Part shown: positions 1 through 64,000 of the stretch, one piece after another
How the letters are laid out: every line of letters starts with the position of its first letter
Numbering within the stretch: the first letter of the stretch is position 1
Assembly (NCBI GenBank): GCA_964401485.1
Contig: CAYNYL010000005.1
Span: 8,158-72,157, forward strand
Source: an uncultured Gammaproteobacteria bacterium
GTDB lineage: Bacteria > Patescibacteriota > Patescibacteriia > UBA9934
DNA: 64,000 nucleotides
Reading direction: 5' to 3'
Translations under genes and position numbers: made by a program
Notes under the pieces: generated by a model
Told to the model about the DNA's origin: nothing
What the model saw: only the letters and a program-made list of their open reading frames with translations
Databases searched by the model: none

Positions 1-765
1 TACTACACAAACTGGGAGGCGGGTGTACAAACCTACATAACGGAGCACAATGCAAACCTCAAGGAGGGCGAGGTCCCGATGGAAACGTGCGAAATCCCAA
101 CCGAATATGACGATGTCCATGTTCCACAAAACACTCCGGACATCTCAATTCGCTCCCCTCGAAACGGGGACAACGTCGCACGCATCGTAACGCTCGAAAC
201 GCGCTCCTCCGCCCCACGAGGGATCTCGCGCCTCGAGTACGCGATCGATGGTCTCTTCATCGTCACTTCACAACCAACCGAAAACTTCTCATTCGAACTC
301 CCGACCTGGGTTACGGCAGGCGTCCACACTCTCACCGTCACCGCCTACGACGATGTCGACAATAAAAATACCGACTCCGTCACTATAAGCGTCACTGAGG
401 GAACGGGAGCCGTTCCGCCATACACCATCTCAAACCCCTTCGACAACCAAATCATCGAGAGTGGTGGCGATCCCTATACAATTGTCATCGAGAGTCCGCA
501 AAGCGGTGGCGTCGCTTCCGTAAACCTAATTCTTACTAACCACGCGACAGGCGAGCGAACCTTCCTCTACCAGGCCTCGGAACCCGCGCCGATCATCAGC
601 GTGCCTTGGACGCCAGGAGCTCCAGGCCTCTACCTTCTTTCAACCGCGAGCTATACGTCAGAAGGTCAGCGAATCGACGGTTCACCAATACGCATCATCG
701 TACGAGAACGCGTCCAGGTTCCGGTACCGACCCCAGAAGAAACCGACCAACCACCAACGGAATAA
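1..765 (+). CDS. C-terminal fragment of a secreted protein with bacterial Ig-like repeats (the reading frame is open from base 1, so the 5' end lies outside the window)
   Basis: Frame 1 is open from position 1 (YYTNWEAGVQ...) through the stop at 765. Repeated beta-strand-rich segments (TLTVTAYDDVDNKNTDSVTISV) are typical of Ig-like/Big domains. A hairpin terminator follows. Confidence 0.5.
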   Translation, partial: YYTNWEAGVQTYITEHNANLKEGEVPMETCEIPTEYDDVHVPQNTPDISIRSPRNGDNVARIVTLETRSSAPRGISRLEYAIDGLFIVTSQPTENFSFELPTWVTAGVHTLTVTAYDDVDNKNTDSVTISVTEGTGAVPPYTISNPFDNQIIESGGDPYTIVIESPQSGGVASVNLILTNHATGERTFLYQASEPAPIISVPWTPGAPGLYLLSTASYTSEGQRIDGSPIRIIVRERVQVPVPTPEETDQPPTE

Positions 766-766
766 T

Positions 767-800
767 AAGACCGAGGCCATGCGCCTCGGTCTTATTATTC
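767..800 (+). terminator. Rho-independent terminator (GACCGAGGC-atgc-GCCTCGGTC followed by a T-rich run)
   Basis: Perfect 9-bp stem read directly in the sequence. Confidence 0.6.
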
Positions 801-1013
801 ACCTCTTCTTATTTTCATGGTAAAAACCAAGGTCGAATCAATCGACCCTCCAACAGCGGAAGGAGGTAGGGTGCAGCTACAGCCCGTAAGCCTCCGTTCT
901 TAGCCCGCTCGAAAACCGCGACAATCTCTGGATCGTACACTGGACGGCGCCCTTGTAGCCCTCCCGTCCCCACAATTCGCCCCTTCGGCGCCTCCTGTGG
1001 GGACGTTTTCGTT

Positions 1014-1451
1014 TTATTGCCCGATCTGTGCCCAGTTATACGGGGTCTCCCAAAGGCGTGCAGACACAAGCTTCGGGCTTTCCGGCAAATTCGCGATCAG
1101 CTTACTCAAACGAGTAAAAATCCAGTTCACCATGTTTTCCGCCGTCGAATCAAACGGGACAACAATGTGCTTTAAATTAGGATTTTGTTTGTAAAACGCA
1201 ACCATAATTTCATCAGTATCAGAGACCATAAACGCGTGATCACAAATATCATGAACATTCTCGTCGAGGAGTTTTTTAATATCACCAAAATCAACAACCA
1301 TCCCCCGGCTGGATAAATCTCGATCCACACTCACCTTGCCCTCAATAACAATCTCAAGAACGTATTGGTGGCCATGTAAATTAACACACTTCCCACCATG
1401 TCCATGTAGACGATGACCCATGCACCACTCAATTCGTTTAGAAATCTGCAT
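1014..1451 (-). CDS. queD: 6-pyruvoyl-tetrahydropterin synthase family protein (QueD-like)
   Basis: CxxHGH and HGHxY zinc-binding motifs (EWCMGHRLHGHGGKCVNLHGHQY). I chose the internal Met (MQISKRIEW) as the start to match the family N-terminus and to avoid overlap with the next gene. Confidence 0.75.
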   Translation of the reverse strand: MQISKRIEWCMGHRLHGHGGKCVNLHGHQYVLEIVIEGKVSVDRDLSSRGMVVDFGDIKKLLDENVHDICDHAFMVSDTDEIMVAFYKQNPNLKHIVVPFDSTAENMVNWIFTRLSKLIANLPESPKLVSARLWETPYNWAQIGQ

Positions 1452-1461
1452 ATCGGTATAG

Positions 1462-2208
1462 TTATGAGCAAAGATAGTAGCCAAGTTGTGTATCTTTGAG
1501 ATACGCGCCCCAGTAGTCTCGTCCAAATGCAACGATACCCTCACACGAAACAACAGGAGAGATTCTTTTTATAGATGAATACCCCGCCTCTTTTGCCGCA
1601 CGTTCAAATGCCTTTGGACTCACATAGAATGCATTGAGGCGACAAATCTCTTTCCCATCACCTGCATAGAGAATGATCAGATAGGGCGAACCGTCAGCCA
1701 CATCACCGTGCACAATTTTTCGAGCACCGTACTTTTTAAGATTCTTCGCGCTTGGTAAATCGATGACAAATAGAGCCTTCCCGCCTTCTCGAAGAGCACG
1801 CTTTATTTTTCTAAGAAATCTCACCAACCCTTCTCGGTCAGCCAAATAATTAACAAGAAATGGAGCATTAACGACATCCGCCCTCGGAAGTTTATCGAAG
1901 AATACGTCCCAAAGTAGATACTCTTCCCCGGGACTCGCCAACTTTTTCGCCGCAGCGATCTGGACAGGCGAAGAGTCTAGGCCGATAACACGCGCGGCCC
2001 CCTTACCGTGAAACGCGCGAGAAAAGAAACCGGAACCGCATCCAAGATCAAGGACATCTTTTCCCGAAAGATCTCCGGACGCACCAAGAACCGTTGGCAA
2101 GATCGAATAACGCTTATCAGGCTTCTCGTCACTTATCTTGTAGTACGCCGAAAGTTCATCAAAATTATTTTGGGCCAGTGTCGTTATCATAGCGCTTTCA
2201 TAGGCCAA
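1462..2208 (-). CDS. Class I SAM-dependent methyltransferase
   Basis: Motif I VLDLGCGSGFF. Typical length and fold signatures. Confidence 0.7.
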   Translation of the reverse strand: MAYESAMITTLAQNNFDELSAYYKISDEKPDKRYSILPTVLGASGDLSGKDVLDLGCGSGFFSRAFHGKGAARVIGLDSSPVQIAAAKKLASPGEEYLLWDVFFDKLPRADVVNAPFLVNYLADREGLVRFLRKIKRALREGGKALFVIDLPSAKNLKKYGARKIVHGDVADGSPYLIILYAGDGKEICRLNAFYVSPKAFERAAKEAGYSSIKRISPVVSCEGIVAFGRDYWGAYLKDTQLGYYLCS

Positions 2209-2327
2209 AAATACCTAAAACTAGTCGTTTTTGTAAAACATGGTTATAATGATTTTGCTCGTTTTACTTTGTTAATTTAAGTTTTGTTGATATTTTTCAG
2301 GTTTTTTGTAAAAAAATACTTTACACT

Positions 2328-3068
2328 ATGAATTTTTTAAGCGCCTTGCGCGGGATTGGGCTTAGCGAAAGCGACGCAAACGTCTATCTCGCGATTTTAA
2401 AGGGTGGACCATCAACGGTACTGCAAATCGCCGAAGGCTCAGGACTTACCCGACAGATGATTTATCACATTCTGCCAAACCTTCTACAAAAAGGCCTTAT
2501 AAAAAGCGTGCTTGTGAAAAAAACACGAAGATACCAGGTTGTCGACCTGGCGGCTCTTAGAGATTTCGCAGAAGAGGCGAGTAAAGCAATCATTAATATT
2601 TTACCAGAACTCAAGCGGCTCACCCCCGAACAAAGTCCAAAAGCCACCGTTCAAATTTACAGCAACACCCTCAGTATGCGAGAGTGGTACCGAAGGTTTA
2701 TCAAGGAGGCCACACCCGAAGATGAGCTGCTTGTCCTCGCAACAAACCGTGTTTGGATCAAAACCGATGAAGTCTACCTGAAAAAATTCATCGATTTCAA
2801 AAATAAGATCGGTATTCACGATAAAATCATTGCCCCTGACACAGATGCGTCACGCGCATACGCAAAAAGCATGAACCAGCCGAACGCAGAGTATCGATTC
2901 CTGAGGAAGGCCTGGAGTGACGGCGTGGAAAAATGGATTTGGAAAAACACCGTCTCCCTCCTTACAACCATCGATCACCAAGCGCAGCTCATCGTTATCG
3001 AGTCCGATGCACTCGCAACAATGGAACGTGCTGAATTTCTCGCAACTTGGCACACTCTTCCCAATTAA
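2328..3068 (+). CDS. TrmB-family transcriptional regulator (N-terminal wHTH)
   Basis: N-terminal SESDANVYLAILKGGPSTVLQIAEGSGLTRQMIYHIL matches the TrmB HTH. A C-terminal sensor-like domain follows. Confidence 0.65.
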   Translation: MNFLSALRGIGLSESDANVYLAILKGGPSTVLQIAEGSGLTRQMIYHILPNLLQKGLIKSVLVKKTRRYQVVDLAALRDFAEEASKAIINILPELKRLTPEQSPKATVQIYSNTLSMREWYRRFIKEATPEDELLVLATNRVWIKTDEVYLKKFIDFKNKIGIHDKIIAPDTDASRAYAKSMNQPNAEYRFLRKAWSDGVEKWIWKNTVSLLTTIDHQAQLIVIESDALATMERAEFLATWHTLPN

Positions 3069-3099
3069 AAAGGTGGGCCCCACCTTCATTCCCTAGCCA

Positions 3100-4245
3100 T
3101 TATTGCCGAATAGGCATGATCAAGTAAATTTGTCGCCGATCCTCTGGCATCACCCGTGGAACAAGGGTGCACGGCCGGTCCTTATCGAGAACCCCGAGTA
3201 CGAGCTCTTCCGACTCAATTGCATTCACTCCATCAAGAAGGTACCGATAGTTAAGGACAATCATCTTCGCCTCCCCATCAACCGGTCCATCAACTCCAAT
3301 CGTATTCTCTCCTCGACTCGCATCCGCACCAACGAGATCAATTCCATCGAGCGTTTCGCGAACTTTTATCGCAACATCGTTAAGCCCATTTCGTGAAAAG
3401 AGACTTGAGGTCTTAATTGCCTGCACAAACTCCTTCTTTGAGAGAAGAATTTCCGTCTTTTTCTCCTTAGGGAGAATTTGGCGATAGTTAGGGTATTGCC
3501 CCTCGATCGTTCGGCTCGTTACCCTGATATTTGCATAGGAAAAGACCATCTGCCCCTCGCCAAGATGAAGGTCAACGGTTGGTGGAGCATCCGGCTCGTC
3601 TTGATACATGGAAAGAATGCGCAGAACTTCCGCAAGCGTACGGCTTGGCGCAATAACCGAGATCGCTTCCTTTGGCCCAGACGATACCCGAGAGACGACC
3701 TCACTTAAGCGGTAGCTGTCGGTTGCCGCAAAGACCACCGACCCTTCACCCTCCTCAAGATGATTAAACGCAATGTAAACACCCGCAAGCTCCGGACGCG
3801 ACTCATTCGTCGCGGAAGCGAAGATCACCTGCGAGAGGGCCTCCTTGAGCGCCGTAATCGAGAGTCCAAACGCTACCCCTCCCTCGACCGGAGGCACAAG
3901 CGGATAATCCGCCGAAGGAATCCCTTTAATTTTCGTTTTCGCCTTCTTTGAAGCAACAAAGAGTGTGTCATCGTAAAGATCGAGATCCACTCGATCATTT
4001 GGAAGAAGTGACACGACGTCAAAGAAGAGCTTGGAGGGAACGGTATAGCTACCCTGCTGATCCACCTTTCCTCGAATCGAACAGGAGATGGCAAGTTCAA
4101 GGTTTGTCGTTACGAGCTGAATCCCTGAGGCGTCCGCTTCTATATAAACATTATTGAGAATTGGAAGATTGACGTTCTTCGTACTTGCACGTGAAACGAT
4201 TGCTAACCCCCTTTGTAAGTTCTCTTGTGTACAGGATGCTTTCAC
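3100..4245 (-). CDS. dnaN: DNA polymerase III beta subunit (sliding clamp)
   Basis: The N-terminus (ENLQRGLAIVSRAS..LPIL) and overall length are typical of DnaN. It lies immediately downstream of dnaA. Confidence 0.9.
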   Translation of the reverse strand: MKASCTQENLQRGLAIVSRASTKNVNLPILNNVYIEADASGIQLVTTNLELAISCSIRGKVDQQGSYTVPSKLFFDVVSLLPNDRVDLDLYDDTLFVASKKAKTKIKGIPSADYPLVPPVEGGVAFGLSITALKEALSQVIFASATNESRPELAGVYIAFNHLEEGEGSVVFAATDSYRLSEVVSRVSSGPKEAISVIAPSRTLAEVLRILSMYQDEPDAPPTVDLHLGEGQMVFSYANIRVTSRTIEGQYPNYRQILPKEKKTEILLSKKEFVQAIKTSSLFSRNGLNDVAIKVRETLDGIDLVGADASRGENTIGVDGPVDGEAKMIVLNYRYLLDGVNAIESEELVLGVLDKDRPCTLVPRVMPEDRRQIYLIMPIRQ

Positions 4246-4470
4246 AGTTCTTTATTTTAAATATTTTATATATAAGACAGTAATAACAGTAAGGGGTGTG
4301 GGCGGAGGGGATAACGCGAACGAGGCTTGTGGGACCTGGTGTTTTTGGGGTGTGCCCTGTGGGTTTGTGGTGTGGTTTGTCCTGGTATGGACTGGGGAGA
4401 AGTTTCGAGGGGTTTGTCGCCTCCTTGTTTCGCCCTCTTTGTCCCCTTATTTGCCCCCAGGGTTATCCCC
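4246..4470. promoter_or_regulatory. dnaA-dnaN intergenic region, a candidate second oriC module: a 40-bp AT-rich DUE-like stretch (about 4246-4290) plus degenerate DnaA boxes
   Basis: cttattttaaatattttatatataag is AT-rich. Box-like elements read in the sequence: GGGGATAAC, TGTGGGACC, TGTGGGTTTGTGGTGTGGTTTG and TTATCCCCC. Confidence 0.45.
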
Positions 4471-5907
4471 CTAGTTTGCGTAGAGCTTTTGCTTGATGAG
4501 CTCGATGTCTCGCTTGAGGGTTTCGCTTTCTGCAACCATCTCTTTAATCTTTGAGTAGGCGTGCATTGCGGTCGTGTGGTCTCGTCCCCCGAGCTCTTGT
4601 CCAATTGATGGGTACGAGCTCTTCATTTCTTCTCGTAGAAGGTACATGATGATTTGTCGCGGGAAAGCGAGGCGCTTTTCTCGGCTCTTTCCAAGAACAT
4701 GGTCCATGTCGATATCGAAATAGTCGGAAACGGTGATGATGATTTGCTTTGGAGAAATCGTCTTTTTCATTGAATCCGAACCGTAGCTCGCGATTAGGGG
4801 TTTGATCGAGTCAATCGTGGCCTTGATGTTTTTGAATTGGTGCCAGGCAATGATTTTATTTAAGGCGCCCTCGAGCTCTCGGACATTGGATTGAATGTTC
4901 TCGCAAATATAGTGGAGCACCTCGCGTTCAAGGTTTACGCCGCGATTGAGGCACTTGGCGTGGAGGATGGCAATACGTGTTTCGAGGTCAGGGGCTCCAA
5001 TATCAACAAGCATTCCCCACTCGAGACGAGAAAGAAGACGTTTTTCAAGACCGGCGATCACTTTTGGTGCGCGATCAGAGCAAATGACGATTTGTTTGTT
5101 CTCTTGATGGAGGGCATTGAACGTGTGGAAGAACTCTTCTTGGGTCCCCTCTTTTCCTGTAATGAACTGGATGTCGTCAATTAAAAGAACGTCGACATTG
5201 CGGTAGCGATCCTTGAATTCTTTGGCTTTTCCTCCGCGTACCGCTTGGATGAAGTCATTTGTAAACGTTTCACATGTTACATAGAGGGCGCGACTTCCTG
5301 GTTTTCGACGAAGGATCTCGTTTCCAACCGCGTGTAGAAGGTGGGTTTTACCAAGTCCGACGCCCCCGTAAATAAAGAGTGGGTTATAGGTACCTCCTGG
5401 TTGAGCTGCTACTGCTTGTGAGGCGGCGTGCGCGAGCTCGTTTTGCTTTCCGACAACGTAGTTATCGAAAACGTAGTGACGGTTGAGACCGCCCGCCTTA
5501 TCAAAGCCCGTTGTTTCGGCTCCCGCGAAGCTTTCGCTGGTAAATCCGAGATCTTGTGGTGCTTCTTCCGTGTGTTGTGGGCGGATATCGAGGTAGATGT
5601 GCTTTTCCGCTGGCTGTTGCTTTTCAAAAATGACCGGCTCGGGCTCGCGAGGGCGTGTTTCGATTCGGTATTCGAGATTTCGAATGGTTTGCTCCGTGAT
5701 CGATTGGAGTGTTTGTAAAATGTCACGATGATATTTCTTCTCAAGCCAGGTTTTCGTGAACGTGTTTGGAACAGCGATGGTAAATCCCTGATCGGTCACA
5801 TTCGCGATGAACGTGTTTCTAAACCAAGTAGTGAATTGGGCCTTACTGAGTTTGAGTTCAAGCTCGCCAAGGGCGGCTTGCCACAGTTCGTGGGTGTTCA
5901 TAAGCAT
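4471..5907 (-). CDS. dnaA: Chromosomal replication initiator protein DnaA
   Basis: AAA+ Walker A GGVGLGKTHLL and a C-terminal DnaA-box-binding domain. Confidence 0.95.
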   Translation of the reverse strand: MLMNTHELWQAALGELELKLSKAQFTTWFRNTFIANVTDQGFTIAVPNTFTKTWLEKKYHRDILQTLQSITEQTIRNLEYRIETRPREPEPVIFEKQQPAEKHIYLDIRPQHTEEAPQDLGFTSESFAGAETTGFDKAGGLNRHYVFDNYVVGKQNELAHAASQAVAAQPGGTYNPLFIYGGVGLGKTHLLHAVGNEILRRKPGSRALYVTCETFTNDFIQAVRGGKAKEFKDRYRNVDVLLIDDIQFITGKEGTQEEFFHTFNALHQENKQIVICSDRAPKVIAGLEKRLLSRLEWGMLVDIGAPDLETRIAILHAKCLNRGVNLEREVLHYICENIQSNVRELEGALNKIIAWHQFKNIKATIDSIKPLIASYGSDSMKKTISPKQIIITVSDYFDIDMDHVLGKSREKRLAFPRQIIMYLLREEMKSSYPSIGQELGGRDHTTAMHAYSKIKEMVAESETLKRDIELIKQKLYAN

Positions 5908-5957
5908 GAGTAGGGAATCCCCTCCAAATTAGTGACGACGGGGTCATCATATACCAC

Positions 5958-6036
5958 ATATCCACAGCTCACAAGCCGGCCATTTGTGTGGATTTTGAGG
6001 ATAACTTTGTGGATAAGTCGACTAAACTGTGGACAA
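5958..6036. promoter_or_regulatory. DnaA-box cluster upstream of dnaA and overlapping the rpmH upstream region (oriC/dnaA promoter region)
   Basis: atATCCACAg at 5958-5966, TGTGGATT at 5987-5994, TGTGGATAA (perfect) at 6008-6016, TGTGGACAA at 6028-6036. Confidence 0.7.
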
Positions 6037-6089
6037 GCGGGGGTTTGTTGACGAAAAAGGCCCCTGATGCTATAGTCAGTCTACATTTT

Positions 6090-6242
6090 ATGCCAAAGCG
6101 CACTTATCAGCCGAAAAAGCGACGACGCGCGAAAGTCCATGGATTCCGAAAGCGGATGAAATCAGCGACAGGACGCGTTGTCCTAAAGAGACGACGGGCG
6201 AAAGGACGAAAGCGTCTTACCGTGTCGGCTCGGCCACGATAA
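6090..6242 (+). CDS. rpmH: 50S ribosomal protein L34
   Basis: [23 protein letters not shown]... is the canonical L34 sequence. The true start is the internal ATG at 6090 of the longer tracked ORF. Confidence 0.9.
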
Positions 6243-6282
6243 AAGAAGGGACAACCCCTTCTTTTTCTGTTATTCTAGCGGT

Positions 6283-6624
6283 ATGAAAATCGCAAATCAC
6301 CGACTTCGTAAAACAACCGATATTGAGCGTGCCTATAAAAAAGGCCAAAGTATTTACGATTCCGCGGTTGGTGTTAAAGTGTATCGTCGCGGAGACGCCG
6401 AGCCTATGCGCATCGCGTTTATTGTTGGGGTCAAGGTGAGTAAGCGCGCGGTTGAGCGCAATCGCCTGCGACGTCAGTATCGAGAACTTGTGCGAGAACT
6501 GATTGTTAACCCGAAACCGGGGGTTGACGTGCTTGTTCTTGTCTCGCGTCCCTCGCTTGAACTTACGTTTGCCGAAAAGCGCACGCGAATCGAGCAAATC
6601 TTGAACCGCGCAAAGCTCTTATGA
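6283..6624 (+). CDS. rnpA: Ribonuclease P protein component
   Basis: Basic ~113-aa protein directly after rpmH. Family-typical KKGQ..RLRR motifs. Confidence 0.85.
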   Translation: MKIANHRLRKTTDIERAYKKGQSIYDSAVGVKVYRRGDAEPMRIAFIVGVKVSKRAVERNRLRRQYRELVRELIVNPKPGVDVLVLVSRPSLELTFAEKRTRIEQILNRAKLL

Positions 6625-6860
6625 TCTCTCTTCGAAGCGTTGCTGTACTACCGATTCGTTTGTATCAACTCACACTTTCTCCGGACCACGGTCTTGTTTC
6701 CGTCCTCTATCCTTACGGCGCCTGTCGCTACTACCCGAGCTGTTCGGAGTATACAGCGCAAGCTATTTTGAAGTACGGAATTATTTCTGGAATTTTTCGA
6801 GGCGGAAAACGTATTCTTCGTTGCCACCCGTTCGCTAAGTCAAGGATCGATCACCCGTAA
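6621..6860 (+). CDS. yidD: Membrane protein insertion efficiency factor YidD
   Basis: YPSCSEY motif. Overlaps the rnpA stop by 4 nt, as is typical. Confidence 0.85.
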   Translation: MISLRSVAVLPIRLYQLTLSPDHGLVSVLYPYGACRYYPSCSEYTAQAILKYGIISGIFRGGKRILRCHPFAKSRIDHP

Positions 6861-7100
6861 CGGTGAAAGATCTGTTTCATCGGGTAGGCTTAGGTGCTTT
6901 GTTTTACCGCTCGCGCCAAAGAGAAAGCGAATCGATGTTTTTGGAATCCCGAGGGCTTTTGACAGGAATTGAACAAGCTCTTTATTTGCAAGCCCCCGCT
7001 CGGCAGGGGCGCGGAGCGCAATAACAAACGCACCCGATTCTTCGATTGAAAGAAGGCGGGTGCGGTTGCTTTTTGGTTTTGCGTGGATGGTGATGATCAG
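6840..7100 (-). CDS. DUF167 (YggU-like) family ORF with no canonical start codon; a possible non-ATG start (CTG at 7100) or a pseudogene
   Basis: The minus-strand frame translates to ITIHAKPKSNRTRL..VIALRAPAERGLANKELVQFLSKALGIPKTSIRFLFGASGKTKHLS, which resembles DUF167. There is no ATG, GTG or TTG between the upstream TGA and the conserved core. Confidence 0.4.
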   Translation of the reverse strand: MIITIHAKPKSNRTRLLSIEESGAFVIALRAPAERGLANKELVQFLSKALGIPKTSIRFLFGASGKTKHLSLPDETDLSPLRVIDP

Positions 7101-7101
7101 A

Positions 7102-8397
7102 TTACTTGATCATGACGCTCTTAAGGTGCTCAAGAGCCGCCTTATTCTTCAGTTGCATCTCAATGTATGCGCGATACTCTGGGGAATAAATCTGCTTCTT
7201 GGCCTCGGCATTATCTTTGTAATTTTCAGCAATGCGGTCGAGCTCCTTATCAAGCGTTTCTTCGCTAACGGTGATTTTCTCCGCTTCGATGATTGACTTG
7301 AGAACAAGCGAGGCTTTGATGCGCTCAAGCGCTCCCTTTGTGAACTCGAGTTTGAGTTCGGCGATCGATTTCCCGATCGACTTGAGGTATTCGTCGAGCT
7401 CCATTCCTCGGTCCTTGATTGTGTGCTCGAGCTCCATGACCATCTTATTCAATTCTTGATTGACAAGAAGCTCCGGGATTTCTTCAAAGGTTGATTTTGC
7501 AGAAATGGCATCGAGAATAGCCTTGTCTTGTCGGAGGGATTCGTCGTGAGTTCGCTCAGCGGTAATGTTTTCCGCAATCTTTTCCTCAAGTTCCTTTGCG
7601 GTGTTGAGACCGAGTGTCTTTGCGAACGCATCGTCAATCTCCGGGGCTTCGAGCTTGTAGATCTCGTTTACTGTCACGTCGAAATCGACATCTTTTCCTG
7701 CGAGGTGCTTTTGGTAGTGCGATTCAGGAAACGGAAGGGTGAACGAGCGCACCTCCTCTTCTTTTGCTCCGAGAAGTTTCTCGACGAGGCCTGGAATGTA
7801 GTGGGCTTCCCCGGTGTAAATTCCGTGATTTCGACCTTCTCCGCCCTCGAGTACAACTCCATTTTGTTTCATGACGAGATTGACGACCGTCTTGTCTCCT
7901 TTTTCGAGTGCACTTCCCTTTTCTTTTCGGACCTCCTTAGTTCGCATCATGCGTAGGTCACGCTTTGCGTTTTCAATGAGTTCTGGTGTTGCGGTTGGAT
8001 CCTCCTTCGCAACGGTAATCTCCTTGTAGTTTGCAAGCTTGATCACGTGAGGATAAAGCGCAACTTCTGCAGTCACGACAATCGGGTTACCTGGAGCGAG
8101 TACGTCGGTGTGAAAGTGGGGTTGCCCAACCGTCTCAAGATCCTCCTTAAGCATAGCTTCAACGAATTCGGCGCGAATAAGCTCTTCGGCGCAAGCCTCA
8201 AGAAGCGCCATTTCGCCGACGCGTTGCTTCACTGTTTCGTAGGTGGCCTTTCCTGGGCGGAAACCAGGGATTGCGCTTTGCTCGCTCATTCGGGACGCTG
8301 CGCGCTTCATTCCTTCCTCGATTCGCTCCGTATCAATCGTTAAGGTGATCTTCGCGGTATTCTTCTCTTTCTCAATGGTATATGACATAGATAGCAC
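7102..8397 (-). CDS. tig: Trigger factor
   Basis: N-terminal ribosome-binding domain (SAIPGFRPGKATYETVKQRVG). The ORF starts at a GTG; an ATG lies 3 codons in (MSYTIEK). Confidence 0.9.
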   Translation of the reverse strand: MLSMSYTIEKEKNTAKITLTIDTERIEEGMKRAASRMSEQSAIPGFRPGKATYETVKQRVGEMALLEACAEELIRAEFVEAMLKEDLETVGQPHFHTDVLAPGNPIVVTAEVALYPHVIKLANYKEITVAKEDPTATPELIENAKRDLRMMRTKEVRKEKGSALEKGDKTVVNLVMKQNGVVLEGGEGRNHGIYTGEAHYIPGLVEKLLGAKEEEVRSFTLPFPESHYQKHLAGKDVDFDVTVNEIYKLEAPEIDDAFAKTLGLNTAKELEEKIAENITAERTHDESLRQDKAILDAISAKSTFEEIPELLVNQELNKMVMELEHTIKDRGMELDEYLKSIGKSIAELKLEFTKGALERIKASLVLKSIIEAEKITVSEETLDKELDRIAENYKDNAEAKKQIYSPEYRAYIEMQLKNKAALEHLKSVMIK

Positions 8398-8494
8398 CGA
8401 GTGTACTTTGATTTTCCTTGCTTGTCAATCGCAAAAGTGCCTGTTTTTGCTTATATAAAATGGCTAACAATAGAGAAAAAGTGTTGTTTTTAGC

Positions 8495-8522
8495 TTGACG
8501 TTTTTACTCCGTCTTGTATACT
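8495..8522 (+). promoter_or_regulatory. Sigma70-like promoter TTGACG-N16-TATACT
   Basis: Read directly in the sequence. Its -10 overlaps the first codons of the tracked ORF at 8514, which implies a later true start. Confidence 0.5.
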
Positions 8523-9875
8523 GACAAAGCGGTTCTACCGCGCGCTATTATCCAAAAAATCAAATACATCGCCATTTCGATTCTCCTTCGACTTCTACGG
8601 TTGTCGCTTGTACTTAAGCCGGGAGCTTCTCGAATTGCGCGATTTTTTCTTTGGCCCGTTTCGTTTGTGTTTGGCCTTGGTGTCTCCCTTCTTGTCCCTG
8701 TTTACCGGGTCTTCTTAGGGGTTAGGCGCTCTCTCCAGAGGGTTGCAAGACCGGCAAAGAACAAAATCATGGTCTTTTTGACCCATCGGTACGTGATTCA
8801 CGTGATCGTTACTTCCCTTGTCGGGGCCATTATTTTAATGAATGTTGGCGCGAGTGATGTAAAGGCGGAGGCGTTCGGGGAGCGAAGCTTAATGTACCGT
8901 CTTGTTGCTGAGGAAAAGGCGGAGATTATTGAAGAACGTGCGCTTACGGAAGTCGAACTTCTTGATCGTAACACGGTTCGTTATCGCCAAGATTACGCGT
9001 TCTCTTCTTTTGATACGGTCGCGGGAGCGGTGTTTGTTCCAAAGGAGCAAACGTCTATCGCTGGTGGAAGTCCTGTGGTTGCGGTTCCAAGTGTCGATAC
9101 CGATGATTCGAGTGCTCCTCGTACCAAAATTGAGACGTATGTCGTTGAATCGGGAGATACGTGTGGAGCGATTGCTGAAAAATTCAATTTGAATGTGAAC
9201 ACTTTGATTTGGGCGAATAATCTTAAGTCAAACTGTGTCCTTCGCGTCGGGGCGACGCTTACAATTCTTCCGGTTGATGGAATTACGTATACCGTTAAAA
9301 ACGGAGACACGCTCTCTAAGATCGCAAAGAATTACGGCGGTACGACGGACCAAATCCTTAGTTTTAATGGACTTGGTGACACGACCGCGCTCACTGTTGG
9401 TGACACGCTCGTTATTCCCGGAGGTAAGCCGATTGTTACGGTAGTTACGACGACAAGACCGTCTTCGGGTTCCTCCGTTGTCGTTCCTTCCCCGGTTGAG
9501 CCAAAGGTGACTGGTTCTGGAACAATGACCTGGCCTACTGACCTTACGATTATCACGCAACGGTTCGGTTGGAACCATACGGGAATCGATATTGACTGTG
9601 GCTTTACAAACAATAACTACGCGGCCGCAGACGGAATTGTAAAGTACTCCGGTTGGCGTAATGGCTACGGAGAGACGGTTGAAATCGATCACGGAAATGG
9701 TCTTGTAACTCGTTATGCGCACCATGCAAAACGATACGTTGTTGCGGGACAACAGGTTTCAAAGGGTGAGGCGGTTGGACTTTGTGGAACAACGGGGCGA
9801 TCAACCGGTACCCACCTTCACTTTGAGGTCATGGTGAACGGTAAGTTCATGAACCCGCTTTCATACGTAAGATAG
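8514..9875 (+). CDS. M23-family metallopeptidase with two LysM domains and an N-terminal membrane anchor (start uncertain: TTG at 8514 overlaps the promoter; the first in-frame ATG is at 8769)
   Basis: LysM segments GDTCGAIAEKFNLNVNTLIWANNL and GDTLSKIAKNYGGTTDQILSFNGL. M23 HxxxD/HxH region GIDIDCG...THLHFEV. Confidence 0.8.
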   Translation: MYTDKAVLPRAIIQKIKYIAISILLRLLRLSLVLKPGASRIARFFLWPVSFVFGLGVSLLVPVYRVFLGVRRSLQRVARPAKNKIMVFLTHRYVIHVIVTSLVGAIILMNVGASDVKAEAFGERSLMYRLVAEEKAEIIEERALTEVELLDRNTVRYRQDYAFSSFDTVAGAVFVPKEQTSIAGGSPVVAVPSVDTDDSSAPRTKIETYVVESGDTCGAIAEKFNLNVNTLIWANNLKSNCVLRVGATLTILPVDGITYTVKNGDTLSKIAKNYGGTTDQILSFNGLGDTTALTVGDTLVIPGGKPIVTVVTTTRPSSGSSVVVPSPVEPKVTGSGTMTWPTDLTIITQRFGWNHTGIDIDCGFTNNNYAAADGIVKYSGWRNGYGETVEIDHGNGLVTRYAHHAKRYVVAGQQVSKGEAVGLCGTTGRSTGTHLHFEVMVNGKFMNPLSYVR

Positions 9876-11382
9876 GGTGTGGGGTGCTTCTTGGGCGGTA
9901 TTGCAGGGCTTCAAGCAGGTGCGCTCGCGTTATCGTGTCTTCTCCGGCGAGGTCGGCGATTGTGCGGGCGACCTTGATTGCCCGAATTGACCCTCGACTT
10001 GAAAGACGAAGGCGTTGCGAGAGTGTGATATGAGTTTCCTCGAGGGTTTTTGGGAGGAGCTTTAAGCGGTGGATTAGGGAGGAAGAAAGTTCGGCATTCG
10101 TTGTAATGCCGAATTTTTTGTAGCGGCTGCGTTGTCGCTCTCTCGCGAGGACGACGCGCCCGCGGATATCGGCGGAAGGTTCGCTCGTCTCGCTTTTTAA
10201 AAGATCTTTGTGGGAGATTTTAGGGACTTCGAGTGCGAGATCGAATCGATCAAGGATTGGTCCAGAGAGCTTCGATTGGTAGGCTCCTCGCCGACTTGGT
10301 ATGCATGTGCAGGCCGTCTCGCGATCGCCATAGTATCCGCAAGGACAGGGATTCATTGTGGCAAACAGCATCACGTCCGCTGGAAAGCGGGCCGTTTGGT
10401 TGGCACGCGAAACGCTCACGGCGCGCTCCTCGAGTGGTTGTCGCAGGCCCTCGATTACCTCGCGGGAGAATTCGGGGAACTCGTCGAGGAATAAGACGCC
10501 TCGGTGAGCAAGTGAAATCTCCCCGGGTCTTGGCGTTGTGCCTCCGCCAAGAATTGCTGGGAGCGAGGCGCTGTGGTGTGGCGCGCGAAATGGACGACGT
10601 ACAATAAGTCCCTTTGAGGGCTCGATGGCGCTGTGAATCGTGGTGATTTCGAGTGATTCGGAGAGTGACGGTGGTGGAAGGATGCTTTGACTCGCTCGCG
10701 CAAGGAGTGTTTTACCTGACCCAGGAGGCCCGGAAAGAAGGAGGTTGTGGCCACCGCTAACGGCAATCTCGATTGCTCGCTTCGCAAACCCGTGACCTTG
10801 AATGTCTTTAAAATCAACCCCAACAGGGTCTTCCCGCTTTTGCTGTATCGAAGGGCTTTGTGCAAGTCCGCCCGAGCTAAGCGCGTCAACAAGAGACCGA
10901 AGCGTTTCGTAGCCATAGAGGGGTGTCGTTGTAATCGCTCCCGCCTCTTGCGCCGAGTCTTTTGGGAGGACGACTCCCTTGTAGCGCTCCTTCTTCGCAA
11001 GTAGCGCGACAGGGAGGGCGCCCTGGGTGTATGCGAGCGCTCCACTAAGCCCAAGTTCTCCGTAAAAGAGGTACGGGGCAACCTGCGTTTCATTAAGAAC
11101 CCCTGTCGCGCAAAGGAGGGCGATCGCAATTGGAAGGTCAAACGATGGACCGCTCTTACGCATTGATGCGGGCGCGAGATTAATCGTGACCCGGGAGCGC
11201 GGAAACGAAAAACCGGAATTAACAAGCGCCGAACGTACGCGCTCGCGCGACTCAACGATTGCGGGATCCGGAAGTCCGACGATAATGCATTTTGGAATTC
11301 CACGTGCGCGGTCCACTTCAACGCGGATCGGAATTGCTTCAATTCCAACAACGGTGCAGGACGGAATAAAAAAAGAACCCAT
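9847..11382 (-). CDS. comM: YifB/ComM-family Mg-chelatase-like AAA+ ATPase
   Basis: N-terminal Lon-protease-like fold, Walker A GPPGSGKT, and a C-terminal ChlI domain. Confidence 0.85.
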   Translation of the reverse strand: MGSFFIPSCTVVGIEAIPIRVEVDRARGIPKCIIVGLPDPAIVESRERVRSALVNSGFSFPRSRVTINLAPASMRKSGPSFDLPIAIALLCATGVLNETQVAPYLFYGELGLSGALAYTQGALPVALLAKKERYKGVVLPKDSAQEAGAITTTPLYGYETLRSLVDALSSGGLAQSPSIQQKREDPVGVDFKDIQGHGFAKRAIEIAVSGGHNLLLSGPPGSGKTLLARASQSILPPPSLSESLEITTIHSAIEPSKGLIVRRPFRAPHHSASLPAILGGGTTPRPGEISLAHRGVLFLDEFPEFSREVIEGLRQPLEERAVSVSRANQTARFPADVMLFATMNPCPCGYYGDRETACTCIPSRRGAYQSKLSGPILDRFDLALEVPKISHKDLLKSETSEPSADIRGRVVLARERQRSRYKKFGITTNAELSSSLIHRLKLLPKTLEETHITLSQRLRLSSRGSIRAIKVARTIADLAGEDTITRAHLLEALQYRPRSTPHPILRMKAGS

Positions 11383-11400
11383 ACCTAGTAAGCGGGGAGC

Positions 11401-11997
11401 TTAGTTAGTTGAGGGGATGGGTTGATAGTATCGCAAGAGGATAAAAAGTCCAAGGACGATGAGGATATCTGAGAAATTGATAACGCTTCGAGAGAAAACG
11501 ACGAGATAATCAATGGTAAACCCGTGGATGAGGCGGTCGACGAGATTGCTTGTTGCTCCAAGGAGCATGAAGAGTGCTCCAACGGCGATAAGCGGTCGAT
11601 CGCGATATTCGCGCCAAATGGTGCGAAGAAGGGCGAGGGTCGCGATTCCCGTTACGATCGTGACGATCTCGAGTGGGATTGGCGCGCTGAAAGCGACGCC
11701 CGGATTTTTAAAAAGTGCAAAGTCAAAAATTGGCGCTGTAGGACCTGTGATTTCCGGGAGCGCTGTCAGGGCGTATTGTTTGAGAACAATGTCCGCAATC
11801 AACAAAAAAACACCGACAAGCGCAAAAAGGATTGCTTGTCGTGTGCTTTTAGAGTTCTTGAGTGAGAGTTTTTTTACTTGCGACAGATGAGGTGGAGGTA
11901 GGGCGTGCGCGTAGACGGTCTTCGCTAATGAGCTCGCCTGTATATTTGCAGATACCGTAGGTGCCCTTTTCGATGCGTTCGAGGGCCGTATCAACAT
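11401..11997 (-). CDS. lspA: Lipoprotein signal peptidase II (start uncertain)
   Basis: LspA motifs NPGVAFS, NLVDRL, TIDY, INFSDI. The long ORF begins at 12081 and overlaps the upstream DksA-like gene by more than 200 nt. Starting at the ATG at 11997 still leaves a ~148-nt overlap, and no ATG/GTG exists in the non-overlapping part. Confidence 0.7.
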   Translation of the reverse strand: MLIRPSNASKRAPTVSANIQASSLAKTVYAHALPPPHLSQVKKLSLKNSKSTRQAILFALVGVFLLIADIVLKQYALTALPEITGPTAPIFDFALFKNPGVAFSAPIPLEIVTIVTGIATLALLRTIWREYRDRPLIAVGALFMLLGATSNLVDRLIHGFTIDYLVVFSRSVINFSDILIVLGLFILLRYYQPIPSTN

Positions 11998-12235
11998 CGC
12001 GAACAGCCTTTTCAAGTTCTTGCTGAACTTGGAGGTTGTTTGTGTAGTCGGCGATTTCGATCGCGTTTTCGTCTTCGTCATCCCCGTAGTCTGGAAAATG
12101 TGTTTCGTAGGAATTCGTGGACGTGTTTTTCTTTGAAAGTCGGCTTAGGGCCGCTGCGAGCTTTTCCTTTTCCTTCTGTAAGACGCCCCGCATTTCTTCA
12201 ATAAACGCCTGATTGTGAGCTTTTGTTTTTGCCAT
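11849..12235 (-). CDS. DksA/TraR-family protein with a degenerate zinc finger
   Basis: C-terminal GTYGICKYTGELISEDRLRARP matches the TraR/DksA C4 region but retains only one Cys. Confidence 0.6.
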   Translation of the reverse strand: MAKTKAHNQAFIEEMRGVLQKEKEKLAAALSRLSKKNTSTNSYETHFPDYGDDEDENAIEIADYTNNLQVQQELEKAVRDVDTALERIEKGTYGICKYTGELISEDRLRARPTSTSSVASKKTLTQEL

Positions 12236-12736
12236 AGAGCAGGTTTAGATATGGGTCAGCATAGCCTAGACGCCTCCATGTGGCAAGAAAATCGGGAAAA
12301 AGAAAAAGGGCGCGGTTGCTATTGGCGATAGAATTAATGGCCATAGCGGTAGCGCCCACGACATGGTTGACACCGGTCGTGGACACTGGGTTTTTATGAC
12401 CAATTTCTTGATCGTAACAACTCAGTGGCCAGTCGGCGCGCTTACCATGTAAAAACTGACATCCTACTCTACCATGAGGTGGTCTACGGGCCTTGTGCGC
12501 GCAAACCTGATGTGTGCACCCCCAGTGCATAGCATCACAGTACAGTAGTGGGATGTGCCCCGAACGATTGTCCCGAAAGCAGCTGACTTTCAGGTGTGGG
12601 ATTCGGGGAACCTCCCCCGTGTCATTGCTGGTAGATGACCAGCAAACGGGAATTGTTGAAAGAACTACTATTAGTATAAACCTTGAACACAAATAGTCAA
12701 CATCGAAATAGCTCAAATTTAAAGGCTTTTTTGAGA

Positions 12737-12810
12737 TTGTGGAAAAGTTTTGTGCGGTGGTTTCCACAAAGCTGTGGATAACTTATGCATATCCCACAAG
12801 TTATCCACAG
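12737..12810. promoter_or_regulatory. Third DnaA-box cluster
   Basis: TTGTGGAAA at 12737-12745, TTTCCACAA at 12761-12769, TGTGGATAA (perfect) at 12774-12782, ATATCCCACA at 12789-12798, TTATCCACA (perfect) at 12801-12809. Confidence 0.6.
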
Positions 12811-12816
12811 TTCCTG

Positions 12817-13887
12817 TTAGAAGCAGATACGTAGCGCTCGATTCGATTCGGCAATGGTTTTAGCGTCTACGGTAATAAAGCTGTGCGCGTGGCGCAGGCA
12901 ATCATTCTCGATTTGTCGTGATACGAGCTCGGCCGTTGGTATGATTGTTGTAATTGTTGAAATTTCCTGCGTTTTAACAATGTAGAGATTGATATTGGTG
13001 CCGGTGAAGCTCACGATCGTAATGTCACCATCACTTGAAATCTCTGGAATTGGAGCAGTCCCCTCAATTCTCGTTCGTTTATAGAGATCTACGCTTGTCC
13101 ACGCCTGTGTAGACAAAGATTGTCTTGCGAGAAGTTCCGTTCCAAATTGAATCAATGTTTGCGTATCAAGACTTGAGCTGGTCGTAAGATGGAAAAACGG
13201 TTCGTTATGAATTGTGCCTTGAATCAGTCTGTATGGACCCATTCCGTAAATCAACTCGGAAGTCGCACTATTTGATACGGAAGTGATTTCTGCGTTTGCC
13301 GGAAGATGCACGGAGCTTTTAATAAATGGATCGTGACCGTGTCGAATAGTGATCGCATGGTTTTGAACGCGAACAGCGCTAAGGTTGTCGCTATGTTTAT
13401 AGAGTCCGTCCGCAAAAAGTGTACGAATGAATAGGACTCGTCGAGGTTTTGGATGTACGGCGAGCTCGACTGTCGAAATTGTAACAATGCGGCCCGCTCT
13501 TTGAACAAAGAGTCCGGTATTCGTGGCCTTGGCGAGGAACGCTTCGTCACTTCGGTCGACCGTGAACCCGACTAGCCCCGCGTTTGAATAATGAAATGCG
13601 ACTCCCTTCGAATTGGTTTGTGCAAGATCTGCGAGCGAATACGGCATGCCTTGAAGGGTGACGGCGTTTTGTTCGCTTAAGTTCTTGGCCCTGAGCGTAT
13701 TTTTGAATGCAACCGTATCGATTTCTTGATTTGAGACCGCATTCACAACGCGTAAAGATTCAGATGTCGCAACGTGCACCAAAAGCACAAGTAAAAACAG
13801 CAGACCTGATACGGCAAGAATCGCGAAAACCCGCCATTCAGTATGGCGGGCCCTGCGTTCTGTGAGTGAAATTGAGAGATTGTCCAT
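12817..13887 (-). CDS. Hypothetical membrane-anchored protein (N-terminal TM, large beta-rich ectodomain)
   Basis: A long ORF with a good Met start and a hydrophobic segment FAILAVSGLLFLLVLLV. I did not recognise a family. Confidence 0.55.
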   Translation of the reverse strand: MDNLSISLTERRARHTEWRVFAILAVSGLLFLLVLLVHVATSESLRVVNAVSNQEIDTVAFKNTLRAKNLSEQNAVTLQGMPYSLADLAQTNSKGVAFHYSNAGLVGFTVDRSDEAFLAKATNTGLFVQRAGRIVTISTVELAVHPKPRRVLFIRTLFADGLYKHSDNLSAVRVQNHAITIRHGHDPFIKSSVHLPANAEITSVSNSATSELIYGMGPYRLIQGTIHNEPFFHLTTSSSLDTQTLIQFGTELLARQSLSTQAWTSVDLYKRTRIEGTAPIPEISSDGDITIVSFTGTNINLYIVKTQEISTITTIIPTAELVSRQIENDCLRHAHSFITVDAKTIAESNRALRICF

Positions 13888-13888
13888 G

Positions 13889-16141
13889 TTATCTAGAGAA
13901 CGGTCGTCGAGGTCCGCGCGGTCCTTGGCCTCCCTGTGGACGCTGTGGTCGGCCTCCTTGCGGACGCCCGGCCGGTGCTCCGGTTGCGGCTTTTGCCTTC
14001 ATTTCTTCCGTATAGACATTACCTTCCGCCTGCTTCATCGACAGGTTGGTTCGACCCATGTCGTCGATTTCAATGACTTTTACCTTGACTTTGTCTCCGA
14101 CCTGTACGATATCATCGACCTTCGCGACTCGCCAAGGGGCGAGCTCGGAAATATGAACGAGACCTTCTTTTCCAGGAAGACATTCAACGAATGCTCCGAA
14201 GTCCATAAGGCGTGTTACCGTTCCTTCGAACAGCTCTCCCGCCTCGATCTCCCGTGTCATGTTGTGGATCCAATCGAAGGCCTTTTTCGCCGACTCTCCG
14301 TTTTTCGCGGTGATCATAACGAGTCCTGATTGTTCGATATCGATCGAAACAACACCGGTTTTTTCAATGATCTCGTTGATCATCTTTCCTCCCGGTCCGA
14401 TCACTTCTCGGATCTTTTCCGGATTAATCGTGAGGCTTGTGATACGTGGAGCGTTTGGCGAGAGTTCCGCTCGCGGTTCGGCGATCACCTTTGCCATTGC
14501 GTCTAGGATTGAAAGACGCGCAGTGTGCGCTTGCGTAAGGGTTTGCGCAATGATTTCCATTGTTAACCCTTCGGTCTTTGTGTCCATTTGGATTGCCGTT
14601 ACGCCGTCCTTTGTTCCTGTAATCTTAAAGTCCATTCCTCCCTGGCCGTCTTCCACGTCTTGAAGATCGGTGATAACGCGGTAGGCGCTTCCGTTTGAAG
14701 CGAGTCCCATCGCGATACCCGCTACCGGTTTACGAAGCGGAACGCCGGCGTCCATAAGCGCGAGCGTTGAGGCGCAGGTCGAAGCCATCGACGATGAACC
14801 GTTTGAGTCGAGGACTTCGGAAACGACACGAATCGTGTACGGGAAGGTTTCCTTTTCTGGAAGCATTCGGCGTACAGCCTTTTCGGCGAGCGCTCCGTGT
14901 CCAATATCACGGCGAGACGCTCCTCGAAGTGGTTTCGCCTCTCCTACCGAGAACGGAGGGAAATTGTAGTGGTGCATGTAGCGCTTCTCCCCAACGAGCT
15001 CCATTCCGTCGAGCGTTTGTTGATCGCCCGGAGCTCCAAGCGTACAGATCGAGAGGACCTGTGTTCCTCCGCGGTTGAAATGACCCGATCCGTGAACACG
15101 CGGAAGAAGTCCAACGTCAATCGTTAGTGGTCGAATCTCTTCAATTCCGCGACCGTCGATCCGTTGCCCCTTCTCGATAATGTATCGCGAGGCTTCCTCT
15201 TGAACGAAGTCGTAAATAAGTCCTGTCGCAACCTTAATTTGGTCAGGAGTCCATCCCTTTTCCGTAAAGTGTGCAATCGTTTCGGCTTTAAGTTGATCTT
15301 TCTTCTCATTGCGTACGGACTTCTTTGTGATAGGCGCCGAGAAGAAGAGGTCCGCCATTCGCTCGCGTAGGAACGTTCGAGCCTCGGCGATAAGCGCTTC
15401 CTTTTCTTCACGCTTCGTCTTCTCTGTCTCGTTTTTTGGCGAGAGCAAATCTTTCTTTGGCTTTCCGACTTGTGCACGAACGGTCTCGATAAGTTCGATT
15501 ACCGGCTTAAGCGACGCGCCTCCAAGCTTGAACGCTTCGAGAAGTTCGTCTTCCTTTGCTTCGTCCCCTTCCATTTCAATCATCACGATTTTTTCCGGTG
15601 TACCGGCAAGGTCAAGATCAAATTTTGTGGTAAGACGCTCTGAGTAGGTTGGGTTAATGACCCAGTTATCCGAAATCTTTGACATGCGCACAGCTCCAAT
15701 CGGTCCATTCCATGGAATGTCGCTGATATGGAGTGCGGCTGAAGCTCCGATAAGCCCGAGGATGTCTGGATCGTGTTCTTCGTCGAAGGCAAGAACGGAA
15801 ACAATAACTTGCACCTCGTTCTTAATACTTCCGTTAAAGAGTGGGCGGATTGCGCGGTCAATAAAGCGCGCAACAAGAACCGCCTCGTCGGTTGGTCGAC
15901 CCTCGCGCTTGATAAAGCGTGACCCCTTAATTCGTCCCGCCGCGTAAAGCTTCTCTTCGTACTCAACCATGAGCGGGAAGAAATCCATGTCGCGGGTTTC
16001 CGAACTCATAACCGCCGTCGCAAGAACGACCGTTTCACCCATCTGCACAAGAACGGATGCGTTTGCGGATTGCGCAAATGCGCCGACCTCAATGATCAGT
16101 TCCTTCTCCCCTACCTTTGTTGTAAATCGTTGTTTTTCCAT
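13889..16141 (-). CDS. pnp: Polyribonucleotide nucleotidyltransferase (PNPase) with a C-terminal Arg/Gly/Pro-rich tail
   Basis: Two RNase PH domains, then KH and S1 domains. The tail reads GRPQGGRPQRPQGGQGPRGPRRPFSR. Confidence 0.95.
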   Translation of the reverse strand: MEKQRFTTKVGEKELIIEVGAFAQSANASVLVQMGETVVLATAVMSSETRDMDFFPLMVEYEEKLYAAGRIKGSRFIKREGRPTDEAVLVARFIDRAIRPLFNGSIKNEVQVIVSVLAFDEEHDPDILGLIGASAALHISDIPWNGPIGAVRMSKISDNWVINPTYSERLTTKFDLDLAGTPEKIVMIEMEGDEAKEDELLEAFKLGGASLKPVIELIETVRAQVGKPKKDLLSPKNETEKTKREEKEALIAEARTFLRERMADLFFSAPITKKSVRNEKKDQLKAETIAHFTEKGWTPDQIKVATGLIYDFVQEEASRYIIEKGQRIDGRGIEEIRPLTIDVGLLPRVHGSGHFNRGGTQVLSICTLGAPGDQQTLDGMELVGEKRYMHHYNFPPFSVGEAKPLRGASRRDIGHGALAEKAVRRMLPEKETFPYTIRVVSEVLDSNGSSSMASTCASTLALMDAGVPLRKPVAGIAMGLASNGSAYRVITDLQDVEDGQGGMDFKITGTKDGVTAIQMDTKTEGLTMEIIAQTLTQAHTARLSILDAMAKVIAEPRAELSPNAPRITSLTINPEKIREVIGPGGKMINEIIEKTGVVSIDIEQSGLVMITAKNGESAKKAFDWIHNMTREIEAGELFEGTVTRLMDFGAFVECLPGKEGLVHISELAPWRVAKVDDIVQVGDKVKVKVIEIDDMGRTNLSMKQAEGNVYTEEMKAKAATGAPAGRPQGGRPQRPQGGQGPRGPRRPFSR

Positions 16142-16146
16142 ATGTA

Positions 16147-16827
16147 CTAAAAGCTTAATCGTTTCGAACGCCCTTCTTCCATCTTTTCCATCGGTTCCGC
16201 GTCGCTGTGTTCTTCAAGAAACATTGCATCATCTCCACTGTACCCCGTTTCTACCTTCTCTTGCTTTGGGGTGGATTTTCGTCTTGGGGTTCTTGCTGGC
16301 TTATCCCCCTCCTCTCGCTCGTCTCCGCGCTCTGGAAGAAGGAATCGCTTCTTGTCCGCCGAAAGGTTTGTGTAGACATCGACGCTTTCGATGAGGGCAC
16401 TCGAGGTAGACTCTCTAAACGATGCCGTGTGGAAAATGCGCCCTCGGCCTCGTACATAGTCCGCAAGCGGAATAAAGTCACCATCACCTGACACGACGAC
16501 GACAACGTCGAGCATGTCGATCATTCGCACAACGTCGATCGTAAGTCCAACATCCCAGTCTCCTTTTTTGTTTCCCCCTTCAAACTCTTGGAGATCTTTT
16601 GCCATGACCTCGATTCCATTTTTACGAAGGGCGTCAAAGAATGGAGTTTCTGCCCCATCCGGCGTTGCAACCGTGTAGGCGATGGCACGGATGAGTTTTC
16701 CGGGCCCAACAACGTCTTTTACAATATTCGGAAAATTCACTTTTCGGTTAAAAATATTTCGGGCACTGTAGTACATGTTCTGTACATCGATAAAAACGCC
16801 AACGCGTCTATCTGTAGCTATAAGCAT
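16147..16827 (-). CDS. NYN-domain (LabA/DUF88-like) protein with an acidic C-terminal tail
   Basis: GVFIDVQNMYYS...VVVVSGDGDFIPL is the NYN nuclease-fold signature. It sits between rpsO and pnp. Confidence 0.7.
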   Translation of the reverse strand: MLIATDRRVGVFIDVQNMYYSARNIFNRKVNFPNIVKDVVGPGKLIRAIAYTVATPDGAETPFFDALRKNGIEVMAKDLQEFEGGNKKGDWDVGLTIDVVRMIDMLDVVVVVSGDGDFIPLADYVRGRGRIFHTASFRESTSSALIESVDVYTNLSADKKRFLLPERGDEREEGDKPARTPRRKSTPKQEKVETGYSGDDAMFLEEHSDAEPMEKMEEGRSKRLSF

Positions 16828-16872
16828 AGATTTTTTAAAAATAGAGAAACCCGCGCTAGGCGGGCTTCATTA

Positions 16873-17151
16873 TTAAACAGTTTTTGCAACTCGAAGTCCG
16901 AGATCCTCGACAAGTACATCGTACGCCTTTTGGTCTTCGCGTTCAAGGTACTTAAGGAGTCGGCGTCGCTCGACGACTTTCTTCAAGAGTCCTCGTCGTG
17001 AAGAGAAGTCCTTCTTGTGCATGCGCAAGTGTTTTGTGAGGTCTTTCACTTCCGCGGTCAAGATCGCGATCTGGACTTGTGGCGAACCCGTGTCCTTTTC
17101 GTGTGTCTTGTATTTCTCGATGAGCTTTTGCTTTTGCAATTTGCTGAGCAT
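16873..17151 (-). CDS. rpsO: 30S ribosomal protein S15
   Basis: [39 protein letters not shown] is canonical S15. Confidence 0.9.
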
Positions 17152-17339
17152 AGGTTGATTTGTTCATCCGTGCCTCCGAGAGATCCTCGCTCAAAGGGTT
17201 TCCAAGAGGACGGCTAAGTTATATGCGGACTATAGGGGATTTTTGTGTCCCCGTCAATCCGAGCCTCTACGCGCGATTTGATCGCGAGTAAGGGCAGGGG
17301 CTCGACCATCCATTGCTGGCGGTCGAGCACGGTTGGCGG

Positions 17340-17525
17340 CTAGAACCCAGGGGGCTCCGTGCCGTCGAGCTCCATGATCGCGACCTCGGGGTCGGCCATC
17401 ATGGCGAGAATGAGCCGTTCGGCTCGTGGGTCCTTGGGCTTGGGCACGGTTCGTGCCTCGTCTGGCGGAACGCTCTGCACGGATCGAAAGTTCTTCTCTC
17501 GATCCTGGTCGCTTGGAAACTCCAT
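17340..17525 (-). CDS. Small hypothetical protein (61 aa from the internal Met) inside a GC-rich islet
   Basis: CAGGAGGA lies 5 nt upstream of ATG (MEFPSDQ...). G/C dominates codon third positions. Local GC is about 62% against a ~50% backbone. Confidence 0.35.
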   Translation of the reverse strand: MEFPSDQDREKNFRSVQSVPPDEARTVPKPKDPRAERLILAMMADPEVAIMELDGTEPPGF

Positions 17526-17597
17526 GGCATCCTCCTGAAAGCGAAAGAATCGTACCATTTTTCTGATTTTCGTCAATAGTTAGAGGAATTCCGCGAT

Positions 17598-18545
17598 GTG
17601 TCGTATAATACGAAGGCTATGACACAAAAGTCGCAGATGGAGCAAAAAATTCAGGAGTTTCTCGAATATCTTGAGATCGAGAAGGGGCGTTCAAGTCGAA
17701 CAATCCGCAACTATAAATTTTATCTTGAACGGTTTAGCGAATGGGCGAAGATTTCCGATCCTCGGCAAGTTGACCTTGAGATGATTCGAAATTATCGTCT
17801 CCACCTCAATCGTGATTTTGAAGGGCGAGACGAGGCAAGTCTCAAAAAAACGACGCAAAACTACCACCTTATCGCTCTTCGAAGCTTTCTTAAGTATCTC
17901 GCAAAGCGCGATATTGATACGCTTTCGCCAGAGAAGATTGAACTCGCAAAGCACGACGCTCGGCACATTGAATTCCTGACAATCGAAGAGCTTACAAGAC
18001 TCCGCGAGGCTCCTAAGAAAAAGCTCGGGATTATTCGAAAACGCGATTCGGCCATTATCGAGATGCTCTTCTGTACGGGGCTACGCGTTTCCGAGCTCGC
18101 GAATCTCTATATCGAGCAAGTAAACCTTCGGTTAAAGGAGTTTACTGTATCGGGAAAGGGCTCGAAGTATCGAATTGTGTTCCTTTCCCCCTATGCCCGC
18201 GAGGCGCTCAAGGATTATCTTTCGATGCGAAAAGATACCTCTCCCTACCTATTTATTGGGCATGATAGGGCAAAAGAAGCTCGAGAGCCCCTTCCGATTT
18301 CCCCTCGATCAATTCAGCGGATCATTGATAAATATGCCCGCGAGGCTGGGATTACAAAAAAGATTACCCCACACGTCCTTCGTCATACCTTTGCAACGGA
18401 CCTTTTGCGTAATGGAGCGGATATCCGTGCCGTTCAAGCTCTTCTTGGCCATGAATCAATTACAACTACCCAAGTCTACACGCACGTAACCGATAAACAT
18501 CTCCGCGAAGTCCACGAAGAATTCCACGGGAAGCCACGGACTTGA
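17598..18545 (+). CDS. Tyrosine recombinase, XerC/XerD family
   Basis: C-terminal catalytic motifs LRHTFATDLLRNGADIRAVQALLGHESITTTQVYTHV with the catalytic Tyr. Confidence 0.85.
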   Translation: MSYNTKAMTQKSQMEQKIQEFLEYLEIEKGRSSRTIRNYKFYLERFSEWAKISDPRQVDLEMIRNYRLHLNRDFEGRDEASLKKTTQNYHLIALRSFLKYLAKRDIDTLSPEKIELAKHDARHIEFLTIEELTRLREAPKKKLGIIRKRDSAIIEMLFCTGLRVSELANLYIEQVNLRLKEFTVSGKGSKYRIVFLSPYAREALKDYLSMRKDTSPYLFIGHDRAKEAREPLPISPRSIQRIIDKYAREAGITKKITPHVLRHTFATDLLRNGADIRAVQALLGHESITTTQVYTHVTDKHLREVHEEFHGKPRT

Positions 18546-18596
18546 TTTTTCCCGTAAAACGCGCTATAGTACCTGCGCCGTTGCGAACGTACATAT

Positions 18597-18672
18597 GCGC
18601 CAGTAGCTCAGTGGATAGAGCAAGGGAGTTCTAACCCCTTGGCCATAGGTTCGATTCCTATCTGGCGCACCA
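18597..18672 (+). tRNA. tRNA-Arg (anticodon TCT)
   Basis: Cloverleaf folded by hand: acceptor GCGCCAG/CTGGCGC, D-arm GCTC/GAGC, anticodon loop gtTCTaa, T-arm ATAGG-TTCGATT-CCTAT, and an encoded CCA. Confidence 0.8.
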
Positions 18673-18676
18673 CGAT

Positions 18677-18752
18677 GGCGGCTATGGTGAAATGGTTATC
18701 ACAGGGGTTTGTGGTACCTCTAGTACGGGTTCGATTCCCGTTAGCCGCCCCA
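18677..18752 (+). tRNA. tRNA-His (anticodon GTG) with an encoded G-1
   Basis: Acceptor GCGGCTA/TAGCCGC preceded by an extra G that pairs with discriminator C. Anticodon loop ttGTGgt. T-arm ACGGG-TTCGATT-CCCGT. CCA is present. Confidence 0.8.
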
Positions 18753-18754
18753 TG

Positions 18755-18786
18755 AAAAAATCTCCGGTTTTCCCGGAGGTTTTTCA
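18755..18786 (+). terminator. Rho-independent terminator (CTCCGG-ttttc-CCGGAG followed by a T run)
   Basis: Read directly in the sequence. Confidence 0.6.
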
Positions 18787-18805
18787 TTTATAATAAGAAG
18801 CCCGC

Positions 18806-19267
18806 CTACGAGGAGGCGGGGGTAGGGTTTGAGGCGGACTTCACGCGCTCTATTGCGACGTGGATAAGCCGTACAGCCTGTGGAACGATGCGGTCGGGAA
18901 AGTCCTTGCCCTTGCGAACCGCGAACAAAAGTCGCTCAAGCTCCTCGAGTCGGTCGGTTCTTGCGGTACGAAGGACGACCTCGATTACGACGTGCTCGAG
19001 AACGACCGCGACCGGTAAGTGTATTCGGCGCCCAAGTCGCCGATCATGGAACGCTTGGTAGAAGAAGTACTGTGTTTCGCAAGCGATTCTCGCGACGTAC
19101 GATGGATTAATCGTGCGGTCCGAGAGGCACGTCTTCGCAAGTTCGACAAATCGCTCCTCGCATACCAGTTCATTCGCAACCTGCGTTTTTGGTGGATCAA
19201 GGATGAGGGCGATAAGCTCTTCCGACCAAGAGTAGGCCTCAAGGGTAAAATGGTAATTCGTTGTCAT
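18806..19267 (-). CDS. Hypothetical protein (153 aa)
   Basis: An ORF with a plausible start, convergent with the tRNAs. No family recognised. Confidence 0.45.
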   Translation of the reverse strand: MTTNYHFTLEAYSWSEELIALILDPPKTQVANELVCEERFVELAKTCLSDRTINPSYVARIACETQYFFYQAFHDRRLGRRIHLPVAVVLEHVVIEVVLRTARTDRLEELERLLFAVRKGKDFPDRIVPQAVRLIHVAIERVKSASNPTPASS

Positions 19268-19337
19268 TTATCCCTCCGTGATCTAAGCGTACGTCGCTTT
19301 TCAAATAGGGGCAATCGTGCGAAACTTCATTCATACT

Positions 19338-20129
19338 ATGAAACTATATTCCTGGAATGTCAACGGAATTCGTGCCGCCTTAAGAAAGGGTGATTTTCAG
19401 ACATTTATGAAAACGCATGCCCCCGATATTCTTTGCCTTCAAGAAACAAAGGCGGAGCGCGGGCAGGCCGAGATCGATCTTCCAGACTACGAAGAAATTT
19501 GGAATTCGGCGGATAAGAAGGGCTACGCGGGTACGGCGATTTTTACAAAAGTGAAGCCGATTTCGATCATCTATGATTTACCTGGCGCGGATTCTGAAAA
19601 GCTAACGGATAAATTTGGAAATGCCTTAAAAGAAGGTCGAGTTATCACCGCCGAATTTACGGATTTCTATCTTGTGACGGTTTATACGCCAAACTCAAAG
19701 GGTACAGAGCTTGAGCGTCTCAACTACCGCCACAAGGCTTGGGATCCAGCCTTTCTCGCGCATCTAAAGGATCTCAATGCAAAAAAACCGGTAATCGTTT
19801 GTGGAGATCTAAACGTTGCACATAAAGAAATCGACCTCGCGCGTCCAAAGGATAATCGGCGGAACGCTGGGTTTACCGATGAGGAGCGTGAAGGGATGGA
19901 TAATCTTCTTCGCTCTGGGCTCGTTGATACCTATCGTCACTTCTTTCCTGACAAAGAAGGGGCCTACACTTGGTGGAGTAACTTTAATAAGGCTCGGGAG
20001 CGTAATGTTGGATGGAGAATTGACTATTTCCTTGCAAGCGAGTACATTATGAAACGAGTAACGTCAGCGGAAATTCATGCAGACGTTTACGGCTCCGATC
20101 ATTGCCCGGTTTCAATTGCCCTTACCTAA
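19338..20129 (+). CDS. xth: Exodeoxyribonuclease III (AP endonuclease)
   Basis: MKLYSWNVNGIRA..LCLQETK..GDLNVAH..SDHCPV are EEP-family catalytic motifs. Confidence 0.9.
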   Translation: MKLYSWNVNGIRAALRKGDFQTFMKTHAPDILCLQETKAERGQAEIDLPDYEEIWNSADKKGYAGTAIFTKVKPISIIYDLPGADSEKLTDKFGNALKEGRVITAEFTDFYLVTVYTPNSKGTELERLNYRHKAWDPAFLAHLKDLNAKKPVIVCGDLNVAHKEIDLARPKDNRRNAGFTDEEREGMDNLLRSGLVDTYRHFFPDKEGAYTWWSNFNKARERNVGWRIDYFLASEYIMKRVTSAEIHADVYGSDHCPVSIALT

Positions 20130-20132
20130 ACT

Positions 20133-20951
20133 ATGAACTATCTTCGAATTCTCTTTGCCCTACTCGCCCTTGTGCTCGTTGCGATCATTGGGTTTCTTGT
20201 ATGGAATAATGGTGCGGAAGCGCCAATGCCGATTGATAATGAGCCGGTTGCTGAGGAGCAAGCGGAGAATGTTCGCGTGACAAATCTTGTAAGTAATAGT
20301 GTTGTGACTTCCCCGCTCCTTGTCGAGGGCGAAGCGCGCGTGTTTGAGAATGTTGTTAATTGGCAGGTGCGGGCGCTTGATGAAACGGTCTTGGCGCAGG
20401 GATATTTCATGGCGGATGCTCCAGATATCGGTCAGTTCGGACCATTTAGCGAGGAAATTTTCCTTCCGGTCCTTGAGGAAGAGTCATTTTATCTTGATGT
20501 GTTCGCGTTTTCTGCGAAGGACGGCGAACGAGTCGATATCGTGCGACGACCACTGCGAGTTGAGGGAACGGGAAAAACGAGTGTGAAGGTGTTTTATGGC
20601 GATACGGATCAAATCGTAGCGGGTGACTGTACCGCGGTCGATTTTGAGAAGCGAACGGTCCATGCGACGGTAGCGACGGCGAAGTTGGCACTTACGGAGC
20701 TCATTCGTGGAAAAGTGCCTGCCTGGGCGACGAGCGAGATTCCGGAGGGTACGGGAATTAACTCGATCACGATTAAGGATGGTGTTGCGAAGGTTGATTT
20801 CAGTTCCTATTACGTACAGGGCTGGAGCGGAGGTTCTTGTAAGGTCTCTGTTTTACGGGCCCAAATCGAAGAAACACTCAAGCAATTTGAGACCGTTGAT
20901 ACCGTCGAAATAACGGTAAACGGCGAGGCGGAATCAATTCTTCAACCGTAA
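20133..20951 (+). CDS. Secreted GerMN-domain and Gmad2 Ig-like-domain protein
   Basis: N-terminal signal/TM. VVTSPLLVEGEARVFENVVNWQV is Gmad2-like. The C-terminal region from VKVFYGDTD onward is GerMN-like. Confidence 0.6.
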   Translation: MNYLRILFALLALVLVAIIGFLVWNNGAEAPMPIDNEPVAEEQAENVRVTNLVSNSVVTSPLLVEGEARVFENVVNWQVRALDETVLAQGYFMADAPDIGQFGPFSEEIFLPVLEEESFYLDVFAFSAKDGERVDIVRRPLRVEGTGKTSVKVFYGDTDQIVAGDCTAVDFEKRTVHATVATAKLALTELIRGKVPAWATSEIPEGTGINSITIKDGVAKVDFSSYYVQGWSGGSCKVSVLRAQIEETLKQFETVDTVEITVNGEAESILQP

Positions 20952-20966
20952 TATTTCGCTAAGGAT

Positions 20967-21008
20967 AAACATCCGTTGAGGGTAAAACCTTGACGGATGT
21001 TTGTTTTT
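20967..21008 (+). terminator. Hairpin terminator (AAACATCCGT...ACGGATGTTT followed by a T run)
   Basis: 10-bp perfect stem. Confidence 0.55.
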
Positions 21009-21103
21009 AAGGCATACTCCCCTTCGCTGTCTTGGAAACAAGACACATCAATCGGGCAGTTCCGCCCGTTGAAGATGCCCCTCCCCGGGCAATTGGAGCG
21101 CAC

Positions 21104-21955
21104 ATGCGCAATTCGTCCCTCCGTCTCCTCGCTCTGAACAACATCGGTCCGCAGGGCCACAAGCAGGTGGACGTCGCCAACACGACCCTCTTCCTCTACG
21201 ACACGACGAGCGGCCAGTTCTGCATCTCGATGGACCGCCGGATCCAGACCGACCTTCCCGAGGGCTACCTGGTCGTCGTCGGTGCGGTGGCCGACGAGAA
21301 CAAGATCATCGCCGGCGTCGACGCCCGTCTGAAGTTCGACGACAAGGTCGCTTCGGACATGGGTGACGCGCTGACCGAGACCTACAGCGGCATGATCAAC
21401 CTCGACACCGCGGCGATCGACACGAAGCTCGACACGAAGCTCGTGCGCCTCGAGCGCGACGGCGACACGTGGAAGTACACGGTGAACGATGCCTTCCGCT
21501 CCTTCGAGGTCGACCGTGACGGCAAGTTCGGCCTCATCGACCAGAACGGCGGGCTGTCCTACGACATCTCGTTCAAGAAGATGCTCGATCTGGTGGGTGG
21601 CAAGGACGTGTTCAAGCCGAAGGTGACCTTCGCGGCGGGTTCGCGCCTCATCCCCGGCGTCCCGGGCACCAAGTTCGGCGTCTACGATCCGAACACGACG
21701 TTGACGCACTACCTCGACTACGAGGGCAACTTCATCTCCGGTGAGGCCGCCGTCATCCCCGTCAGGGCGAAGGACGGGGACGGCTACGCCACGGTCTCCC
21801 GGGACAAGGACGGTGCGGTGTCGATGATCGGGAAGATCGCCGACATCTCGGAGGTCTTCGAGGTCGGCGGGGACTTCTATCAGAAGCTCACCGCCGCCGC
21901 CAACATGGCCGGGGACGCCCACAAGGCGCCCGCCAACATGGTGAACGCCAAGTAG
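21104..21955 (+). CDS. Hypothetical 283-aa protein in a GC-rich, GC3-biased islet (about 63% GC)
   Basis: GGAG lies 5 nt upstream of the ATG (MRNSSLRLL...). Nearly every codon ends in G/C (gac, ggc, ctc, acg), unlike the flanking genes. The antisense 409-aa ORF is low-complexity (HRHR, GGGG), as expected for a high-GC antisense frame. Terminators flank the gene on both sides. Confidence 0.65.
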   Translation: MRNSSLRLLALNNIGPQGHKQVDVANTTLFLYDTTSGQFCISMDRRIQTDLPEGYLVVVGAVADENKIIAGVDARLKFDDKVASDMGDALTETYSGMINLDTAAIDTKLDTKLVRLERDGDTWKYTVNDAFRSFEVDRDGKFGLIDQNGGLSYDISFKKMLDLVGGKDVFKPKVTFAAGSRLIPGVPGTKFGVYDPNTTLTHYLDYEGNFISGEAAVIPVRAKDGDGYATVSRDKDGAVSMIGKIADISEVFEVGGDFYQKLTAAANMAGDAHKAPANMVNAK

Positions 21956-22067
21956 CGCCAACCGTTCCTCCCTCCTGCCCGTGCCTTCGAAGCAGTAGAG
22001 GGAGAGTTGCCGATCCGGATGAGCTGGATCTGGTGACAGTCTACCGCAAGGGGTACTCCCCGCGCGG

Positions 22068-22116
22068 GGCGTCGGGTACAGGTATGAAAGCCTGTGCTCG
22101 ACGCCTAATTTTTTTT
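22068..22116 (+). terminator. Rho-independent terminator (GGCGTCG...CGACGCC followed by taattttttttg)
   Basis: Read directly in the sequence. Confidence 0.6.
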
Positions 22117-22153
22117 GCGCGAGTTCCTTTCTTTCTGTACACTCGATGTATCT

Positions 22154-24712
22154 ATGGCACAAAAAAAGCACATGATTTTACTTGATGGAAATGCCCTTCT
22201 TCATCGAGCTTGGCATGCAATTCCCCCCCTTTCGACTCCGCAAGGTACTGTTGTAAACGCAGTTTATGGGTTTGCAAACATTGTTGAGAAAATGTTAGAT
22301 GAAAAAAAGCCTGATGCGGTTGTTGTTGCTTGGGATCTTCCGGGGGGAACATTCCGTGACGAGGTGTTTGAAGACTACAAGGCGCATCGTGAAGAGAAAG
22401 AGCAGGAGCTTTACGATCAAATCCCGATGATTCAGGAGATGCTTGCGAAGTACGGGATTGCGTCTGTTTCGGTTCCTGGGTTTGAAGCGGATGATATTAT
22501 TGGTTCGTACGCAAAGCAATTTGCGAGTAAGGACTGCGAGGTTGAGATTCTGACGGGTGACATGGACAGCATGCAACTCGTCGACGAGCATATTTTTGTG
22601 ACGGCTTTTGTAAAGGGGCTCTCGGAAACTAAAAAGTATGATATTCCCGCCGTGACTCAGCGATACCAACTTGCCCCGTCGCAACTTATCGATCTTAAGA
22701 CACTTATGGGGGATCCTTCGGATAATATCCCTGGACTTAAGGGCGTTGGGAAAAAGACCGCGACGGATCTTCTTCTTGCACATGGGTCGATTAAGGGGAT
22801 TCTTGAGGCGATCGCGCGGGGCGAGGTGAAGCCTTCCGTTGCAAAGAAATTCGAGGATCAGGGGGACCGGATCGAGCAAATGAGAACGCTTGCTACGGTT
22901 GTTACGACAATGAAACTTCCTCTAGGGTTTGACGAGATTCTTCTTAAACCGGTTGATCGCGCTTCCCTCCTGCAGCTCTTTACCGAGTATGGATTTAAGC
23001 GACTCGTGCAAAAGTATCAAGATGAAGTCGCTCCCGCCCCTACGCTAAAGACAAATCTTGAGGAGACGACCCTTGATGCACTTGATCGAGAGATGCTCAT
23101 TCTTCAGATTGAAGAAAAGGCGGCGGATTTGTTTGGTGCCGAGATTGGCGGGCTCGTTCTTTCCGATAGAAAGCGCTTTGTACGGTTTGAACACCCCGAT
23201 CGAGAGACGCTTGACCGCATTCTCGGTGCTCTCAACTCGGCAAAGCTTGTCGTTGGTCATGATCTTAAGCGTTCGATGCATCGTATTGGTGAAATCACGG
23301 CTCCGATTCACGACGTGATGATTGCCGGGTACCTACTCGCATCGCACTTACGTGAGTTTGATCTTCAAAATCTTGTTCGAGAGACCTTGAAGGGTTCACT
23401 TCCCGCGACAATGCTTGAACGTGTTTCCGTTCTCGTGTCGCTTTACGAAAAGCAGGCGTTTCTTCTTGAAGAGGCTGGCATGACAAAACTGTCGCAAACG
23501 CTCGAAATGCCTTTGATGCGTGTACTATTTAAAATGGAGGCGCAAGGAATTCTTGTTGACCGTGGCCACCTTGGGTCGCTTTCTTCGCTTTTTGAAACCC
23601 GCCTACTTGAACTTACCAAGGCAATTCATACGAATGCGAAGAGAGAGTTTAATATTAATTCTCCAAGCCAGCTCGCTGAGGTATTGTTTGTTGATCTAGC
23701 CCTTCCAATCAAGGGAATTAAAAAAACAAAGACCACATTTTCGACCGCCGCTCCGGAACTTGAAAAACTCCAGGGAACACACCCGATCATCGATCTTATC
23801 GGTGAGTACCGCGAGCTTGCGAAACTCAAATCGACCTACGCAGATACGCTCCCGCTTCTTATCGCAGGCGATGGTCGCATCCATACCTCTTACAACCAAA
23901 CAGTTGCAGCAACGGGTCGCCTCTCATCATCTGACCCGAATCTCCAAAATATTCCGATTCGTACCGAACTTGGGATGGAAATTCGTAAAGCATTTGTCGC
24001 TCCACCCGGCTACGTCCTTATTTCCATGGACTATTCGCAGTTCGAGCTTCGACTTGTGGCCTCGATTGCGAAGGATCGGTCATTTATCGATGCCTTTCGT
24101 GGTGGAGAGGATATTCACGCTGTGACCGCGGCGCAAATTCTCGATAAGTCACTCGCGGAGGTAACAAAAGATGAGCGCCGTGCGGCAAAGGCGGTCAATT
24201 TCGGAATTCTGTACGGCATGGGTGTTCGAAATCTTGCTCGGTCAACCGGGCTTTCGCAGGCCGAGGCGAAGGCGTTTCTTGATCGTTACTTTACAATTCA
24301 TAAAGGCATTGTCGAATATATTGAATTAATGAAAGAAACGGCGCACACCCAAGGGTACGTCGAAACACTTTATGGCCGACGCCGCTACTTCCCGGACATC
24401 AACTCGGGTATCGGACAGCTCGTTGCGGCGAGCGAGCGCATGGCGATGAATATGCCAATCCAAGGTACGCAGGCGGATCTCGTAAAGATGGCAATGCTTG
24501 AAGTTGAAAGCTGGATCGAGAAATCTGGTACATCTGTAAAGATGTTGCTTCAGGTTCACGACGAACTTGTGTATGAAGTCCGTGAGGAGGAGGCGGTCGA
24601 GGCAGCTAGGTCGCTTAGGGAGATTATGGAGTCGGTATGGAAGGATGAGGTTCCGCTTATTGTAAACGTGGCCATGGGAAAAACATGGGGTTCAATGGAG
24701 GGTCTGTCGTAG
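22154..24712 (+). CDS. polA: DNA polymerase I
   Basis: N-terminal 5'-3' exonuclease region (LLDGNALLHRAWHA) and C-terminal family A polymerase motifs (RRAAKAVNFGILYGM, QVHDELVYE). Start set at the ATG at 22154 (MAQKKHMILLDG). Confidence 0.9.
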   Translation: MAQKKHMILLDGNALLHRAWHAIPPLSTPQGTVVNAVYGFANIVEKMLDEKKPDAVVVAWDLPGGTFRDEVFEDYKAHREEKEQELYDQIPMIQEMLAKYGIASVSVPGFEADDIIGSYAKQFASKDCEVEILTGDMDSMQLVDEHIFVTAFVKGLSETKKYDIPAVTQRYQLAPSQLIDLKTLMGDPSDNIPGLKGVGKKTATDLLLAHGSIKGILEAIARGEVKPSVAKKFEDQGDRIEQMRTLATVVTTMKLPLGFDEILLKPVDRASLLQLFTEYGFKRLVQKYQDEVAPAPTLKTNLEETTLDALDREMLILQIEEKAADLFGAEIGGLVLSDRKRFVRFEHPDRETLDRILGALNSAKLVVGHDLKRSMHRIGEITAPIHDVMIAGYLLASHLREFDLQNLVRETLKGSLPATMLERVSVLVSLYEKQAFLLEEAGMTKLSQTLEMPLMRVLFKMEAQGILVDRGHLGSLSSLFETRLLELTKAIHTNAKREFNINSPSQLAEVLFVDLALPIKGIKKTKTTFSTAAPELEKLQGTHPIIDLIGEYRELAKLKSTYADTLPLLIAGDGRIHTSYNQTVAATGRLSSSDPNLQNIPIRTELGMEIRKAFVAPPGYVLISMDYSQFELRLVASIAKDRSFIDAFRGGEDIHAVTAAQILDKSLAEVTKDERRAAKAVNFGILYGMGVRNLARSTGLSQAEAKAFLDRYFTIHKGIVEYIELMKETAHTQGYVETLYGRRRYFPDINSGIGQLVAASERMAMNMPIQGTQADLVKMAMLEVESWIEKSGTSVKMLLQVHDELVYEVREEEAVEAARSLREIMESVWKDEVPLIVNVAMGKTWGSMEGLS

Positions 24713-24741
24713 ACAGGCCCTTTTTGATAGGATGAAATCCT

Positions 24742-25716
24742 ATGATCATCTTTGTCTTTGGCGAAGATCCCCTATTTCCGAAGCGGAAGGTTTTAGCGAT
24801 GAAGACGCGGTTCGAGGAAAAGTATGATCCATCGAAACTTAATTCGGTGCATTTCTCGGCAGATGGTTCGGAAATTGCGCTTTCCGAGGTGATATCGGCG
24901 GTGCAGACTCCCCCGTTTCTAGGGGAAAAGCGGTTTGTGGTCGTTGAAGGATTGCTTGATGGGCTTCTTAAGAAAGAGTCTCTCGAGTGGGCCGAGGCTC
25001 TGAGCGTTCCTGAGTCCACGATTCTTATATTTTTGGATGTACTCTCCCCTGAGAAGGCGCGTAAACATCCTCTTTATGTTGCGCTCAAATCGGCCGGGAA
25101 AGAATTGCACGAATATGGATTTGACGCCTCCGACATGGGTGAGCTCTCGACATTCGTTCGAGAGGAGGCTTCGCTTCGAGGGGTTGAGATCGATTCCCAG
25201 GCGGTTCAAACGCTCATAGCGTACTGTGGATCGTCGCCGAGTCGACTTTCTCAGGAGCTCGCGAAGCTTCTCGCCTATGTCGGAAAGGGCAGAATCGATC
25301 GCACTCTCGTTGAGGCACACGTGCAACCGATTCTTGAGGAACAAATGTTTGTGTTTATCGATGCGGTTGCGGATGGCGCTCGAGCCCGAATTCTTCCGCT
25401 ACTTTTCGATCAGCGCAGTGCAGGACTTGAGGATGCACATCTTCTCGCGATGCTTGTTCGTCAATCACGCATTCTTCTTCGTGCGCGCAACGCGCTCGAC
25501 CTTGGGGTTTCCGGGGACGCTGCTATGGCGCGCGAGCTCGGGCTCTCCCCATTCCAGGTTCGTAAAGCCGTCGCGCAAGCAAAGCGATTTAATTCGCTTA
25601 AACTAGCTAAAATACATGCGCTCGCCTTCGATCTTGAGAGTAGAACGAAGCGCGGGAAGATGAATTTTGAAACAGCGGTCGAGCGACTTCTCCTCGCGTG
25701 GACGGCGAATCCTTGA
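24742..25716 (+). CDS. holA: DNA polymerase III delta subunit
   Basis: Length and the N-terminal clamp-loader delta fold (PFLGEKRFVVV). Weak family-level similarity. Confidence 0.65.
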   Translation: MIIFVFGEDPLFPKRKVLAMKTRFEEKYDPSKLNSVHFSADGSEIALSEVISAVQTPPFLGEKRFVVVEGLLDGLLKKESLEWAEALSVPESTILIFLDVLSPEKARKHPLYVALKSAGKELHEYGFDASDMGELSTFVREEASLRGVEIDSQAVQTLIAYCGSSPSRLSQELAKLLAYVGKGRIDRTLVEAHVQPILEEQMFVFIDAVADGARARILPLLFDQRSAGLEDAHLLAMLVRQSRILLRARNALDLGVSGDAAMARELGLSPFQVRKAVAQAKRFNSLKLAKIHALAFDLESRTKRGKMNFETAVERLLLAWTANP

Positions 25717-25787
25717 CAAAAAACCCGATTTTTCGTATCCTCTTCAAGTCTCAACTATTCATTTTCACGCTCGAAAACGAAAAAATT

Positions 25788-26066
25788 ATGCCAAATTTGG
25801 CAAATGCCGTTAAAGCATTACGACAAAATAAGAAACGCGCAGAACGCAATAAGGTTGTTCGTGACGAACTCCATTCTCTTCGCCGACATTTCCGAAAACT
25901 TCTTGAAGACAAGAAGTTCGACGAAGCGCGCAAGATGATGCCAACGATCTACAAGAAAGTAGATAAGTCCGTAACGAAAGGAATCGAAAAGCGTAACGCT
26001 GCCGCTCGAATCAAGAGTCGCCTCGAGGCGGCAATTGTCCGAGAGGAAAAGAAAACAACCGCCTAA
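25788..26066 (+). CDS. rpsT: 30S ribosomal protein S20
   Basis: MPNLANAVKALRQNKKRAERNK...AARIKSRL is canonical S20. The true start is the internal ATG at 25788. Confidence 0.9.
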   Translation: MPNLANAVKALRQNKKRAERNKVVRDELHSLRRHFRKLLEDKKFDEARKMMPTIYKKVDKSVTKGIEKRNAAARIKSRLEAAIVREEKKTTA

Positions 26067-26080
26067 GCGGTTGTTTTCTT
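26054..26080. terminator. Bidirectional hairpin terminator (AACAACCGC-ctaa-GCGGTTGTT)
   Basis: Lies between convergent rpsT and rmuC. Confidence 0.6.
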
Positions 26081-26082
26081 GT

Positions 26083-27198
26083 TTATGGCTCAAGAAGCGG
26101 TTTGTCTATCGAATCAAATTCCTGCAACCCTTCGTCCGCATCCGTAATGCGTAAAATATCCTTTGACACTTTTCCAAGTTCCTTTGTGCTAGCATTGTAG
26201 TGATTTACGACGGTTCCGAGATTTTTGCCAAGTTTATCGTGATAGTCGGCGTACGAATTAAGGTGGCGATGAAGCTCCCCTACCCGCTTAATGATCTCTT
26301 GGGTTGATTTCTCGATTTCAAGTTTTCGAAGTCCCATGAGTACGGTTTGAAGGTAGGCGTAGAAAGAGGTTGGCGAAATAATGATGACTTTCTTCGAAAA
26401 GGCATATTCAACAAGGTTTGCACTGTTGATTCCTGACCCGACTTCTGCATTAAGGAGGTTGTAGTAGACCCCCTCTGCAGGAATGAACATGAAGGCAAAG
26501 TCCATTGTATTTAGATCTGGACGGATATATTTAGATGTCTCGTCGATTCTACGTTTTACGTCGCTTTTAAGCGCTTTTTCATGTGTTTGTCGAGTCTCCA
26601 CATCTTCCGCTTCCATCATGCGGTTATAGTTTTCGAGGGAAAACTTTGCGTCGATAGGAATAAGGAGATTGTCCAAAAAGATCACCGCGTCAGCAATAAG
26701 GGCCTGATCTTCATCGGTTTTACCGATCGTATACTGCATTGCATACATCGTTGGCGACGGCATGACGTTCGAAAGAAGCGTTTCAAGCCAATATTCGCCA
26801 AGAACTCCGCGCTGTTTAGGGTTCTTGAGAATATGTTGGAGTTGTTGAAGCTGACCTGAGAAATCCAGAACTTGCTTATTTGTCTTATCGAGAGCGGTTA
26901 ATCGTTCCGTGACGTCGCGCACAATCCGGGTTGTTTGTTCAAATTGCCTTTGGATTGATGTTTGGGATCGATCAATACCGTCTGTCAACTTCCCTTCTAC
27001 GTGACGGATTTGATCGGTCATTTCGCGTCGCTGTTCGCTTGTAAGCTTGAATAGGTCGTCTTTAAGCTGTTGAAGTTGAATTGTGAGCGTGTTTTGCGAC
27101 TCATTGTCTGTAGTTTTTCCGCGTAATGCCAAATAGATTGATAAAATTGCGAAACTGCCAGTCAGGAGCGCGAGGATTAGAATGAGAATGGGTTCCAT
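26083..27198 (-). CDS. rmuC: DNA recombination protein RmuC
   Basis: N-terminal TM, a long coiled coil, and a C-terminal RmuC nuclease-like domain. Confidence 0.75.
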   Translation of the reverse strand: MEPILILILALLTGSFAILSIYLALRGKTTDNESQNTLTIQLQQLKDDLFKLTSEQRREMTDQIRHVEGKLTDGIDRSQTSIQRQFEQTTRIVRDVTERLTALDKTNKQVLDFSGQLQQLQHILKNPKQRGVLGEYWLETLLSNVMPSPTMYAMQYTIGKTDEDQALIADAVIFLDNLLIPIDAKFSLENYNRMMEAEDVETRQTHEKALKSDVKRRIDETSKYIRPDLNTMDFAFMFIPAEGVYYNLLNAEVGSGINSANLVEYAFSKKVIIISPTSFYAYLQTVLMGLRKLEIEKSTQEIIKRVGELHRHLNSYADYHDKLGKNLGTVVNHYNASTKELGKVSKDILRITDADEGLQEFDSIDKPLLEP

Positions 27199-27308
27199 AG
27201 TGCGTCCATTGTAGCATGAAACGCCGCCCAGGAGGCGTTGCCGAATCGTTTTATGCGTGATAAACTAATGGAGACCGAAATATTTCTCGTTTTACGACAC
27301 AAATATTT

Positions 27309-27385
27309 GGTCCCGTAGCTCAATTGGATAGAGCAGATCCGTCCTAAGGATAAGGTTGCTGGTTCAATTCCGGCCGGGATCACCA
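27309..27385 (+). tRNA. tRNA-Arg (anticodon CCT)
   Basis: Acceptor GGTCCCG/CGGGATC (with a G-U pair), D-arm GCTC/GAGC, anticodon loop gtCCTaa, T-arm GCTGG-TTCAATT-CCGGC, and CCA. Confidence 0.75.
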
Positions 27386-27558
27386 AGAAAACCCATTGGT
27401 AATTACCGATGGGTTATTTTGTACCCATATGTCATTTTACGACGCTCGGTTACCATAGACATGAACACATAAATTATCTTATGAAATTCAGCTAATACAA
27501 GCCAAATATCGTGGGTACGTGACGCGTGAAAATAGAGTAATGAGGGCTTATCCACACC

Positions 27559-29853
27559 GTGTGGATTGTGGTTTGGGTGTATACTTCTTGTGGTATGTTC
27601 AAAGGAGTGAGCTTTCACCACGGGCACGTATTCGCGGTGAATGTCATCGTTGGTGTACTTTCGATCGGTTTAGCACTGATCGTTATTGCGTTTGATACGC
27701 TCGCCGTGAATGCTTCGGGCGATGCGATTGTTGAGTTTTCGGGTCGAGTAATGGATGAGGAGGGAGCTCCTGTAACCGCGCCATCGCTTCAAATGGTTTT
27801 TCGACTCTATGACTCGGGTAGTAACGGGCAATGCATTTGGTCAAATTCCTCGTCCACCTGTGCTACGGCGACGCCAAGGACGGTATTCTTAACAAATGGA
27901 GTGTTTTCGGAAACCTTGGGGGATACTGCTCGAGGGTACGCATCAATGGAGGAGGTGGCTTTGAACAATTCCGAGGCGTATATCGGGCTCGTGATTGAGG
28001 GGCAGCCGGTTCGCGTCGGAGTTAACGGAGACATTTACATCACACTTCCGGACCAGTCGATCGAGGAAGAGCCTGTTGTAGAAGAGCCTGTGATTGAGGA
28101 GCCGGTGATCGAGGAACCTGTAGTCGAAGAGCCCGTCGTTGATGACCCCGGCTCAATCGAAACACCACCCGTGACCGAGCCAGGTCAGAGCAATGGAGAC
28201 GGGGGGTCGAGCGATTCGGGGACTCCAACAACCTCGACCGGTGGAAATGCTTCAGCGATAATCACGATCACGCCAAGAGTTGAGGCTGGTGGAAAGGAAC
28301 TTCCTGGCGGGGGAGTCTATCGATTGATTGAGGGGTTGCCGGTCGAACTTGTGCTAGCCTTGTCTGGCCCTGCTTCGTCTGTGCGTGTTGTGCAAAATGG
28401 AACGGAGCTCGCCGTAAGAAAAGAGTCAGACCGAATCTATCGGGCGAGACTCGCGACATCAGCTGGCGCCGTAACAGCAACCGTTGTGAGTGCGGGCGGT
28501 AAGTCGGCGGAGACGAAGTTACAAGTTGAGGCGGTTGGTGCTGGGCTGATCCGTGAAGTTGTCGGGACTGAAACGCGACCCGCCGTGGGCGCGACCGCAA
28601 CGCTCTATGAAGGAAATCTTCCATGGGTGGCGCTTTACGGTCAATCAAATCCGATCATTGTCGGTTCTGCGGGATCGGTTGGATGGCTTGTTGAGAATGG
28701 TAGTTATCGAGTGGAAATTTCTAAAGATGGATTTTTAAACGAGTCGCAGACGTTTGCAGTGACAAATGGCGTGGTTGCGCCGTCGGTCATTTTGAACGAG
28801 GATCCGCTCGCGCTTGTTGAGCCTGATGCTCCGATGGAGACGGAGCTGCCGACTGGATTTTCCGCGTCGGCGACTGAGGCGATCGCACGTGTTCGCGAAT
28901 CGATTGATGAATTTAGGTCATTGCCTGATGTACAAATTGTCGGAGACGTTGCGGTGCCGGTTGCGGTCGCATCTGCCGTTGGAGGAACGACCTCGCTTGC
29001 AACCTCGTTTAACTTGCTCCCGTATCTTCAGTATCTTTTCACATCCCCAATCTTATATATTGCTCGTCGGCGACGACGACCGTTTGGACGTGTGTACAAC
29101 GGATATACGAAAGTACCTATTTCGCTCGCGACGATACAGTTATTGAAGGACGGGAAGATCGTGAAAACAGCGGTAACGGATGAAGAGGGGCGCTTCTTTC
29201 TGCGAGCAGAGCCGGGAGAGTATACGCTTCAAGTAAAAAAACCCACCTTTACCTTCCCAAGTTCATTTGTCACATCGACCACCGACGGAGAGTATCTTGA
29301 TATTTATCGCGGTGAGACTCTTCGCGTTACCGAAGAGAATATTTTCGTGGCGCCAAATATTCCGGTTGATCACATTGAAGCGAACGCTATTTCAATCGAG
29401 CGGAAACAAAGAGTTAAGCACGTATTCAGAATCCTTCAGCGATTTGTTGCGGTGCTGGGGGTACTCCTCGCGTTATTCGGACTTGTTGTAAATCAAAACA
29501 TAGCAAGTCTCCTTGTCTTTGGACTTCAATTTGTTGTTCTTGTTGTGACACTTATTCTTTCGAGGCCAAAACGGCTTAAGGGGTGGGCAACGGTAACTGA
29601 TGGAGCAACCAAGGCTCCGATTGCGAATGCGGTAGTTCGACTCTTTGAGCCGACTTACAATAAGCTTCTTGAAACGACGGTCACGGATCGTTTTGGACGG
29701 TACGCGTTTGTTGTCGGGCCTAATAGCTACTACCTTACCGCTTCGGCTCCTGGCTATGCGGAAGGCTCCATTCGTTCGATTGATCGATCAGTAATGAAAC
29801 AGGTAGATACGCTTGCTGTTGACATCGCTTTGCAACAGTCCGTTTCGACCTAG
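27559..29853 (+). CDS. Large membrane/surface protein with a signal anchor, an (EEPVx) tandem repeat, carboxypeptidase-regulatory-like beta-sandwich domains and internal TM helices
   Basis: MFKGVSFHHGHVFAVNVIVGVLSIGLALIV is anchor-like. The repeats read EEPVVEEPVIEEPVIEEPVVEEPVV. VTDEEGRFFLRAEPGEYTL and TVTDRFGRYAFVVGPNSYYLTASAPGY look like CarboxypepD_reg. Confidence 0.6.
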   Translation: MWIVVWVYTSCGMFKGVSFHHGHVFAVNVIVGVLSIGLALIVIAFDTLAVNASGDAIVEFSGRVMDEEGAPVTAPSLQMVFRLYDSGSNGQCIWSNSSSTCATATPRTVFLTNGVFSETLGDTARGYASMEEVALNNSEAYIGLVIEGQPVRVGVNGDIYITLPDQSIEEEPVVEEPVIEEPVIEEPVVEEPVVDDPGSIETPPVTEPGQSNGDGGSSDSGTPTTSTGGNASAIITITPRVEAGGKELPGGGVYRLIEGLPVELVLALSGPASSVRVVQNGTELAVRKESDRIYRARLATSAGAVTATVVSAGGKSAETKLQVEAVGAGLIREVVGTETRPAVGATATLYEGNLPWVALYGQSNPIIVGSAGSVGWLVENGSYRVEISKDGFLNESQTFAVTNGVVAPSVILNEDPLALVEPDAPMETELPTGFSASATEAIARVRESIDEFRSLPDVQIVGDVAVPVAVASAVGGTTSLATSFNLLPYLQYLFTSPILYIARRRRRPFGRVYNGYTKVPISLATIQLLKDGKIVKTAVTDEEGRFFLRAEPGEYTLQVKKPTFTFPSSFVTSTTDGEYLDIYRGETLRVTEENIFVAPNIPVDHIEANAISIERKQRVKHVFRILQRFVAVLGVLLALFGLVVNQNIASLLVFGLQFVVLVVTLILSRPKRLKGWATVTDGATKAPIANAVVRLFEPTYNKLLETTVTDRFGRYAFVVGPNSYYLTASAPGYAEGSIRSIDRSVMKQVDTLAVDIALQQSVST
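28066..28140 (+). repeat. Five tandem 15-bp imperfect repeats (gaagagcctgttgta units) encoding EEPV(V/I)
   Basis: Read directly in the sequence. Confidence 0.8.
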
Positions 29854-29887
29854 CCAAGAATTCGTTTTTCGCCTACAATCCGCCTAT

Positions 29888-30964
29888 ATGTTGAAAGTAG
29901 GGATTGTCGGGCTTCCGAATGTTGGAAAATCAACGCTGTTTACCGCTTTGACGAAAAAACAAGTGGATGCAGCGAATTTTCCGTTTTGTACGATTGAGCC
30001 GAACGTCGGAATTGTGGAAGTGCCGGATTCCCGACTTGAGTCTCTCTCGGCGATTTCAAAGTCTGGACGGATTATTCCGACAGCTATCGAGTTCGTAGAT
30101 ATTGCGGGCCTCGTAAAAGGTGCGCACTCGGGCGAGGGACTTGGAAACCAATTTCTCGCCAATATTCGAGAAACAGACATGATTTTGCACGTCGTTCGCG
30201 ACTTTAAAAATGATGACATTATTCACGTGGATGGATCTGTTGATCCCGGTCGTGATGTCGGAGTTATCGAGACGGAGCTGATCATGGCCGACCTTTCGAC
30301 GGTTGAAAAGCGCCTTAGCGCGATCGAACGAAAGGCAGAGGCGACCAAGGATAAGCTTCTTCTTCGACAGGTAGGTGCGCTGAAAAAATGGCAGGCGCAG
30401 CTCGTGAAGGGACTCTTTGCATCAACCGCGGAACTGAATGATGAAGAAGTTGAGGTGCGGAAAGAATTTGCTCTTTTGACCGACAAACCGATTTTGTATG
30501 TTGTGAATGTAAGTGAAGAGACGATTACCTCGGGCGACTTTGTCTCGCCACTCGGTCCTGAGAGAGAAGCGATTCCGATTTCTGTAAAGATCGAGGCGGA
30601 GCTCGCGGGTATGTCAAAAGAGGATGCGAAGGAAATGCTCGCAGAATTCGGACTTAAAGAATCCGGACTTGATCAGGTGATTCGACGTGCTTACGAAATT
30701 CTACAACTCGTTACGTATTTTACGAGTGGGGAAATGGAAACCCGGGCTTGGACAGTGAAGAAGGGAACGAAGGCGCCACAGGCGGCCGGAGTGATTCATA
30801 CCGATTTTGAAAAGGCGTTTATTCGGGCGGAAGTCGCGAGCTTTGACGCGTTTGTTTCAGCGGGCGGTTGGCCAGGAACACGCGCGAATGGAACGATGCG
30901 TGTTGAAGGGAAGGAGTACGTGATGCAAGATGGCGACGTGTGTTTCTTTAAGATTGGCGCATAG
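29888..30964 (+). CDS. ychF: Ribosome-binding ATPase YchF (Obg-family GTPase)
   Basis: [15 protein letters not shown]1 motif and a C-terminal TGS domain. Start set at the ATG at 29888 (MLKVGIVGL). Confidence 0.9.
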
Positions 30965-30967
30965 AAA

Positions 30968-30995
30968 AAGACGACCCGGAGGTCGTCTCGTTGTC
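30968..30995 (+). terminator. Hairpin terminator (GACGACC-cgga-GGTCGTC)
   Basis: Read directly in the sequence. Confidence 0.55.
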
Positions 30996-31014
30996 GCGGA
31001 GAAGTGAGCTCGGC

Positions 31015-31176
31015 TCACTCTTCGTCGACTTCGTCGTTGTAGCTCGGTAGCATTGCTGCGCCGATCAGCGCGAGGACCACCGCGAACAGGGTGATCTCCC
31101 ACCGGGTAAACCAGTGGGCGTTCAGGTGATTCGCAAGCTCGGCCTCGAGGCCGTTCCAACCAGTCATGGCGAACAT
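31015..31176 (-). CDS. 53-aa single-TM microprotein, GC3-biased
   Basis: GGAGGA lies 6 nt upstream of the ATG (MFAMTGWNGLE...). The hydrophobic helix is ITLFAVVLALIGAAML, followed by an acidic tail. About 80% of third positions are G/C. Confidence 0.4.
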   Translation of the reverse strand: MFAMTGWNGLEAELANHLNAHWFTRWEITLFAVVLALIGAAMLPSYNDEVDEE

Positions 31177-31282
31177 AGGTCCTCCACTTCCAGAAGTGTG
31201 GCACCGCAACTAGGAAAATCCTAGCGCAAATGACCAGCATTTATACCATACATTAGCTGAAAAGTCAAGGCAAATGCCTTGA

Positions 31283-32446
31283 CTAATTTGTAAATCGAAG
31301 AAGGCGGCGCGCAACGAATTGGTTGTCGCGTTTATAAAGGAGATTTGAGGAGGATTTGTCAAAAGTATAGCCAAGATCCATAAGAATCTTTGGTGTGTTT
31401 GGCTCGATTTCGGTCGTTCCAAGGAGGTGGACCGGATTTGCGATGACGAGGCGAGCGCCCGGATTAAGGATGTTGCGTAGCCCGGCGAAGCTTTCTTTAT
31501 ATAAATGTTCGAGGTCGGCGACTTGTTCTCGGACTTGTTCGAGAGATTCCGTGCCCTGCCTTGGTGTTCCAAGGAACGGTTCGGTTACGATCGCGTCGAC
31601 GGGTTGCGAAATAAGAAGATGAGCGTGTGATGCTTTTGTGTGGTGGAGCTCGACCTCGCCGATTTCATAGCCCTTTTCGTTCAGCCACGTGAGGTTATTG
31701 TCTGTTTGATAGAGCGCTTTTTCGGAGATGTCACTTCCAATGAGGGTGAAGCCAAGGAGTCCCGCCTCCATAAGCGTTGTTCCTGATCCGCAAAATGGAT
31801 CAAGAAGAACTCCGCCCTGGAGTCCAGAGAGGTTTACCATCATGCGGGCGAGTTTTGGTGGGAGCATTCCGTTTTTCGCATCGCGCCACGGCCGGGCCAT
31901 ATCGCGGAATGACCAATCGTCTGGATTTTGCGACGAAGCGGTTTCGCCGATGTAGATTTGTTTCTCTGTGGCGAAAAACACGAACTCCTGGCCATTTGAG
32001 AGCAGTTTGTTGTGATAGATGGAGGCGGAAGAGAGGATTGGTTCTCCTTTTTTGTTGATAATACGTACGTTAATGCCCTCTTCCTTTAGGCGCCTCTTCG
32101 TTTCAAGAAGAGCCGGCAAAATGACTGCCTCAAGGTTTTTACGAGCCTTTTCGTCCCCGCCCGGATAGATACTGGCGCCAACAAGGTGCTTTCCAGTTGG
32201 ATTTCCCTGTGAAATAAAGAGTGCAAGTAGGTCGATGAGTTCTTCGCGATCCACTTTTGATACGCTCGCGTGAACAACTCCGAGCTTTTGAACTCCGCCT
32301 AGGCGTTCCCCGAGGGTTTCGAGGTTCTTGAGATTTGCGAAAAATGCCGTCTGACCATGAACAAAATCAGGCTTTTCGCCTGTTTGCGCTTCGATTTCCG
32401 CAAGCGAGATTTGGGGGTGTGAGCCAAGGATGGCAAATGAAAACAT
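31283..32446 (-). CDS. Class I SAM-dependent RNA methyltransferase (Trm11/RlmL-like)
   Basis: Motif I LLDPFCGSGTTLMEAG and a motif IV-like IVTEPFLG. The start is set at the internal Met (MFSFAILGSHPQISLAEIEA), which matches the family N-terminus. Confidence 0.65.
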   Translation of the reverse strand: MFSFAILGSHPQISLAEIEAQTGEKPDFVHGQTAFFANLKNLETLGERLGGVQKLGVVHASVSKVDREELIDLLALFISQGNPTGKHLVGASIYPGGDEKARKNLEAVILPALLETKRRLKEEGINVRIINKKGEPILSSASIYHNKLLSNGQEFVFFATEKQIYIGETASSQNPDDWSFRDMARPWRDAKNGMLPPKLARMMVNLSGLQGGVLLDPFCGSGTTLMEAGLLGFTLIGSDISEKALYQTDNNLTWLNEKGYEIGEVELHHTKASHAHLLISQPVDAIVTEPFLGTPRQGTESLEQVREQVADLEHLYKESFAGLRNILNPGARLVIANPVHLLGTTEIEPNTPKILMDLGYTFDKSSSNLLYKRDNQFVARRLLRFTN

Positions 32447-32474
32447 AGGTGCAGTATAGAGAATAGTCGGATAA

Positions 32475-32503
32475 TTGACAAAAACAAGGGAAAAAGCTAC
32501 ACT
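32475..32503 (+). promoter_or_regulatory. Sigma70-like promoter TTGACA-N17-TACACT upstream of rpsF
   Basis: Read directly in the sequence. Confidence 0.55.
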
Positions 32504-32565
32504 TCCGCTACTAATTATTAACTTGTCCATGGCCAAAGGCCGTCCCCTCGGGGACCAAGTCAACT

Positions 32566-33045
32566 ATGATTTACGAAATCATGTACATTGTGCCTTCAAA
32601 GTTCTCTGATTCAGAGATCACGACGGTACAACAAACGGTTGATTCCCTCTTCAAGAAACACGGAGCGGAAATCAAGAAGGTGGAAAACCTCGGAAAGCTC
32701 AAGTTCGCTTATCCGATCAAGACCTTCACACACGGAACCTACCTCCTCACCTATATCGAGGTTGAAGGAACAAACGTTGCGGCGATCGATCAAGAGCTTC
32801 GCCTCGCTCCTGAAGTGCTCCGACACTTGATCATTAAGCGAGAGAAGGGAATCCCAACGTTCGCTTATCAGCTCACCGCTTATCAAGCGCCTCTTTCTCC
32901 AGAAGGAAAGCGAATGAATAAGAAGGGAGGCGTAGACAAAGTAACTCCGGTGAAACTCGAAACAGCGACGGATGATTCAACTCCTGAGCAAATCGATGAG
33001 AAACTTGATGAAATCCTAGATGGTGCTATTGTCGAAGATGTCTAA
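32566..33045 (+). CDS. rpsF: 30S ribosomal protein S6 (with a C-terminal extension)
   Basis: N-terminal YEIMYIV...HGAEI..ENLGKLKFAYPI is canonical S6. Confidence 0.85.
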   Translation: MIYEIMYIVPSKFSDSEITTVQQTVDSLFKKHGAEIKKVENLGKLKFAYPIKTFTHGTYLLTYIEVEGTNVAAIDQELRLAPEVLRHLIIKREKGIPTFAYQLTAYQAPLSPEGKRMNKKGGVDKVTPVKLETATDDSTPEQIDEKLDEILDGAIVEDV

Positions 33046-33056
33046 ACATCACATCT

Positions 33057-33494
33057 ATGGCAGGATCACTCAACAAAGTCCAAATTATCGGAAACCTAAC
33101 GCGCGACCCGGAACTTAAGCAAACGACCTCTGGTCAAAATGTTTGCACAGTCGGGGTAGCGACGAATCGAACCTGGAATAATGCCAGCGGAGAAAAACAA
33201 GAGCAAACCGAGTTCCACAATGTGGTTGCTTGGGGAAAGCTTGCGGAGATCTGTGCGCAGTACCTCCAAAAGGGTAAGAAAGTGTATTTCGATGGACGAC
33301 TTCAAACACGAGACTGGGAAGGGCAGGATGGTGTGCGACGGTACCGAACCGAAATTATCGCCGAGAATATGATTATGCTCGACGGTCAACGGGGAGGTGG
33401 TGGGCAGGGATTTGGTGGATCATCCCCAATGACGAACGACGCCCCGCCGGCGATGAACGACGAAGAGATCCGCATAGAGGATATTCCATTCTAA
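33057..33494 (+). CDS. ssb: Single-stranded DNA-binding protein
   Basis: OB fold, a Gly-rich linker and the C-terminal acidic DIPF tip. Confidence 0.9.
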   Translation: MAGSLNKVQIIGNLTRDPELKQTTSGQNVCTVGVATNRTWNNASGEKQEQTEFHNVVAWGKLAEICAQYLQKGKKVYFDGRLQTRDWEGQDGVRRYRTEIIAENMIMLDGQRGGGGQGFGGSSPMTNDAPPAMNDEEIRIEDIPF

Positions 33495-33498
33495 ACTT

Positions 33499-33729
33499 AT
33501 GTCTAAGCAACAAACAATTACAACAGGAAAGAAGCACTGCTTCTTCGCAACCCACAAGGATGTCGTGATCGACTACAAGAACACGGAAATCTTGAAGCGA
33601 TACGTTTCTTCCTTCGGAAAAATTGTTCCACGAAAGCGATCGGGTGTGAGCGCAAAGCCACAACGACAACTCGCTCTTGCGATCAAGCAAGCACGATTCA
33701 TGGGACTTCTTCCATTCGTAGTGCGATAA
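33499..33729 (+). CDS. rpsR: 30S ribosomal protein S18
   Basis: Canonical S18 (KKHCFFATHKDVVIDYKN...RQLALAIKQARFMGLLP). Confidence 0.9.
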   Translation: MSKQQTITTGKKHCFFATHKDVVIDYKNTEILKRYVSSFGKIVPRKRSGVSAKPQRQLALAIKQARFMGLLPFVVR

Positions 33730-33763
33730 TGAAAGGCGGGCGAAAGCCCGTTTTTCTGTCCAT

Positions 33764-34597
33764 ATGATGTCAAAAGAAGATCGATTAATGAGAATTCGGT
33801 ATTGGACCGAGATCGAACGAGACGTTCGAGCGTTTTTTACGGCGCGGGGATTTTTAGAGGTACGCGCGCCGATTCTCGTCGCGTCGCCCGGCATGGAGCC
33901 GAACCTCACTCCTTTTGAGACAACGCTTAAACTTGTTCATCCAAAACGCGAATCTACACTTGGGCTTATTACTTCTCCCGAGTACAGTATGAAGAAGCTC
34001 ATTGGAAGTGGGGTGGAGAAGGCGTTTACAATTACCCCGGTGTTTCGTAACGAAGAAGGGACGGATGGGCGCCATTTGCCGGAGTTTGTGATGCTCGAAT
34101 GGTACGCTCCAGGAGGGTTTGAGGAGTTGATGAATGAGACCGAAGAGCTTCTTAACACGCTCCTGCAAAGTCACGCTCCTTTTGATCGAATTCGGTATGA
34201 GGACGCGCGTGTTGATGGAACCGGAACGCCAAATCCTGAAAGCACTCGATTTTTCATCACCCACTTTCCGAAAGATCAAGCCGCGCTCGCGCGTGTTGGA
34301 GAGGATGGCTCGGCCGAACGATTCGAGAGTTATGTTGATGGGCTCGAACTCACCAACGGTTTTTGCGAGCTGATTGATCCGGCAGAGCAACGACGACGTT
34401 TTGAACAAGAGGCGTCAGAAAGGAGAGTGGAAGGAAAAACCGTTTTCCCGATTGATGAGGGCTTGTTGACGGCGCTTTCCTCGATTAAAACGTCCTATTA
34501 TGGGAATGCGCTCGGGCTTGACCGAGTCCTTATGGTCAAGTACCGTAAGAGCGATATTAATGATGTGCAGGTCTTTCCTGCCGATGAACGTTACTAA
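33764..34597 (+). CDS. epmA: EF-P lysine beta-lysyltransferase EpmA (GenX/PoxA, a truncated class II LysRS paralog)
   Basis: LMRIRYWTEIERDVRAFFTARGFLEVRAPIL shows class II aaRS motifs, and the protein lacks an anticodon-binding domain. It lies directly upstream of efp. Confidence 0.8.
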   Translation: MMSKEDRLMRIRYWTEIERDVRAFFTARGFLEVRAPILVASPGMEPNLTPFETTLKLVHPKRESTLGLITSPEYSMKKLIGSGVEKAFTITPVFRNEEGTDGRHLPEFVMLEWYAPGGFEELMNETEELLNTLLQSHAPFDRIRYEDARVDGTGTPNPESTRFFITHFPKDQAALARVGEDGSAERFESYVDGLELTNGFCELIDPAEQRRRFEQEASERRVEGKTVFPIDEGLLTALSSIKTSYYGNALGLDRVLMVKYRKSDINDVQVFPADERY

Positions 34598-34599
34598 CT

Positions 34600-35166
34600 A
34601 TGGCAAGTCCAAATGATATTAAAAAAGGAACGGTAATTAACCTCGATGGCGATCTTTGGGTTGTCGTTTCGTTCCAACGTGTTTCGCCGGGAAAGGGAAG
34701 CTCGTTTGTCCGAACGCGAATTAAGTCGCTTTCAAGCGGAAAAGTTGTTGAAAATAACTTCAAAGCTTCCGAATCCCTTACCTTCGAACAGGTCCAATAT
34801 AAGAAAATGTCCTACATCTTTGGGGATGAGAACATGCTTACGTTCATGGATGGGATGACCTATGAGCAAGTCGCGATGGGACGAGATCTTGTTGGAGAAG
34901 ATGCTCGGTACTTGAAAGAGGGCCTTGAAGTCATGGTCGCGATGCATAACGGAAACGCGATTGCGATGGAGCTTCCGCAAAAGATTGAGTATACGATTAC
35001 AGCGACGACCCCTGCGGTAAAAGGGGATACGACCTCGGGAAATGTACAAAAAGACGCGGAGGTGGATAATGGGATGACGGTTCGGGTCCCAATCTTTATC
35101 AAAGAAGGTGATGTGATCAAGATCAACACCACTTCGGGTGAATACGTCGAGCGCGTACAAAGCTAA
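34600..35166 (+). CDS. efp: Elongation factor P
   Basis: Canonical EF-P. The modification loop reads SPGKGSS, with the conserved Lys. Confidence 0.9.
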   Translation: MASPNDIKKGTVINLDGDLWVVVSFQRVSPGKGSSFVRTRIKSLSSGKVVENNFKASESLTFEQVQYKKMSYIFGDENMLTFMDGMTYEQVAMGRDLVGEDARYLKEGLEVMVAMHNGNAIAMELPQKIEYTITATTPAVKGDTTSGNVQKDAEVDNGMTVRVPIFIKEGDVIKINTTSGEYVERVQS

Positions 35167-35219
35167 ACAAAAGATCCGCCTTTTTCCTCGGCGGATTTTT
35201 TGATACACTGTTTCCATCT

Positions 35220-37493
35220 ATGGCAAGACGAAGGCGCGGAGGGCGGGGAAGAAGTCGGTTCTCCTCTTTTGAAGGACTATCGGTTTCGGAAGGAGTGAGA
35301 CAAAGTATCATCGCCGTTGTGATTGCTGCGGTCGGAGTTTTTGCCTTTCTTGCGTATCTCGGGGTGGCTGGAACGGTTGGGTCGGCGGTTGATGATCTGA
35401 TTGCTCTGCTATTTGGATGGAACCGTTGGATTGTAGCGCTGTATATTTTTATCATCGGAGGCATTCTCGCTTTTCCGCAACGGTTCCAATTTTCTTGGCT
35501 AAACGTTCTTGGGGCGATTTGCTTCTTTCTTGGATTCAATGGCTTGATGAATATCGTTTTTCTTGACATGCCGTTTACCCCTGACACGCTTTCGGGGACG
35601 GGTGGGTATATTGGACTTCCGATTTCGGCGACGCTATCGACACTTATTGGCGTCGCGGGAGCGGTTTTGACCTCCATCGCCCTACTTTTGGTGTCTATTG
35701 TTCTTTTGTTCAACACGTCGCTCTCGACTCTCGTTTCGGCGCCTGTTGCCGTTCTTCGACGTCGATCAAGCGAGGAAGAAGATGACGAAGAAGAGGATGA
35801 GATGATTTATGGTGACGATGAAGTAGAGGAGGAAGTTGAAGAGGAGGAGGATGAAGAAATTGAGACAGATGAGGATGAAGAGCTAGCTCCTTCGAAGAAA
35901 GCGGTGAAGGGCTATGAACCTCCTCCTGAAGAGTCGGTTATGACGACACGTAGTCGTCGTACAATGTCGATTCCGGTTGATCTACTCGACGATAAAAGTT
36001 CTGAGGCGAAATCGGGAGATATTGAGCGCAATACTGAGATTATTCGAAAAACCTTCGAGAACTTTAATATTGAAGTGGAGATGACGGATGTGAAAGTTGG
36101 GCCTGCGGTCACGCAATACGCGCTTCGCCCGGCGCAGGGAGTAAAGCTCTCACGTGTTGTTGCTCTTCAAAATGATTTGGCACTTGCGCTTGCTGCCCAC
36201 CCTATTCGTGTCGAAGCTCCAATTCCTGGAAAATCACAAGTTGGAATCGAGGTTCCAAACCACACGGTCGGAAAAGTGTGTCTTCGTGAGTTAATTGTGT
36301 CGAAAGAATTTAAAGAAAGTAAGAGTGAGGTCACCGCACCGCTTGGAAAGGATGTTGGAGGGGCCGTTGTTACCTTCGCGGTCGATAAGGCGCCGCATAC
36401 CCTCGTTGCTGGAGCGACCGGTTCTGGAAAGTCCGTTTGTCTTAATACGATCATCGTTTCCTTGCTCTATCAAAATGGTCCGGATGACCTTAAGTTCATC
36501 ATGGTTGACCCGAAGCGGGTTGAGCTCGGGCGATATGAAGGGATTCCACATCTTCTCGTCCCGCCAATTACGAAAGTAGAAGAGGCTATCAATGCCTTGA
36601 AATGGGGCGTGCGGGAAATGGAACGTCGGCTCGACCATCTTGCGAAGGCGCGAGCGCGCGATATTGATGCGTATAATGAAAAGAGCAAGGAGCGAATGCC
36701 GAAAATTGTTATCGTGATCGATGAGCTTGCCGATTTGATGAGTCAAAATAAACGAGATGTCGAGGCGGTTGTTGTGCGTATCGCGCAAATGGCTCGTGCT
36801 GCAGGAATCCATTTGATTCTTGCGACGCAACGACCTTCGGTAGACGTTATCACGGGTACGATTAAGGCAAATATTCCAACCCGAATGGCCTTTGCTGTTG
36901 CCTCTCAAGTTGATTCAAAAACGATTCTTGATATCTCTGGCGCTGAAAAGCTTCTCGGTCGTGGAGACATGCTTCTTTCCTCACCTTCATTCTCGAAACC
37001 AAAGCGTCTTCAAGGAGCCTATGTTTCAGATGCTGAAATCGACCGTATTGTTGATTTCTTGAAGAAAGAAGGGACCCCTGACTATAACTATCAAATTACG
37101 GAGGACACAAGAACCGGAGGAACCGCCTTCTCTTCTGAGGATTCGGATCCAATGCTCGAGGATGCGATCGCCGTGGCGATTGAAGCAGAGCGTGTCTCCA
37201 CATCATACCTCCAGCGCCGGTTGAAGCTTGGTTACTCGCGTGCTGCACGTATTATCGATTTGATGGAACAAATGGGCGTTGTCGGTCCTGCTTCGGGATC
37301 GAAGCCTCGTGAGGTGCTTGTATCCGAATGGCCTCCGGAGAGCGAGCGAGAAGAGGAGTCGGATGAGGACAGCGAAGAGGAGGAGGCGAGCGATGAGTCT
37401 GAGGGGGAAGAATTTGATGAAGTGCTTGAAGAACTCGATGATGTTCCTGATGAGGATTTTGATGAAGATGACGAAGAGAGTGAACGGGGGTAG
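35220..37493 (+). CDS. ftsK: DNA translocase FtsK/SpoIIIE with poly-acidic N-linker and C-terminal tails
   Basis: N-terminal TM helices, Walker A GATGSGKSVCLN, and a C-terminal gamma-like domain. EEEDDEEEDE runs are present. Confidence 0.9.
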   Translation: MARRRRGGRGRSRFSSFEGLSVSEGVRQSIIAVVIAAVGVFAFLAYLGVAGTVGSAVDDLIALLFGWNRWIVALYIFIIGGILAFPQRFQFSWLNVLGAICFFLGFNGLMNIVFLDMPFTPDTLSGTGGYIGLPISATLSTLIGVAGAVLTSIALLLVSIVLLFNTSLSTLVSAPVAVLRRRSSEEEDDEEEDEMIYGDDEVEEEVEEEEDEEIETDEDEELAPSKKAVKGYEPPPEESVMTTRSRRTMSIPVDLLDDKSSEAKSGDIERNTEIIRKTFENFNIEVEMTDVKVGPAVTQYALRPAQGVKLSRVVALQNDLALALAAHPIRVEAPIPGKSQVGIEVPNHTVGKVCLRELIVSKEFKESKSEVTAPLGKDVGGAVVTFAVDKAPHTLVAGATGSGKSVCLNTIIVSLLYQNGPDDLKFIMVDPKRVELGRYEGIPHLLVPPITKVEEAINALKWGVREMERRLDHLAKARARDIDAYNEKSKERMPKIVIVIDELADLMSQNKRDVEAVVVRIAQMARAAGIHLILATQRPSVDVITGTIKANIPTRMAFAVASQVDSKTILDISGAEKLLGRGDMLLSSPSFSKPKRLQGAYVSDAEIDRIVDFLKKEGTPDYNYQITEDTRTGGTAFSSEDSDPMLEDAIAVAIEAERVSTSYLQRRLKLGYSRAARIIDLMEQMGVVGPASGSKPREVLVSEWPPESEREEESDEDSEEEEASDESEGEEFDEVLEELDDVPDEDFDEDDEESERG

Positions 37494-37502
37494 AGTAAGG
37501 GT

Positions 37503-38192
37503 ATGGCGTTTGTCATGCGAAAACTCGATGTAGCCCCGCAATTACTCGGGGATAAGCTTCGCGCCCTACGACGAGGGAAGGCGATTACTCTTGAGCTTAT
37601 CGAAAAGAAGACGCACATCCAACGGCGGTATCTTGAGGCTCTTGAACGAGGGCGCTACGAACTTCTTCCAGAGCCGCTCTATACCCGTAATTTTATCCGT
37701 TCCTATGCTCGGGCACTCGGGGCGGACGAGCAATACTTTATTGAGCTTTACGAAGACGAGGTGGGGGTTTGCGATTTGGTAAAACCGCTTCAAACCCCAA
37801 GACAACGCGTTCGCGCAAAGCTTCTCTTTGTATGGAATCGCGCAATACCGATGGCTATGGTTGGCCTTGTTGTTCTCGGGGTCTGTAGTTATATCGGGTA
37901 CCAGATTGTTCGGCTTACAGCGCCACCTGATATCATCGTCTTTTCTCCGGTCGACCAAAGTATTTCCTCGTCCCCAATCTTACTTGTTGAAGGTCTTGGA
38001 GAAAAAGAGACAACGATATTGATTAATCACGAGGAAGTTGTGGTCAATGATGACCAAACATTTTCTACGGAGATACATTTAGACCGTGGAATCAATACGA
38101 TCACCATCGAGGCATCGCGACGCTACTCGAGAAAAGTTGAGATTGAACGCACAGTACTATTCAATCCAGATACTGTGTCTCTTGATTTGTGA
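37503..38192 (+). CDS. RodZ-like protein (XRE-type HTH, a single TM, and a C-terminal DUF4115-like domain)
   Basis: The HTH reads LRALRRGKAITLELIEKKTHIQRRYLEALE and the TM reads AIPMAMVGLVVLGVCSYIGY. The protein has a C-terminal beta domain. Confidence 0.6.
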   Translation: MAFVMRKLDVAPQLLGDKLRALRRGKAITLELIEKKTHIQRRYLEALERGRYELLPEPLYTRNFIRSYARALGADEQYFIELYEDEVGVCDLVKPLQTPRQRVRAKLLFVWNRAIPMAMVGLVVLGVCSYIGYQIVRLTAPPDIIVFSPVDQSISSSPILLVEGLGEKETTILINHEEVVVNDDQTFSTEIHLDRGINTITIEASRRYSRKVEIERTVLFNPDTVSLDL

Positions 38193-38254
38193 ATAATTAG
38201 TGGCGGGAATTAACGGATTTGTTATTCTGTATTTATGGGGGCAACCCCATTTTA

Positions 38255-38263
38255 TTATCCACA
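38255..38263. promoter_or_regulatory. Perfect DnaA box TTATCCACA in the recA upstream region
   Basis: Read directly in the sequence. No LexA/Cheo box recognised. Confidence 0.4.
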
Positions 38264-38281
38264 CTCCCCACGAAATATTTT

Positions 38282-39307
38282 ATGGCGAAGTCCATGACCG
38301 AGAAGACTGGCGGTGGTTCTGAGAAGCAGAACGCTGCGTTAGAGGCAATTAGTCAAATTAAGCAACGCTTTGGCGAAGGTGCGATTATGCGCCTTGGGGA
38401 CGCGAAGGCAATGCAAATCGATGCGATTCCAACTGGGTGTCTCTCGCTCGACTTGGCGCTCGGAATTGGTGGAGTTCCACGAGGACGTATTATTGAAATT
38501 TATGGACCGGAATCCTCCGGTAAAACAACACTTGCACAACATATCGTAGCCGAAACACAAAAGTTGGGCGGAGTTGCGGCGTTCGTAGATGCGGAGCATG
38601 CGCTTGATCCGGAGTATGCGAAGAAAATCGGTGTAAATATCGATGAAATGTACATTTCACAACCGGACACCGGCGAACAGGCGCTCGAGATTGTTGAAAC
38701 GCTTGTGAGGTCGAATGCGGTTGATGTGATCGTTGTAGACTCGGTTGCAGCGCTTACCCCTCGTGCGGAAATTGAAGGGGACATGGGGGATTCACACATG
38801 GGGCTCCAGGCCCGACTTATGAGTCAGGCACTTCGTAAACTTGCTGGTATTATCTCAAAGAGTAAAACGTCCGTGATTTTCATCAACCAGATTCGTATGA
38901 AAATCGGTGTGATGTTTGGCAATCCGGAGACGACCCCTGGTGGAAATGCCCTCAAGTTCTATGCCTCGGTACGCATGGAGATCCGTCGCGCCGCGCAAAT
39001 CAAGCAGGGTGAGGCGATTGTAGGAAACCATGTGAAGGTGAAGGTTGTAAAAAACAAGGTTGCGCCACCGTTTCAAAACGCGGAGTTCGATATCATGTAC
39101 AACGAGGGAATCTCTATCGCTGGAGACCTTGTGGACCTCGGGTCCGAGATGGCAGTCATTGATAAAAAGGGTAGCTCCTATAATTACGCGGGGGAACGCA
39201 TTGCTGTTGGGCGAGAGAATGCCAAGGCGATTCTCAAGGAGAATCAAGCTTTATCCGCTAAGATTCGCAAAGAAATAATGGATAAGGTAAAGGCATCTAG
39301 GGCCTAA
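38282..39307 (+). CDS. recA: Recombinase RecA
   Basis: Walker [12 protein letters not shown] and full-length family conservation. Start set at the ATG at 38282 (MAKSMTEK). Confidence 0.95.
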
Positions 39308-39329
39308 GTAAAAGAAATTGGGGGTTTCC

Positions 39330-39372
39330 TTGACGATAAGCGAGGGAGTTTGCTATAATTTCCTCGCTTATC
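39330..39372 (+). promoter_or_regulatory. Putative rpoB promoter TTGACG-N18-TATAAT enclosed by a perfect 11-bp inverted repeat (GATAAGCGAGG...CCTCGCTTATC)
   Basis: Read directly in the sequence. The IR arms are at 39335-39345 and 39362-39372, with the -10 at 39354-39359 inside the spacer. Confidence 0.55.
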
Positions 39373-39547
39373 AATGCATTGAGCCACGAAAAACGCCTTG
39401 TGGGAGGTAGTATCGTGATAACCATCTAGTTTGGTGTGAACCCCCAACACCCAAATCGTCTTTTGAAAGTCGCTCTTTCGAAGGCAAAACAATTAAAGAA
39501 GGGATAATGTTAAACGCTTGAACAACAAGCGCGCTTTTGTTTGTACA

Positions 39548-42500
39548 ATGATTATGCCAAAAACCCAGTCACATCTCCGAGAACGAAAGTATTTTACAAA
39601 CATCCGAAATGCAATGGATTTGCCGGACCTTATTGAGGTTCAAAAGGCATCCTACGCATGGTTCTTGAACCAAGGAATCAAGGAGCTCTTTTATGAAGTG
39701 TCTCCGATTAAGGATTTCATCGGTCGAGACCTTGAGCTTTCGTTTGAAGATTACTATCTTGACGAGCCAAAATTCGACGAAAAGACCTCGCAAGACAAGA
39801 ACGTGACCTATGAGGCTCCGCTTCGTGTTAAGGCGGTGCTTCGAAATACGCGAACGAATGATGTTAAGGAGCAAGAGATCTATCTCGGAGATCTTCCAGT
39901 TATGACCTCTCGTGGAACATTCATTATTAACGGTATTGAACGTGTCATCGTTTCACAGCTCGTACGAAGCGCGGGGGCCTTCTTTACGGCGGAAGCGGTG
40001 CGAGGACGACGCTACTACGGGGCGAAGATTATCCCTAACCGTGGAGCGTGGCTTGAATTTGAAACGGATGCGAAAAATGTTATTTGGGTAAAGATTGATC
40101 GAAAGCGTAAGGTTGCGGTTACCGCGCTTCTACGCGCCTTCGGTTATTCAACGAATGACGAAATTACGGCGCTTTTCCGAGATGTCGATACCCACCCGAT
40201 GAACAGCTACATCGAGTCGACGCTCGCAAAAGACATTTCGACGAATGAAGAAGAGGGTCTCAAGGAGGTCTACAAGCGTATTCGACCGGGCGATCTCGCG
40301 ACGGCGGATAACGCGAAGCAGTTGATCCACTCGATGTTCTTCAATTTCGATCGTTACGATCTTGGAACGGTTGGACGCTACAAGTTCAACTTACGATTTG
40401 GAAAGGAAAAACCGGAAGAAGGCGTTCAAGAGGAAGAGCACCGAATTCTTTCAAAAGAGGATCTTGTTCTTATTGTTCGCGAAATTATCGAGCTTAACAA
40501 CCGACAAGGGGAGCCGGATGATGTTGATCACCTTGGAAACCGACGTATTCGAGGGGTTGGAGAACTCATTCAAAACCGTTTCCGAATCGGACTTGCTCGT
40601 ATGGAGCGTATCGTTCGTGACCGTATGTCGACCTATGACATCGAGTCATTGTCCCCAGGACGACTTATCAATGCCCGACCGGTTATCGGAGCGAGCCGTG
40701 AGTTCTTCATGTCCTCACAGCTTTCGCAGTTCATGGACCAAACAAACCCACTTTCGGAGCTTGAGCACAAGCGCCGACTTTCCGCGATGGGACAGGGCGG
40801 ACTTTCGCGTGAGCGTGCGGGATTTGAAGTGCGTGACGTGCACTCGACCCACTATGGACGTATTTGTCCGGTACAAACCCCTGAAGGACCAAACATTGGA
40901 CTTGTCGGACAGCTCGCGAGTTATGCACGAATCAACCAGTACGGATTTATCGAAACGCCGTACCGAAAAGTGGTTCTTGAGAATGGTCGTCCACGCGTAA
41001 CAGACGAAATTGAATATTTGAACGCGTTTAAGGAAGAAAAGTCGGTTACAGCGCCAGCGACAACGAAGCTCGACGAGCAAGGATTTATTGTTGGAGATTT
41101 CGTTGAAGCGCGTAAGTTTGGAGAGGCGAAGTCGGTTCCATCCGTTGAGGTTAACTACCTCGACGTCTCTTCGACGCAAATCGTTTCGATCGCAACGGCG
41201 CTCGTTCCGTTCCTTGAGCACGACGACTCAACACGCGCCCTCATGGGATCGAACATGCAACGTCAGGCCGTTCCTACGATCAATCCAAAGGCACCAATTA
41301 TCGGTACCGGAATGGAGCGCCGAGCAGCGATTGATTCGGGTCACGTTCTTAAAGCGGAAGATGATGGAGAAGTGACGGCAGTTAACGGAGGAAAAGTAAC
41401 GGTTCTTTATAAGAAATTGGGTTCGGTTACCTATGGTCTTAACAAGTTTAAGCGTTCAAACGCTTCAACGGCGATTAACCAGCGTCCAGTTGTAAACGTT
41501 GGAGATTCGGTTAAGACGGGAGATGTTCTTGCGGACGGTCCATCGGTCGACAAGGGAGAACTTGCGCTTGGACAAAACATGCTTGTTGCGTTCATGAGCT
41601 GGGATGGATACAACTACGACGACGCGGTCATTATCTCGGAGCGCGTTGTGCAAGATGACCGATTCACGACGGTTTCGCTTGAAAACCACACGATCGACAT
41701 CCGAGATACGAAGCTTGGACCAGAGGTTGTTACGGCTGATATTCCAAACGTTTCCGAGGAAAAGTTGAAGCACTTGGATAGCGAGGGAATCATTCGTATC
41801 GGAGCCGAGGTAAAGTCGGGCGACATTCTCGTTGGAAAGATCACACCAAAGGGAGAGACGGAACTTTCCGCGGAAGAAAAGCTTTTGCGTGCGATTTTCG
41901 GAGAGAAGGCGCGAGATGTTCGCGATTCTTCGCTTTACTTGCAACATGGAAATAAAGGAAAGGTTGTCGATATCAAGATCTTCTCGCGAGAAGATGGCGA
42001 TACACTTCCACCAGGAGTGATTAAATCGATCCAAGTAACGATTGCCGACCTTCGAAAGCTCCAAGTTGGAGATAAGGTTGCGGGACGACATGGAAACAAG
42101 GGAGTTGTTTCAAAAGTTGTTCCGGTTGAAGATATGCCATTTGCGGCCGATGGTCGCGCGGTTGATGTGATTTTGACCCCACTTGGAGTCGTATCGCGTA
42201 TGAACCTTGGACAGATTCTTGAGGTTCACCTTGGACTTGCTGCCGATACCCTCGGGTACCACGTCGCGGCGCCGGTATTTACCGGAATTCCAGAATCCGT
42301 CGTTGGAGATGAGCTTGAAAAAGCGGGATTCCCGCGATCAGGACAGCTTCGCCTACACGATGGACGCACCGGAGAGAAGTTCGATCACGACGTAACGGTT
42401 GGAATCATGTACATGCTCAAGCTTAACCACATGGTTGAAGACAAGATGCACCAACGTTCAATCGGACCATACTCCCTTATTACGCAACAGCCTCTTGGAG

Positions 42501-42790
42501 GAAAGGCGCAATTTGGAGGACAGCGTTTCGGAGAAATGGAAGTTTGGGCGCTCGAGGCATACGGCGCGGCGCACACGCTTCAAGAAATTCTCACGATCAA
42601 ATCAGACGATGTTCCGGGACGATCAAAAGCCTACGAAGCGATTATTAAGGGAGAGGGAATTCGCAAGGTGAATATTCCAGAGTCGTTCAACGTTCTTGTT
42701 CGTGAGCTTAAGGGACTTTGTCTTGACGTCGAGCTTCTCCGCGCAGGAAAGAATATCGACCTTGATAACCGTGACCACAACCAAACCTAA
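39548..42790 (+). CDS. rpoB: DNA-directed RNA polymerase subunit beta
   Basis: Conserved along its full length ([15 protein letters not shown] at the N-terminus). Start taken at MIMPK. Confidence 0.95.
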
Positions 42791-42811
42791 TCCGTTTAGC
42801 GAACCTATTTT

Positions 42812-45800
42812 ATGGCATTACACCTAAATACACTCAAATCAACGGATTTTGACTCGATCCGACTCCGCCTCGCGTCTCCAGACGTGATGCGAAAGTGGTC
42901 ATACGGCGAAATTACGAAGCCTGAAACGATCAACTACCGAACCCAAAAGCCGGAGAAGCATGGACTTTTCGCGGAAGAGATTTTTGGACCGTCGAAAGAC
43001 TGGGAATGTTATTGCGGAAAATACAAAAAGATCCGTTACAAGGGAATTATCTGTGATAAATGTGGCGTTGAAGTAACGCAGGCGGTTGTTCGACGTGAGC
43101 GAATGGGTCACATCGAACTCGCGGCGCCGGTTTCCCACGTTTGGTATCTCCGTGGCGTTCCGTCAAAGATCGGTACGATTCTTGATGTAAGCGTTCAGGC
43201 GCTCGAAAAAGTTATTTACTTTACGAGTTTCATTATCACGGACGTGAACCAGGCGGCGAAGGAGCAAACGATTGAGCAGGTAAAACTTGAGTACAAGGCA
43301 AAGCAAAAGATGATCGAGGGTGAGCAAAAGCGAGATCTCGGTCGCGTAGAGGAGAAATACAAGGACGACAAGAAGGCGCTCGAGGCCGAGAAAAAGCGCA
43401 TTGAAGAGGCGACGGCGCAAAAACTCGAAGAGCTCGAGGCGGATTTCCTTGCGGTTGATCAAGATTTGAAGGAGATCGAGGTAATGAAGATCATTCCTGA
43501 AACGACCTACCACGAGTGGTCGATCAAGTACGGTCATATTTTTGACGCAGGAATTGGAGCGGATTCCGTATTGAAGCTTTTGAAGCGTGTTGATATTCCT
43601 GCAACGATTGAAAAGCTTAACGAAGAGCTCGGCGACACCCGTTCGAAGACAAAGCACGACCGAATTCTTCGTCGTCTAAAGCTCCTCCACGCGCTCAATA
43701 AGACAAATGTTCACCCAACCTGGATGGTTCTTCAAGTTCTCCCGGTTATTCCGGCTGACCTTCGACCGATGGTTGCGCTTGACGGAGGACGATTTGCAAC
43801 AAGCGACTTGAACGACCTTTACCGACGCGTTATTAACCGAAACAACCGATTGAAGCGTCTCCATGCCCTTAATGCTCCGGAAGTTATTACCCGAAACGAA
43901 AAACGCATGCTTCAAGAGGCGGTTGATGCCCTCCTTGATAACTCCGCACGAACGTCAAAGACTGTTATCGCGGCAACGGGAAAGAAGCGACAGCTTAAAT
44001 CCCTTTCGGACCTTTTGAAGGGAAAGCAGGGTCGATTCCGACAAAACCTTCTTGGTAAGCGTATCGACTACTCGGGACGATCGGTTATCGTTGTTGGACC
44101 GAGTCTTCGAATCGATCAATGCGGAATTCCGAAGAAAATGGCACTTGAGCTTTTCCGCCCATTTGTTATCTCGAAACTTATTTCACGAGAATACGTTCAC
44201 AACATCCGTTCGGCGAACCGATTTATCGATTCGGATCGTTCGGAGGTTTGGGACATTCTTGAAGAGGTAACAAAGGACGCTTTCGTTCTTCTTAACCGCG
44301 CTCCAACGCTTCACCGTCTTGGAATTCAGGCTTTCCGCCCAGTTCTTATCGAAGGAAAGGCGATTCAGGTTCACCCGCTCGTTTGTGACGCGTATAACGC
44401 TGACTTCGACGGAGACCAGATGGCGGTACACGTTCCGCTTACGAAAGAGGCGCGAAAAGAGGCACAAGAGATCATGCTCTCAATCCACAACCTTCTTAAG
44501 CCATCCCACGGAGGTACGGTAACGACCCCTGGAAAGGATATTGCTTGGGCAGCGTTTTACATGACGATGACGTTTGACGAGCCAAACGAGAAGACAATGA
44601 AGTCGTTTGCAACGCCTGACGAAGCGATTTACGTACAACAAGCGGGTCATATTAAGATGCAAGACTGGATTCGCGTACGAATGAACGGAGAACTTGTAAC
44701 GACAACGGTCGGACGATTGATCTTTAACCGCGTATTCCCAGAAAAGATCGGGTTTGTAAACTCAACGCTTTCAAAGAAGGCGCTTGCGGCAATCGTTCGT
44801 GATGTTCTCGAATACTACGGATCTGAGTATACGGCGCGTATTCTCGATGGAATTAAGGAGCTTGGATTCCACTACGCAATGCGTTCTGGATTCTCATGGG
44901 GAATGAGCGAGCTTCCTTCGATCGCGGGACGCGATGAGTTGATTGAGGACGGAGAGCGACGGGTGCAAGAGGTAGAATCCTTCTTTGCACAGGGACTTTT
45001 GACCCAAAGCGAGCGACACTCACAAATCATCAAGATTTGGGCCGAGGTAAAGGATGAAATTGGAGAGCTTGCAAAGAACGCCCTTACAAAGGGAAGCTCG
45101 GCTTATACAATGATTGAGTCTGGAGCTCGAGGAGCTTGGAGCCAGCTTACGCAGATGATTGGAATGATCGGACTTAAGGCGTCTCCAAGCGGAGAAACGA
45201 TCGAGCTTCCGGTAAAATCTTCGTTTAAAGACGGAGTAGACGTTCTTGAATTCTTCATCTCCTCACACGGTATTCGAAAAGGACTTACCGATACGGCGCT
45301 TAAGACCGCAAACGCTGGATACCTTACCCGACGTCTCGTTGACGTCGCGCAAGATGTCGTTGTTATGGAGGAGGATTGTGGTGATACGGAAGGTGTGACG
45401 ATTACGCATGAAGAATCGGAAGAAATCGGAGAGCCGCTTCTCGTTCGTATTCTTGGACGCTACGCGCTTTCCGAGATTACGATGCCGGGAGGACGAAAGT
45501 CGGTTGTTGAGGCTGGTGAACTTATCATGGAAGACCATGTTCGAGCGCTTTCCGCTGCAAAGCAACCGCTTATGGAGGCGCACGTTCGCTCGGTTATGAC
45601 CTGTAAGTCAACACGCGGAGTCTGCCAAAAGTGTTATGGATACGACCTTTCGTACAACAAGCTCGTAAAGATCGGCACGGCGGTTGGAATTATCGCGGCA
45701 CAATCGATCGGAGAGCCTGGAACACAGCTTACGATGCGTACCTTCCACATGGGAGGAGTTGCCGGAAAAGACATCACACAAGGACTTCCTCGTGTTGAAG

Positions 45801-46873
45801 AGCTTTTCGAGGCGCGTATTCCAAAGCAAAAGGCGATCATGAGCGAAGTTTCTGGATCCGTTGAGATCGAAGAGGCGGAGCGTACAATCGAGCAGGTTGG
45901 AACGGGAAAGAAGATGACCGATACGCGACCGGGACAAAAGATCGTTCGTGTTCGCTACACGGCGGTCGAAGAGGCGTCGATTATCCTCGGACGTGGAGCA
46001 AAGATTGCCGTTAAGGAAGGGGACGCGATTAAGAAGGGAGATGTTCTTGGAGAAACGAAGGAAGGTGCGAAGGTTCTCGCACAAGCGGATGGACGAATCG
46101 CAAGCGTTTCAAAGACGGCGGTTGGCCTTGTCGCCGAAGCGTCAAAGGTGCGCGAATACATTATCCCTCAAGGATATACCCTCTACGTGAAGTCGGGAGA
46201 CAGTATCCTTGCCGGAGACCTTCTTACGGAGGGTCACGTCGACCTTGCGGCGCTTTACCGCTACAAGGGAAAGGAAGCGGTTCAACGCTACCTCTCGAAG
46301 GAAATTCTCGCGATTTATGCCTCGCAAGGACAGAAGCTTAACAACAAGCACATCGAGATCATGATCCGACAGATGTTCTCGCGCGTCCGCGTTATTGAGC
46401 CAGGCGATTCAGAGTTCCTCCCAGGAGAGGTAATCGAGAAGTCGACGCTCCTTGAGGCCCTCGCGACGATCGAGAAGGGGCAGACCGCTCCAACCTTCGA
46501 AGAATTGTTCCTCGGAATTACGAAGGTTTCTCTCTCGACGGAAAGCTGGCTCTCGTCCGCGTCCTTCCAAGAAACCGCTCGCGTTCTTATCAACGCTTCG
46601 GTCACCGGAAAGATTGACCGACTCCAGGGTCTTAAGGAAAACGTCATTATCGGACGCCTTATTCCTGCGGGAACGGGACTCGATAAGACCGGCTTCATGC
46701 CAAATATGGAAGACGACTACGAAGTTGGTGGCGATATCGTTCAAGCAAGCCAAATGGAGGGACTTGAAGAGATGATCGTTGACGAAACAGCGAAAGAAGT
46801 ACCGGTAGAAGAAGATGTAACCGAGGCCGCTGAAGAAGCTGCCGAGGAAGCAAAGGATGAAAGTGAAGAATAA
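42812..46873 (+). CDS. rpoC: DNA-directed RNA polymerase subunit beta' (acidic C-terminal tail)
   Basis: Zinc-binding CYCGKYKKIRYKGIICDKCGVEV and NADFDGDQM catalytic motif. Confidence 0.95.
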   Translation: MALHLNTLKSTDFDSIRLRLASPDVMRKWSYGEITKPETINYRTQKPEKHGLFAEEIFGPSKDWECYCGKYKKIRYKGIICDKCGVEVTQAVVRRERMGHIELAAPVSHVWYLRGVPSKIGTILDVSVQALEKVIYFTSFIITDVNQAAKEQTIEQVKLEYKAKQKMIEGEQKRDLGRVEEKYKDDKKALEAEKKRIEEATAQKLEELEADFLAVDQDLKEIEVMKIIPETTYHEWSIKYGHIFDAGIGADSVLKLLKRVDIPATIEKLNEELGDTRSKTKHDRILRRLKLLHALNKTNVHPTWMVLQVLPVIPADLRPMVALDGGRFATSDLNDLYRRVINRNNRLKRLHALNAPEVITRNEKRMLQEAVDALLDNSARTSKTVIAATGKKRQLKSLSDLLKGKQGRFRQNLLGKRIDYSGRSVIVVGPSLRIDQCGIPKKMALELFRPFVISKLISREYVHNIRSANRFIDSDRSEVWDILEEVTKDAFVLLNRAPTLHRLGIQAFRPVLIEGKAIQVHPLVCDAYNADFDGDQMAVHVPLTKEARKEAQEIMLSIHNLLKPSHGGTVTTPGKDIAWAAFYMTMTFDEPNEKTMKSFATPDEAIYVQQAGHIKMQDWIRVRMNGELVTTTVGRLIFNRVFPEKIGFVNSTLSKKALAAIVRDVLEYYGSEYTARILDGIKELGFHYAMRSGFSWGMSELPSIAGRDELIEDGERRVQEVESFFAQGLLTQSERHSQIIKIWAEVKDEIGELAKNALTKGSSAYTMIESGARGAWSQLTQMIGMIGLKASPSGETIELPVKSSFKDGVDVLEFFISSHGIRKGLTDTALKTANAGYLTRRLVDVAQDVVVMEEDCGDTEGVTITHEESEEIGEPLLVRILGRYALSEITMPGGRKSVVEAGELIMEDHVRALSAAKQPLMEAHVRSVMTCKSTRGVCQKCYGYDLSYNKLVKIGTAVGIIAAQSIGEPGTQLTMRTFHMGGVAGKDITQGLPRVEELFEARIPKQKAIMSEVSGSVEIEEAERTIEQVGTGKKMTDTRPGQKIVRVRYTAVEEASIILGRGAKIAVKEGDAIKKGDVLGETKEGAKVLAQADGRIASVSKTAVGLVAEASKVREYIIPQGYTLYVKSGDSILAGDLLTEGHVDLAALYRYKGKEAVQRYLSKEILAIYASQGQKLNNKHIEIMIRQMFSRVRVIEPGDSEFLPGEVIEKSTLLEALATIEKGQTAPTFEELFLGITKVSLSTESWLSSASFQETARVLINASVTGKIDRLQGLKENVIIGRLIPAGTGLDKTGFMPNMEDDYEVGGDIVQASQMEGLEEMIVDETAKEVPVEEDVTEAAEEAAEEAKDESEE

Positions 46874-46877
46874 GGAA

Positions 46878-46902
46878 AAGACCGCCTACGGGCGGTTTTT
46901 TC
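46878..46902 (+). terminator. Rho-independent terminator (GACCGCC-tacg-GGCGGTttttt)
   Basis: Read directly in the sequence. Confidence 0.65.
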
Positions 46903-46918
46903 GTGCTAAAATAGAAAA

Positions 46919-47410
46919 ATGGAACAGGAAGAAGTTATTTTAGGGATAGATCCGGGGTTTGGCCGTTGCGGATTTGCTGTTATTCGTCGAAATGGTGGCG
47001 AGGTTCGTTGTGTTACTCACGGAGTTATCGAAACGCACTCCGGAGGAGAGTTCTCCGAGCGCCTTGTTGAGATTGGGGATGATCTTTTGAGTCTTCTTAA
47101 GAAGTACGAGCCTTCAAGGCTTGTTATGGAGCAACTCTTCTTCGCAAAGAGTACAACGACCGCACTTCAGGTTGCCGAGGTAAGAGGACTTATTACCTAT
47201 CTCTGTGCAAAACAGGGAATTGTCGTGGAAGCCGTGCTTCCAAACGAGGTGAAACTCGCACTTACGGGCTACGGACGAGCGGATAAGAAACAAATGCAGG
47301 AAATGATAAAAATGACGTTTAAGCTCGAGGCGGTCCCAAAGCCCGACGATGCCGCCGACGCGCTTGCGATTGCTTATACGGGGGCCCTTAAGGCGCGCTA
47401 CGCGAGATAA
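46919..47410 (+). CDS. ruvC: Holliday junction resolvase RuvC
   Basis: ILGIDPGFGRCGFAV, the catalytic acidic residues and typical length. Confidence 0.85.
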   Translation: MEQEEVILGIDPGFGRCGFAVIRRNGGEVRCVTHGVIETHSGGEFSERLVEIGDDLLSLLKKYEPSRLVMEQLFFAKSTTTALQVAEVRGLITYLCAKQGIVVEAVLPNEVKLALTGYGRADKKQMQEMIKMTFKLEAVPKPDDAADALAIAYTGALKARYAR

Positions 47411-47426
47411 ATGGTATACTAGAGCC

Positions 47427-47915
47427 ATGCCAAAGAAACGCACGGTCAAAGCGAAAGCTCTTGCGAAGCACGGGCAAGACGCTATTTGGAAAATAATCGA
47501 GTGGAAGCTTAACGCGGCCCTTCTTGTGATGCTCGTTTCGTTTGTTTTTCTCATCGTTTATGGAGTTTCCGGGGTACTGTTTACAACAATCGAGGCGTCG
47601 CCGATTTCGCCCCGCCAGTATCTTTACGAGCACTGCACGGAACCGGAGTGTAATGCTCTCCTCCTTGATATGATCGCAACCTGCGAAAGCCAGTGGAGAA
47701 TGATTCAAAATAGCCAATCTTCGGCCTACGGGTACTTCCAAATCCTTGATTCGACCGAGAAAACAACGCCGGTTTACAACGAAGGGCGCCGAAAATTCGA
47801 CCCTTACGCGAACGTTGAAATGGGAATATACCTCTTTGAAACACGTGGATCGAACCCTTGGAACGAGTCTCGCCACTGCTGGGCGCCCAAATATCAACGG
47901 GCTTTACAGAAGTAG
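47427..47915 (+). CDS. Membrane-anchored lytic transglycosylase (SLT domain)
   Basis: The SLT catalytic region reads CESQW...SAYGYFQILDST. The N-terminal TM is preceded by a basic segment. Start set at the ATG at 47427. Confidence 0.7.
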   Translation: MPKKRTVKAKALAKHGQDAIWKIIEWKLNAALLVMLVSFVFLIVYGVSGVLFTTIEASPISPRQYLYEHCTEPECNALLLDMIATCESQWRMIQNSQSSAYGYFQILDSTEKTTPVYNEGRRKFDPYANVEMGIYLFETRGSNPWNESRHCWAPKYQRALQK

Positions 47916-47945
47916 GCCATTTTGCTAATATACTTCCACAAATTA

Positions 47946-48022
47946 CGGGTGTGTAGCTCAGGTGGTTAGAGCGCAGTCCTGATAAGACTGAGGTCGATGG
48001 TTCGAGTCCATCCACACCCACC
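47946..48022 (+). tRNA. tRNA-Ile (anticodon GAT)
   Basis: Acceptor GGGTGTG/CACACCC, anticodon stem CAGTC/GACTG with loop ctGATaa, T-arm GATGG-TTCGAGT-CCATC, and CCA. Confidence 0.85.
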
Positions 48023-48030
48023 AGAAAAAT

Positions 48031-48222
48031 ATGGATAAGAAACTTGCCTTGGACGAAGTAAACAAGATGTTCCTTGGTGTTATTGCCGGATTCGCCGTGT
48101 ATCTAGCGGTTGACGTTACGGTGCTGCGCCTTGGATTCGTTGCCCTCGTTCTTTGCACGGGTCTATTTCCAGGAGTCCTATTCTACTTCATTGCATGGCT
48201 TTTCATGCGTGAGGCAGTCTAA
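48031..48222 (+). CDS. PspC-domain small membrane protein (63 aa)
   Basis: DEVNKMFLGVIAGFAVYLAVDVTVLRLGFVAL matches the PspC domain consensus (GVCAGLA..VRL.FV). Confidence 0.55.
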   Translation: MDKKLALDEVNKMFLGVIAGFAVYLAVDVTVLRLGFVALVLCTGLFPGVLFYFIAWLFMREAV

Positions 48223-48232
48223 GACCACACAT

Positions 48233-48307
48233 GCCGGGGTAGCTCAGTGGTAGAGCAAAGGTCTGAAGAACCTTGTGTCGTGGGTCCGATTCCCACTCCC
48301 GGCACCA
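48233..48307 (+). tRNA. tRNA-Phe (anticodon GAA)
   Basis: Acceptor GCCGGGG/TCCCGGC, anticodon stem AAGGT/ACCTT with loop ctGAAga, T-arm GTGGG-TCCGATT-CCCAC, and CCA. Confidence 0.85.
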
Positions 48308-48432
48308 AAACATCATCGCCAACCGCGGTGATTTTTTGTTTTAAGAATCAAAAAACCGCCCACCAGGTGAACGTCGCGTCACCCGTCGTAGGGGTGGGGT
48401 CGGTTCTTTGTGGGGCGGTGTATGATCCGCGA

Positions 48433-49245
48433 TCACTCGCGTTCGAGGAATCGGGGGTAGGCCTCGACGTCCTTGAGCAGGTCGGCGCTCGAGTAGGTGT
48501 GTCGAATAACCTCATGCCAAGCTTGGCTCGAGAGATTCGGGTTCCACGGGCAGATCGATCGCATCCAGCGGTACGCGGTATCGATTGCGCCGGACTCTGG
48601 ATTTCTCCGAGTGTAGTGGATGATCTGACAATTGTGGATGCGGTCCTTCGGATCTTTGGACTGATCGAGGAGTCGGTACTGTTCGATGGACATGCGCTCG
48701 AGCAGCATCCGCATTGCCCACATGATCTCGCCGTGGCAAACGACGAGGACTCGGTTGTCCGAATCCTCTCGATGCAGGCCGTCGAAGAACGGGTAGATGC
48801 GGGTGAGTAGCTGCGCGATCGACTCCCCGCCGAAGGGTGCCCAGTAGGGTTCGTCGCGAACCCTTCGAGCGAGATCATCGGCGATAAGGCCGAACCTTCT
48901 GGCTTCCGCATCTGCGGAGGAGGCGTGGCCCCAGTTGCGCTCGACGATCAGGTGGTTGATCTGCCACCTGGTACCTCCAGTGAGATTGAGCAATCCGGCG
49001 GTTTCGCGTGCCCGCACGTAGGCGCTGACGATCTGACGATCGAAACCCTTCGGAAAGGCCTCGCGTAGCCACTCTCCTGCGCTGAGAGCTTGATTGCGTC
49101 CCTGGTCGGTGAGGCGCCAACCACTCGTGTGGACCTGGTTCAGTTTGCGCATGAGTCTAGAGTCTCTAGCCTTCACGCGATCTGTGGCAATGTTGCCCTC
49201 GCTCTCTCCATGTCGGACGAGAACAAGGTCGATTGGCATGGTCAT
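48433..49245 (-). CDS. Histidine phosphatase family protein (phosphoglycerate-mutase-like), GC-rich and GC3-biased
   Basis: The catalytic motif is LVLVRHGESEGN. AGGAGG lies 6 nt upstream of the ATG (MTMPIDL). The body is about 60% GC. The longer tracked ORF N-terminus is antisense of tRNA-Gly and I reject it. Confidence 0.7.
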   Translation of the reverse strand: MTMPIDLVLVRHGESEGNIATDRVKARDSRLMRKLNQVHTSGWRLTDQGRNQALSAGEWLREAFPKGFDRQIVSAYVRARETAGLLNLTGGTRWQINHLIVERNWGHASSADAEARRFGLIADDLARRVRDEPYWAPFGGESIAQLLTRIYPFFDGLHREDSDNRVLVVCHGEIMWAMRMLLERMSIEQYRLLDQSKDPKDRIHNCQIIHYTRRNPESGAIDTAYRWMRSICPWNPNLSSQAWHEVIRHTYSSADLLKDVEAYPRFLERE

Positions 49246-49304
49246 GGTGACCTCCTGTGTAAAAGGACAAGAACGGATATTAGCAAAAAAGTAGTAGTTT
49301 GTCA

Positions 49305-49337
49305 AAACAAAAAACCGCCTCTTTCGAGGTGGATTTT
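49305..49337. terminator. Bidirectional hairpin (CCGCCTC-tttc-GAGGTGG) flanked by A and T runs
   Basis: Read directly in the sequence. Confidence 0.55.
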
Positions 49338-49412
49338 TGGAGCGGGCAACGGGAATCGAACCCGTCTCTCCAGCTTGGAAGGCTAGCATAATAGCCACTA
49401 TACTATGCCCGC
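49338..49412 (-). tRNA. tRNA-Gly (anticodon TCC)
   Basis: Reverse complement: acceptor GCGGGCA/TGCCCGC, anticodon loop ctTCCaa, T-arm ACGGG-TTCGATT-CCCGT, and CCA. Confidence 0.8.
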
Positions 49413-49458
49413 AGGTTTTTATCGGTCGGAAAAAGTATACAAGGGGAGGGACTTTCCG

Positions 49459-50166
49459 TCAAGATTGGCGACGTTTAAACGGGCGAAGAAGACGGGCGAA
49501 AAGCGAGGGGGTTTTGAAGTGGAAACGGACGTAATGGATCGGCTTTCCCTCGGCGAGGAAGCGCTTCTCGTAGGTTGTTTGGATGGCTCTCGCGTCATGC
49601 TCCCTTGAATCTCGGTAGAGATTTCGTGTCATCGTTTCGATCTTTATATCATCGCGCTCCGCGAGAACGTCAAGCGTTGAATCAAATAGGGAAGTACTGT
49701 CGGTTTTGAGGTGGATCACCCCTCCCTTACTCAGGACGGTCTTGTAGAGGTCGAGGAAACGGTGTGAGGTAAGGCGTCGTCGACGGTCGCTTTTGCGAGG
49801 ATAGGGGTCTGGGAATGTAATCCAGATTTCATGGACTTCGCCTTCGGAAAAATGATACCCAAGGGTCTCAACTTTTGTCCGCAAGAATCGTACGTTCTTT
49901 CGCTCCTCACGCTTTGCAGTCTCGGCGCCATGCCAAAGACGAGCTCCCTTGATATCGATCCCGATAATGTTCTTGTTTGGATAGAGTGTTCCAAGGCCGA
50001 TCGTATAGTCACCTCGCCCTGCTCCGACCTCGAGGGTGATTGGGGCGTTATTATGAAAAATCTCGCTATTCCACGTTCCCTTGAGGGTTGACTTCTCCCC
50101 ACGGGTGATCTCAAAGATCCATGGATTTTCCTTGTTATCCGCAAATTTCAACTGCTTTTGTCGCAT
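49459..50166 (-). CDS. trmB: tRNA (guanine46-N7)-methyltransferase
   Basis: LEVGAGRGDYTIGLG is the SAM motif. TrmB-typical length and C-terminal region. Confidence 0.8.
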   Translation of the reverse strand: MRQKQLKFADNKENPWIFEITRGEKSTLKGTWNSEIFHNNAPITLEVGAGRGDYTIGLGTLYPNKNIIGIDIKGARLWHGAETAKREERKNVRFLRTKVETLGYHFSEGEVHEIWITFPDPYPRKSDRRRRLTSHRFLDLYKTVLSKGGVIHLKTDSTSLFDSTLDVLAERDDIKIETMTRNLYRDSREHDARAIQTTYEKRFLAEGKPIHYVRFHFKTPSLFARLLRPFKRRQS

Positions 50167-50238
50167 AAGTCCCTCGGAGTATAGGGGGACTATGAAGCCT
50201 TGTCAAAATCGCGAGGGGCTGGTATGATCTTTGCACAT

Positions 50239-50315
50239 CGGGTCGTAGCTCAGTAGGCTAGAGCGCTTGGTTTGGGACCAAGAGGTCGCGAGTTCGAGCC
50301 CCGCCGACCCGACCA
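50239..50315 (+). tRNA. tRNA-Pro (anticodon TGG)
   Basis: Acceptor CGGGTCG/CGACCCG, anticodon stem CTTGG/CCAAG with loop ttTGGga, and CCA. Confidence 0.85.
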
Positions 50316-50332
50316 GAACTTTTTATGTTGAC

Positions 50333-50408
50333 GGGCCTGTAGCTCAGTTGGTAGAGCGCTACATTCGCATTGTAGAGGTCAGGAGTTCGACTCTCCTCAG
50401 GTCCACCA
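50333..50408 (+). tRNA. tRNA-Ala (anticodon CGC)
   Basis: Acceptor GGGCCTG/CAGGTCC with the G3:U70 Ala identity pair. Anticodon loop ttCGCat. CCA. Confidence 0.85.
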
Positions 50409-50418
50409 GAGGACATGC

Positions 50419-50494
50419 GGGCCCATAGCTCAGTTGGTAGAGCGCTTCCATGGCATGGAAGAGGTCAGCGGTTCGAACCCGCTTGGGTCCACCA
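50419..50494 (+). tRNA. tRNA-Ala (anticodon GGC)
   Basis: Acceptor GGGCCCA/TGGGTCC with G3:U70. Anticodon loop atGGCat. CCA. Confidence 0.85.
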
Positions 50495-50512
50495 AGGATC
50501 ACTATTCGGCAT

Positions 50513-50588
<76 letters not shown>

Positions 50589-50621
50589 GAGAATTTACAC
50601 GCCCATGGGGCGATTTTTTAT

Positions 50622-51416
50622 ATGCAAAAGCCTGTAGGGAGGTCAAAGGTACGACGATTTGCCGGGTTTTATTATCATGTTTTAAGAAAACGCGTGCAGT
50701 GGTTTTTTGGTACCTACGCGAAATCACGCGATTTATCCCCGCTTCCATACGTTGTCGCATCACATCAGACGCCTCTCTATCGTCGTTTAAAAGATGTAGA
50801 CATGTGGATGCAACGGAATAAAGTTGTGAATTTAACGCTTGCGATTGGGAAGGTTAACGGGATTACGCTAAGGCCCGGTGAGACGATGTCATACTGGAAG
50901 CTCATAGGGAATCCAACGAAACGAAAAGGGTATGTGGAGGGCATGCTTTTGCGCGACGGGAAGGTTGTTCCAGGAATCGGGGGAGGACTTTGTCAGCTTT
51001 CGAACCTGCTTTTTTGGACAACCGCACATACTCCGCTTACGCTCGTTGAGCGCTGGCGTCATAGTTACGACGTATTTCCGGATAGTTCAAGGACGCAGCC
51101 GTTTGGATCCGGGGCTACGTGTTCCTATCCGAATATTGATTTAGAGGTTCGTAACGACACTGATACGACGTATCAATTTATCGTAGAGGTTACAAATTGT
51201 GATCTCAAAGGGGAGTGGAGAGCATTAACCCAGAGCGAGTGTCGCTACGAAGTTGAAGAACAAAATCATGAGATACGACATGAGTGGTGGGGAGGTTACT
51301 CGCGTCACAATCAATTATTCCGCATCGCCTACGATAAGGCGACGGGTGAGCGGCTCCGTGAAGAGTGTATCGCCGACAACCACGCAATCATGATGTATAA
51401 CCCAATGATCGAATAA
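50622..51416 (+). CDS. VanW-family protein
   Basis: GGGLCQLSNLLFWTTA matches the VanW signature (GGGVCQ.S..LY). Confidence 0.7.
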   Translation: MQKPVGRSKVRRFAGFYYHVLRKRVQWFFGTYAKSRDLSPLPYVVASHQTPLYRRLKDVDMWMQRNKVVNLTLAIGKVNGITLRPGETMSYWKLIGNPTKRKGYVEGMLLRDGKVVPGIGGGLCQLSNLLFWTTAHTPLTLVERWRHSYDVFPDSSRTQPFGSGATCSYPNIDLEVRNDTDTTYQFIVEVTNCDLKGEWRALTQSECRYEVEEQNHEIRHEWWGGYSRHNQLFRIAYDKATGERLREECIADNHAIMMYNPMIE

Positions 51417-51433
51417 ACCGAGTCAACGAAAAA

Positions 51434-51461
51434 GCCCCGACCGTTAGGCCGAGGCTTTTAT
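51434..51461. terminator. Bidirectional terminator (GCCCCGACC-gtta-GGCCGAGGC with flanking A/T runs)
   Basis: 9-bp stem including G-U pairs. It serves both the VanW gene (+) and the 16S rRNA gene (-). Confidence 0.6.
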
Positions 51462-51587
51462 GTTCATTATCCAGAAAGAATTGACTCCTATGTGATTGCA
51501 ACGTCTTGCCTCTCACGCTTTAGCGTAGAGGACTTTGCTCACTCAAAGTGAGATCGACCATCTTTCCGAAGAAAGATTCATCCTTTA

Positions 51588-53078
<1,491 letters not shown>

Positions 53079-53193
53079 CATATATAGTTTATAACCCGAA
53101 GGTTATAGCTCTGCTTAAATAGACGTTGCAATCACACAGTTGTCAATTCTTTCTGTAGAGCCAATTTGGCTCGTTTTTAATGACCACGGGGGC

Positions 53194-53222
53194 ATTTTAA
53201 TTGAACGGCGGAAAGCTGTCAA
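53194..53222 (-). promoter_or_regulatory. Putative rRNA promoter P1, TTGACA-N17-TAAAAT (minus strand), about 110 nt upstream of the mature 16S 5' end; a weaker TTGACA/TTGCAA promoter-like element lies downstream (P2)
   Basis: Read directly in the sequence (tgtcaa at 53217-53222 and atttta at 53194-53199 on the plus strand). Confidence 0.5.
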
Positions 53223-53242
53223 GGGCTTCGGGGCCCTGTTTC

Positions 53243-53908
53243 CTAGGATTTCTTTGATTGTGATTTTCGCCAGTCGGAAATTGCCTTGTGATTTCCGGAA
53301 AGGAGAACCTCCGGAACCTTTGCAATAAGGCGTTTTAGGCCTTTTCTAAAGGAATATGACTCTGGTTTTGTATATTGTGGGTATTCGAGGATTCCGTCCG
53401 TGTGGCTCTCTTCCGCGAGGGACTCGGCGTTTCCAAGGACCCCAGGGACCATTCGCGCCGTGGCATCGATCATCGTTAGGGCAGGGAGTTCTCCTCCGGT
53501 AAGGACAAAGTCTCCGATCGAAAGGGACTCGTCGGCGAGGTGCTCTTCGACGCGGGCATCGATCCCTTCGTAGCGCCCACAGATAAAAATGACCTGTTTA
53601 TAAGAGGCGAGGCGACGGGCGTCGTCTTGGGTAAAGCGCTTTCCAGAGGCACTCATCAAAATCACCCGAGATCCGAAGCGTTTTTTTACCGCCTTGAGGG
53701 CTTTGTCGATTGGCTGGACGCTCATTACCATCCCTGCGCCACCGCCATACGGGGTGTCGTCGACTTTATTGTGCTTGTTGTCAGCAAAGGCGCGGATGTC
53801 GTGTGCTTTTACGTCGATTAGGCCAGATTTTTGGGCTCGCCCGAGGATCGACTCCTTGGCATAGCTCTCAATCATTCCCGGAAAAATGGTCAAAATATCA
53901 AAACGCAT
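53243..53908 (-). CDS. trmD: tRNA (guanine37-N1)-methyltransferase
   Basis: MRFDILTIFPGMIESY...GYEGID..VLTGGELPA is canonical TrmD. Start set at the ATG at 53908. Confidence 0.9.
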   Translation of the reverse strand: MRFDILTIFPGMIESYAKESILGRAQKSGLIDVKAHDIRAFADNKHNKVDDTPYGGGAGMVMSVQPIDKALKAVKKRFGSRVILMSASGKRFTQDDARRLASYKQVIFICGRYEGIDARVEEHLADESLSIGDFVLTGGELPALTMIDATARMVPGVLGNAESLAEESHTDGILEYPQYTKPESYSFRKGLKRLIAKVPEVLLSGNHKAISDWRKSQSKKS

Positions 53909-53937
53909 ATGGATTATCATATGATATACTTGGACAT

Positions 53938-54498
53938 ATGTCGAAAGATCAAGATGAAGGGCACGCGGGCATGATCCATCGAAAGGACATGCCTCTCGAG
54001 GTTCAAGCAAAGCTAGCGGAGAAAGATAGCTATCGAGAGAACCTCAAGCAGGTAGGTGACGAATCTCGTGAGGCAGAGAATCAAAAAGCGAGAGCTGAGC
54101 AAGAGGCGAAGAAGGCGCGGGAAAAACGCGAAGCTATAGAGCGGATCCCTTCTTTATTTGATAAGGGGACACTCTCCGAGATGATGGGGAGGCTTGAGGG
54201 GGTGCGACGGGCCGGCGTTGAGACACTCGTATTTCAGGATGGAGTAGAACGGTCGGTGAGGGATTTAATGTTACGACTAGACCAGACCGAGGATTTGGTG
54301 GATCAGTTAAATGAACTTGATGATCAGGCTCTTGATACGTGGCTCGCCGAGCAGGGGATCGCTACATCAAAAGTAAGTTCGGAAAGTGCACATGGGTTTC
54401 GGGAGGCGGTTGCGTTGGCAATTCGAGCCGGCAATGATCACGATAAAATCTTTAATCGATTAACCGGTAAGTGGGAGAGTCTTCGAAAACGAGATTAG
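53938..54498 (+). CDS. Hypothetical coiled-coil protein (186 aa, charged)
   Basis: An ORF from the ATG at 53938 (MSKDQDEG). The upstream part of the tracked ORF is antisense to trmD and I reject it. Confidence 0.45.
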   Translation: MSKDQDEGHAGMIHRKDMPLEVQAKLAEKDSYRENLKQVGDESREAENQKARAEQEAKKAREKREAIERIPSLFDKGTLSEMMGRLEGVRRAGVETLVFQDGVERSVRDLMLRLDQTEDLVDQLNELDDQALDTWLAEQGIATSKVSSESAHGFREAVALAIRAGNDHDKIFNRLTGKWESLRKRD

Positions 54499-54506
54499 GT
54501 AGCTCT

Positions 54507-54944
54507 ATGCAGATTTCATACGAAGGTTCAAGGTCGTGGTACGGAATATTCACCACTATTAACGTCGTTCTTTTTGTGGTGGTCGTTATTCTTGTTCGCG
54601 TTATGGTTACTTATGATTGGGTAAGTATTTTACCGGCCCTTATTTTTCTTCCGCTTGTTCTTGGTCTGCCTTACATTCTTTTTGGCGGGGTAAAGGATGT
54701 TCGTATTGAGGGGGACTGGCTTGTTGTTTCAGATGGAGCGCGGGAAGCAAGGCTTTCGAAGGATGATGTACGTGTCAGTATCGGAAGCGCTTTGTTCCGC
54801 AACCCTCCTATAAATAAACTCTATTTCAAGACACCGACGGTTTTTGGGTCCAGAGTTCGATTTATGACAAGCTCACTGGTACCTCCCTATCGATATACGC
54901 GTACGAAGGAGAGAGAGGAGGCGTTACTTAAGTGGCTTAAATAA
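54507..54944 (+). CDS. Hypothetical membrane protein (two TM helices, C-terminal beta region)
   Basis: Start at MQISYEGS. Hydrophobic helices are VVLFVVVVILVRVMV and ILPALIFLPLVLGLPYILFGG. Confidence 0.45.
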   Translation: MQISYEGSRSWYGIFTTINVVLFVVVVILVRVMVTYDWVSILPALIFLPLVLGLPYILFGGVKDVRIEGDWLVVSDGAREARLSKDDVRVSIGSALFRNPPINKLYFKTPTVFGSRVRFMTSSLVPPYRYTRTKEREEALLKWLK

Positions 54945-54947
54945 TAA

Positions 54948-54975
54948 AACTCGCCTTTCGGCGAGCTTTATTTTA
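54948..54975. terminator. Bidirectional hairpin terminator (CTCGCC-tttc-GGCGAG)
   Basis: Lies between the convergent 54507 gene and the KH gene. Confidence 0.55.
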
Positions 54976-55323
54976 GATATCGAGGTTGTCTACGATCGAC
55001 GTATCGCGAGGGTCTGTGTCGTCGAAACGTTGTGTTTCTTCTTGACGAGGAGCCTCTTCACGTCGCGGTCGGCGTGAGCCTTCCGGTTCGTAGATTTTGA
55101 GGTTGACGCGGGCGTTCATCTTCGCACCGACGGCCTTTAGGAGCTTGCGGAGCGAGCTCGCGGTTTGGCCTGCGCGACCGATAACGTATCCCATGTCTTC
55201 CGGATTGATGTGGAGGGTAATAAGGACGCCTCGTTCATCAATCGTGCGTTCCGCCTTCACATCTTCAGGATGGTTGACGATCGCTTTGACAATGTATTCA
55301 ACAAATTCTTGATCTTTTTCCAT
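54973..55323 (-). CDS. KH-domain RNA-binding protein (KhpA/YlqC-like, UPF0109) with an RP-rich tail
   Basis: VIGRAGQTASSLRKLL is the KH GxxG region. The gene is in the classical rpsP-KH-(rimM)-trmD position. Confidence 0.75.
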   Translation of the reverse strand: MEKDQEFVEYIVKAIVNHPEDVKAERTIDERGVLITLHINPEDMGYVIGRAGQTASSLRKLLKAVGAKMNARVNLKIYEPEGSRRPRREEAPRQEETQRFDDTDPRDTSIVDNLDI

Positions 55324-55406
55324 AATCTTTATTACTGCTTTTTCTCTGTCGACCTTTCTTCTATTTTAACAAAGGTCGATTTGCCTGTCGCTTGAGTTAT
55401 CAAGAG

Positions 55407-55925
55407 TTAGGCGGCTGGCTCTGCTGGAGCTTCTGCTGGCGCTTCCGCTGGAACTGCTTCGGCTGTTTTTGCGGCTTCCTCGGCGGCCTTTGCAGCCTCT
55501 TCAGCGGCGAGCTTCGCGGCAGCTTCCGCTTCCTTCGCTGCGAGTTCGGCAGCCTTTGCAGCCTCCGCTTCAGCCTTCTTCTTTTCCTCTGCTTCTACGC
55601 GCTTCTTCTCTTCCGCTACGCGTTTCTCTTCGAGGCCCTTTACGCGGGACTTCGACATAGAGATTGTTCGAGCCTTATCTCCCTTAAGAAGTCCTTGGTC
55701 GATCAAGAAGTTGCGAACGGTTCCCGAAGGTTGCGCTCCCATCTTGAGCCAGTGCTCAATTCGGTCGGTTTTAAGGGTGGTTGTTACGCCCGTCTTTGAA
55801 CGAGGGTCATAGTTTCCGAGGATTTCGATCGCTGGTGACCATGGGTCACGGCGTGAATCTTGGAGGACAACGCGGTAGATCGGGGCCTTGTGTTTTCCGA
55901 TTCGGGAAAGACGAATAGTAAGCAT
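55407..55925 (-). CDS. rpsP: 30S ribosomal protein S16 with a ~90-aa Ala/Glu/Lys-rich C-terminal extension
   Basis: MLTIRLSRIGKHKAPIYRVVLQDSRRDPWSPAIEILGNYDP is canonical S16. The tail reads EAEAAKAAELAAKEAEAAAKLAAEEAAKAAEE...PAEAPAEAPAEPAA. Confidence 0.85.
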   Translation of the reverse strand: MLTIRLSRIGKHKAPIYRVVLQDSRRDPWSPAIEILGNYDPRSKTGVTTTLKTDRIEHWLKMGAQPSGTVRNFLIDQGLLKGDKARTISMSKSRVKGLEEKRVAEEKKRVEAEEKKKAEAEAAKAAELAAKEAEAAAKLAAEEAAKAAEEAAKTAEAVPAEAPAEAPAEPAA

Positions 55926-55991
55926 AGATAGGTAAGTATTATGGGCGCATTGTAACGGAAGGAGGAGATTTGTCAACCCCTGTCGGGGCAT

Positions 55992-57107
55992 GTGCTATCC
56001 TTCTACTATATGAAGAAAGGCTGGTATTTTCTCGGTTTTGTCGTAATCTCGCTTATTTTCGCTATTTTTTGGCAATTTAGGCCGGTAAAAGAGGGGGTAT
56101 TCACGGTCTATGAACATGGCTATTACTCGAAGAGTCTCTATGATCATGCCTATACGAAGGCCGGGGAGGTGAGTCCGGTTCCCGCAAAGAGCGCGATTGT
56201 GGCCCATCATCTTCTTGTCGCGGACAAGGTTGCGGGAGTTTTTGAGGCGATCGGGTCCGAGGACGTGCAAACGGTGATCCTCTTAAGTCCTAACCATTTT
56301 TCACAGGGGCTAGAGGAGGCGCAGGTCGGGGCGGTTGGGTTTACGACACCCTACGGAACGATTGCGCCGGACCTCGACATGGTCCAAAAACTTCTCGACG
56401 GGTATATTCCGCTCTCGCTTGAGAATGAAACATTTCGGGGTGAACACGGAATTTCAACACTAACCCCGTTTATTAAGCGGTCATTTCCAAACGCGAAGCT
56501 CGTGCCGATCGTTCTCCACGAGTCGATGCCTGCCGAGGAGGCGGTACGATTTGGACAGGTTATTGCGGAGAGTGCCGGAAAAGAGACGGTTGTCATTGCG
56601 AGTATTGATATGTCGCACAATCTTCCGCTTGATTACCAACTTTTCCACGACGGGGTGACGAAGGCGGTCATTGCGGGAGGGGTTCGACACGCCGAAGGAG
56701 TCGATCTCGAAATTGACGCGAACGCCGTTCTTCGCACGCTTCTTTCGTACAATGAACAAAAAGGAACGGAGGCGTTTACCCTTACTCATCACGGAAGTTC
56801 GCTTGCGATGGGGAAAGCCGAAGTCTCCGTTGATAATACGAGTCATATTCTTGGGTACTTCCTCAAAGGGTTGCCTGACGCGCGCGGAATTTCAAGCGCG
56901 CTTGTGACAAATGACCAGCTCTTACTCGATCAGTCGGATGATCAACCGTTTTACGAGCGGGATCGAAGGGCGTTTGGAGCTCACATGACAATGATTCGAG
57001 AAGACTTTTTCTCCTCGGGACTTACGTGCGAAGGAGTTGAAAAAACCATCGGAACAATCGGTTTGTTGTTTCACGGAACGGAGTGTATAATTTCGGTAAT
57101 TCACTAA
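55992..57107 (+). CDS. MEMO1/AmmeMemoRadiSam-system protein B family protein, membrane-anchored
   Basis: Family-like motifs AIVAHHLL, LLSPNHF, EHGISTLTPFIK and SIDMSHNL. N-terminal TM helix WYFLGFVVISLIFAIFW. Confidence 0.5.
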   Translation: MLSFYYMKKGWYFLGFVVISLIFAIFWQFRPVKEGVFTVYEHGYYSKSLYDHAYTKAGEVSPVPAKSAIVAHHLLVADKVAGVFEAIGSEDVQTVILLSPNHFSQGLEEAQVGAVGFTTPYGTIAPDLDMVQKLLDGYIPLSLENETFRGEHGISTLTPFIKRSFPNAKLVPIVLHESMPAEEAVRFGQVIAESAGKETVVIASIDMSHNLPLDYQLFHDGVTKAVIAGGVRHAEGVDLEIDANAVLRTLLSYNEQKGTEAFTLTHHGSSLAMGKAEVSVDNTSHILGYFLKGLPDARGISSALVTNDQLLLDQSDDQPFYERDRRAFGAHMTMIREDFFSSGLTCEGVEKTIGTIGLLFHGTECIISVIH

Positions 57108-57115
57108 TTGTTTTT

Positions 57116-58927
57116 ATGGACCAAACACACCCGGCCCCACAAGCTCCGCAGATGCCGTCGTCGCCTCACAAGAAAGGCGACTCGACGACACTCATTCTCA
57201 TTATCGTTGGAATAATCGTCTTCGGCGTTGTTGCCGTCGCGATTATTGGAGCGCTCGTTGCCTATGTCCTTACGCAAACCGTTTCGACAATCGTCGAGGA
57301 GGCGGATATCAACGGAATTGTGGACGTGATTGAGGACGAAATTGACGAGGAGACCGGCGTTGGGAATGAAGAGGTTGATAACGGTGAAACGATTGTTGAT
57401 GAGACCTCGGGTGCACTTGCAATTAATTGGGTGCCTGTCGCGGAGCATCGATACTCCGGGGCGGAGGGATGGGCTTTAGCTGCTGCGACCTATCCAGATC
57501 AGGTAGAGGAGGGATACCTTGAAGTTGGGACTGTTAAGAGTGGTGCCTATCAAGGGTATTCGCTCAGAACGCAAGTATTTTCGGCTGATGGAATGGGTGA
57601 AACGAATAAATACGTAGTCTATTTAGCGGACCCTAGGAGTATTTCCAAGCCGATCATTCTCGATCGCTACGGAAGCGTTCTTTACGGATTTGGGGCAGAG
57701 TCATGGAAATACTTTTCGGTTAGAGACTTGCTCGGCGATGCAATGGTTAATCGCCTCGGTGACCGTGTTGTTTTTAGCACGGGACTTACCATCTCGGACT
57801 TTGTGATTGCTGAAACAATTCGAGATACACAGGGACGAAATTATGACCTAACGGCAATGTGGACGGTCCTTTTTGAACGGCCAGACTCGGAAGTCGTTTT
57901 TGGCAAAACAACGGACGGATATACAATTTATCGTGCCGAGGATGAGTATGCAACGAAGGGGCGCTTTTATATCGTTCGGGAGGATGGTCGAGCGATCGTG
58001 TATGCCCTTAATATTCCATTCTGGGAGGATGAGAAAAAAATGGTTGCACGTCCGGAATTTAGCTTCATGTCCGAGGGCGCTACGGGGGAGTATGCAAAAG
58101 GATTCATTGGAGGCTGTGGTTTTGAAAATCCGATCAACGTTATTGAAGATATTTCTGTTCTCGGAAAATTAAAGAAGGTTGATGTCACAGGAGGCTATTC
58201 AATTTATGTCCCAGAGGATTTGAATAATGAGTTCTATAGCGAGCGGTATGAAAGCTGGATCTATAATGGAGATAAGAGTTTTGAGGACTTCACTGCGATC
58301 ACTCCGTTTTTCTATTGGCAGGATCAAATTGGAAGATGGCTTGAATTCGTTCATGTTGATGTGCTCCCCGCTGCGGAGTGTGGGAAGCCGGTGATTTACC
58401 TCTATCCGGAGGAGACGATGGATGTTGACGTAACGGTTGAGCCTCGCGGAGGGTTCACGTTTACGGAGCCTGCGTATAATGATGGATGGTCGGTGACGGC
58501 AAAGCCTAATGGACAGTTGACGAATAAGGCGGACGGGAAGACCTATCCATACTTGTTCTGGGAGGGTCGAGGAGGTTTATACCAGGCACCGGAAGAGTTC
58601 TGGGTTGTCGAGCAGAAAGAGGTTAAACGTTTCCTAAAGACGACACTTGCGCAGTATGGATTGAATCGCCAAGAGATCGCGGACTTTAATGAGTTCTGGG
58701 TGCCGAGGATGAAGGAGGCGGAGTTCTACAAGATTGGATTTCATGGCACGGCGGTGATGGACGAGATTGCGCCTTTGACGGTTAGCGGTGGGCCAGACTC
58801 TATCTTCCGAATCTTGATGGACTTTGACGAACTTGAGGCGCCGGTTGAGGCAAACCCTCCGAAGAAGATTGTGCCTTTTGTGCGGGAAGGGTTTACGGTG
58901 GTTGAGTGGGGTGGAGTCATTGAATAA
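57116..58927 (+). CDS. Hypothetical membrane-anchored protein (604 aa) with a large extracytoplasmic domain
   Basis: Start at MDQTHPAPQ. TM helix TTLILIIVGIIVFGVVAVAIIGALVAYVL. Acidic linker. No family recognised. Confidence 0.55.
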   Translation: MDQTHPAPQAPQMPSSPHKKGDSTTLILIIVGIIVFGVVAVAIIGALVAYVLTQTVSTIVEEADINGIVDVIEDEIDEETGVGNEEVDNGETIVDETSGALAINWVPVAEHRYSGAEGWALAAATYPDQVEEGYLEVGTVKSGAYQGYSLRTQVFSADGMGETNKYVVYLADPRSISKPIILDRYGSVLYGFGAESWKYFSVRDLLGDAMVNRLGDRVVFSTGLTISDFVIAETIRDTQGRNYDLTAMWTVLFERPDSEVVFGKTTDGYTIYRAEDEYATKGRFYIVREDGRAIVYALNIPFWEDEKKMVARPEFSFMSEGATGEYAKGFIGGCGFENPINVIEDISVLGKLKKVDVTGGYSIYVPEDLNNEFYSERYESWIYNGDKSFEDFTAITPFFYWQDQIGRWLEFVHVDVLPAAECGKPVIYLYPEETMDVDVTVEPRGGFTFTEPAYNDGWSVTAKPNGQLTNKADGKTYPYLFWEGRGGLYQAPEEFWVVEQKEVKRFLKTTLAQYGLNRQEIADFNEFWVPRMKEAEFYKIGFHGTAVMDEIAPLTVSGGPDSIFRILMDFDELEAPVEANPPKKIVPFVREGFTVVEWGGVIE

Positions 58928-58931
58928 TAAA

Positions 58932-58967
58932 AGCGCCCTGCCTTTTACGGCGGGGCGTTTTGTTTTT
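58932..58967 (+). terminator. Rho-independent terminator (GCCCTGCC-ttttac-GGCGGGGC followed by gttttgttttt)
   Basis: Read directly in the sequence. Confidence 0.6.
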
Positions 58968-59036
58968 GGAAATGGTGAAGGTCGCCGTCCCCGAAGGAAC
59001 GACGACCTTGAGCTCACCGGAGGGCCGAGATGGCTC

Positions 59037-59165
59037 TCAGTGGCCGCCGTCTTGGAGACGGCCGCCGTCGGTGAGGATGGAGGACTGGGCGCGGTTGACG
59101 ACGAAGGCGACGGCGGTGAGGTCGTTGGTGGCCGGAGGGGCCGGACCGTAGGTGATGCCACGCAT
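59037..59165 (-). CDS. Candidate 42-aa peptide gene with extreme GC3 bias
   Basis: GAAGGAG lies 7 nt upstream of the ATG. Translation: MRGITYGPAPPATNDLTAVAFVVNRAQSSILTDGGRLQDGGH. 36 of 42 third positions are G/C. It sits in a ~260-bp GC-rich islet between two terminators. Confidence 0.35.
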   Translation of the reverse strand: MRGITYGPAPPATNDLTAVAFVVNRAQSSILTDGGRLQDGGH

Positions 59166-59264
59166 GGCACACTCCTTCGTGAGGGTGGACTGGACGTCCG
59201 CGATACCATTAACGGTTCGTCGAGGACGGGTGAAGAATAATGAAATCGTTACTACCCGTCAAGA

Positions 59265-61475
59265 TTAACGACGGGCGGTGCCGGCTTCGTCGATGTCTTC
59301 CATATTGACCGAAAGGAGGTTTGAGACGCCGTCGTTACCCATTGTCACGCCGTAAAGGAGGTTTGCCCGTTCCATCGTCGCGCGGTTGTGGGTGATAACA
59401 ATAAATTGGGTCAGGGTTTGGAGTTCGGAAAGGATGTTTGCGAAGCGGACGGTGTTTGCTTCGTCGAGGGCTGCGTCGACTTCGTCGAGGACGACGAATG
59501 GGGATGGGTTGGTCGCCATGATTGCGGAAAGGAGGGCGATCGACGTAAGGGCGCGTTCGCCTCCCGAGAGGGCGGAAAGGGAAGTCGCCTTTTTGCCCGG
59601 CGGAACGGCTTCGATTTCAACGCCAAGGAGACGTTCGCGACGTTTACCAAGGCGAGCCAGGGCAACTTCGCTTTCGGTTTGTTCTTCGATAAGTTCGTCG
59701 ATCGCGCGGTCGAGGGTGACGCCTGTCCCCGCTTCCTGCGTTTTCTCGACTTTCGTTAGACTTGCGTGACCTCCGCTAAAGAGCACCTTAAAGTACCGGC
59801 CAAAATGGTCGTTGATATGTTTAAACGAGGTGTCGGCCTGGGTTTTGATTGTCTCGTCGAGGTCGTCGATAATCGCTTCCGTTTTCTCGATTGCCGATTT
59901 TAGGTCGGTCAGTTGTTCGGAGAGGAAGGTAAAGCGGGTTTTTGTCGCCTCGTATTCGGAAAGAGTTTCCTCATCGATTGCACCGATCGCCTCGAGTTGT
60001 CGGCGGAGGCGCAGGAGGTCGCTTCGAAGGGCGTCGAGGTTTGCGCTTTGGGTTTTTTCGAGGGTCGCTTCGTCGACTTTCGCCTCGCGCATCTCGCGCT
60101 TTAGGTCTTCAAAGCGTGTTTCGATTCGCGCACGTTCAACCGCGAAGGCGTTTGCGTTTCGCTCAAGGGTATAGCGCTCGTCTTGGAGGCTTCGAAGGGT
60201 CTTTTGGATCGCAAAAAGTTCCGTGTTAACGGACGGAGTTGGGCGAAGGCTTGCTTGCCATGCGGTTTGCGCAGACTCGAGAGTCGAGCGAGCGGAGAGG
60301 GATTTTTGCCTTGCCTCTTCGAGGGCCTTTACGAGGGTTGGATCGACCTCCGCTTCGGTTTCCTTTGGACGGAGGAGCTTTTCTTTAAGGGAGCGAATGA
60401 GTGAAAAGATTTGCAGGACGGGAAGAGTGTCATTTTTTAAAATCGCGTCGAGTTCTTCGACGATCCGGGCGAGGGGAAGGGGGGTCCAGGAAGCGGTTTG
60501 CTTCACTTTCGAAAGCTCAAGAGCACGCTCGGCTTGGAAGACGGCTTGGCTCGCTTCGCGGTCCGCTTGTTGGGCCTTCTTAAAGGCATCTTCAAGCTCT
60601 CGATTCGTTCCCGGTTCAGTCTTTGTTGCGCTTTCACGCTCGAGGGTGAGGAGGCGTTCGTCGGAAGCCTTGAGTTTCGCGAGAACGGCGTCTAGTTTTT
60701 CTCGGGCAGAGGCTTTATTTTTTGAAACGACAAGAAGCTCATGGTCAAACGCAAACCATTGCGCGCCGTAGTAGCTCGATTCGATGCGCTTTAACTCAAC
60801 CTCGAGTGTTTCGCGTTGCTCGAGGCGACGCGCTTGGCGTTCAAGGAGTTTTAATCGCGGTTCGATTTCCGCAAGAAGACGCTCGGCTTCGATCATGTTT
60901 TCAATCGCCGACTCGAGCTTTAAGAGGGATTGATGGCGTCGCATTTGGAGGGCCTTCACCCCCGTCGCATCGTCAAAAAAGACCTTACGCTCTTCCGGAG
61001 ACGCCGTAAGAACATGATCGATCATTCCCTGGCCGACAACGGTGTAGCTCCGACCCCCGATGCCGATCTCCGCGAGAAGGAGTTGGATATCTTGGAGGCG
61101 CGCCGTTTTTCCGTTTAAGAGGTACTCGGAATTTCCATCGCGGTAGAGACGGCGGGTAATCGTAAACTCGCTAAATTCGACCGCGTTATGCCCCCCGGTA
61201 TTATCAAAAAAAAGTTCGACCTCGGCAAAACTCGCGCGACCCTTGCCCTCGCTTCCAAGGAAAATGACATCCTCCGATAATCGCCCACGAAGGAGCTTCA
61301 TCGATTGCTCCCCAAGGCACCAACGAATCGCGTCCGCAAGGTTCGACTTTCCCGACCCGTTTGGCCCAACGATCACCGTCAGCCCATTTTTCTCGCCCTT
61401 CGCCGTCGCAAAATTCACCTCCGTGCGTTTCGCGAAGGTCTTAAAGCCGGAAACCGAGAGGCTTTTTAGGTACAT
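59265..61475 (-). CDS. smc: SMC-family chromosome-segregation ATPase, short form (about 737 aa)
   Basis: N-terminal Walker A GPNGSGKSNLADAI, a long coiled coil, the C-terminal signature LSGGERALTSIALL and a Walker B VVLDEVDAALDE. Start set at the ATG at 61475 (MYLKSLSVSGF). Confidence 0.8.
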   Translation of the reverse strand: MYLKSLSVSGFKTFAKRTEVNFATAKGEKNGLTVIVGPNGSGKSNLADAIRWCLGEQSMKLLRGRLSEDVIFLGSEGKGRASFAEVELFFDNTGGHNAVEFSEFTITRRLYRDGNSEYLLNGKTARLQDIQLLLAEIGIGGRSYTVVGQGMIDHVLTASPEERKVFFDDATGVKALQMRRHQSLLKLESAIENMIEAERLLAEIEPRLKLLERQARRLEQRETLEVELKRIESSYYGAQWFAFDHELLVVSKNKASAREKLDAVLAKLKASDERLLTLERESATKTEPGTNRELEDAFKKAQQADREASQAVFQAERALELSKVKQTASWTPLPLARIVEELDAILKNDTLPVLQIFSLIRSLKEKLLRPKETEAEVDPTLVKALEEARQKSLSARSTLESAQTAWQASLRPTPSVNTELFAIQKTLRSLQDERYTLERNANAFAVERARIETRFEDLKREMREAKVDEATLEKTQSANLDALRSDLLRLRRQLEAIGAIDEETLSEYEATKTRFTFLSEQLTDLKSAIEKTEAIIDDLDETIKTQADTSFKHINDHFGRYFKVLFSGGHASLTKVEKTQEAGTGVTLDRAIDELIEEQTESEVALARLGKRRERLLGVEIEAVPPGKKATSLSALSGGERALTSIALLSAIMATNPSPFVVLDEVDAALDEANTVRFANILSELQTLTQFIVITHNRATMERANLLYGVTMGNDGVSNLLSVNMEDIDEAGTARR

Positions 61476-61520
61476 ACTAGAACTATTGTAACGGAAGTCT
61501 GTTTCCTTGACCATTTTCCC

Positions 61521-62507
61521 TTGGCTCGCTATAGTGACCCCTTTATGAGTCGCCTTCTCTCACGCCAAATTAAGCAGATGATTGCGGATGCCGAGCGTAT
61601 TTTGCTTTTGACGGATGCGCGGATTGACGGGGATACGATTGGATCGACGCTTGGGATGTATCATCTTCTCAAGGCGCAGGGGAAGGAGGTTTCGGTCTAT
61701 TCGCCAAGGCCCATGATTTCTTCCCTGGCATTTGTTCCAGGAACAGCGATGATCGAGCGAGGGCCGGAGGCTCTTTCCGCTATTTCGCCCGACCTTTGTC
61801 TTATCTTTGATTCGTCGGACGGGGAGTTTCTCGGCGAGCTTCCGGAGCATATTCGGCGAGTGCCTCTCGTTGTCTTTGATCATCACGCGTCGAACCCACA
61901 TTACGGCACAGTCCATCTTATCGACGCGGAGGCACCTTCGACGGCGGACGTTGTCTATCAGTTTGTAAAAGAGGCGGGGTATGCGCTTAATCGAGAGGCT
62001 TCGCAAGCAATTCTTACGGGCATTCTTACCGATACCAATGTTCTTTCAACGCCAAACACGACGCAAAAAACGCTTATCGCGACGGAGGACCTGATTGCAC
62101 ATGGTGCGAACATGCAAGAGATTATTCGCGAGACGATGATGAACAAGACCGAAAAGACGTTTCATCTTTGGGGGGTTGCTCTTTCACGACTCCACCAAAA
62201 TAGCGAGTTTGGAACGGTAACGACGGTGATTTTGCGTAAAGACATGGAGGAGATTGGGATCGACGACGGGGAGACGAAGGCGCTTTCGAATTTTTTGAAC
62301 GCGATGATTGATGCCGATTCGACCCTCGTCCTCAAGGAAACGGCCGAAGGCGATGTAAAGGGGAGTTTGCGGGCTATTTCAAAAAACGTACGGGAGATTG
62401 CGGAAAAGTATGGCGGAGGTGGCCACGATCTTGCGGCGGGATTTAAGATAACTGGTGCGTATTTAGAAGAACAGGGCGGTGAATGGAAAATCATGAGAAA
62501 AGAGTAG
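61521..62507 (+). CDS. nrnA: DHH/DHHA1 phosphoesterase (NrnA-like nanoRNase/pAp phosphatase)
   Basis: DHH motif VVFDHHASN and DHHA1 motif GGGGHDLAAGF. Confidence 0.8.
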   Translation: MARYSDPFMSRLLSRQIKQMIADAERILLLTDARIDGDTIGSTLGMYHLLKAQGKEVSVYSPRPMISSLAFVPGTAMIERGPEALSAISPDLCLIFDSSDGEFLGELPEHIRRVPLVVFDHHASNPHYGTVHLIDAEAPSTADVVYQFVKEAGYALNREASQAILTGILTDTNVLSTPNTTQKTLIATEDLIAHGANMQEIIRETMMNKTEKTFHLWGVALSRLHQNSEFGTVTTVILRKDMEEIGIDDGETKALSNFLNAMIDADSTLVLKETAEGDVKGSLRAISKNVREIAEKYGGGGHDLAAGFKITGAYLEEQGGEWKIMRKE

Positions 62508-62541
62508 AAGCGGACCATTGCTGGCCCGCTTCACGGTTGGA

Positions 62542-63234
62542 TCAGAGCGTACGGTACTCTCGTTCCAGTTTAGCGAGGAGTTCTTTACACCTGTTCAGGT
62601 CGTGGGAGTTGAACGCGTGAGCGAGGCTGTGGTGTGACCGTTTCACTACGCACACGAGAAAGGTTGTTGCGTGGACGCGGCGATTAGTGTCTGGTGGACG
62701 AGCGTGCAGTAGCCAGTTCACCCACCATAGAACGGCGCGAGGAGCGCGGTAAGCGCCGTGATCGATTAGGTGTCGCAGGTCGTCCTCTACCTGCTCGTCG
62801 TCCATGAATCCAATGGGTCCGCCTTCCCAGATGTTTAACTGCGTGTGCGCTACAATGATTTGCCGTGCACGTTCCGAGAGTCGTTGCGCAGCCGAAATTG
62901 CGACGAAACTACTAAGGATGCACTTTTGAGGGTTCACCTTAGCCCAGTACGCCGCGCTGCGTTCAAAAGTGTAGGCACGAAGAGCGAGGGGAGCGTTTGT
63001 TTGCCCTGCCACGAGGTCGCTGAGCTCGTTGCGATACCGCTTCTTCTTTCCTGTGACCTGAAACCTTAGTTCAGTAGCGAGCAGAGCATCCCAGCCGTCT
63101 GGTTCGATCCATCGTTCGCTTAGATCCGTCATGTACTCCTTTACCTCATCGGTGGTTACGCCATCAAATCCCGCGAGGTAGAGTTCATAGCGCAAAATTT
63201 GTGAATCATCGGTTAACCGCGTTGTCATGGACAC
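62542..63234 (-). CDS. Hypothetical protein (230 aa), moderately GC-elevated
   Basis: A clean ORF with an ATG start. No family recognised. Local GC is about 57%. Confidence 0.5.
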   Translation of the reverse strand: MSMTTRLTDDSQILRYELYLAGFDGVTTDEVKEYMTDLSERWIEPDGWDALLATELRFQVTGKKKRYRNELSDLVAGQTNAPLALRAYTFERSAAYWAKVNPQKCILSSFVAISAAQRLSERARQIIVAHTQLNIWEGGPIGFMDDEQVEDDLRHLIDHGAYRAPRAVLWWVNWLLHARPPDTNRRVHATTFLVCVVKRSHHSLAHAFNSHDLNRCKELLAKLEREYRTL

Positions 63235-63345
63235 TCCAAGGTAGGACTGAGCTTGATCACACGTCTAAGCTAGAGCGCTTATTGTAACCTGTCAACCAAA
63301 AACTTATGCCCCGTACTCTAGTAGTACGCCGTAGATAAATTAAGG

Positions 63346-63380
63346 TTGACAAGCTAGCAGTCGAAATAGTAGACTGCTAA
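63346..63380 (+). promoter_or_regulatory. Putative clpP promoter (TTGACA at 63346-63351) overlapped by a CIRCE-like inverted repeat TAGCAGTC-N9-GACTGCTA
   Basis: Read directly in the sequence. Compare the CIRCE consensus TTAGCACTC-N9-GAGTGCTAA. Confidence 0.5.
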
Positions 63381-63405
63381 TATAGTCATGCTATACTACT
63401 AATCT

Positions 63406-64000
63406 ATGTCGCAAGAGCTACACAATTCTATTTTGATCCCAACCGTTATTGAAAAGACGAGTTATGGGGAGCGGGCCTACGATATTTACTCCCGTTTGCT
63501 CAAGGATCGAATCATTTTCCTTGGAACGGCGATTGACGACCATGTCGCGAACGCGATTATCGCGCAGCTTCTTTTCCTTGAGAGCCAGGATAGCGAAAAA
63601 GATATTAAAATCTATATTAACTCGCCGGGAGGATCGGTGACGGCTGGGCTCGCGATCTACGATACGATGCAATATATTAAGCCGGATGTTTCGACGATTT
63701 GTGTCGGAATGGCGGCGTCGATGGGGGCGGTGCTCCTTGCTTCGGGAGCGAAAGGGAAGCGATTTGCTCTTCCAAACGCGGAAATCATGATCCACCAAGT
63801 CCTTGGAGGAGTCCAAGGGCAGGCAACGGATATTAAAATCCACGCCGAGCGCATTCTTAAGATGAAGGAGTCCCTCAACCAGATTCTTTCAAACCACACC
63901 GGTGTTCCGATTTCGAAGGTAACCGACGATACGGAGCGAGATAATTTCATGGATGCGAAGGACGCGAAGCGCTACGGCTTAATCGATAAAGTCATTACGA
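63406..64000 (+). CDS. clpP: ATP-dependent Clp protease proteolytic subunit, 5' partial at the window end
   Basis: [28 protein letters not shown]...[15 protein letters not shown] gives the catalytic Ser-His context. The ORF runs off the window. Confidence 0.9.

Follow-up and report, generated by a model that had tools for sequence, protein, structure and literature searches.

A probable replication origin of Bacillus subtilis-like arrangement at the dnaA locus of an Uhrbacteria-like Patescibacteria genome

The basal unwinding system (BUS) of Bacillus subtilis oriC comprises DnaA boxes 6 and 7, a GC cluster that reads GGCC (PMC8235120), six DnaA-trios and an AT-rich region. In the sequence criteria published for such elements (PMC8287927) a DnaA box with at most two mismatches to TTATCCACA lies beside the trios, optionally with a tandem second box of up to four mismatches; the better box is separated from the first trio by 0-16 bp, most commonly 13 bp, and this spacer closes with a GC cluster some 4 bp long; and three or more trinucleotides in succession, each with A in the middle, written (.A.){3,}, occur on the strand reading TGTGGATAA, with an AT-rich region beyond them. 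We found no account in the literature of a Patescibacteria oriC with a BUS, nor of DnaA-regulated small RNAs, and for a Peregrinibacteria genome GC skew had served to place the origin, close to which there are repeats resembling DnaA boxes (PMC4736985).

Here we describe a locus in a 64-kb stretch of DNA (the window, meaning the whole stretch that was analyzed) that probably is the oriC of an Uhrbacteria-like Patescibacteria genome, with rpmH, a box cluster, dnaA, a second box cluster plus DNA-unwinding element (DUE) and dnaN following one another in the B. subtilis arrangement. The genes, identified as NCBIfam equivalogs, form the rpmH-dnaA-dnaN neighborhood that is the usual context of an origin:

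3100-4245, minus strand: dnaN, DNA polymerase III beta clamp (TIGR00663, E 2.5e-76, full length)
4471-5907, minus strand: dnaA (TIGR00362, E 4e-160), separating the two box modules
6090-6242, plus strand: rpmH (NCBIfam equivalog)
6283-6624, plus strand: rnpA (NCBIfam equivalog)
6621-6860, plus strand: yidD (NCBIfam equivalog)

A preliminary description had taken this locus to mark the replication origin, an assignment supported by a BUS in the dnaA-dnaN spacer, by the easiest-melting DNA of the window and by the minimum of cumulative G-C at 3946. Because it is built like the B. subtilis origin, we regard it as genuine but unremarkable, one more case of a familiar type.

The BUS occupies 4264-4315, where two tandem boxes lead into a GC cluster of 4 bp, a run of five DnaA-trios and, beyond these, AT-rich DNA. 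The elements of the spacer are given below, with mismatches counted against the consensus TTATCCACA here and throughout, and with the two BUS boxes written as on the dnaA-sense strand:

4246-4277, no strand assigned: candidate AT-rich DNA-unwinding element (duplex-stability scan)
4278-4292, plus strand: five DnaA-trios, 5'-CAG TAA TAA CAG TAA-3', central A in each, fitting (.A.){3,}
4293-4296, no strand assigned: GC cluster GGGG, 4 bp between proximal box and trios, read from the sequence
4297-4305, minus strand: trio-proximal DnaA box CCGCCCACA, degenerate, four mismatches, no gap to the distal box
4306-4314, minus strand: distal BUS DnaA box TTATCCCCT, two mismatches, 13 bp from the first trio
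4328-4336, minus strand: putative degenerate box, four mismatches, BUS-box orientation
4358-4366 and 4371-4379, minus strand: putative degenerate boxes, three mismatches each, BUS-box orientation
4393-4401, minus strand: putative degenerate box TTCTCCCCA, two mismatches, BUS-box orientation
4439-4447 and 4451-4459, plus strand: opposite-orientation boxes, three mismatches each, beside the dnaA stop codon
4463-4471, plus strand: opposite-orientation box TTATCCCCC, two mismatches, over the dnaA stop codon

All of the published sequence features (PMC8287927) are present at 4278-4314 and in the AT-rich DNA at 4246-4277, and the box-to-trio spacer, made up of the 9-bp second box and GGGG at 4293-4296, is 13 bp long. 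The trios are the predicted single-strand binding track for a DnaA oligomer. A loose generic BUS pattern gives 75 matches in the window vs 35 ± 7 in shuffles, and a strict one (13-bp spacer, at least five trios) 2 vs 0.1, the second match lying in a coding region near 1316. The generic regular expression was rejected as stand-alone evidence, being too unspecific, so that conservation was used in its place.

The alignments include the window and seven relatives (eight sequences), the DnaA proteins of the relatives being 70-74% identical, and within them the BUS block is the only well-conserved part of the spacer. The trio columns are kept as five YTR triplets on the dnaA-sense strand in all eight sequences, the GC-cluster position in the relatives is CCCC, GGGC, GGCC or TGCC, and locus L085 carries the identical distal box at the same place. 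At the proximal position the relatives have TCATCCACA, CTGTCCACA or CTATCCACA, one or two mismatches from TTATCCACA, so that the box of the window, with four, is the worst of the set. The dnaN start region is also kept (alignment A1). A BUS HMM built from the seven relatives alone, leaving the window out, finds a single match in the 64 kb, at 4264-4315 on the minus strand with E 7e-11. On more distant loci all 18 further matches with E<0.01 fall in the dnaA-dnaN spacer, Peribacillus, Siminovitchia, Clostridium, Saccharibacteria and Berkelbacteria among them, and the profile matches likewise in that spacer in three additional relatives. The BUS is kept in position and sequence in relatives, Bacillaceae and Clostridia. 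Phylogenetic footprinting with GTDB species representatives was dropped, since their spacers are not alignable at DnaA identities of 59% (the closest) and below; these genomes are useful for architecture.

The AT-rich stretch directly adjoins the GTG start codon of dnaN at 4245. A 40-bp AT-rich stretch between dnaA and dnaN had been pointed out beforehand, and 4248-4287, 88% A+T, is indeed the least stable 40-mer of the 64 kb; the least stable 27- and 50-bp duplex windows lie at the same stretch, with a dG for the 27-mer 4250-4276 of -22.9 vs a window mean of -37.0 (sd 3.1). The complete BUS at 4264-4315 together with this easiest-melting DNA argues for an unwinding element in the dnaA-dnaN spacer, in keeping with the earlier proposal. 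The run of degenerate TGTGG-core boxes said to adjoin the AT-rich stretch is likewise there: five TGTGG cores, all on the plus strand, at 4297-4375 make up the densest 100-bp TGTGG/CCACA cluster in the window, where shuffles that preserve composition give 0.86 (P about 0.0006). Within the spacer just three sites have two mismatches or fewer (4306-4314, 4393-4401 and 4463-4471), six others having three or four. In relatives better-matching boxes in the same orientation are found in the part of the spacer equivalent to 4328-4401, and 2-4 boxes of the plus-type orientation lie just past the dnaA stop.

With the dnaN start codon immediately beside it, the AT-rich stretch might be read as an ordinary expression signal in place of a DUE, namely as the promoter or 5'UTR of dnaN, and the G/T-rich run, in place of low-affinity boxes, as a rut-like Rho-loading tract, rich in C and poor in G, in the transcript of dnaA. 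On its dnaA-sense strand the spacer, 4246-4470, is C- and A-rich, as in rut sites (G 40, C 71, A 77, T 37), and comparable richness is seen in L087, L091, L093 and L003. A promoter/terminator scan of the minus strand over 4246-4470, however, yielded neither a sigma-70-like promoter nor a terminator, and a dnaN promoter or terminator in the spacer was rejected for that reason. The conserved block moreover has the exact form and register of box, box, GC cluster and trios, the TGTGG cores exceed the expectation from composition, and near-consensus boxes occupy corresponding places in relatives. We consider it unlikely that expression signals account for these sequences, and because such signals can overlap origin elements the proposal would add to the origin reading rather than replace it.

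The cumulative G-C minimum of the window at 3946 is about 300 bp from the dnaA-dnaN spacer, placing the skew switch near where the preliminary description had put the origin, within a window that extends only 3.9 kb to the left of the minimum. Skew is -0.15 over 1-3099, +0.28 in the spacer and +0.12 in dnaA, and stays positive to the end of the window (the right 58 kb). Local skew over ±10 kb in relatives was rejected as independent confirmation, since in only four of the eight (L083, L085, L087 and L092) does the minimum fall within about 0.1-0.8 kb of the spacer; L081, L086, L091 and L093 disagree, ±10 kb being too noisy.

With local skew uninformative in half of the relatives, and with other box clusters in the window, e.g. 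at 12738-12809, that reach an equal box score, one could suppose that the chromosome initiates elsewhere and that the locus holds only DnaA-regulated promoters beside dnaA. We find this very improbable. The sign change in skew, the BUS and the stability minimum coincide within 350 bp of one another in the usual gene context of an origin, and the cluster at 12.7 kb, rejected as a second origin, lacks a BUS match, and the duplex windows of lowest stability in the 64 kb all lie outside it.

That cluster, whose box score equals that of the module upstream of dnaA, contains an inverted pair of perfect DnaA boxes at 12773-12781 and 12801-12809 together with a box at 12738-12746, and sits ahead of a promoter and a structured RNA. 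The promoter, near-consensus, lies some 70-100 bp downstream of the conserved box pair, and the structured RNA that it drives, so far unannotated, is about 300-370 nt long (about 12300-12667, minus strand). Searched against Rfam 15 with E as high as 10, the window gave one chance hit and nothing else, and three homologous loci gave no match with E up to 5; ARAGORN found no tmRNA, and by eye the RNA is without signatures of RNase P, tmRNA, SRP, 6S or 5S. As RNase P RNAs of CPR can be very diverged (PMC8172020), it may still be an RNase P RNA. A strict pattern scan of metagenomes gave 3 loci only. It is a tentative and rather doubtful suggestion that in this clade of Uhrbacteria the box pair and structured RNA belong to the origin-proximal DnaA network as a third conserved element beside the Bacillus-type oriC; if DnaA were to control the RNA, or if the RNA or box cluster were to feed back on initiation, this would be a new class of DnaA-linked non-coding RNA or leader in Patescibacteria.

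On the other side of dnaA, the region between dnaA and rpmH contains the following:

5946-5974, minus strand: dnaA promoter, -35 TTGTGA at 5974-5969, 17-bp spacer, -10 TATGAT at 5951-5946 (promoter scan)
5958-5966, plus strand: DnaA box ATATCCACA, one mismatch
5987-5995, minus strand: DnaA box, two mismatches
5996-6004, minus strand: DnaA box TTATCCTCA, one mismatch
6008-6016, minus strand: DnaA box, perfect; the plus strand reads TGTGGATAA
6028-6036, minus strand: DnaA box TTGTCCACA, one mismatch
6048-6076, plus strand: rpmH promoter, -35 TTGACG at 6048, 17 bp, -10 TATAGT ending at 6076 (promoter scan)

The four or five strong boxes reported previously, one of them perfect, are thus five at 5958-6036 (one perfect, three with one mismatch and one with two), of which the four at 5987-6036 share one orientation. 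Their assignment to the rpmH leader has to be corrected, as all five precede the rpmH promoter and fall within the region of the divergent dnaA and rpmH promoters. Sites with at most one mismatch number 20 in the whole window vs 9.3 ± 3.0 in shuffles, none of 100 shuffles reaching 20, and the upstream 250-bp stretch holds the joint top box score of the 64 kb. Among relatives (alignment A2) the column of the perfect box is kept and the rpmH -35 is invariant.

Two modules of DnaA boxes therefore do flank dnaA, with five boxes of two mismatches or fewer at 5958-6036 and three at 4297-4471, and as architecture the bipartite origin that had been claimed stands. Its functional side is less certain: because the conserved dnaA promoter has one box inside its spacer, autoregulation is probably at least one role of the upstream boxes, and it may be that the cluster serves chiefly, or even solely, as an autoregulatory operator. 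Autoregulation of dnaA through DnaA boxes in its promoter is known in both E. coli and B. subtilis. It is a serious possibility, one that we hold to be somewhat short of probable, that origin function resides entirely in the dnaA-dnaN spacer and that the upstream boxes serve only as a transcriptional operator of dnaA, perhaps also of rpmH. The box at 5958-5966 sits within the 17-bp promoter spacer in an arrangement, TTG..CTGTGGATA..TA..AT, that is invariant or nearly so in all eight sequences of A2, and the remaining four boxes are located between the -35 elements of dnaA and rpmH. Upstream of dnaA the BUS profile search of the window gave no match, and none of the least stable duplex windows in the 64-kb scan lie there; B. 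subtilis, for its part, does not need all of its boxes, and oriC1 of H. pylori is dispensable for DUE opening in vitro (PMC8235120). Against this, a set of five boxes with four in one orientation is reminiscent of the clusters found upstream of dnaA in B. subtilis and H. pylori, which bind DnaA and loop to the downstream module, and operator and origin roles are inseparable by sequence and not mutually exclusive. In bipartite origins (PMC8235120) DnaA binds the two modules and dnaA is looped out, with both modules contributing to initiation, as may be so here.

The DnaA protein encoded at the locus has a close match in 8btg, a structure of B. subtilis DnaA (E 2.6e-123), and retains the Ile aligned to B. 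subtilis Ile190. Aligned to 1j1v, its domain IV keeps R..P..DHTT..H, with the residues corresponding to E. coli R399, P423, D433, H434, T435 and H439. The retained residues are those that read the box and bind single strands, with roles assigned after the 1J1V work.

What the analysis shows are the sequence elements and how they are conserved, the stability of the duplex, the switch in skew and the residues of DnaA; binding, unwinding, looping and autoregulation at this locus are what we infer, in the following manner. DnaA would bind the tandem boxes at 4306-4314 and 4297-4305, probably aided by the flanking degenerate boxes, and an ATP-DnaA oligomer would then spread over the 4-bp GC cluster onto the five plus-strand trios (4278-4292), stretching that strand and opening the adjoining AT-rich DNA (4246-4277), where helicases would be loaded. 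The rightward fork would run head-on through dnaA, in agreement with a G-C skew that turns positive at about 3950-4250. The box cluster upstream of dnaA (5958-6036), overlapping the dnaA promoter, is placed such that it could repress dnaA, and may also act as a second origin module looping to the downstream one, as for B. subtilis incAB and H. pylori oriC1.

The origin of a Patescibacteria contig is fixed in this way, and with it the replichore orientation of the contig. Conservation shows that Uhrbacteria-like bacteria and other CPR lineages not amenable to culture possess the Bacillus-type unwinding system, in line with the ancestral status that has been proposed for it (PMC8287927). The current understanding of initiation is unchanged by the finding; a defined 50-bp element does provide an anchor for CPR assemblies, for coverage-based growth estimates and for in vitro work with recombinant DnaA.

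The layout had been said to mirror the two-module origins of B. subtilis and H. pylori, and the flanking box modules, with a candidate DUE in the dnaA-dnaN spacer only, agree with this. B. subtilis oriC (incAB - dnaA - incC) has the same gene context and orientation, with boxes on both sides of dnaA, and shares the tandem boxes, 4-bp GC cluster, central-A trios and AT-rich DNA just upstream of dnaN; in both the upstream box of the pair is nearer to consensus, the commonest arrangement, and the BUS profile of the clade also matches the dnaA-dnaN spacer of Bacillaceae. The two differ in scale and detail. Here the upstream module spans about 80 bp with 5 boxes, whereas that of B. subtilis spans 620 bp with 13, and the downstream module is 225 bp, vs 189 bp with 7 boxes; the five trios are of TAA/CAG type in place of six of TAG type, the proximal box departs from the consensus at four positions, and the TTATCCCC variant occurs at several boxes.

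H. pylori oriC (oriC1 - dnaA - oriC2) similarly has two box clusters separated by dnaA, with DUE, GC-rich spacer and trios in the downstream module only, beside a weak and a stronger box, but it has its own box consensus, TYATTCACN, topology-sensitive boxes and other flanking genes; the resemblance is architectural and homology is not implied. E. coli oriC (DUE 13-mers - R1 box) is comparable in its DUE-proximal box, which is oriented alike with respect to the unwound strand and lies 13 bp from the DUE, yet it is continuous, lies between gidA and mioC and not at dnaA, uses IHF and is without a classical GC cluster. The box in the dnaA promoter spacer, with more boxes just upstream, is in turn like the arrangement for dnaA autoregulation in E. 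coli and B. subtilis.

The best explanation of the region around dnaA is a Bacillus-type origin. Surrounding it in the window are dnaN-dnaA-rpmH-rnpA-yidD-tig, the usual gene set of origins:

3100-4245, - strand, dnaN
4471-5907, - strand, dnaA
6090-6242, + strand, rpmH
6283-6624, + strand, rnpA
6621-6860, + strand, yidD
7102-8397, - strand, tig

Because the nearest public DnaA proteins are 64-74% identical to that of the window, several of them labelled Candidatus Uhrbacteria or Patescibacteria by their sources, and the top match among GTDB species representatives has 59% identity, the host belongs, on DnaA sequence, to the Candidate Phyla Radiation (CPR) and is Uhrbacteria-like. By DnaA, the GTDB representatives nearest to the window are L001 (CAYJVQ010000006.1) and L002 (CAZIQG010000036.1), at 56-59% identity; both are titled 'uncultured Gammaproteobacteria bacterium', the remaining top matches being mostly CPR MAGs with some Chloroflexi. 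Both have a block of tandem boxes, 4-bp GC cluster and trios upstream of dnaN, like CPR MAGs, and their record titles look mislabelled.

The window DnaA matches that of B. subtilis (8btg) with E 2.6e-123 and retains the Ile aligned with B. subtilis Ile190 of the initiator-specific motif. Its domain IV can be aligned with 1j1v, the complex of E. coli domain IV and DNA, and the residues corresponding to E. coli R399, P423, D433, H434, T435 and H439, which we take to be the base contacts in that complex, are all conserved, which justifies scoring with the E. coli box consensus.

The 225 bp dnaA-dnaN spacer contains the following elements of a basal unwinding system (BUS):

4246-4277, read on the + strand, AT-rich stretch
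4278-4292, + strand, five trinucleotides with central A, CAG TAA TAA CAG TAA
4293-4296, read on the + strand, GC cluster GGGG
4297-4305, BUS box, + strand reading TGTGGGCGG
4306-4314, BUS box, + strand reading AGGGGATAA

Read in the dnaA sense this is TTATCCCCT CCGCCCACA CCCC TTA CTG TTA TTA CTG, followed by AT-rich DNA. The element satisfies all BUS sequence rules of Pelliciari et al. (PMC8287927), namely one box no more than 2 mismatches from consensus, another in tandem with it that may differ at up to 4 positions, a spacer not exceeding 16 bp (13 being commonest) and at least 3 NAN trios, and it has the arrangement that is commonest according to these authors, two tandem boxes of which the upstream one is the better match to consensus. 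By itself the pattern is weak evidence, with 75 matches in the window vs 35 in shuffles for a loose form and 2 vs 0.1 for a strict form, the second of these inside a gene near 1316; conservation is decisive. Among seven relatives retrieved by their DnaA the box-box-GC-trio-AT block is the sole well-conserved portion of the spacer. An HMM from these relatives, with the window left out, gives one match in 64 kb, at 4264-4315 on the - strand (E 7e-11), and in more distant loci, including Berkelbacteria, Magasanikbacteria, Saccharibacteria, Clostridium, Peribacillus, Siminovitchia and Brevibacillus, 18 of 18 further matches at E<0.01 fall in the dnaA-dnaN spacer. Three additional relatives (DnaA identity 64-68%) gave the same outcome. 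It is on the basis of this conservation, the single match and the confinement of distant matches to the spacer that we regard the element as of the same kind as the B. subtilis BUS. DnaA bound to the tandem boxes would nucleate an ATP-DnaA oligomer on the trios, which in turn would open the AT-rich DNA adjoining dnaN.

The AT-rich stretch, pointed out in the preliminary description, is where the duplex is least stable in all 64 kb, whether windows of 27, 40 or 50 bp are taken, the least stable 27-mer lying >4 standard deviations from the mean. The G/T-rich TGTGG run noted there is also real: no other 100 bp of the window are as rich in cores as 4297-4375, where 5 lie, all on the + strand, vs 0.86 expected from composition (P about 0.0006). 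A reading of the spacer features as expression signals only is either a compatible addition to the origin or poorly supported; neither a promoter nor a terminator was found on the - strand of the spacer. The dnaN start codon, GTG (4243-4245), adjoins the AT-rich DNA and lacks a recognisable Shine-Dalgarno sequence, and its CTGTGAAA context is common to 7 of 8 aligned sequences (columns 298-304 of A1, the spacer alignment). On the + strand the degenerate BUS boxes give GGGGTGTGGGCGGAGGGG at 4293-4310, a possible G-quadruplex-forming run at the unwinding site; since relatives carry normal boxes there, the run is not conserved. Further candidate boxes lie toward dnaA:

4328-4336, BUS orientation, 4 mismatches
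4358-4366, BUS orientation, 3 mismatches
4371-4379, BUS orientation, 3 mismatches
4393-4401, BUS orientation, 2 mismatches
4439-4447, opposite orientation, 3 mismatches
4451-4459, opposite orientation, 3 mismatches
4463-4471, opposite orientation, 2 mismatches, overlapping the dnaA stop codon

The layout in relatives is identical with better boxes, opposite-orientation copies after the dnaA stop being followed by same-orientation copies and then the BUS, and by sequence comparison the window's weak candidate sites are a degenerate copy of this family pattern. A TTATCCCC variant is enriched among the window's spacer boxes and is present in relatives too. On its dnaA-sense strand the spacer is strongly C-/A-rich (noted at 4297-4470; counts for the window's spacer G 40, C 71, A 77, T 37), a bias recurring in the spacers of L087, L091, L093 (very CA-rich) and L003, all loci of relatives, that could stem from many degenerate boxes in one orientation, from an extreme composition of the leading strand or from a rut-like tract.

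Upstream of dnaA the four or five strong boxes previously described, one perfect, were found at 5958-6036, four with at most 1 mismatch to TTATCCACA and a fifth with 2, together with two promoters from the promoter scan:

5946-5974, - strand, dnaA promoter (-35 TTGTGA 5974-5969, -10 TATGAT 5951-5946)
5958-5966, + strand, DnaA box, at most 1 mismatch
5987-5995, DnaA box, 2 mismatches
5996-6004, - strand, DnaA box, at most 1 mismatch
6008-6016, - strand, DnaA box, perfect
6028-6036, - strand, DnaA box, at most 1 mismatch
6048-6076, rpmH promoter

Sites with at most 1 mismatch number 20 in the entire window vs 9.3 +/- 3.0 in shuffles, and this 250-bp dnaA-rpmH stretch has the joint top box score within 64 kb. 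Box 5958-5966 lies within the 17-bp spacer of the dnaA promoter, and TTG..CTGTGGATA..TA..AT, the perfect box and the rpmH -35 are each conserved in all 8 aligned sequences (window and 7 relatives). Given these promoter positions and the conserved motif, the boxes sit in the divergent dnaA/rpmH promoter region and not, as had been proposed, in the rpmH leader. They are placed for dnaA autoregulation, the cluster being certainly positioned as a dnaA operator. By analogy it could also serve as a second origin module: B. subtilis incAB and H. pylori oriC1 are bound by DnaA and form loops with the downstream module, and the upstream module is partly dispensable even in model organisms (PMC8235120).

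GC skew, suggested earlier as a check, agrees in the window, where the cumulative G-C minimum is at 3946, about 300 bp into dnaN and with just 3.9 kb of sequence to its left, but on the +/-10 kb scale agrees in only half of the relatives, the minimum adjoining the spacer in L083, L085, L087 and L092 and lying away from it in L081, L086, L091 and L093. Skew is -0.15 over 1-3099, -0.09 in dnaN, +0.28 in the spacer, +0.12 in dnaA and positive over the remainder. It does not simply follow the coding strand, since it is still positive at 9-16 kb although long ORFs there (several with family matches) are on the - strand. The positive skew over dnaA fits opening in the spacer and a fork that moves right and meets dnaA head-on. 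The 16S rRNA gene (51589-53085, - strand) is also head-on to this inferred fork, with locally negative skew; no 23S or 5S gene was detected across the whole 64 kb and the rRNA genes are therefore unlinked, as reported to be common in CPR (PMC8172020).

The reading of an origin elsewhere is likewise a compatible addition to the Bacillus-type origin or poorly supported. A second cluster, 12738-12809, has a box score equal to that upstream of dnaA, but no BUS match by HMM and none of the least stable windows in 64 kb. Its boxes precede a conserved non-coding stretch:

12801-12809 and 12773-12781, inverted pair of perfect DnaA boxes
12738-12746, 1-mismatch box TTTTCCACA
about 12700-12673, - strand, near-consensus promoter (TTGACT, 16 bp, TATACT)
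12667-12366, - strand, conserved non-coding RNA core of about 300 nt, after the promoter
near 12345-12300, - strand, stem-loop then T-run, as read a terminator

The inverted pair, about 70-100 bp upstream of the promoter, is conserved in 8 related loci. Homologues occur at L081 3246-3528, L083 3537-3819, L087 476-759, L088 826-1141 (-), L089 4169-4456 (-), L090 1088-1373 (-; from the same contig as L085, which it overlaps), L091 325-636 and L092 2135-2423. Where the DNA read reaches far enough a DksA/TraR-type zinc-finger gene is next (window, L081, L083, L087, L089, L091, L092), followed by lspA and a ChlI/ComM-like gene in the window and in the five loci for which genes were called (L081, L083, L087, L091, L092). 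In an alignment of 9 sequences, 49 pairs make up the consensus, compensatory changes occur in 22 of them, and 94% of cells are paired vs 83% in shuffles and 38-50% with slid partners; none of 500 shuffles reaches any observed measure, and the sequence profile gives at most one significant match per locus. These data are evidence that the stretch specifies a structured RNA. This RNA is the product of an unannotated gene or else forms a long leader on the DksA-like operon, and DnaA probably controls it. Searches against Rfam 15 found no match, with E allowed up to 10 for the window and 5 for three homologous loci, and ARAGORN found no tmRNA, leaving a small chance of a very diverged known RNA.

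Elsewhere, a perfect box (38255-38263, + strand) precedes the start of recA (38282; PF00154, E 7e-140) by 19 nt, and the HTH_25 gene ahead of recA overlaps at its end with a box carrying 1 mismatch (38188-38196); recA may be DnaA-regulated. Another perfect box (27548-27556), downstream of tRNA-Arg, is 3 nt before the GTG start of 27559-29853, which encodes a 764 aa product with carboxypeptidase-regulatory-like domains.

A potential BUS is present in about 85% of predicted bacterial origins (PMC8287927), and the origin located here is a useful, if unsurprising, annotation. Earlier work located CPR origins through GC skew and noted DnaA-box-like repeats close by (PMC4736985), and a literature search found no description of a Patescibacteria oriC with a BUS. 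The closest comparison is B. subtilis, in which the rightward fork likewise meets dnaA head-on and where the experimentally defined boxes 6 and 7, GGCC and trios (PMC8235120) constitute an element of the same kind as that in the spacer.

Follow-up and report, generated by a model that had tools for sequence, protein, structure and literature searches.

What is encoded by a stretch of DNA that holds no convincing reading frame, appears structured and ends in a cluster of DnaA boxes? The stretch in question, at positions 12236-12816, lies within a 64-kb piece of genome that was analyzed at its full length and is here called the window. By its 16S rRNA and the relatives of its proteins, the organism falls near Uhrbacteria within the Patescibacteria, or CPR, ultra-small bacteria that account for much of bacterial diversity, with ~1-Mb genomes and few known regulators, and where almost nothing is known of non-coding RNAs and of cell-cycle control. 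A sequence-only reading of the window had offered three candidates for the region: an unannotated structured non-coding RNA, a long 5' leader of the dksA-like/lspA operon, or a DnaA-titration locus resembling datA or DARS. The interpretation we favor, with a probability of roughly 0.6, is that the region would be the gene for a ~375-nt structured RNA of no described family, with a promoter under DnaA control.

Results

The locus and its relatives

In the window, the genes on both sides of the region lie on the minus strand, and along this strand the order is DnaA boxes, RNA promoter, structured RNA, terminator, dksA promoter and the dksA-like/lspA genes (Table 1). The box cluster is ~6.8 kb away from dnaA and from the minimum of the cumulative GC skew, which falls at 2-4 kb, between dnaN and dnaA; a second cluster, of four boxes, adjoins dnaA at 5958-6036.

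Table 1. Features of the RNA locus and of its surroundings, in window coordinates; promoters and terminator are predictions
Feature	Position	Strand	Description
PNPase gene	13889-16141		
Upstream gene	12817-13887	-	356-aa ORF, no Pfam match
DnaA box 1	12801-12809	+	Perfect TTATCCACA; reads TGTGGATAA on the RNA strand; distal member of the inverted pair
Two box-like sites	12760-12768 and 12783-12791		2 mismatches each
DnaA box 2	12773-12781	-	Perfect TTATCCACA on the RNA strand
DnaA box 3	12738-12746	-	TTTTCCACA, 1 mismatch; ~35 nt downstream of box 2
RNA promoter	12700-12673	-	Sigma-70-type, TTGACT (12700-12695)-16 nt-TATACT (12678-12673); 10/12 matches, near-consensus
RNA conserved core	12669-12369	-	5' single-stranded GUUCUUUCAACAA, H1-H4, variable central domain, 3' domain; nhmmer E=1e-47
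Helix H3	12608-12558	-	CCCCGAA / UUCGGGG; near-invariant CCCAC in the loop
Long-range helix H4	12548-12464	-	CUACUGUACU (12548-12539) pairs with GGUAGAGUAG (12473-12464)
3' domain	12445-12366	-	Long bulged hairpin, invariant UGAGUU / AACCC, flanks GCGCCG / CGGUGU
Intrinsic terminator	12357-12297	-	Two-tiered GC-rich hairpin (12357-12308), then UUUUUCUUUUU (12307-12297)
dksA-like gene promoter	12286-12258	-	Separate promoter, TTGCCA-17-TATGCT
189-aa ORF	12198-12767	-	Spurious Cys/His-rich reading frame
DksA/TraR-type zinc-finger gene	11849-12235	-	128 aa, PF01258; ATG at 12235; constant downstream neighbor of the RNA
lspA	Following the dksA-like gene	-	PF01252
rnpA	6283-6624	+	
dnaA	4471-5907	-	DnaA domain IV conserved, PF08299
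dnaN	3100-4245	-	

Relatives of the locus were gathered by three routes: through the product of the spurious 189-aa ORF, which led to L001 and L002; through homologs of the DksA-like protein at 54-90% identity, which gave L003-L011; and through a DNA pattern of conserved blocks, together with DksA alignment, against genome and metagenome collections. Among the matches listed in the scan of genomes with the DNA pattern, ~90% were due to chance (Bacteroidales, Actinobacteria) and ~10 were true loci. Using profiles of the close clade, nhmmer found one copy of the RNA per locus in 68 related sequences from Patescibacteria, 50 of them distinct and full-length, and a single copy in the window, namely the conserved core of Table 1. 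At the syntenic loci an ORF-less gap of 530-730 bp always precedes the dksA-like gene, which lies downstream of the RNA on the same strand in 67/67 loci, nine of these having been found via the RNA pattern alone; the distance from RNA core to dksA is 79-339 nt (median 127, 67 loci). In L002, the DNA from promoter to terminator is ~97% identical to the window, and the flanking genes have diverged. About 20 more distant dksA loci (L011, L139-L141, L161, L169, L185, L201 and others) came out without the 3' domain in a search with R1, a covariance model of that domain only. They keep the boxes, the -35 hexamer, the GUUC(U/A)UU 5' end and G(U)GGUAGARG, and may represent remote variants that differ in the 3' half. 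In Uhrbacteria-type Patescibacteria, the boxes-RNA-dksA-lspA module is always found with its boxes and RNA directly upstream of the dksA-like-lspA pair.

A conserved and covarying RNA

The impression that the region is structured is borne out by folding z-scores of -5.9 (plus strand) and -6.8 (minus strand) against dinucleotide shuffles of the whole region, and of -6.65 for the predicted minus-strand transcript of ~375 nt (~12666-12297). Covariation was scored over six hand-defined helices, comprising 45 pairs, in a MAFFT alignment of the 50 distinct sequences. The fraction of paired cells was 86.4%, as compared to 39-52% when the 3' partners were slid by 1-3 columns; double-sided changes were seen in 32 of the 45 pairs (269 cells), and none of 500 shuffles equaled the observed covariation values. 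Covariation across these relatives is strong. Helix H3, scored as CCCGAAG/CUUCGGG, was 92% paired with double changes in 6/8 pairs, and H4 (CUNCUNUACU/GGUAGAGNAG) was likewise 92% paired, with double changes in 6/9 pairs; for the UGAGUU/AACCC hairpin of the 3' domain the value was 93.5%, and RNAalifold on this domain (47 sequences) returned 19 pairs, 17 of them compensatory. Weaker support was obtained for H1 (71% paired in the MAFFT alignment) and H6 (63%), partly because that alignment was misregistered there, and H6 was not recovered by RNAalifold on the MAFFT alignment.

The 11-bp H4 encloses the variable central domain, where the window copy has a hairpin with a UGGGGG loop that is replaced in distant members by an A-rich (ARN)n tract. 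The palindrome CCCGAAAG-cagctg-aCTTTCaGG, singled out earlier as an example of the hairpins in this region, is real, lies at 12572-12594 and represents a lineage-specific hairpin inserted into the loop of the conserved H3. Some further pairings can be drawn by eye. AACAA in the 5' tail could pair with a UUGUU in the 3' domain, and the CCCA and UGGG loops with each other, but both pairings are invariant or inconsistent. The 5' arm of the terminator could also form an antiterminator with the 3' strand of H7; members such as L039 and the window copy show this pairing, and type II members do not. None of these was counted as evidence.

As to the strand, R1 scored 58.3 bits on the minus strand versus 17 on the plus strand, and G-U pairs are frequent in the helices (GU in 24/50 and 25/50 sequences at two of the pairs), which on the opposite strand would be A-C. 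Both observations indicate that the RNA is read from the minus strand, and we have little doubt that the region represents a real, transcribed, structured RNA of that strand.

Independent unit or leader of dksA-lspA

The RNA start is predicted near 12666, and TTGACW....GTGTTCA together with TAnAAT is kept in relatives down to 50% DksA identity. Of the 50 distinct sequences, at least 45 have a hairpin and U-tract after the RNA core, mostly 43-68 nt past it. These signals bear on the proposal that the region is a leader of the dksA-like/lspA operon, where the RNA would act in cis, as a riboswitch, a T-box or a protein-binding attenuator, through ligand-dependent readthrough of the terminator. 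An RNA that lies ahead of dksA on the same strand in all of 67 loci has the classic signature of cis-regulation, and it is because of this perfect linkage that the proposal stays live; the presence of a terminator between structured core and gene in nearly all members also speaks for it. So does what is found next to the gene pair elsewhere. In Bacillus, the dksA-like-lspA pair (ylyA-lspA) follows ileS, which is under T-box control. In Chlamydia, the same downstream pair belongs to an nrdR-dksA-lspA operon that has promoters ahead of nrdR as well as within the operon, NrdR being tied to DNA synthesis (PMC9126822). The latter gene order independently ties the dksA-lspA pair to the control of DNA synthesis. 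The upstream partner in Chlamydia and Bacillus, however, is a protein gene or a T-box leader, whereas here it is an RNA gene with DnaA boxes.

Several findings argue against a leader. No T-box (RF00230) or riboswitch family was matched at E<=10, and the T-box motif GGGUGGUACCGCG occurred in 0/50 sequences at 2 substitutions. The terminator stem begins a few nt past the last conserved helix, without overlap, and with the terminator present no consistent alternative (antiterminator) pairing could be seen by eye; moreover, the core of ~300 nt is far larger than most aptamers. Past the terminator, dksA appears to have a promoter of its own, which is 100% identical between the window and L002, and promoter-like sites are found downstream of the terminator in 19/46 relatives versus 4.0 expected. 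Being conserved in L002 and enriched in the relatives, this separate promoter supports an independent unit over a leader. What holds of the leader proposal is therefore the placement of the RNA, upstream of the operon and on its strand in every locus; the terminator and the separate dksA promoter tell against the remainder, and on balance we consider a leader unlikely.

DnaA boxes: promoter control or titration

Five box-like elements had been noticed at the end of the region, two of them perfect and facing each other, and we find the same five, within 72 bp (12738-12809), with the two perfect ones oriented oppositely as an inverted pair. Perfect boxes are rare in the window, there being only 5 in the entire 64 kb, and sites with at most one mismatch number 20 versus 9.3 expected, a count of at least 20 being reached in 0/100 shuffles. 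Taking a cluster to be at least two closely spaced consensus TTATCCACA boxes above chance, the two perfect boxes and the 1-mismatch box within 72 bp make up such a cluster, in which box 3 sits ~40 nt upstream of the -35 hexamer of the RNA promoter.

The boxes are also conserved in position. Box 2 is invariant in L001-L003, L006, L007, L009 and L010, where the flanking spacer has diverged, and the position of box 3 is occupied by a perfect TTATCCACA in L006, L009, L010, L093, L162 and others. Each of the 49 distinct loci with 260 nt of sequence upstream of the RNA contains one or more perfect boxes between -110 and -190 relative to the RNA 5' end, and 44 of them contain at least two. A larger set, the 64 dksA loci with 850 nt upstream, has a perfect box in 63, as against ~0.4 expected by chance. 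Two architectures can be distinguished. In the first (21 distinct loci), an inverted TGTGGATAA-N19-TTATCCACA measures 28 nt start to start; a third perfect TTATCCACA follows 36 nt onward in 7 box-pair cases and 35 nt onward in 2 more, and in the remaining loci the third position has no box or, as in the window, one with a single mismatch. In the second (15 loci), two TGTGGATAA boxes form a direct pair 31 nt apart. Box positions are kept and spacings fixed in the relatives, and the sequence of the inter-box spacer is not conserved. Since the boxes are retained in L011, which has a different upstream gene, they belong to the RNA/dksA module. We consider it highly likely that the boxes are functional.

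What the boxes would do is less evident. The loci have 2-4 consensus boxes at a fixed distance, 40-115 bp upstream of the -35 hexamer, and 75-150 bp upstream of the predicted RNA start; in some relatives the terminator hairpin of the upstream gene comes between box 3 and the -35 hexamer. Given this distance and the intervening hairpin, a role unrelated to the RNA promoter is possible, and we would put the chance that the boxes control that promoter slightly above even. The role suggested earlier was that of a titration locus of the datA/DARS kind, acting as an origin-proximal DnaA reservoir in the manner of datA or of the B. subtilis box clusters, to which can be added that of a part of a split origin; in either case, the RNA gene would be functionally unrelated to the cluster. 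The boxes are indeed real, perfect and conserved, and dnaA and the skew minimum are only ~6.8 kb away. In general, species-specific clusters of DnaA binding tend to be near oriC (PMC2533591), and E. coli accumulates boxes close to its origin (PMC12371093). Like datA, DARS1 and DARS2 of E. coli, the present locus is a non-origin chromosomal box cluster close to oriC, but datA and DARS depend on IHF/Fis sites and on particular arrays of boxes (PMC12371093), neither of which is evident here, where only 2-4 boxes are tied to a promoter. So few boxes, kept at a constant distance from the RNA promoter in two architectures, fit promoter control better than bulk titration, the two roles not being mutually exclusive. 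Furthermore, the boxes follow the RNA/dksA module in L011, next to another upstream gene, the skew minimum lies at 2-4 kb and not at 12236-12816, and the covarying RNA would be left unexplained. A titration or split-origin role is thus improbable as the whole account of the locus, compatible as it is with a DnaA-controlled RNA gene. The origin itself, oriC, for which one would look for a box array with an AT-rich unwinding element at the skew switch, usually beside dnaA, was rejected for 12236-12816, as the skew minimum is elsewhere and the boxes number only 2-4; little sequence separates box 3 from the promoter, and relatives have the terminator hairpin in it.

Tests against known RNA families and protein genes

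The proposal of an unannotated structured RNA was made with the remark that RNase P RNA, SRP RNA and tmRNA had been found nowhere else in the window. A conserved, covarying RNA with its own predicted promoter and terminator is what we find, and it is none of these three. At curated thresholds no Rfam family matched the locus, and at E<=10 no relevant family (RNase P, tmRNA, SRP, 6S, T-box, group I intron) was found in the window or in L010, L011 and L172, a set of four diverse members. One could still suppose that the RNA is a universal one that has diverged very far, chiefly RNase P RNA, or else tmRNA, SRP RNA, 6S RNA or a group I intron. RNase P RNA yielded no Rfam match at gathering score in the 64-kb window, in which RnpA is encoded, and a genome with RnpA must have an RNase P RNA gene somewhere; in L011, rpmH-rnpA come after dksA-lspA; and a size of ~375 nt would suit RNase P RNA. 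The RNase P RNAs of CPR bacteria were found by RF00010 at reduced score and, according to the authors, kept many conserved features (Lui et al. 2021, PMC8172020), and the RNA described here is like them in phylum, in its similar length, in lying below default Rfam thresholds and in the presence of an encoded RnpA. Since CPR RNase P RNAs evade default thresholds and RnpA is encoded, the RNase P reading was tested further, by motifs and topology. Unlike the CPR RNase P RNAs, our RNA gave no match to RF00010, nor to RF00011, at E<=10 in the window, L010, L011 and L172. The motifs CR-I (GAGGAAAGUCC) and CR-V (ACAnAAnnnGGCUUA), which form P4, were each present in 2/50 members at 2 substitutions, the window copy not being among them, and, among the helices defined, H4 closes before H1, a nested arrangement unlike the crossing of P2 and P4 in RNase P RNA. 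It may be added that the five genomes of class ABY1 in that study did give RF00010 matches to RNase P RNA (PMC8172020).

The other universal RNAs fare no better. ARAGORN found no tmRNA in the window, T-loop and SRP motifs were present in 0/50 sequences, and the A-rich tract of the distant members contains no conserved tag-like reading frame. 6S RNA is a ~180-nt rod with a central bubble, and was rejected in view of the branched fold of ~375 nt and the lack of an Rfam match. Group I introns need a P3-P7 pseudoknot and flanking exons; the RNA is free-standing between promoter and terminator, its supported helices are nested and there is no RF00028 match at E<=10 in the four members, so that an intron was also rejected. 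The RF00028 result would by itself be weak, because diverged group I introns of Patescibacteria can escape this model (PMC13011429). Taken together, we regard descent from a universal RNA as very improbable. Literature searches turned up no RNA of this kind from CPR bacteria, and, judged by these comparisons, the RNA would seem to constitute a new family whose coupling to DnaA boxes is probably unusual.

Finally, that the region lacks a credible coding sequence, as had been claimed, is confirmed, and the 189-aa minus-strand ORF as a genuine gene for a Cys/His-rich protein is for practical purposes refuted: a stop-free ORF spanning the entire gap is somewhat unexpected by chance and was called as a gene in two metagenomes, but its product has no Pfam match and only 2 near-identical relatives among 5.8 billion proteins, neither reading frame nor amino-acid similarity is conserved in relatives, the frame being disrupted by a 1-nt indel in L002, where the DNA is still ~97% identical, and, in distant relatives across the RNA family, by many indels of lengths not divisible by three, and the substitutions compensate RNA helices instead.

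Discussion

The best interpretation of these findings is that the region holds the gene for a structured RNA whose promoter would respond to DnaA, and they suggest a replication-linked regulatory RNA that was previously undescribed. In such a scheme, DnaA would bind the boxes cooperatively and tune initiation at the RNA promoter, so that the abundance of the RNA would track initiator availability and replication status. Once released at the terminator, the RNA would be stable and act in trans, perhaps in cooperation with the neighboring DksA-type protein, which would bind RNA polymerase. The transcript ends, the binding of DnaA and the direction of regulation are all predicted from the sequence.

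A precedent for the box arrangement is found in B. subtilis, where DnaA acts at box clusters upstream of genes, with sda being activated and ywlC and yydA repressed (Ishikawa et al. 2007, PMC2533591). As in those clusters, the boxes here are few, of high-affinity consensus, intergenic, conserved, near oriC and beside a promoter, the output of which could reflect the status of the initiator. The unit that they precede, however, is a large structured RNA and not a protein gene, and the geometry differs as well, being an inverted pair at 28 nt with a third box, or a direct pair at 31 nt, to which binding is predicted.

As for the RNA, comparative genomics has brought to light other large structured non-coding RNAs, such as OLE, ROOL, GOLLD, HEARO and raiA, all of which are Rfam families. 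Like these, the RNA described here is several hundred nt long, multi-domain, covarying and phylogenetically restricted, with a function that is not obvious from its context. Rfam searches revealed no match to any of them in sequence or structure, and unlike them it has a conserved array of DnaA sites and one invariant protein-gene neighbor. For the latter feature, a parallel is seen in ssrA-smpB, where an RNA gene is kept beside the gene of its protein partner. Here also a stable RNA gene is kept beside one small protein gene across wide divergence, a likeness that is pure analogy and does not imply binding between RNA and DksA.

A more ambitious extension can be envisioned, where boxes, RNA and DksA-type protein form a single replication-sensing module of CPR bacteria. 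The occupancy by DnaA would set the level of the RNA, which in turn, either by itself or joined with the DksA-like protein in one particle, would match global transcription or translation to the replication cycle. Taken further, the RNA would also feed back on initiation at the origin close by. We hold this extension to be speculative and rather doubtful as it stands.

Conclusions

The RNA has been kept at one locus across relatives in which the neighboring protein is only ~50% identical, and this retention, along with the strong covariation, implies that it likely has an important job. On the practical side, the 50 sequences, the structure model and the motifs could yield an Rfam-style model, which would put an end to spurious calls of Cys/His-rich genes. 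The constant coupling of the RNA to DnaA boxes and to a DksA-type factor provides a testable idea, namely that the expression of a structured RNA depends on DnaA, and makes the locus an entry to the coupling of replication and transcription in uncultivated bacteria. If the module of boxes, RNA and DksA-type protein is true, it would represent a new class of RNA and, in organisms whose regulatory repertoires are minimal, a new kind of connection from the initiator to gene expression.

Variation within the structured RNA

Among the Patescibacteria loci compared with the window, the more distant ones, of type II, have a palindrome, TTGACC-N3-GGTCAA, lying over the -35 hexamer of the RNA promoter, accompanied by an extended -10 element, TGGTATCAT; the stretch concerned is the 50 nt preceding the RNA start in L172, L179, L200, L207, L190 and L144. 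The close relatives forming the window's clade, in contrast, keep TTGACW-N4-GTGTTCA in place of the palindrome. Either motif could be the operator of a further regulator.

The central domain of type II RNAs (L157, L172, L179, L197, L200 and L207) has an A-rich tract, AAAACAAAAACAAAAGC, which can be read as perfect A-R-N triplets and is followed by a conserved CUAGGUUAGC; the tract is not crossed by any conserved reading frame. The same position in RNAs of the window's clade is taken by a hairpin with the loop UGGGGG. At the 3' end, the predicted two-tiered terminator hairpin of the window has equivalents in the loci L105, L152, L006 and L055, and all five share an internal loop with AACCGC on its 5' side and GCAACC on its 3' side. 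The hairpin may be a functional piece of the RNA, beyond termination.

Features of the window discussed here
Feature	Position	Strand	Remarks
DnaA-box cluster	5958-6036		four boxes, between dnaA and rnpA
RnpA gene (PF00825)	6283-6624	+	adjoins dnaA
lspA, longest ORF	11401-12081	-	226 aa; 233-nt overlap with dksA-like gene
dksA-like gene	11849-12235	-	
Terminator hairpin	12308-12357	-	two-tiered
356-aa ORF	12817-13887	-	upstream of DnaA boxes; N-terminal hydrophobic stretch
16S rRNA gene	51589-53085	-	

Neighbouring genes and genomic setting

In six relatives (L055, L096, L127, L160, L164 and L194) the promoter of the dksA-like gene, TTGACA-17-(G/A)ATAGT, lies behind the terminator and comes so close to the ATG, with just 9-13 nt left between them, that a nearly leaderless dksA-like mRNA is predicted. 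Since LspA in most relatives has 138-152 aa, as against 226 aa for the window ORF, the true lspA start is probably an internal codon right behind the dksA stop.

The window's RNA is also present in L063 (CAZBFR010000002.1), L069 (CAZMTL010000003.1) and L089 (CAYFMS010000001.1), public MAG records labelled 'uncultured Gammaproteobacteria'. The two checked, L063 and L069, have the Patescibacteria gene order of the window, and the labels of all three are probably wrong.

Within the 64-kb window, 23S rRNA gave no match, and tRNA genes lie on one side of the 16S rRNA gene, clustered at 50.2-50.6 kb. The arrangement resembles that of CPR bacteria, in which rRNA genes are reported to be unlinked (PMC8172020). 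As RnpA is encoded, the genome must have an RNase P RNA; Rfam found none within the 64-kb window.

Upstream of the boxes, most relatives have a conserved counterpart of the 356-aa ORF (349-417 aa) downstream of PNPase; Pfam gave no match for the window's ORF. In L011, a Magasanikbacteria relative, rpmH-rnpA-yidD directly follow dksA-lspA (4896-5760). Because these three genes usually flank dnaA and oriC, the module of DnaA boxes, RNA and dksA may be origin-proximal throughout the group.

What the first reader, a model, noticed from the sequence alone, without database searches (positions are those of the whole stretch)
21104..21955. 283-aa high-GC protein of unknown function inserted between a GerMN gene and polA
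The protein has a clean SD and start (MRNSSLRLL...) and a diverse, globular-looking composition. Example segments are DGDTWKYTVNDAFRSFEVDRDGKFGLIDQNGGLSYDISFKKM and PGVPGTKFGVYDPNTTL. I recognise no domain. Both flanks are perfect terminators and the codon usage is foreign to the backbone. An antisense 409-aa ORF on the opposite strand is low-complexity and almost certainly spurious. This is a compact foreign cargo gene whose function cannot be read from the sequence.
Basis: seen in the sequence. Interest (0 to 1): 0.7.

Follow-up and report, generated by a model that had tools for sequence, protein, structure and literature searches.

The report
Hypervariable GC3-saturated orphan gene in CPR
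A real 283-aa gene of unknown family sits alone between GerMN and polA in a Patescibacteria genome; it differs about 65% in protein sequence between strains whose flanks are 95% identical, has almost only G or C at third codon positions while its amino acids look native, and is filed on the wrong strand in public gene calls.

The parts
20133..20951 (+). Upstream neighbour: GerMN-type protein (Gmad2 + Germane domains). This is backbone, not part of the unit.
   Evidence: Pfam PF10648 at 3.3e-19 and PF10646 at 7.6e-17. Its 3' end is 95% identical in L003.
20960..21009 (+). GerMN terminator hairpin followed by a T-run. Its descending arm carries the -35 of the next promoter.
   Evidence: Inverted repeat I1 with 22-nt arms. 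Long stem in the RNA fold. Conserved in L003.
20990..21018 (+). Promoter-like site TTGACG-17-CATACT for the orphan gene.
   Evidence: Consensus scan, 9 of 12 matches. It lies inside the flank conserved with L003, and homology ends about 15 nt downstream at about 21033. Function is inferred, not shown.
21034..21103 (+). Allele-specific 5' leader with small hairpins and GGAG at 21095-21098. The left homology breakpoint is at about 21033/21034.
   Evidence: Alignment with L003. Fold z = -6.6 for 20955-21110. Leader GC is 0.60 here and 0.53 in the 200-nt L003 leader.
21104..21955 (+). The gene: a 283-aa orphan protein. GC by codon position 0.59/0.39/0.94, with 0 A-ending codons.
   Evidence: Homolog P0002 at E 1.7e-34. 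Sense frame 140 bits against 29 bits for the antisense frame. AF2 model with pTM 0.64, confident for about residues 30-214.
21917..21955 (+). Semi-conserved last 13 codons (AHKAPxxMxNAK-stop). This is the right-hand homology breakpoint.
   Evidence: blastn homology with L003 resumes at 21917. Alignments.
21956..22116 (+). Conserved GC-rich 3' untranslated region: a train of four stable hairpins. The last (22067-22106, followed by T8) is the terminator.
   Evidence: MFE -88.5 kcal/mol, z = -7.3. Terminator scan. About 97% identical in L003, with two 1-nt indels. No Rfam match at E <= 1.
20942..22171 (-). 409-aa antisense shadow ORF. This is an artefact, and it is the ORF recorded in public gene calls as P0001.
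   Evidence: GC by position 0.81/0.42/0.59 and V/L/G/R-rich composition. Only 28.9 bits between alleles. Its frame is not preserved in L003, where the stop-free span is only 486-1506. It was called in the Logan assemblies, and the collection also lists NCBI as a source for it.
22154..24712 (+). Downstream neighbour: DNA polymerase I (polA). This is backbone.
   Evidence: Pfam DNA_pol_A at 2.3e-143 plus the 5'-3' exonuclease domains.

Best explanation
This is a genuine, monocistronic protein-coding gene on the + strand of a Patescibacteria (CPR) genome. It has its own promoter-like site, leader, GGAG site, ORF and a four-hairpin 3' region ending in a terminator. It belongs to a lineage-restricted family with one other known allele. 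It is a strain-hypervariable 'replacement' locus. Alleles about 35% identical in protein occupy the same slot between GerMN and polA in backbones whose flanks are about 95% identical in DNA. They are most likely exchanged by homologous recombination through the conserved flanks, with the left crossover zone ending just after the promoter and the right one starting in the last 13 codons (inferred). The protein is beta-rich with propeller-blade-like modules. I infer that it is a binding protein, probably exposed at the cell envelope and under diversifying pressure from a host cell or a phage. I also infer that the structured untranslated regions and the G/C-saturated wobble positions reflect selection at the mRNA level, for example for a long-lived, heavily used message, rather than import from a high-GC donor. 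Shown: coding strand, homology, the locus, the breakpoints, the composition decoupling, and the annotation error. Inferred: recombinational exchange, cellular location, function, and the reason for the GC3 saturation.
Confidence: 0.5

Rival explanations
1. Recent horizontal acquisition of a cargo gene from a high-GC donor such as an actinobacterium or its phage. The high GC3 would simply be the donor's codon usage, not yet ameliorated.
For: GC3 is 0.94 against 0.52 in the host, and the codon choices (CTC, GTC, GGC, GCC, ACG, TCG) are unlike the backbone's (CTT, GTT, GGA). The gene is absent between GerMN and polA in L016. The locus lies 2.4 kb from a tyrosine recombinase gene and two tRNA genes.
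Against: Amino-acid composition, GC1 and GC2 are host-like and outside the range of 42 real high-GC genes. No homolog was found in any high-GC organism, phage or plasmid among 1.84 billion representatives and the DNA collections searched. Two alleles only 35% identical, both unameliorated, sit in the same slot with backbone-level identity right up to sharp breakpoints. That would require repeated import into one site, or long residence. There are no mobility genes, direct repeats or att-like duplications at the borders.
Confidence: 0.2
2. A strain-specific cytoplasmic specificity or immunity-type protein, for example an orphan immunity protein or an anti-phage sensor, rather than an envelope protein. 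The hypervariability would come from an arms race with toxins or phages.
For: The window allele lacks a clear signal peptide or transmembrane segment. It is hypervariable between near-identical backbones. It is a stand-alone gene in a housekeeping neighbourhood.
Against: No PADLOC, Pfam or NCBIfam match. No partner toxin or effector gene is adjacent. P0002 has a signal-peptide-like N-terminus. This reading does not explain the GC3 saturation.
Confidence: 0.2
3. The 409-aa minus-strand ORF, as recorded in public gene calls, is the real gene, or both strands encode proteins.
For: It is the longest ORF, stop-free over 20944-22177. The gene caller chose it in the two Logan assemblies read here, and the collection also lists NCBI as a source.
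Against: Its GC pattern of 0.81/0.42/0.59 is the mirror of a sense gene. Its composition is V18 L12 G12 R11. Conservation between alleles is 28.9 bits against 140 for the sense frame. Absence of stops follows arithmetically from 0 of 283 A-ending sense codons. 1-nt indels in the 97%-identical 3' region shift its frame in L003, where the open span is shorter. In L003 and L164 the caller chose the sense ORF.
Confidence: 0.02
4. Not a protein gene: a GC-rich structured non-coding RNA, an assembly chimera, or a DGR-type variable region.
For: It is a GC-rich island in a mid-GC genome with very stable local folds. It is hypervariable, and A is avoided at third positions, as in DGR templates.
Against: There is strong three-base periodicity and frame-specific protein conservation. 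No Rfam match at E <= 1. Identical sequence in three assemblies, and a second allele in two more. No second copy or template repeat in the window, and no reverse transcriptase among the ORFs tested; the window was not screened exhaustively for one. Differences between alleles are spread over the whole gene and include indels.
Confidence: 0.03

Closest known systems
Replacement-type hypervariable loci exchanged by homologous recombination through conserved flanks (for example the Clostridioides difficile slpA S-layer cassette and Borrelia ospC; from my own knowledge, not tested here)
   Same: Fixed chromosomal slot. Flanks at backbone identity (95-97%) with abrupt transition to highly divergent but homologous alleles. 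Single transcription unit with its own promoter-like site and strong terminator. Large change in predicted surface charge between alleles.
   Different: No relation to any known surface-protein family. No clear signal peptide in one allele. Only two alleles known. Extreme GC3 saturation, whereas such islands are usually at or below genome GC. Recombinational exchange is inferred, not observed.
Compositionally atypical horizontally acquired genomic islets
   Same: GC 0.64 against 0.50. Codon usage unlike the backbone. Absent from the same junction in relative L016.
   Different: Only synonymous sites are atypical; amino-acid usage, GC1 and GC2 are native-like. No donor, no mobility genes, no target-site repeats. 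A second divergent allele at the same site.
Beta-propeller repeat proteins (WD40, NHL, YVTN, Kelch, SGL)
   Different: No Pfam propeller family matches even at E <= 1. TM-scores are only 0.2-0.3. The model has predicted helices between the sheets. Internal repeats are not significant. A closed propeller is not demonstrated.
Shadow ORFs opposite GC3-rich genes (a known gene-calling artefact)
   Same: The 409-aa antisense ORF has the mirror GC pattern and is stop-free because sense third positions lack A.
   Different: Here the artefact displaced the true gene in the public gene calls, so the real family is nearly invisible in protein databases.
Diversity-generating retroelement (DGR) target genes, which are common in CPR (from my own knowledge)
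   Same: Hypervariable protein in a CPR genome, with adenines avoided at third codon positions.
   Different: No template repeat in the window and no reverse transcriptase among the ORFs tested. Variation spans the whole gene with indels, rather than a short C-terminal region restricted to template adenines.

Membership tests
Beta-propeller repeat families (Kelch / NHL / WD40 / YVTN) | Significant match to a family profile | tested here: not met
   0 Pfam families at E <= 1 and 0 NCBIfam families. The PDB profile search gave no propeller.
Beta-propeller repeat families (Kelch / NHL / WD40 / YVTN) | 4-8 tandem four-stranded blades closing into a toroid | tested here: inconclusive
Horizontally acquired island from a high-GC donor | Donor-like composition at all codon positions and in amino-acid usage | tested here: not met
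   GC1 0.59, GC2 0.39, K/(K+R) 0.63 and GARP 0.27 are within the host range and outside 42 high-GC control genes.
Horizontally acquired island from a high-GC donor | Identifiable relatives in a donor lineage | tested here: not met
   The only relative is the allele at the same CPR locus. Nothing in phages, plasmids, viral contigs, GTDB genomes or JGI metagenomes.
Horizontally acquired island from a high-GC donor | Absent from the same site in relatives | tested here: met
   In L016 GerMN (5151-5933) abuts polA (6001). This rests on one relative only; other relatives have different neighbours.
Replacement hypervariable locus (allelic exchange through conserved flanks) | Homologous but highly divergent alleles at one site in near-identical backbones, with sharp breakpoints | tested here: met
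   35% amino-acid identity against 95-97% nucleotide identity in the flanks. Breakpoints at about 21033 and about 21917.
Replacement hypervariable locus (allelic exchange through conserved flanks) | Many alleles segregating in the population, with evidence of recombination | not testable with these tools
   Only two alleles are retrievable, plus one near-identical copy, P0007. No population data.
Secreted or surface protein | N-terminal signal peptide, lipobox or anchor | tested here: inconclusive
   P0002 has a hydrophobic N-terminus of about 15 residues, while the window allele does not. No dedicated signal-peptide predictor was available.
DGR target gene | Nearby reverse transcriptase and template repeat; variation limited to template adenines | tested here: not met
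   No second copy in the window. Variation is gene-wide with indels. No reverse transcriptase among the ORFs tested, though the window was not screened exhaustively.
Known RNA family | Covariance-model match | tested here: not met
   No Rfam hit at E <= 1 in 20900-22200.

The most novel reading that the evidence does not exclude
Patescibacteria carry a hitherto unnoticed class of stand-alone, fast-evolving envelope or binding-protein genes whose synonymous sites are actively driven to G/C saturation while their amino-acid usage stays native. The window gene, its allele in L003, the non-homologous lipoprotein gene in L015 and the truncated ORF in L012 would be members. The drive would be a dedicated pressure, for example hyper-stable mRNAs in ribosome-poor cells or codon matching to a high-GC host. 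Because gene callers pick their shadow ORFs, these genes would be systematically missing from protein databases.
Probability: 0.15. Interest if true: 0.85.

Novelty: new variant of a known kind. Interest (0 to 1): 0.58.

Why it matters
It matters for three reasons.

1. It is a concrete case where standard gene calling replaced a real gene with its shadow ORF, so the true family is almost invisible to protein-database searches. Similar genes may be systematically lost in CPR MAGs.

2. GC3 is decoupled from GC1, GC2 and amino-acid usage. This is unusual and separates "foreign codon usage" from "foreign gene". It points to selection or a biased process acting only on synonymous sites of one gene.

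3. CPR bacteria are thought to live attached to host cells. A strain-hypervariable, probably binding-type protein at a fixed locus is a plausible candidate for host or phage recognition, and allele swaps could test this directly.

Tried and rejected
- **Word-indexed protein search with the sense protein.** Nothing found, which is explained by the wrong-strand public call. A search with the antisense product found only itself. A search with the two-allele profile found only P0002.
- **tblastn and pattern scans.** Phages, plasmids, viral contigs, GTDB genomes and JGI metagenomes yielded no family member.
- **P0003-P0006 from the exhaustive search.** Repeat-driven local matches, not homologs.
- **Single-sequence AF2.** Unusable, pLDDT 38.
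- **afdb50 fold library.** Unavailable. The viral fold library gave no significant hit.
- **Internal repeat detection by hhalign.** Not significant.
- **L015 ORF as a remote homolog.** Rejected, hhalign probability 0.2.
- **DGR or template repeat.** No second copy in the window.
- **Rfam on the cassette and its 3' region.** Nothing.
- **Uncorrected six-frame BLAST.** Misleading because of low-complexity off-frames; redone with composition correction.
- **Literature searches.** Searches for the SRA runs and for comparable CPR codon-usage or hypervariable-gene reports found nothing relevant.
- **Shared post-stop motif GCCAACCGT with the small ORF at 17340-17576.** Chance probability about 0.12, so kept only as a lead.

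Full report
**1. The observation**

- GGAG lies at 21095-21098, 5 nt before the ATG.
- Upstream, the GerMN gene (Pfam Gmad2 + Germane) ends in a long hairpin at 20960-21009 with a T-run.
- Downstream, a 17-bp stem at 22067-22106 followed by T8 precedes polA.
- GC rises to 0.60-0.65 across 21000-22000, against a window mean of 0.50.
- The 409-aa ORF on the opposite strand (20942-22171) also exists.

**2. Which strand codes**

GC by codon position in the 283-aa frame is 0.59/0.39/0.94. The antisense ORF shows the mirror pattern, 0.81/0.42/0.59. The gene has 0 A-ending codons out of 283. Every stop codon in the antisense "-0" frame needs a T at its first position, which is an A at a sense third position. 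The long antisense ORF is therefore an arithmetic by-product of the sense codon usage.

When the two known alleles are compared with composition-corrected BLASTP, only the sense/sense pair is strongly conserved: 140 bits, E 1.6e-44, over 262 aa. The antisense pair scores 28.9 bits. In the second allele the antisense open span is shorter (486-1506 in L003), because 1-nt indels in the otherwise 97%-identical 3' region shift its frame. The sense gene is real and the antisense ORF is spurious.

**3. A database blind spot**

The backbone is on record in two Logan assemblies that are 100% identical to the window, and the collection also lists NCBI as a source, with a longest contig of 75,949 bp. In the Logan assemblies the gene caller recorded the antisense 409-aa ORF (P0001) and not the 283-aa gene. 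That is why the word-indexed protein search and the exact look-up found nothing for the true protein.

**4. Relatives**

An exhaustive HMMER pass over 1.84 billion cluster representatives found one true homolog, P0002: 301 aa, E 1.7e-34, 35% identity, covering residues 22-283. The other four hits are large repeat proteins matched locally. P0002 and its near-identical copy P0007 come from two further independent datasets. No other member was found in:
- phages or plasmids
- viral contigs
- GTDB species genomes
- JGI metagenomes
- any of the 156 loci fetched around polA relatives

**5. Same slot, different allele**

The P0002 contig (L003) has flanks 95% identical in DNA to window 20722-21037 (GerMN 3' end, terminator, promoter-like site) and to 21917-22422 (last 39 nt of the ORF, the 3' region, and the polA 5' end). 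Homology stops abruptly at about 21033, roughly 15 nt past the -10-like hexamer. It resumes inside the last 13 codons. Between these points the two genes are homologous over their full length but only 33-35% identical in protein. They have different leaders (70 nt against 200 nt), and their DNA is essentially unalignable.

Both alleles have the same codon style: GC3 0.94 and 0.95, with A at third positions 0% and 1%. The neighbouring GerMN C-terminus differs at 3 of 75 residues (read from the sequences). This is the signature of a hypervariable resident locus.

**6. Organism and synteny**

polA relatives place the window in Patescibacteria/CPR: Candidatus Uhrbacteria 55%, "Patescibacteria group" MAGs 52-53%, and one unnamed MAG at 79%. 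The 16S gene in the window has no 23S gene next to it. In L016, GerMN ends 67 nt before polA, so the gene is an insertion relative to that relative. Other relatives have different upstream neighbours. L008 (79% polA) starts with AAGTAG followed by a non-homologous but equally hairpin-rich GC-rich spacer (z = -6.4), and the contig ends exactly there. This hints that a third allele exists but was not seen.

**7. Foreign or native?**

Only the third codon positions are unusual.

| Set | GC1 | GC2 | GC3 | K/(K+R) | FYMINK | GARP |
|---|---|---|---|---|---|---|
| 18 host genes | 0.606 +/- 0.029 | 0.393 +/- 0.043 | 0.515 +/- 0.053 | 0.48 | 0.244 | 0.26 |
| Target | 0.59 | 0.389 | 0.936 | 0.625 | 0.279 | 0.265 |
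| P0002 | 0.571 | 0.389 | 0.95 | 0.705 | 0.292 | 0.256 |
| 42 control ORFs, GC3 >= 0.85, from 25 high-GC loci | 0.658 | 0.477 | 0.875 | 0.23 (max 0.44) | 0.178 (max 0.224) | 0.327 (min 0.266) |

Neither allele falls inside the control range on K/(K+R), FYMINK or GARP. The allele-specific leaders have GC 0.53-0.60. A gene imported from a roughly 70% GC donor should carry that donor's amino-acid bias, and this one does not. Together with the absence of any donor family and the existence of two deeply diverged alleles that are both unameliorated, this argues against simple import. It favours a process that keeps synonymous sites G/C-saturated within the CPR lineage. Ordinary translational selection is unlikely, because rpoB, rpoC, S15 and PNPase show no such bias and the host's favourite codons (CTT, GTT, GGA) are avoided. 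The cause remains unexplained.

**8. Transcript anatomy**

- The promoter-like TTGACG-17-CATACT sits in the conserved flank.
- The leader is structured (z = -6.6).
- The conserved 160-nt 3' region folds into four stable hairpins, the last being the terminator (MFE -88.5 kcal/mol, z = -7.3).
- There is no Rfam match.
- With wobble positions almost free of A and U, the whole message is GC-rich and structured.

I infer selection for a stable, well-insulated monocistronic message. This is a hypothesis and has not been tested.

**9. The protein**

A "KFGLIDQN / KFGVYDPN" repeat spaced 49 aa is visible in the DNA and resembles Kelch-like repeats in P0004 and P0006. Profile comparison of segments finds no significant internal repeats. 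P0002 has a signal-peptide-like N-terminus and the window allele does not. The pI differs, 4.99 against 8.51. The best functional guess is a beta-rich, blade-like binding scaffold, possibly envelope-exposed. Confidence is low to moderate.

**10. A possible wider pattern**

L015, another Patescibacteria MAG (genome GC 0.47), has a stand-alone 264-aa ORF upstream of polA with these features:
- GC by position 0.56/0.42/0.87
- host-like amino acids (K/(K+R) 0.57, GARP 0.20)
- a lipobox (LLAAC)
- a near-consensus promoter and a strong terminator
- a shadow ORF on the other strand

It is not detectably homologous to the target. L012/L088 ends in a truncated ORF with GC3 0.85. All fetched loci are centred on polA, so the proximity to polA may be a sampling artefact.

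**11. Verdict**

What is there is a new, lineage-restricted protein family at a strain-hypervariable locus, with a synonymous-site-only GC saturation that I could not explain, and a wrong-strand record in public gene calls.

Noticed in passing
L015:4843-5637 (+): In another Patescibacteria MAG (genome GC 0.47) there is a stand-alone 264-aa ORF upstream of polA. It has GC3 0.87 but host-like amino-acid usage, a lipobox (LLAAC), a near-consensus promoter, a strong terminator and a shadow ORF opposite. It lies between two tRNA-like sequences read by eye from the DNA (not confirmed with a tRNA scan). It is not homologous to the target.
   Followed up: partly
L012:5957-6385 (-) (same contig as L088): A truncated ORF with GC3 0.85 in a 47% GC Patescibacteria contig, which ends inside it. 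This is another possible member of the GC3-saturated class.
   Followed up: no
L008:1-285: The closest polA relative (79%) has a contig that begins with AAGTAG, the same last codon and stop as both alleles. A non-homologous GC-rich hairpin train follows (z = -6.4) before polA. The variable gene itself is missing because the contig ends there.
   Followed up: partly
window 17152-17597 (-), ORF 17340-17576: A 445-nt GC-rich (0.57-0.61) stretch between rpsO and the xerC-like gene. It contains a 72-78-aa ORF with no family match. The second half of the ORF has GC3 0.82, and its stop is followed by TAG-CCGCCAACCGT, close to the target's TAG-CGCCAACCGT. The 9-mer occurs only at these two places in the window (chance P about 0.12). 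The region folds with z = -4.8 and has no Rfam match.
   Followed up: partly
window 18806-19267 (-): A 153-aa ORF with no Pfam or NCBIfam match and mildly raised GC3 (0.63), next to tRNA-Arg(TCT) and tRNA-His(GTG) and downstream of the xerC-like recombinase gene. Public gene calls record it with no family.
   Followed up: partly
window 51589-53085 (-): A complete 16S rRNA gene with no 23S rRNA gene adjacent within the window, that is, an unlinked rRNA operon. A cluster of four tRNA genes lies at 50239-50588.
   Followed up: no
window 22154 vs 22172: The public gene call for polA starts at 22172 (846 aa), immediately after the end of the spurious antisense ORF. An in-frame ATG at 22154 (MAQKKHMILLDG...) is conserved in L003. 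The shadow ORF probably also distorted the polA start call.
   Followed up: partly
window 57083-58927 (+): A 614-aa ORF with no Pfam match at E <= 1e-3, next to an SMC-like gene. Not examined further.
   Followed up: no

Follow-up and report, generated by a model that had tools for sequence, protein, structure and literature searches.

Genomic context of the locus

We assign the stretch of DNA analysed here (64 kb, hereafter the window) to a chromosome of Candidatus Uhrbacteria (Patescibacteria, or Candidate Phyla Radiation, CPR), with organism names taken from related GTDB records. The window has a GC content of 50%. Based on Pfam searches, its large ORFs all encode housekeeping proteins (including those of dnaA, dnaN, trigger factor, PNPase, polA, recA, ftsK, rpoB/C, trmD, S16 and smc, beside the 16S rRNA gene) or proteins of unknown function, in agreement with the initial annotation, which had reported no maturation genes nearby. 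Genes for SMC, a DHH-family protein, a Memo-like protein, S16, TrmD and 16S rRNA surround the region of interest. Directly downstream of smc, where the initial annotation had placed it, is a small ORF on the minus strand, enclosed by the smc stop codon and an intrinsic terminator (Table 1). The GC-rich islet described around this ORF is indeed the GC-richest part of the window (0.717 in 120 nt; 0.69 is reached by only 0.1% of windows).

The gene on the other side of the terminator encodes a protein of 614 amino acids with an N-terminal transmembrane helix and no Pfam domain. An AlphaFold model of this protein (pLDDT 83) had no fold match in the PDB (TM ~0.1), and the model gives no hint that the protein would process a peptide. 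The terminator is also present in four related contigs (L061, L062, L063 and L066), and belongs to the flank rather than to the inserted DNA.

Table 1 Features of the locus and of the homologous alleles. Positions are those of the window.
Feature	Position	Strand	Description
614-aa gene	57083..58927	+	Convergent with the 42-codon ORF
Intrinsic terminator	58930-58961	both	Bidirectional; 13-bp stem, T-runs on both strands; shared with the convergent 614-aa gene
GC-rich islet	58964-59234		GC-richest part of the window
Cassette	58969..59264	-	~295 nt; insertion/deletion polymorphism
3' stem-loop	58978..59009	-	14-bp stem, UUCG tetraloop, followed by UUCACCAUUU
Small-protein ORF	59037..59165	-	42 codons + TGA; product MRGITYGPAPPATNDLTAVAFVVNRAQSSILTDGGRLQDGGH
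C-terminal motif and stop	59037..59075	-	LTDGGRLQDGGH; codons 31-42 + TGA; 11/12 residues invariant
11-bp inverted repeat	59042-59066		Within the ORF, codons 34-42
Hypervariable middle	59076..59126	-	Codons 14-30; unalignable among alleles, 14-19 codons long
N-proximal motif GPAPPAT	59127..59147	-	Codons 7-13; GPAPPA invariant in 4/4 alleles, last residue T or S
5' UTR	59166..59227	-	~62 nt; transcription start inferred
Shine-Dalgarno sequence GAAGGAG	59172-59178	-	6 nt upstream of the ATG, within the 5' UTR
Predicted promoter	59234..59262	-	-35 TTGACG (59257-59262), 17-nt spacer, -10 TATTCT (59234-59239); consensus scan
Short smc	59265..61514	-	Stop at 59265, upstream of the cassette
L062 allele			40 aa, MHEFLHGPAPPATRVSIFGAYKIDDHNFLTDGGRLEDGGH
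L064 allele			44 aa, MNGILHGPAPPATSYATTSSGLITATLYTPIDLTDGGRLQDGGH
L066 allele			40 aa, MLRGNFTGPAPPASIQVSIVRLPTDDACLTDGGRLQDGGH

Signals of the cassette

The ORF has its own transcription and translation signals. The predicted promoter begins 2 nt past the smc stop with its -35 hexamer; neither hexamer varies among the four alleles described below, in contrast to the spacer between them. No other promoter-like site was found by the scan of 58700-59500. The Shine-Dalgarno sequence, which the initial annotation had called strong, is complementary to the 3' end of the 16S rRNA (..CACCUCCUUU). The 5' UTR has no significant predicted fold in the window (z ~0) or in L062.

An 11-bp hairpin had been described as following the ORF. 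This inverted repeat is located inside the ORF and is absent from the other alleles; the hairpin that does lie downstream is the 14-bp 3' stem-loop. The loop of this element is UUCG, CUCG or UCUG in different copies, and is followed by UU(C/U)(A/C)CCAUU. Among six homologous hairpins 97.6% of the stem is paired and compensatory double changes occur in 9 of the 14 pairs, and 0 of 500 shuffles reach this level. The G-U pairs are compatible with the ORF-sense strand only, and with a covariance model the minus strand reaches 65.6 bits and the plus strand 13.1 bits. The only other match of this model in the window is a weak one directly after the S15 gene, which suggests a role as terminator or in RNA stability. 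No Rfam 15 family was matched at its gathering score in the window (only chance-level matches at E <=10), and none in L062, L064 or L066.

Homologous alleles

Homologous ORFs were identified in the same place, directly after the smc stop, in three related Uhrbacteria contigs (L062, L064 and L066). Contigs L061, L062 and L063 were reached through homologues of the 614-aa protein. L062, an NCBI metagenome contig, has an islet with an ORF in the same position and frame as the ORF in the window. A phmmer search over 1.84 billion cluster representatives returned a single match (a 44-aa protein, E = 1.4e-4), encoded on contig L064, which is the stretch directly 3' of an smc stop. L066, which covers the region from smc through the 614-aa gene, was found via the second small gene of L064, and contains the fourth allele as well as another cassette, unrelated to the first, whose ORF encodes 47 aa. 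Four alleles and one partial contig are thus far known, all of one narrow lineage; the L061 contig ends within an islet. In L062, the gene caller had annotated antisense ORFs in place of the small-protein gene.

The islet and the 614-aa gene are absent downstream of smc in the 60 GTDB loci reached via smc (SMC ~50% identical), and the best match in a search with the SMC C-terminus (64% identity, L065) has a different gene context. The peptide had no match in a word-indexed search of 5.8 billion proteins, an index from which very short proteins are perhaps excluded, and neither the peptide nor the 614-aa protein had an exact entry in a collection that does not include this genome. Two scans of JGI metagenomes were likewise without a match, a weak negative because the patterns used closely resembled the input. 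Two IMG/VR scans and blastn against phages and plasmids gave chance GC-rich matches only, and neither INPHARED nor PHROGs had a match for the cassette or its alleles. There were no matches to Pfam (window peptide only, E <=0.01), NCBIfam (all four alleles, E <=10), or PADLOC, PHROGs and PDB sequences (all four alleles). By hhalign, the family is unrelated to the cassette-2 peptide and to the 61-aa ORF at 17340-17525. Nothing relevant emerged from literature searches on the motifs, the run accessions or small proteins of the CPR. We conclude that the alleles probably represent a new, lineage-restricted small-protein family, so far seen only in one strain group of Candidatus Uhrbacteria.

The four products share two conserved segments around a middle that cannot be aligned. 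The N-terminus comprises 5-6 residues and leads into the first motif, and the consensus of the two motifs over the four alleles is GPAPPA[T/S] and LTDGGRL[Q/E]DGGH. No signal peptide, transmembrane segment, hydrophobic segment or cysteine is conserved among the alleles (a cysteine occurs in one allele only). The hydrophobic core noted in the initial annotation is therefore specific to the allele in the window and not a feature of the family. AlphaFold gave no confident fold for the peptide (pLDDT 63), and this model was not used.

Evidence for protein coding

The Shine-Dalgarno sequence, the ATG and the stop codon are retained in 4/4 alleles, and all length differences are whole codons. In the two motif blocks (20 codons), variable sites are distributed 1/2/14 over codon positions 1, 2 and 3, i.e., 14 of 17 are at third positions (0/1/4 in the N-proximal motif and 1/1/10 in the C-terminal block). 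The binomial probability of this distribution is 4.7e-5, or 1.4e-4 if any frame is allowed, although both values are somewhat inflated in significance because the blocks were delimited after the alignment was seen. One of the two position-2 changes converts TGA to TAG. Pairs of alleles differ by 5-10 synonymous versus 0-2 non-synonymous codons in these blocks, and a hand estimate from the pair counts gives a dN/dS of ~0.03. Judging from this alignment, the motifs are under strong purifying selection.

The variable middles provide a separate line of evidence. When pooled (n=4), their GC contents by codon position are 0.49/0.45/0.92; the four middles count as independent samples because they are unalignable with one another. 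The UTRs of the same cassettes show no such periodicity (5' 0.62/0.62/0.58, 3' 0.64/0.60/0.67). Over the whole ORF, the window and L062 differ at 14/13/11 sites by codon position, and none of the six frames stands out in amino-acid identity. This comparison is blind to frame, and the case for coding thus depends on the two motifs, the start and stop codons, the whole-codon length differences and the GC3 periodicity. The initial annotation had proposed that a small peptide gene should be recognizable by a conserved reading frame and an excess of synonymous substitutions in related islets, and both were found. From these patterns we consider it very probable, and well supported, that the 42-codon ORF is a protein-coding gene.

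We considered whether the locus might instead specify a structured non-coding RNA or a hairpin-rich spacer, with an ORF that arose by chance in GC-rich DNA. Each strand folds more stably than shuffled sequences (z = -5.0 and -3.8), the six frames are largely open, and the 3' hairpin is a genuine RNA structure. This explanation is nonetheless largely refuted, and we regard it as very unlikely. There is neither an Rfam match nor a significant 5' fold in the window or L062, GC3 periodicity is seen in the ORF but not in the UTRs, and length changes are in frame with the ATG and stop kept. Furthermore, variation at third positions retains the peptide and breaks the internal hairpin. As synonymous changes destroy this 11-bp hairpin in other alleles, selection is inferred to act on the peptide and not on the hairpin RNA.

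It is also conceivable that the ORF is the decaying remnant of a larger gene from a high-GC donor, as the initial annotation had allowed, or that the true gene lies opposite it, as the codon-aligned antisense ORF of the plus strand (58824-59240). The composition is foreign, and the antisense frame is open in both the window and L062. Such shadows do occur in the window, where a long minus-strand ORF (20942..22171) is the antisense counterpart of a GC3-saturated plus-strand gene at ~21104..21955. No larger homologue exists among the 1.84 billion representatives searched, which argues against a remnant. For the antisense ORF, substitutions in the motifs would all fall at first positions and be non-synonymous, the ORF would start within the 614-aa gene and cross its terminator, and its frame is shortened to 30 aa in L064; the G-U pairs of the 3' hairpin, moreover, fit only the minus strand. 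We therefore judge both versions of this explanation to be highly improbable.

Codon bias and origin of the cassette

The GC3 of the ORF is 0.86-0.88, consistent with the ~86% of G- or C-ending codons initially reported, and C occupies 79% of third positions. The initial annotation had taken this as a coding signature of high-GC genomes. In fact, genes in the window have a GC3 of 0.51 +/- 0.04 (the ORF exceeds the host mean by about 0.35), and 0 of 13,120 windows of 42 codons from real genes are above 0.79, which marks this codon usage as foreign to the genome of the host. Ribosomal protein genes (GC3 0.51-0.58) do not share this bias, so it does not point to high expression. GC content is raised throughout the cassette (~0.6 in the UTRs and a GC3 of ~0.9, versus host values of 0.50 and 0.51), and the cassette may thus have come from a gene pool of higher GC content. 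One candidate donor pool is the higher-GC Patescibacteria, for example L045 (62% GC, GC3 0.93).

Contrary to the statement that plus-strand frames lack the bias, plus frame 1 over the ORF reaches 0.88 in GC3; the antisense frame aligned with its codons is open as well. Nearly all six frames are open across the GC-rich stretch, so openness alone means little. Other GC3-rich ORFs in the window are the 284-aa ORF at ~21104-21955 (+; GC3 0.90-1.0) and two small ORFs with Shine-Dalgarno sequences (17340-17525 and 31015-31176). The loci of relatives, in genomes of 42-53% GC, also have GC3-rich accessory genes (NUDIX, GNAT, phosphorylase, and some of unknown function). Frames saturated in GC3 can be a useful flag for horizontally acquired genes in genomes of intermediate GC content, but they need comparative confirmation, given that antisense frames carry the same bias.

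Copy number and allelic replacement

The number of cassettes per locus is zero in L063, one in the window and in L062, and two in L064 and L066. The whole cassette is missing from L063, as the smc stop there lies within ~10 nt of the terminator.

Flanking sequence agrees closely between the window and L062, with 90-100% identity over the 5' UTR and the last part of smc and 93-97% over the terminator and the last part of the gene for the 614-aa protein. Between these flanks, from codon 2 to the 3' hairpin, identity is 28-75% (55-70% at the nucleotide level in the hypervariable middle). L064 and L066, which are from consecutive sequencing runs, have a second cassette that is 100% identical over 435 nt and a first cassette that is only 23-77% identical, with indels. 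Logan contigs are short, and assembly mosaics are possible in principle. For comparison, the 3' end of smc differs by 5-8% between strains, and all its codon changes except one are synonymous. By hand estimate, synonymous divergence in the motifs is similar to or somewhat above that of the smc 3' end, and the middle is far beyond it. The abrupt switches in identity imply that recombination in the conserved flanks replaces one allele by another, and that deeply diverged alleles persist.

The 614-aa protein is also a mosaic, with identical or near-identical ends and a middle that is ~50% identical. L061 has a 92%-identical 614-aa gene beside a different cassette, and L063 has the 614-aa gene with no cassette. 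Thus, there is no strict linkage between the 614-aa gene and the cassette.

Possible function of the peptide

The explanation that we consider probable overall, as judged from the comparison of alleles, is that the locus harbors a translated, lineage-restricted small-protein gene in an exchangeable cassette, and that its product acts unmodified. The autonomous unit of ~295 nt (promoter, Shine-Dalgarno sequence, ORF of 40-44 codons and 3' stem-loop) lies as an insertion between the stop codon of smc and the terminator of the 614-aa gene. Selection would maintain the peptide rather than the RNA, and the 14-19 residues of the middle have been swapped wholesale among alleles. The peptide may act in the cell without modification. 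The two conserved ends could dock onto conserved partners, with strain specificity perhaps set by the variable middle, for example in conflict with or recognition of phage, host or other strains.

[quoted passage not shown] In that case the two motifs would be sites for recognition or cleavage; alternatively, the modified core would be the conserved C-terminal 12-mer itself. The layout of conserved ends enclosing a hypervariable middle, and the coexistence of divergent alleles, are reminiscent of the cyanobactin, MSDIN and AgrD precursors. This layout is compatible with the RiPP-like precursor suggested in the initial annotation. Graspetides carry ester rings, and the T and D residues of LTDGGRLQDGGH could in principle form such rings. 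However, no ATP-grasp enzyme, YcaO, radical SAM protein, lanthipeptide synthetase, prolyl oligopeptidase, AgrB or C39 transporter was identified by Pfam in the 64 kb. Precursor models were matched neither in Pfam (window peptide) nor in NCBIfam (all four alleles), cysteines and export signals are not conserved, and the cassette is an independent indel beside housekeeping genes. We thus regard a modified precursor as unlikely. A secreted peptide, which had also been suggested, is weakened by the lack of any conserved segment resembling a signal peptide among the alleles.

Several specific precursor types were considered and rejected. An AgrD-type precursor does not fit a window with no AgrB domain, a cysteine in one allele only, and an N-terminus of 5-6 residues before GPAPPAT. 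In the case of a double-glycine-leader bacteriocin, the GG pairs are C-terminal (DGGRLQDGGH) and the window has no C39-domain ABC transporter. A lasso peptide precursor and a Pup- or ubiquitin-like tag were rejected as well.

The hypervariable segment, with its fixed third codon position (mostly C), recalls the AAC-codon logic of diversity-generating retroelements, and in small size and possession of its own promoter the gene resembles the type I toxin of a toxin-antitoxin pair. The window contains no reverse transcriptase, template repeat or second copy of the islet, and the alleles differ by indels and at third positions, which does not fit a retroelement variable region. A type I toxin is opposed by the lack of a conserved transmembrane segment and of an antisense promoter in the scan of 58700-59500. 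Either identity is extremely unlikely.

A more elaborate scenario can also be proposed. The smc-proximal locus of these episymbiotic Uhrbacteria might be a small array of exchangeable peptide cassettes whose middles are strain specificity codes, comparable to pherotypes or RiPP cores, presented or processed via the invariant motifs by machinery encoded elsewhere, and maintained by frequency-dependent selection. We consider this improbable, and know of no precedent for a peptide-based recognition or conflict system in the CPR.

Comparison with known systems and significance

Phage "morons" (Hendrix and colleagues) are reportedly autonomous promoter-gene-terminator units located between conserved genes. 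The cassette is similar in that it has its own promoter, Shine-Dalgarno sequence, short ORF and 3' hairpin, sits between two conserved genes, is atypical in composition, and varies in presence and copy number among close relatives. It differs from morons in its location in a bacterial chromosome among housekeeping genes rather than in a phage or prophage, and IMG/VR, INPHARED and PHROGs have no match to it.

RiPP and pheromone precursors such as cyanobactin PatE, fungal MSDIN peptides and staphylococcal AgrD have conserved flanks and a hypervariable core. The small protein described here resembles them in its size (~40 aa), in the conserved segments that enclose a hypervariable middle, and in the coexistence of divergent alleles in otherwise identical or near-identical backgrounds. 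Unlike these precursors, it has no processing enzyme, exporter or receptor gene within 64 kb, no match to a precursor HMM, and no cysteine, amphipathic leader or signal peptide that is conserved among alleles.

Orphan small-ORF families are known from comparative metagenomics (e.g., the human-microbiome small-protein catalogues). As in those families, support comes from frame conservation and synonymous excess only, and the gene was missed by gene callers. Unlike them, the family has a very narrow range (four alleles in one Uhrbacteria group), a hypervariable middle, and a GC3 ~0.35 above the host mean. Judged by sequence comparison, the gene appears to represent an orphan family of small proteins that is new, carried in a chromosomal cassette of the moron type, and unusual in its pattern of alleles. 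Nothing that matches it was present in the family libraries, the structure database or the full-text literature that were searched.

Small proteins are systematically missed in annotation, and here antisense shadow ORFs were called in L062 in place of the gene. The combination of invariant ends, a swapped middle and variation in cassette copy number is a pattern usual for recognition or conflict molecules. CPR genomes are tiny, so each accessory gene is informative about their host-dependent lifestyle. If the cassette array were indeed a peptide specificity system in CPR bacteria, its significance would be greater.

Gene calls and a second cassette in related Uhrbacteria

The family of the 42-codon small-protein gene is nearly missing from protein databases, because on L062, a related Uhrbacteria contig with a single cassette, public annotation calls two shadow ORFs of 110 and 69 aa on the antisense strand and misses the 40-aa gene. 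L064 and L066, related contigs with two cassettes each, encode in cassette 2 a 47-aa ORF (MRTNITRPSNCLDHSSARSVDIMFNSVDRGQFEILTSAGSVEITAAC; GC3 0.94) preceded by the Shine-Dalgarno sequence AAGGAGG. The terminator hairpin upstream carries a promoter-like TTGACA in its loop, and the ORF is followed by a 3' region of ~170 nt rich in hairpins and then by the covarying terminal hairpin, the 14-bp stem-loop that ends each cassette. No relation was detected between cassette 2 of L064 and L066 and the family of the window's ORF.

Features of the window and of related contigs
Feature	Location	Strand	Remark
GC-rich islet	17152-17597		second such islet
61-aa ORF	17340-17525	-	peptide MEFPSDQDREKNF...GTEPPGF
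284-aa ORF	~21104-21955	+	GC3 0.90-1.0 over full length
Antisense ORF	20942-22171	-	shadow of the 284-aa ORF, and longer
53-aa ORF	31015-31176	-	intergenic gap; Shine-Dalgarno sequence
16S rRNA gene	51589-53085	-	solitary
614-aa protein gene	57083-58927	+	neighbour of the 42-codon gene
smc	59265-61514	-
L062 call, 110 aa	2122-2454	+
L062 call, 69 aa	2444-2650	+
Cassette 2	L064 565-708; L066 634-777		second cassette of two relatives

Neighbouring genes

The 614-aa protein is widespread in Patescibacteria, with 763 relatives at E < 1e-10. It has a TM helix at the N-terminus, an acidic linker and a conserved C-terminal domain in which the motif ECGKPVIYLYP is invariant. Pfam gave no domain for this protein, and a Foldseek search of the PDB with its AlphaFold model (pLDDT 83) found no fold match. 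Compared with L062, the middle of the gene (57332-58405) has only ~50% nucleotide identity and the ends are identical or nearly so.

Bacterial SMC proteins are typically ~1,100-1,200 aa long, much longer than the SMC protein of the window, which has only 749 aa. The SMC relatives that we found are of similar length to the latter. A VanW-domain gene and tRNA genes lie close to the 16S rRNA gene; no 23S or 5S rRNA genes were detected in the entire 64 kb.

Other small ORFs of the window

The second GC-rich islet occupies a gap between an S15 gene and a gene for a XerC-like integrase, and its minus strand is predicted to fold (z = -5.5). The 61-aa ORF within it (GC3 0.75) is preceded by caGGAGGatgccATG, sharing the GGAG..TGCC-ATG context with the 42-codon ORF, and is followed by several hairpins and a terminator-like GGGGACACAAAAAUCCCC. 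Rfam and Pfam held nothing matching the ORF or islet, and hhalign showed no relation of the 61-aa ORF to the family of the 42-codon gene. The 53-aa ORF (GC3 0.81), with a predicted TM stretch (WEITLFAVVLALIGAAMLP), an acidic tail and a terminator-like hairpin of its own, is possibly a further small membrane protein lacking annotation.

GC3-saturated genes

The GC1 and GC2 of the 284-aa ORF resemble those of host genes, and Pfam identified no domain in it. It is flanked by a promoter-like TTGACG (5') and a terminator (3'), with polA on one side and a gene with Gmad2/Germane domains on the other, and looks like a single-gene insert gained horizontally. GC3-rich ORFs (0.73-0.87) also occur in eight smc regions of relatives (L001, L003, L014, L024, L028, L035, L040 and L048), whose genomes have 42-53% GC; those matched by Pfam are accessory enzymes (NUDIX, GNAT and PNP_UDP phosphorylase). 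Uhrbacteria genomes seem to recurrently contain a minority class of GC3-saturated genes.
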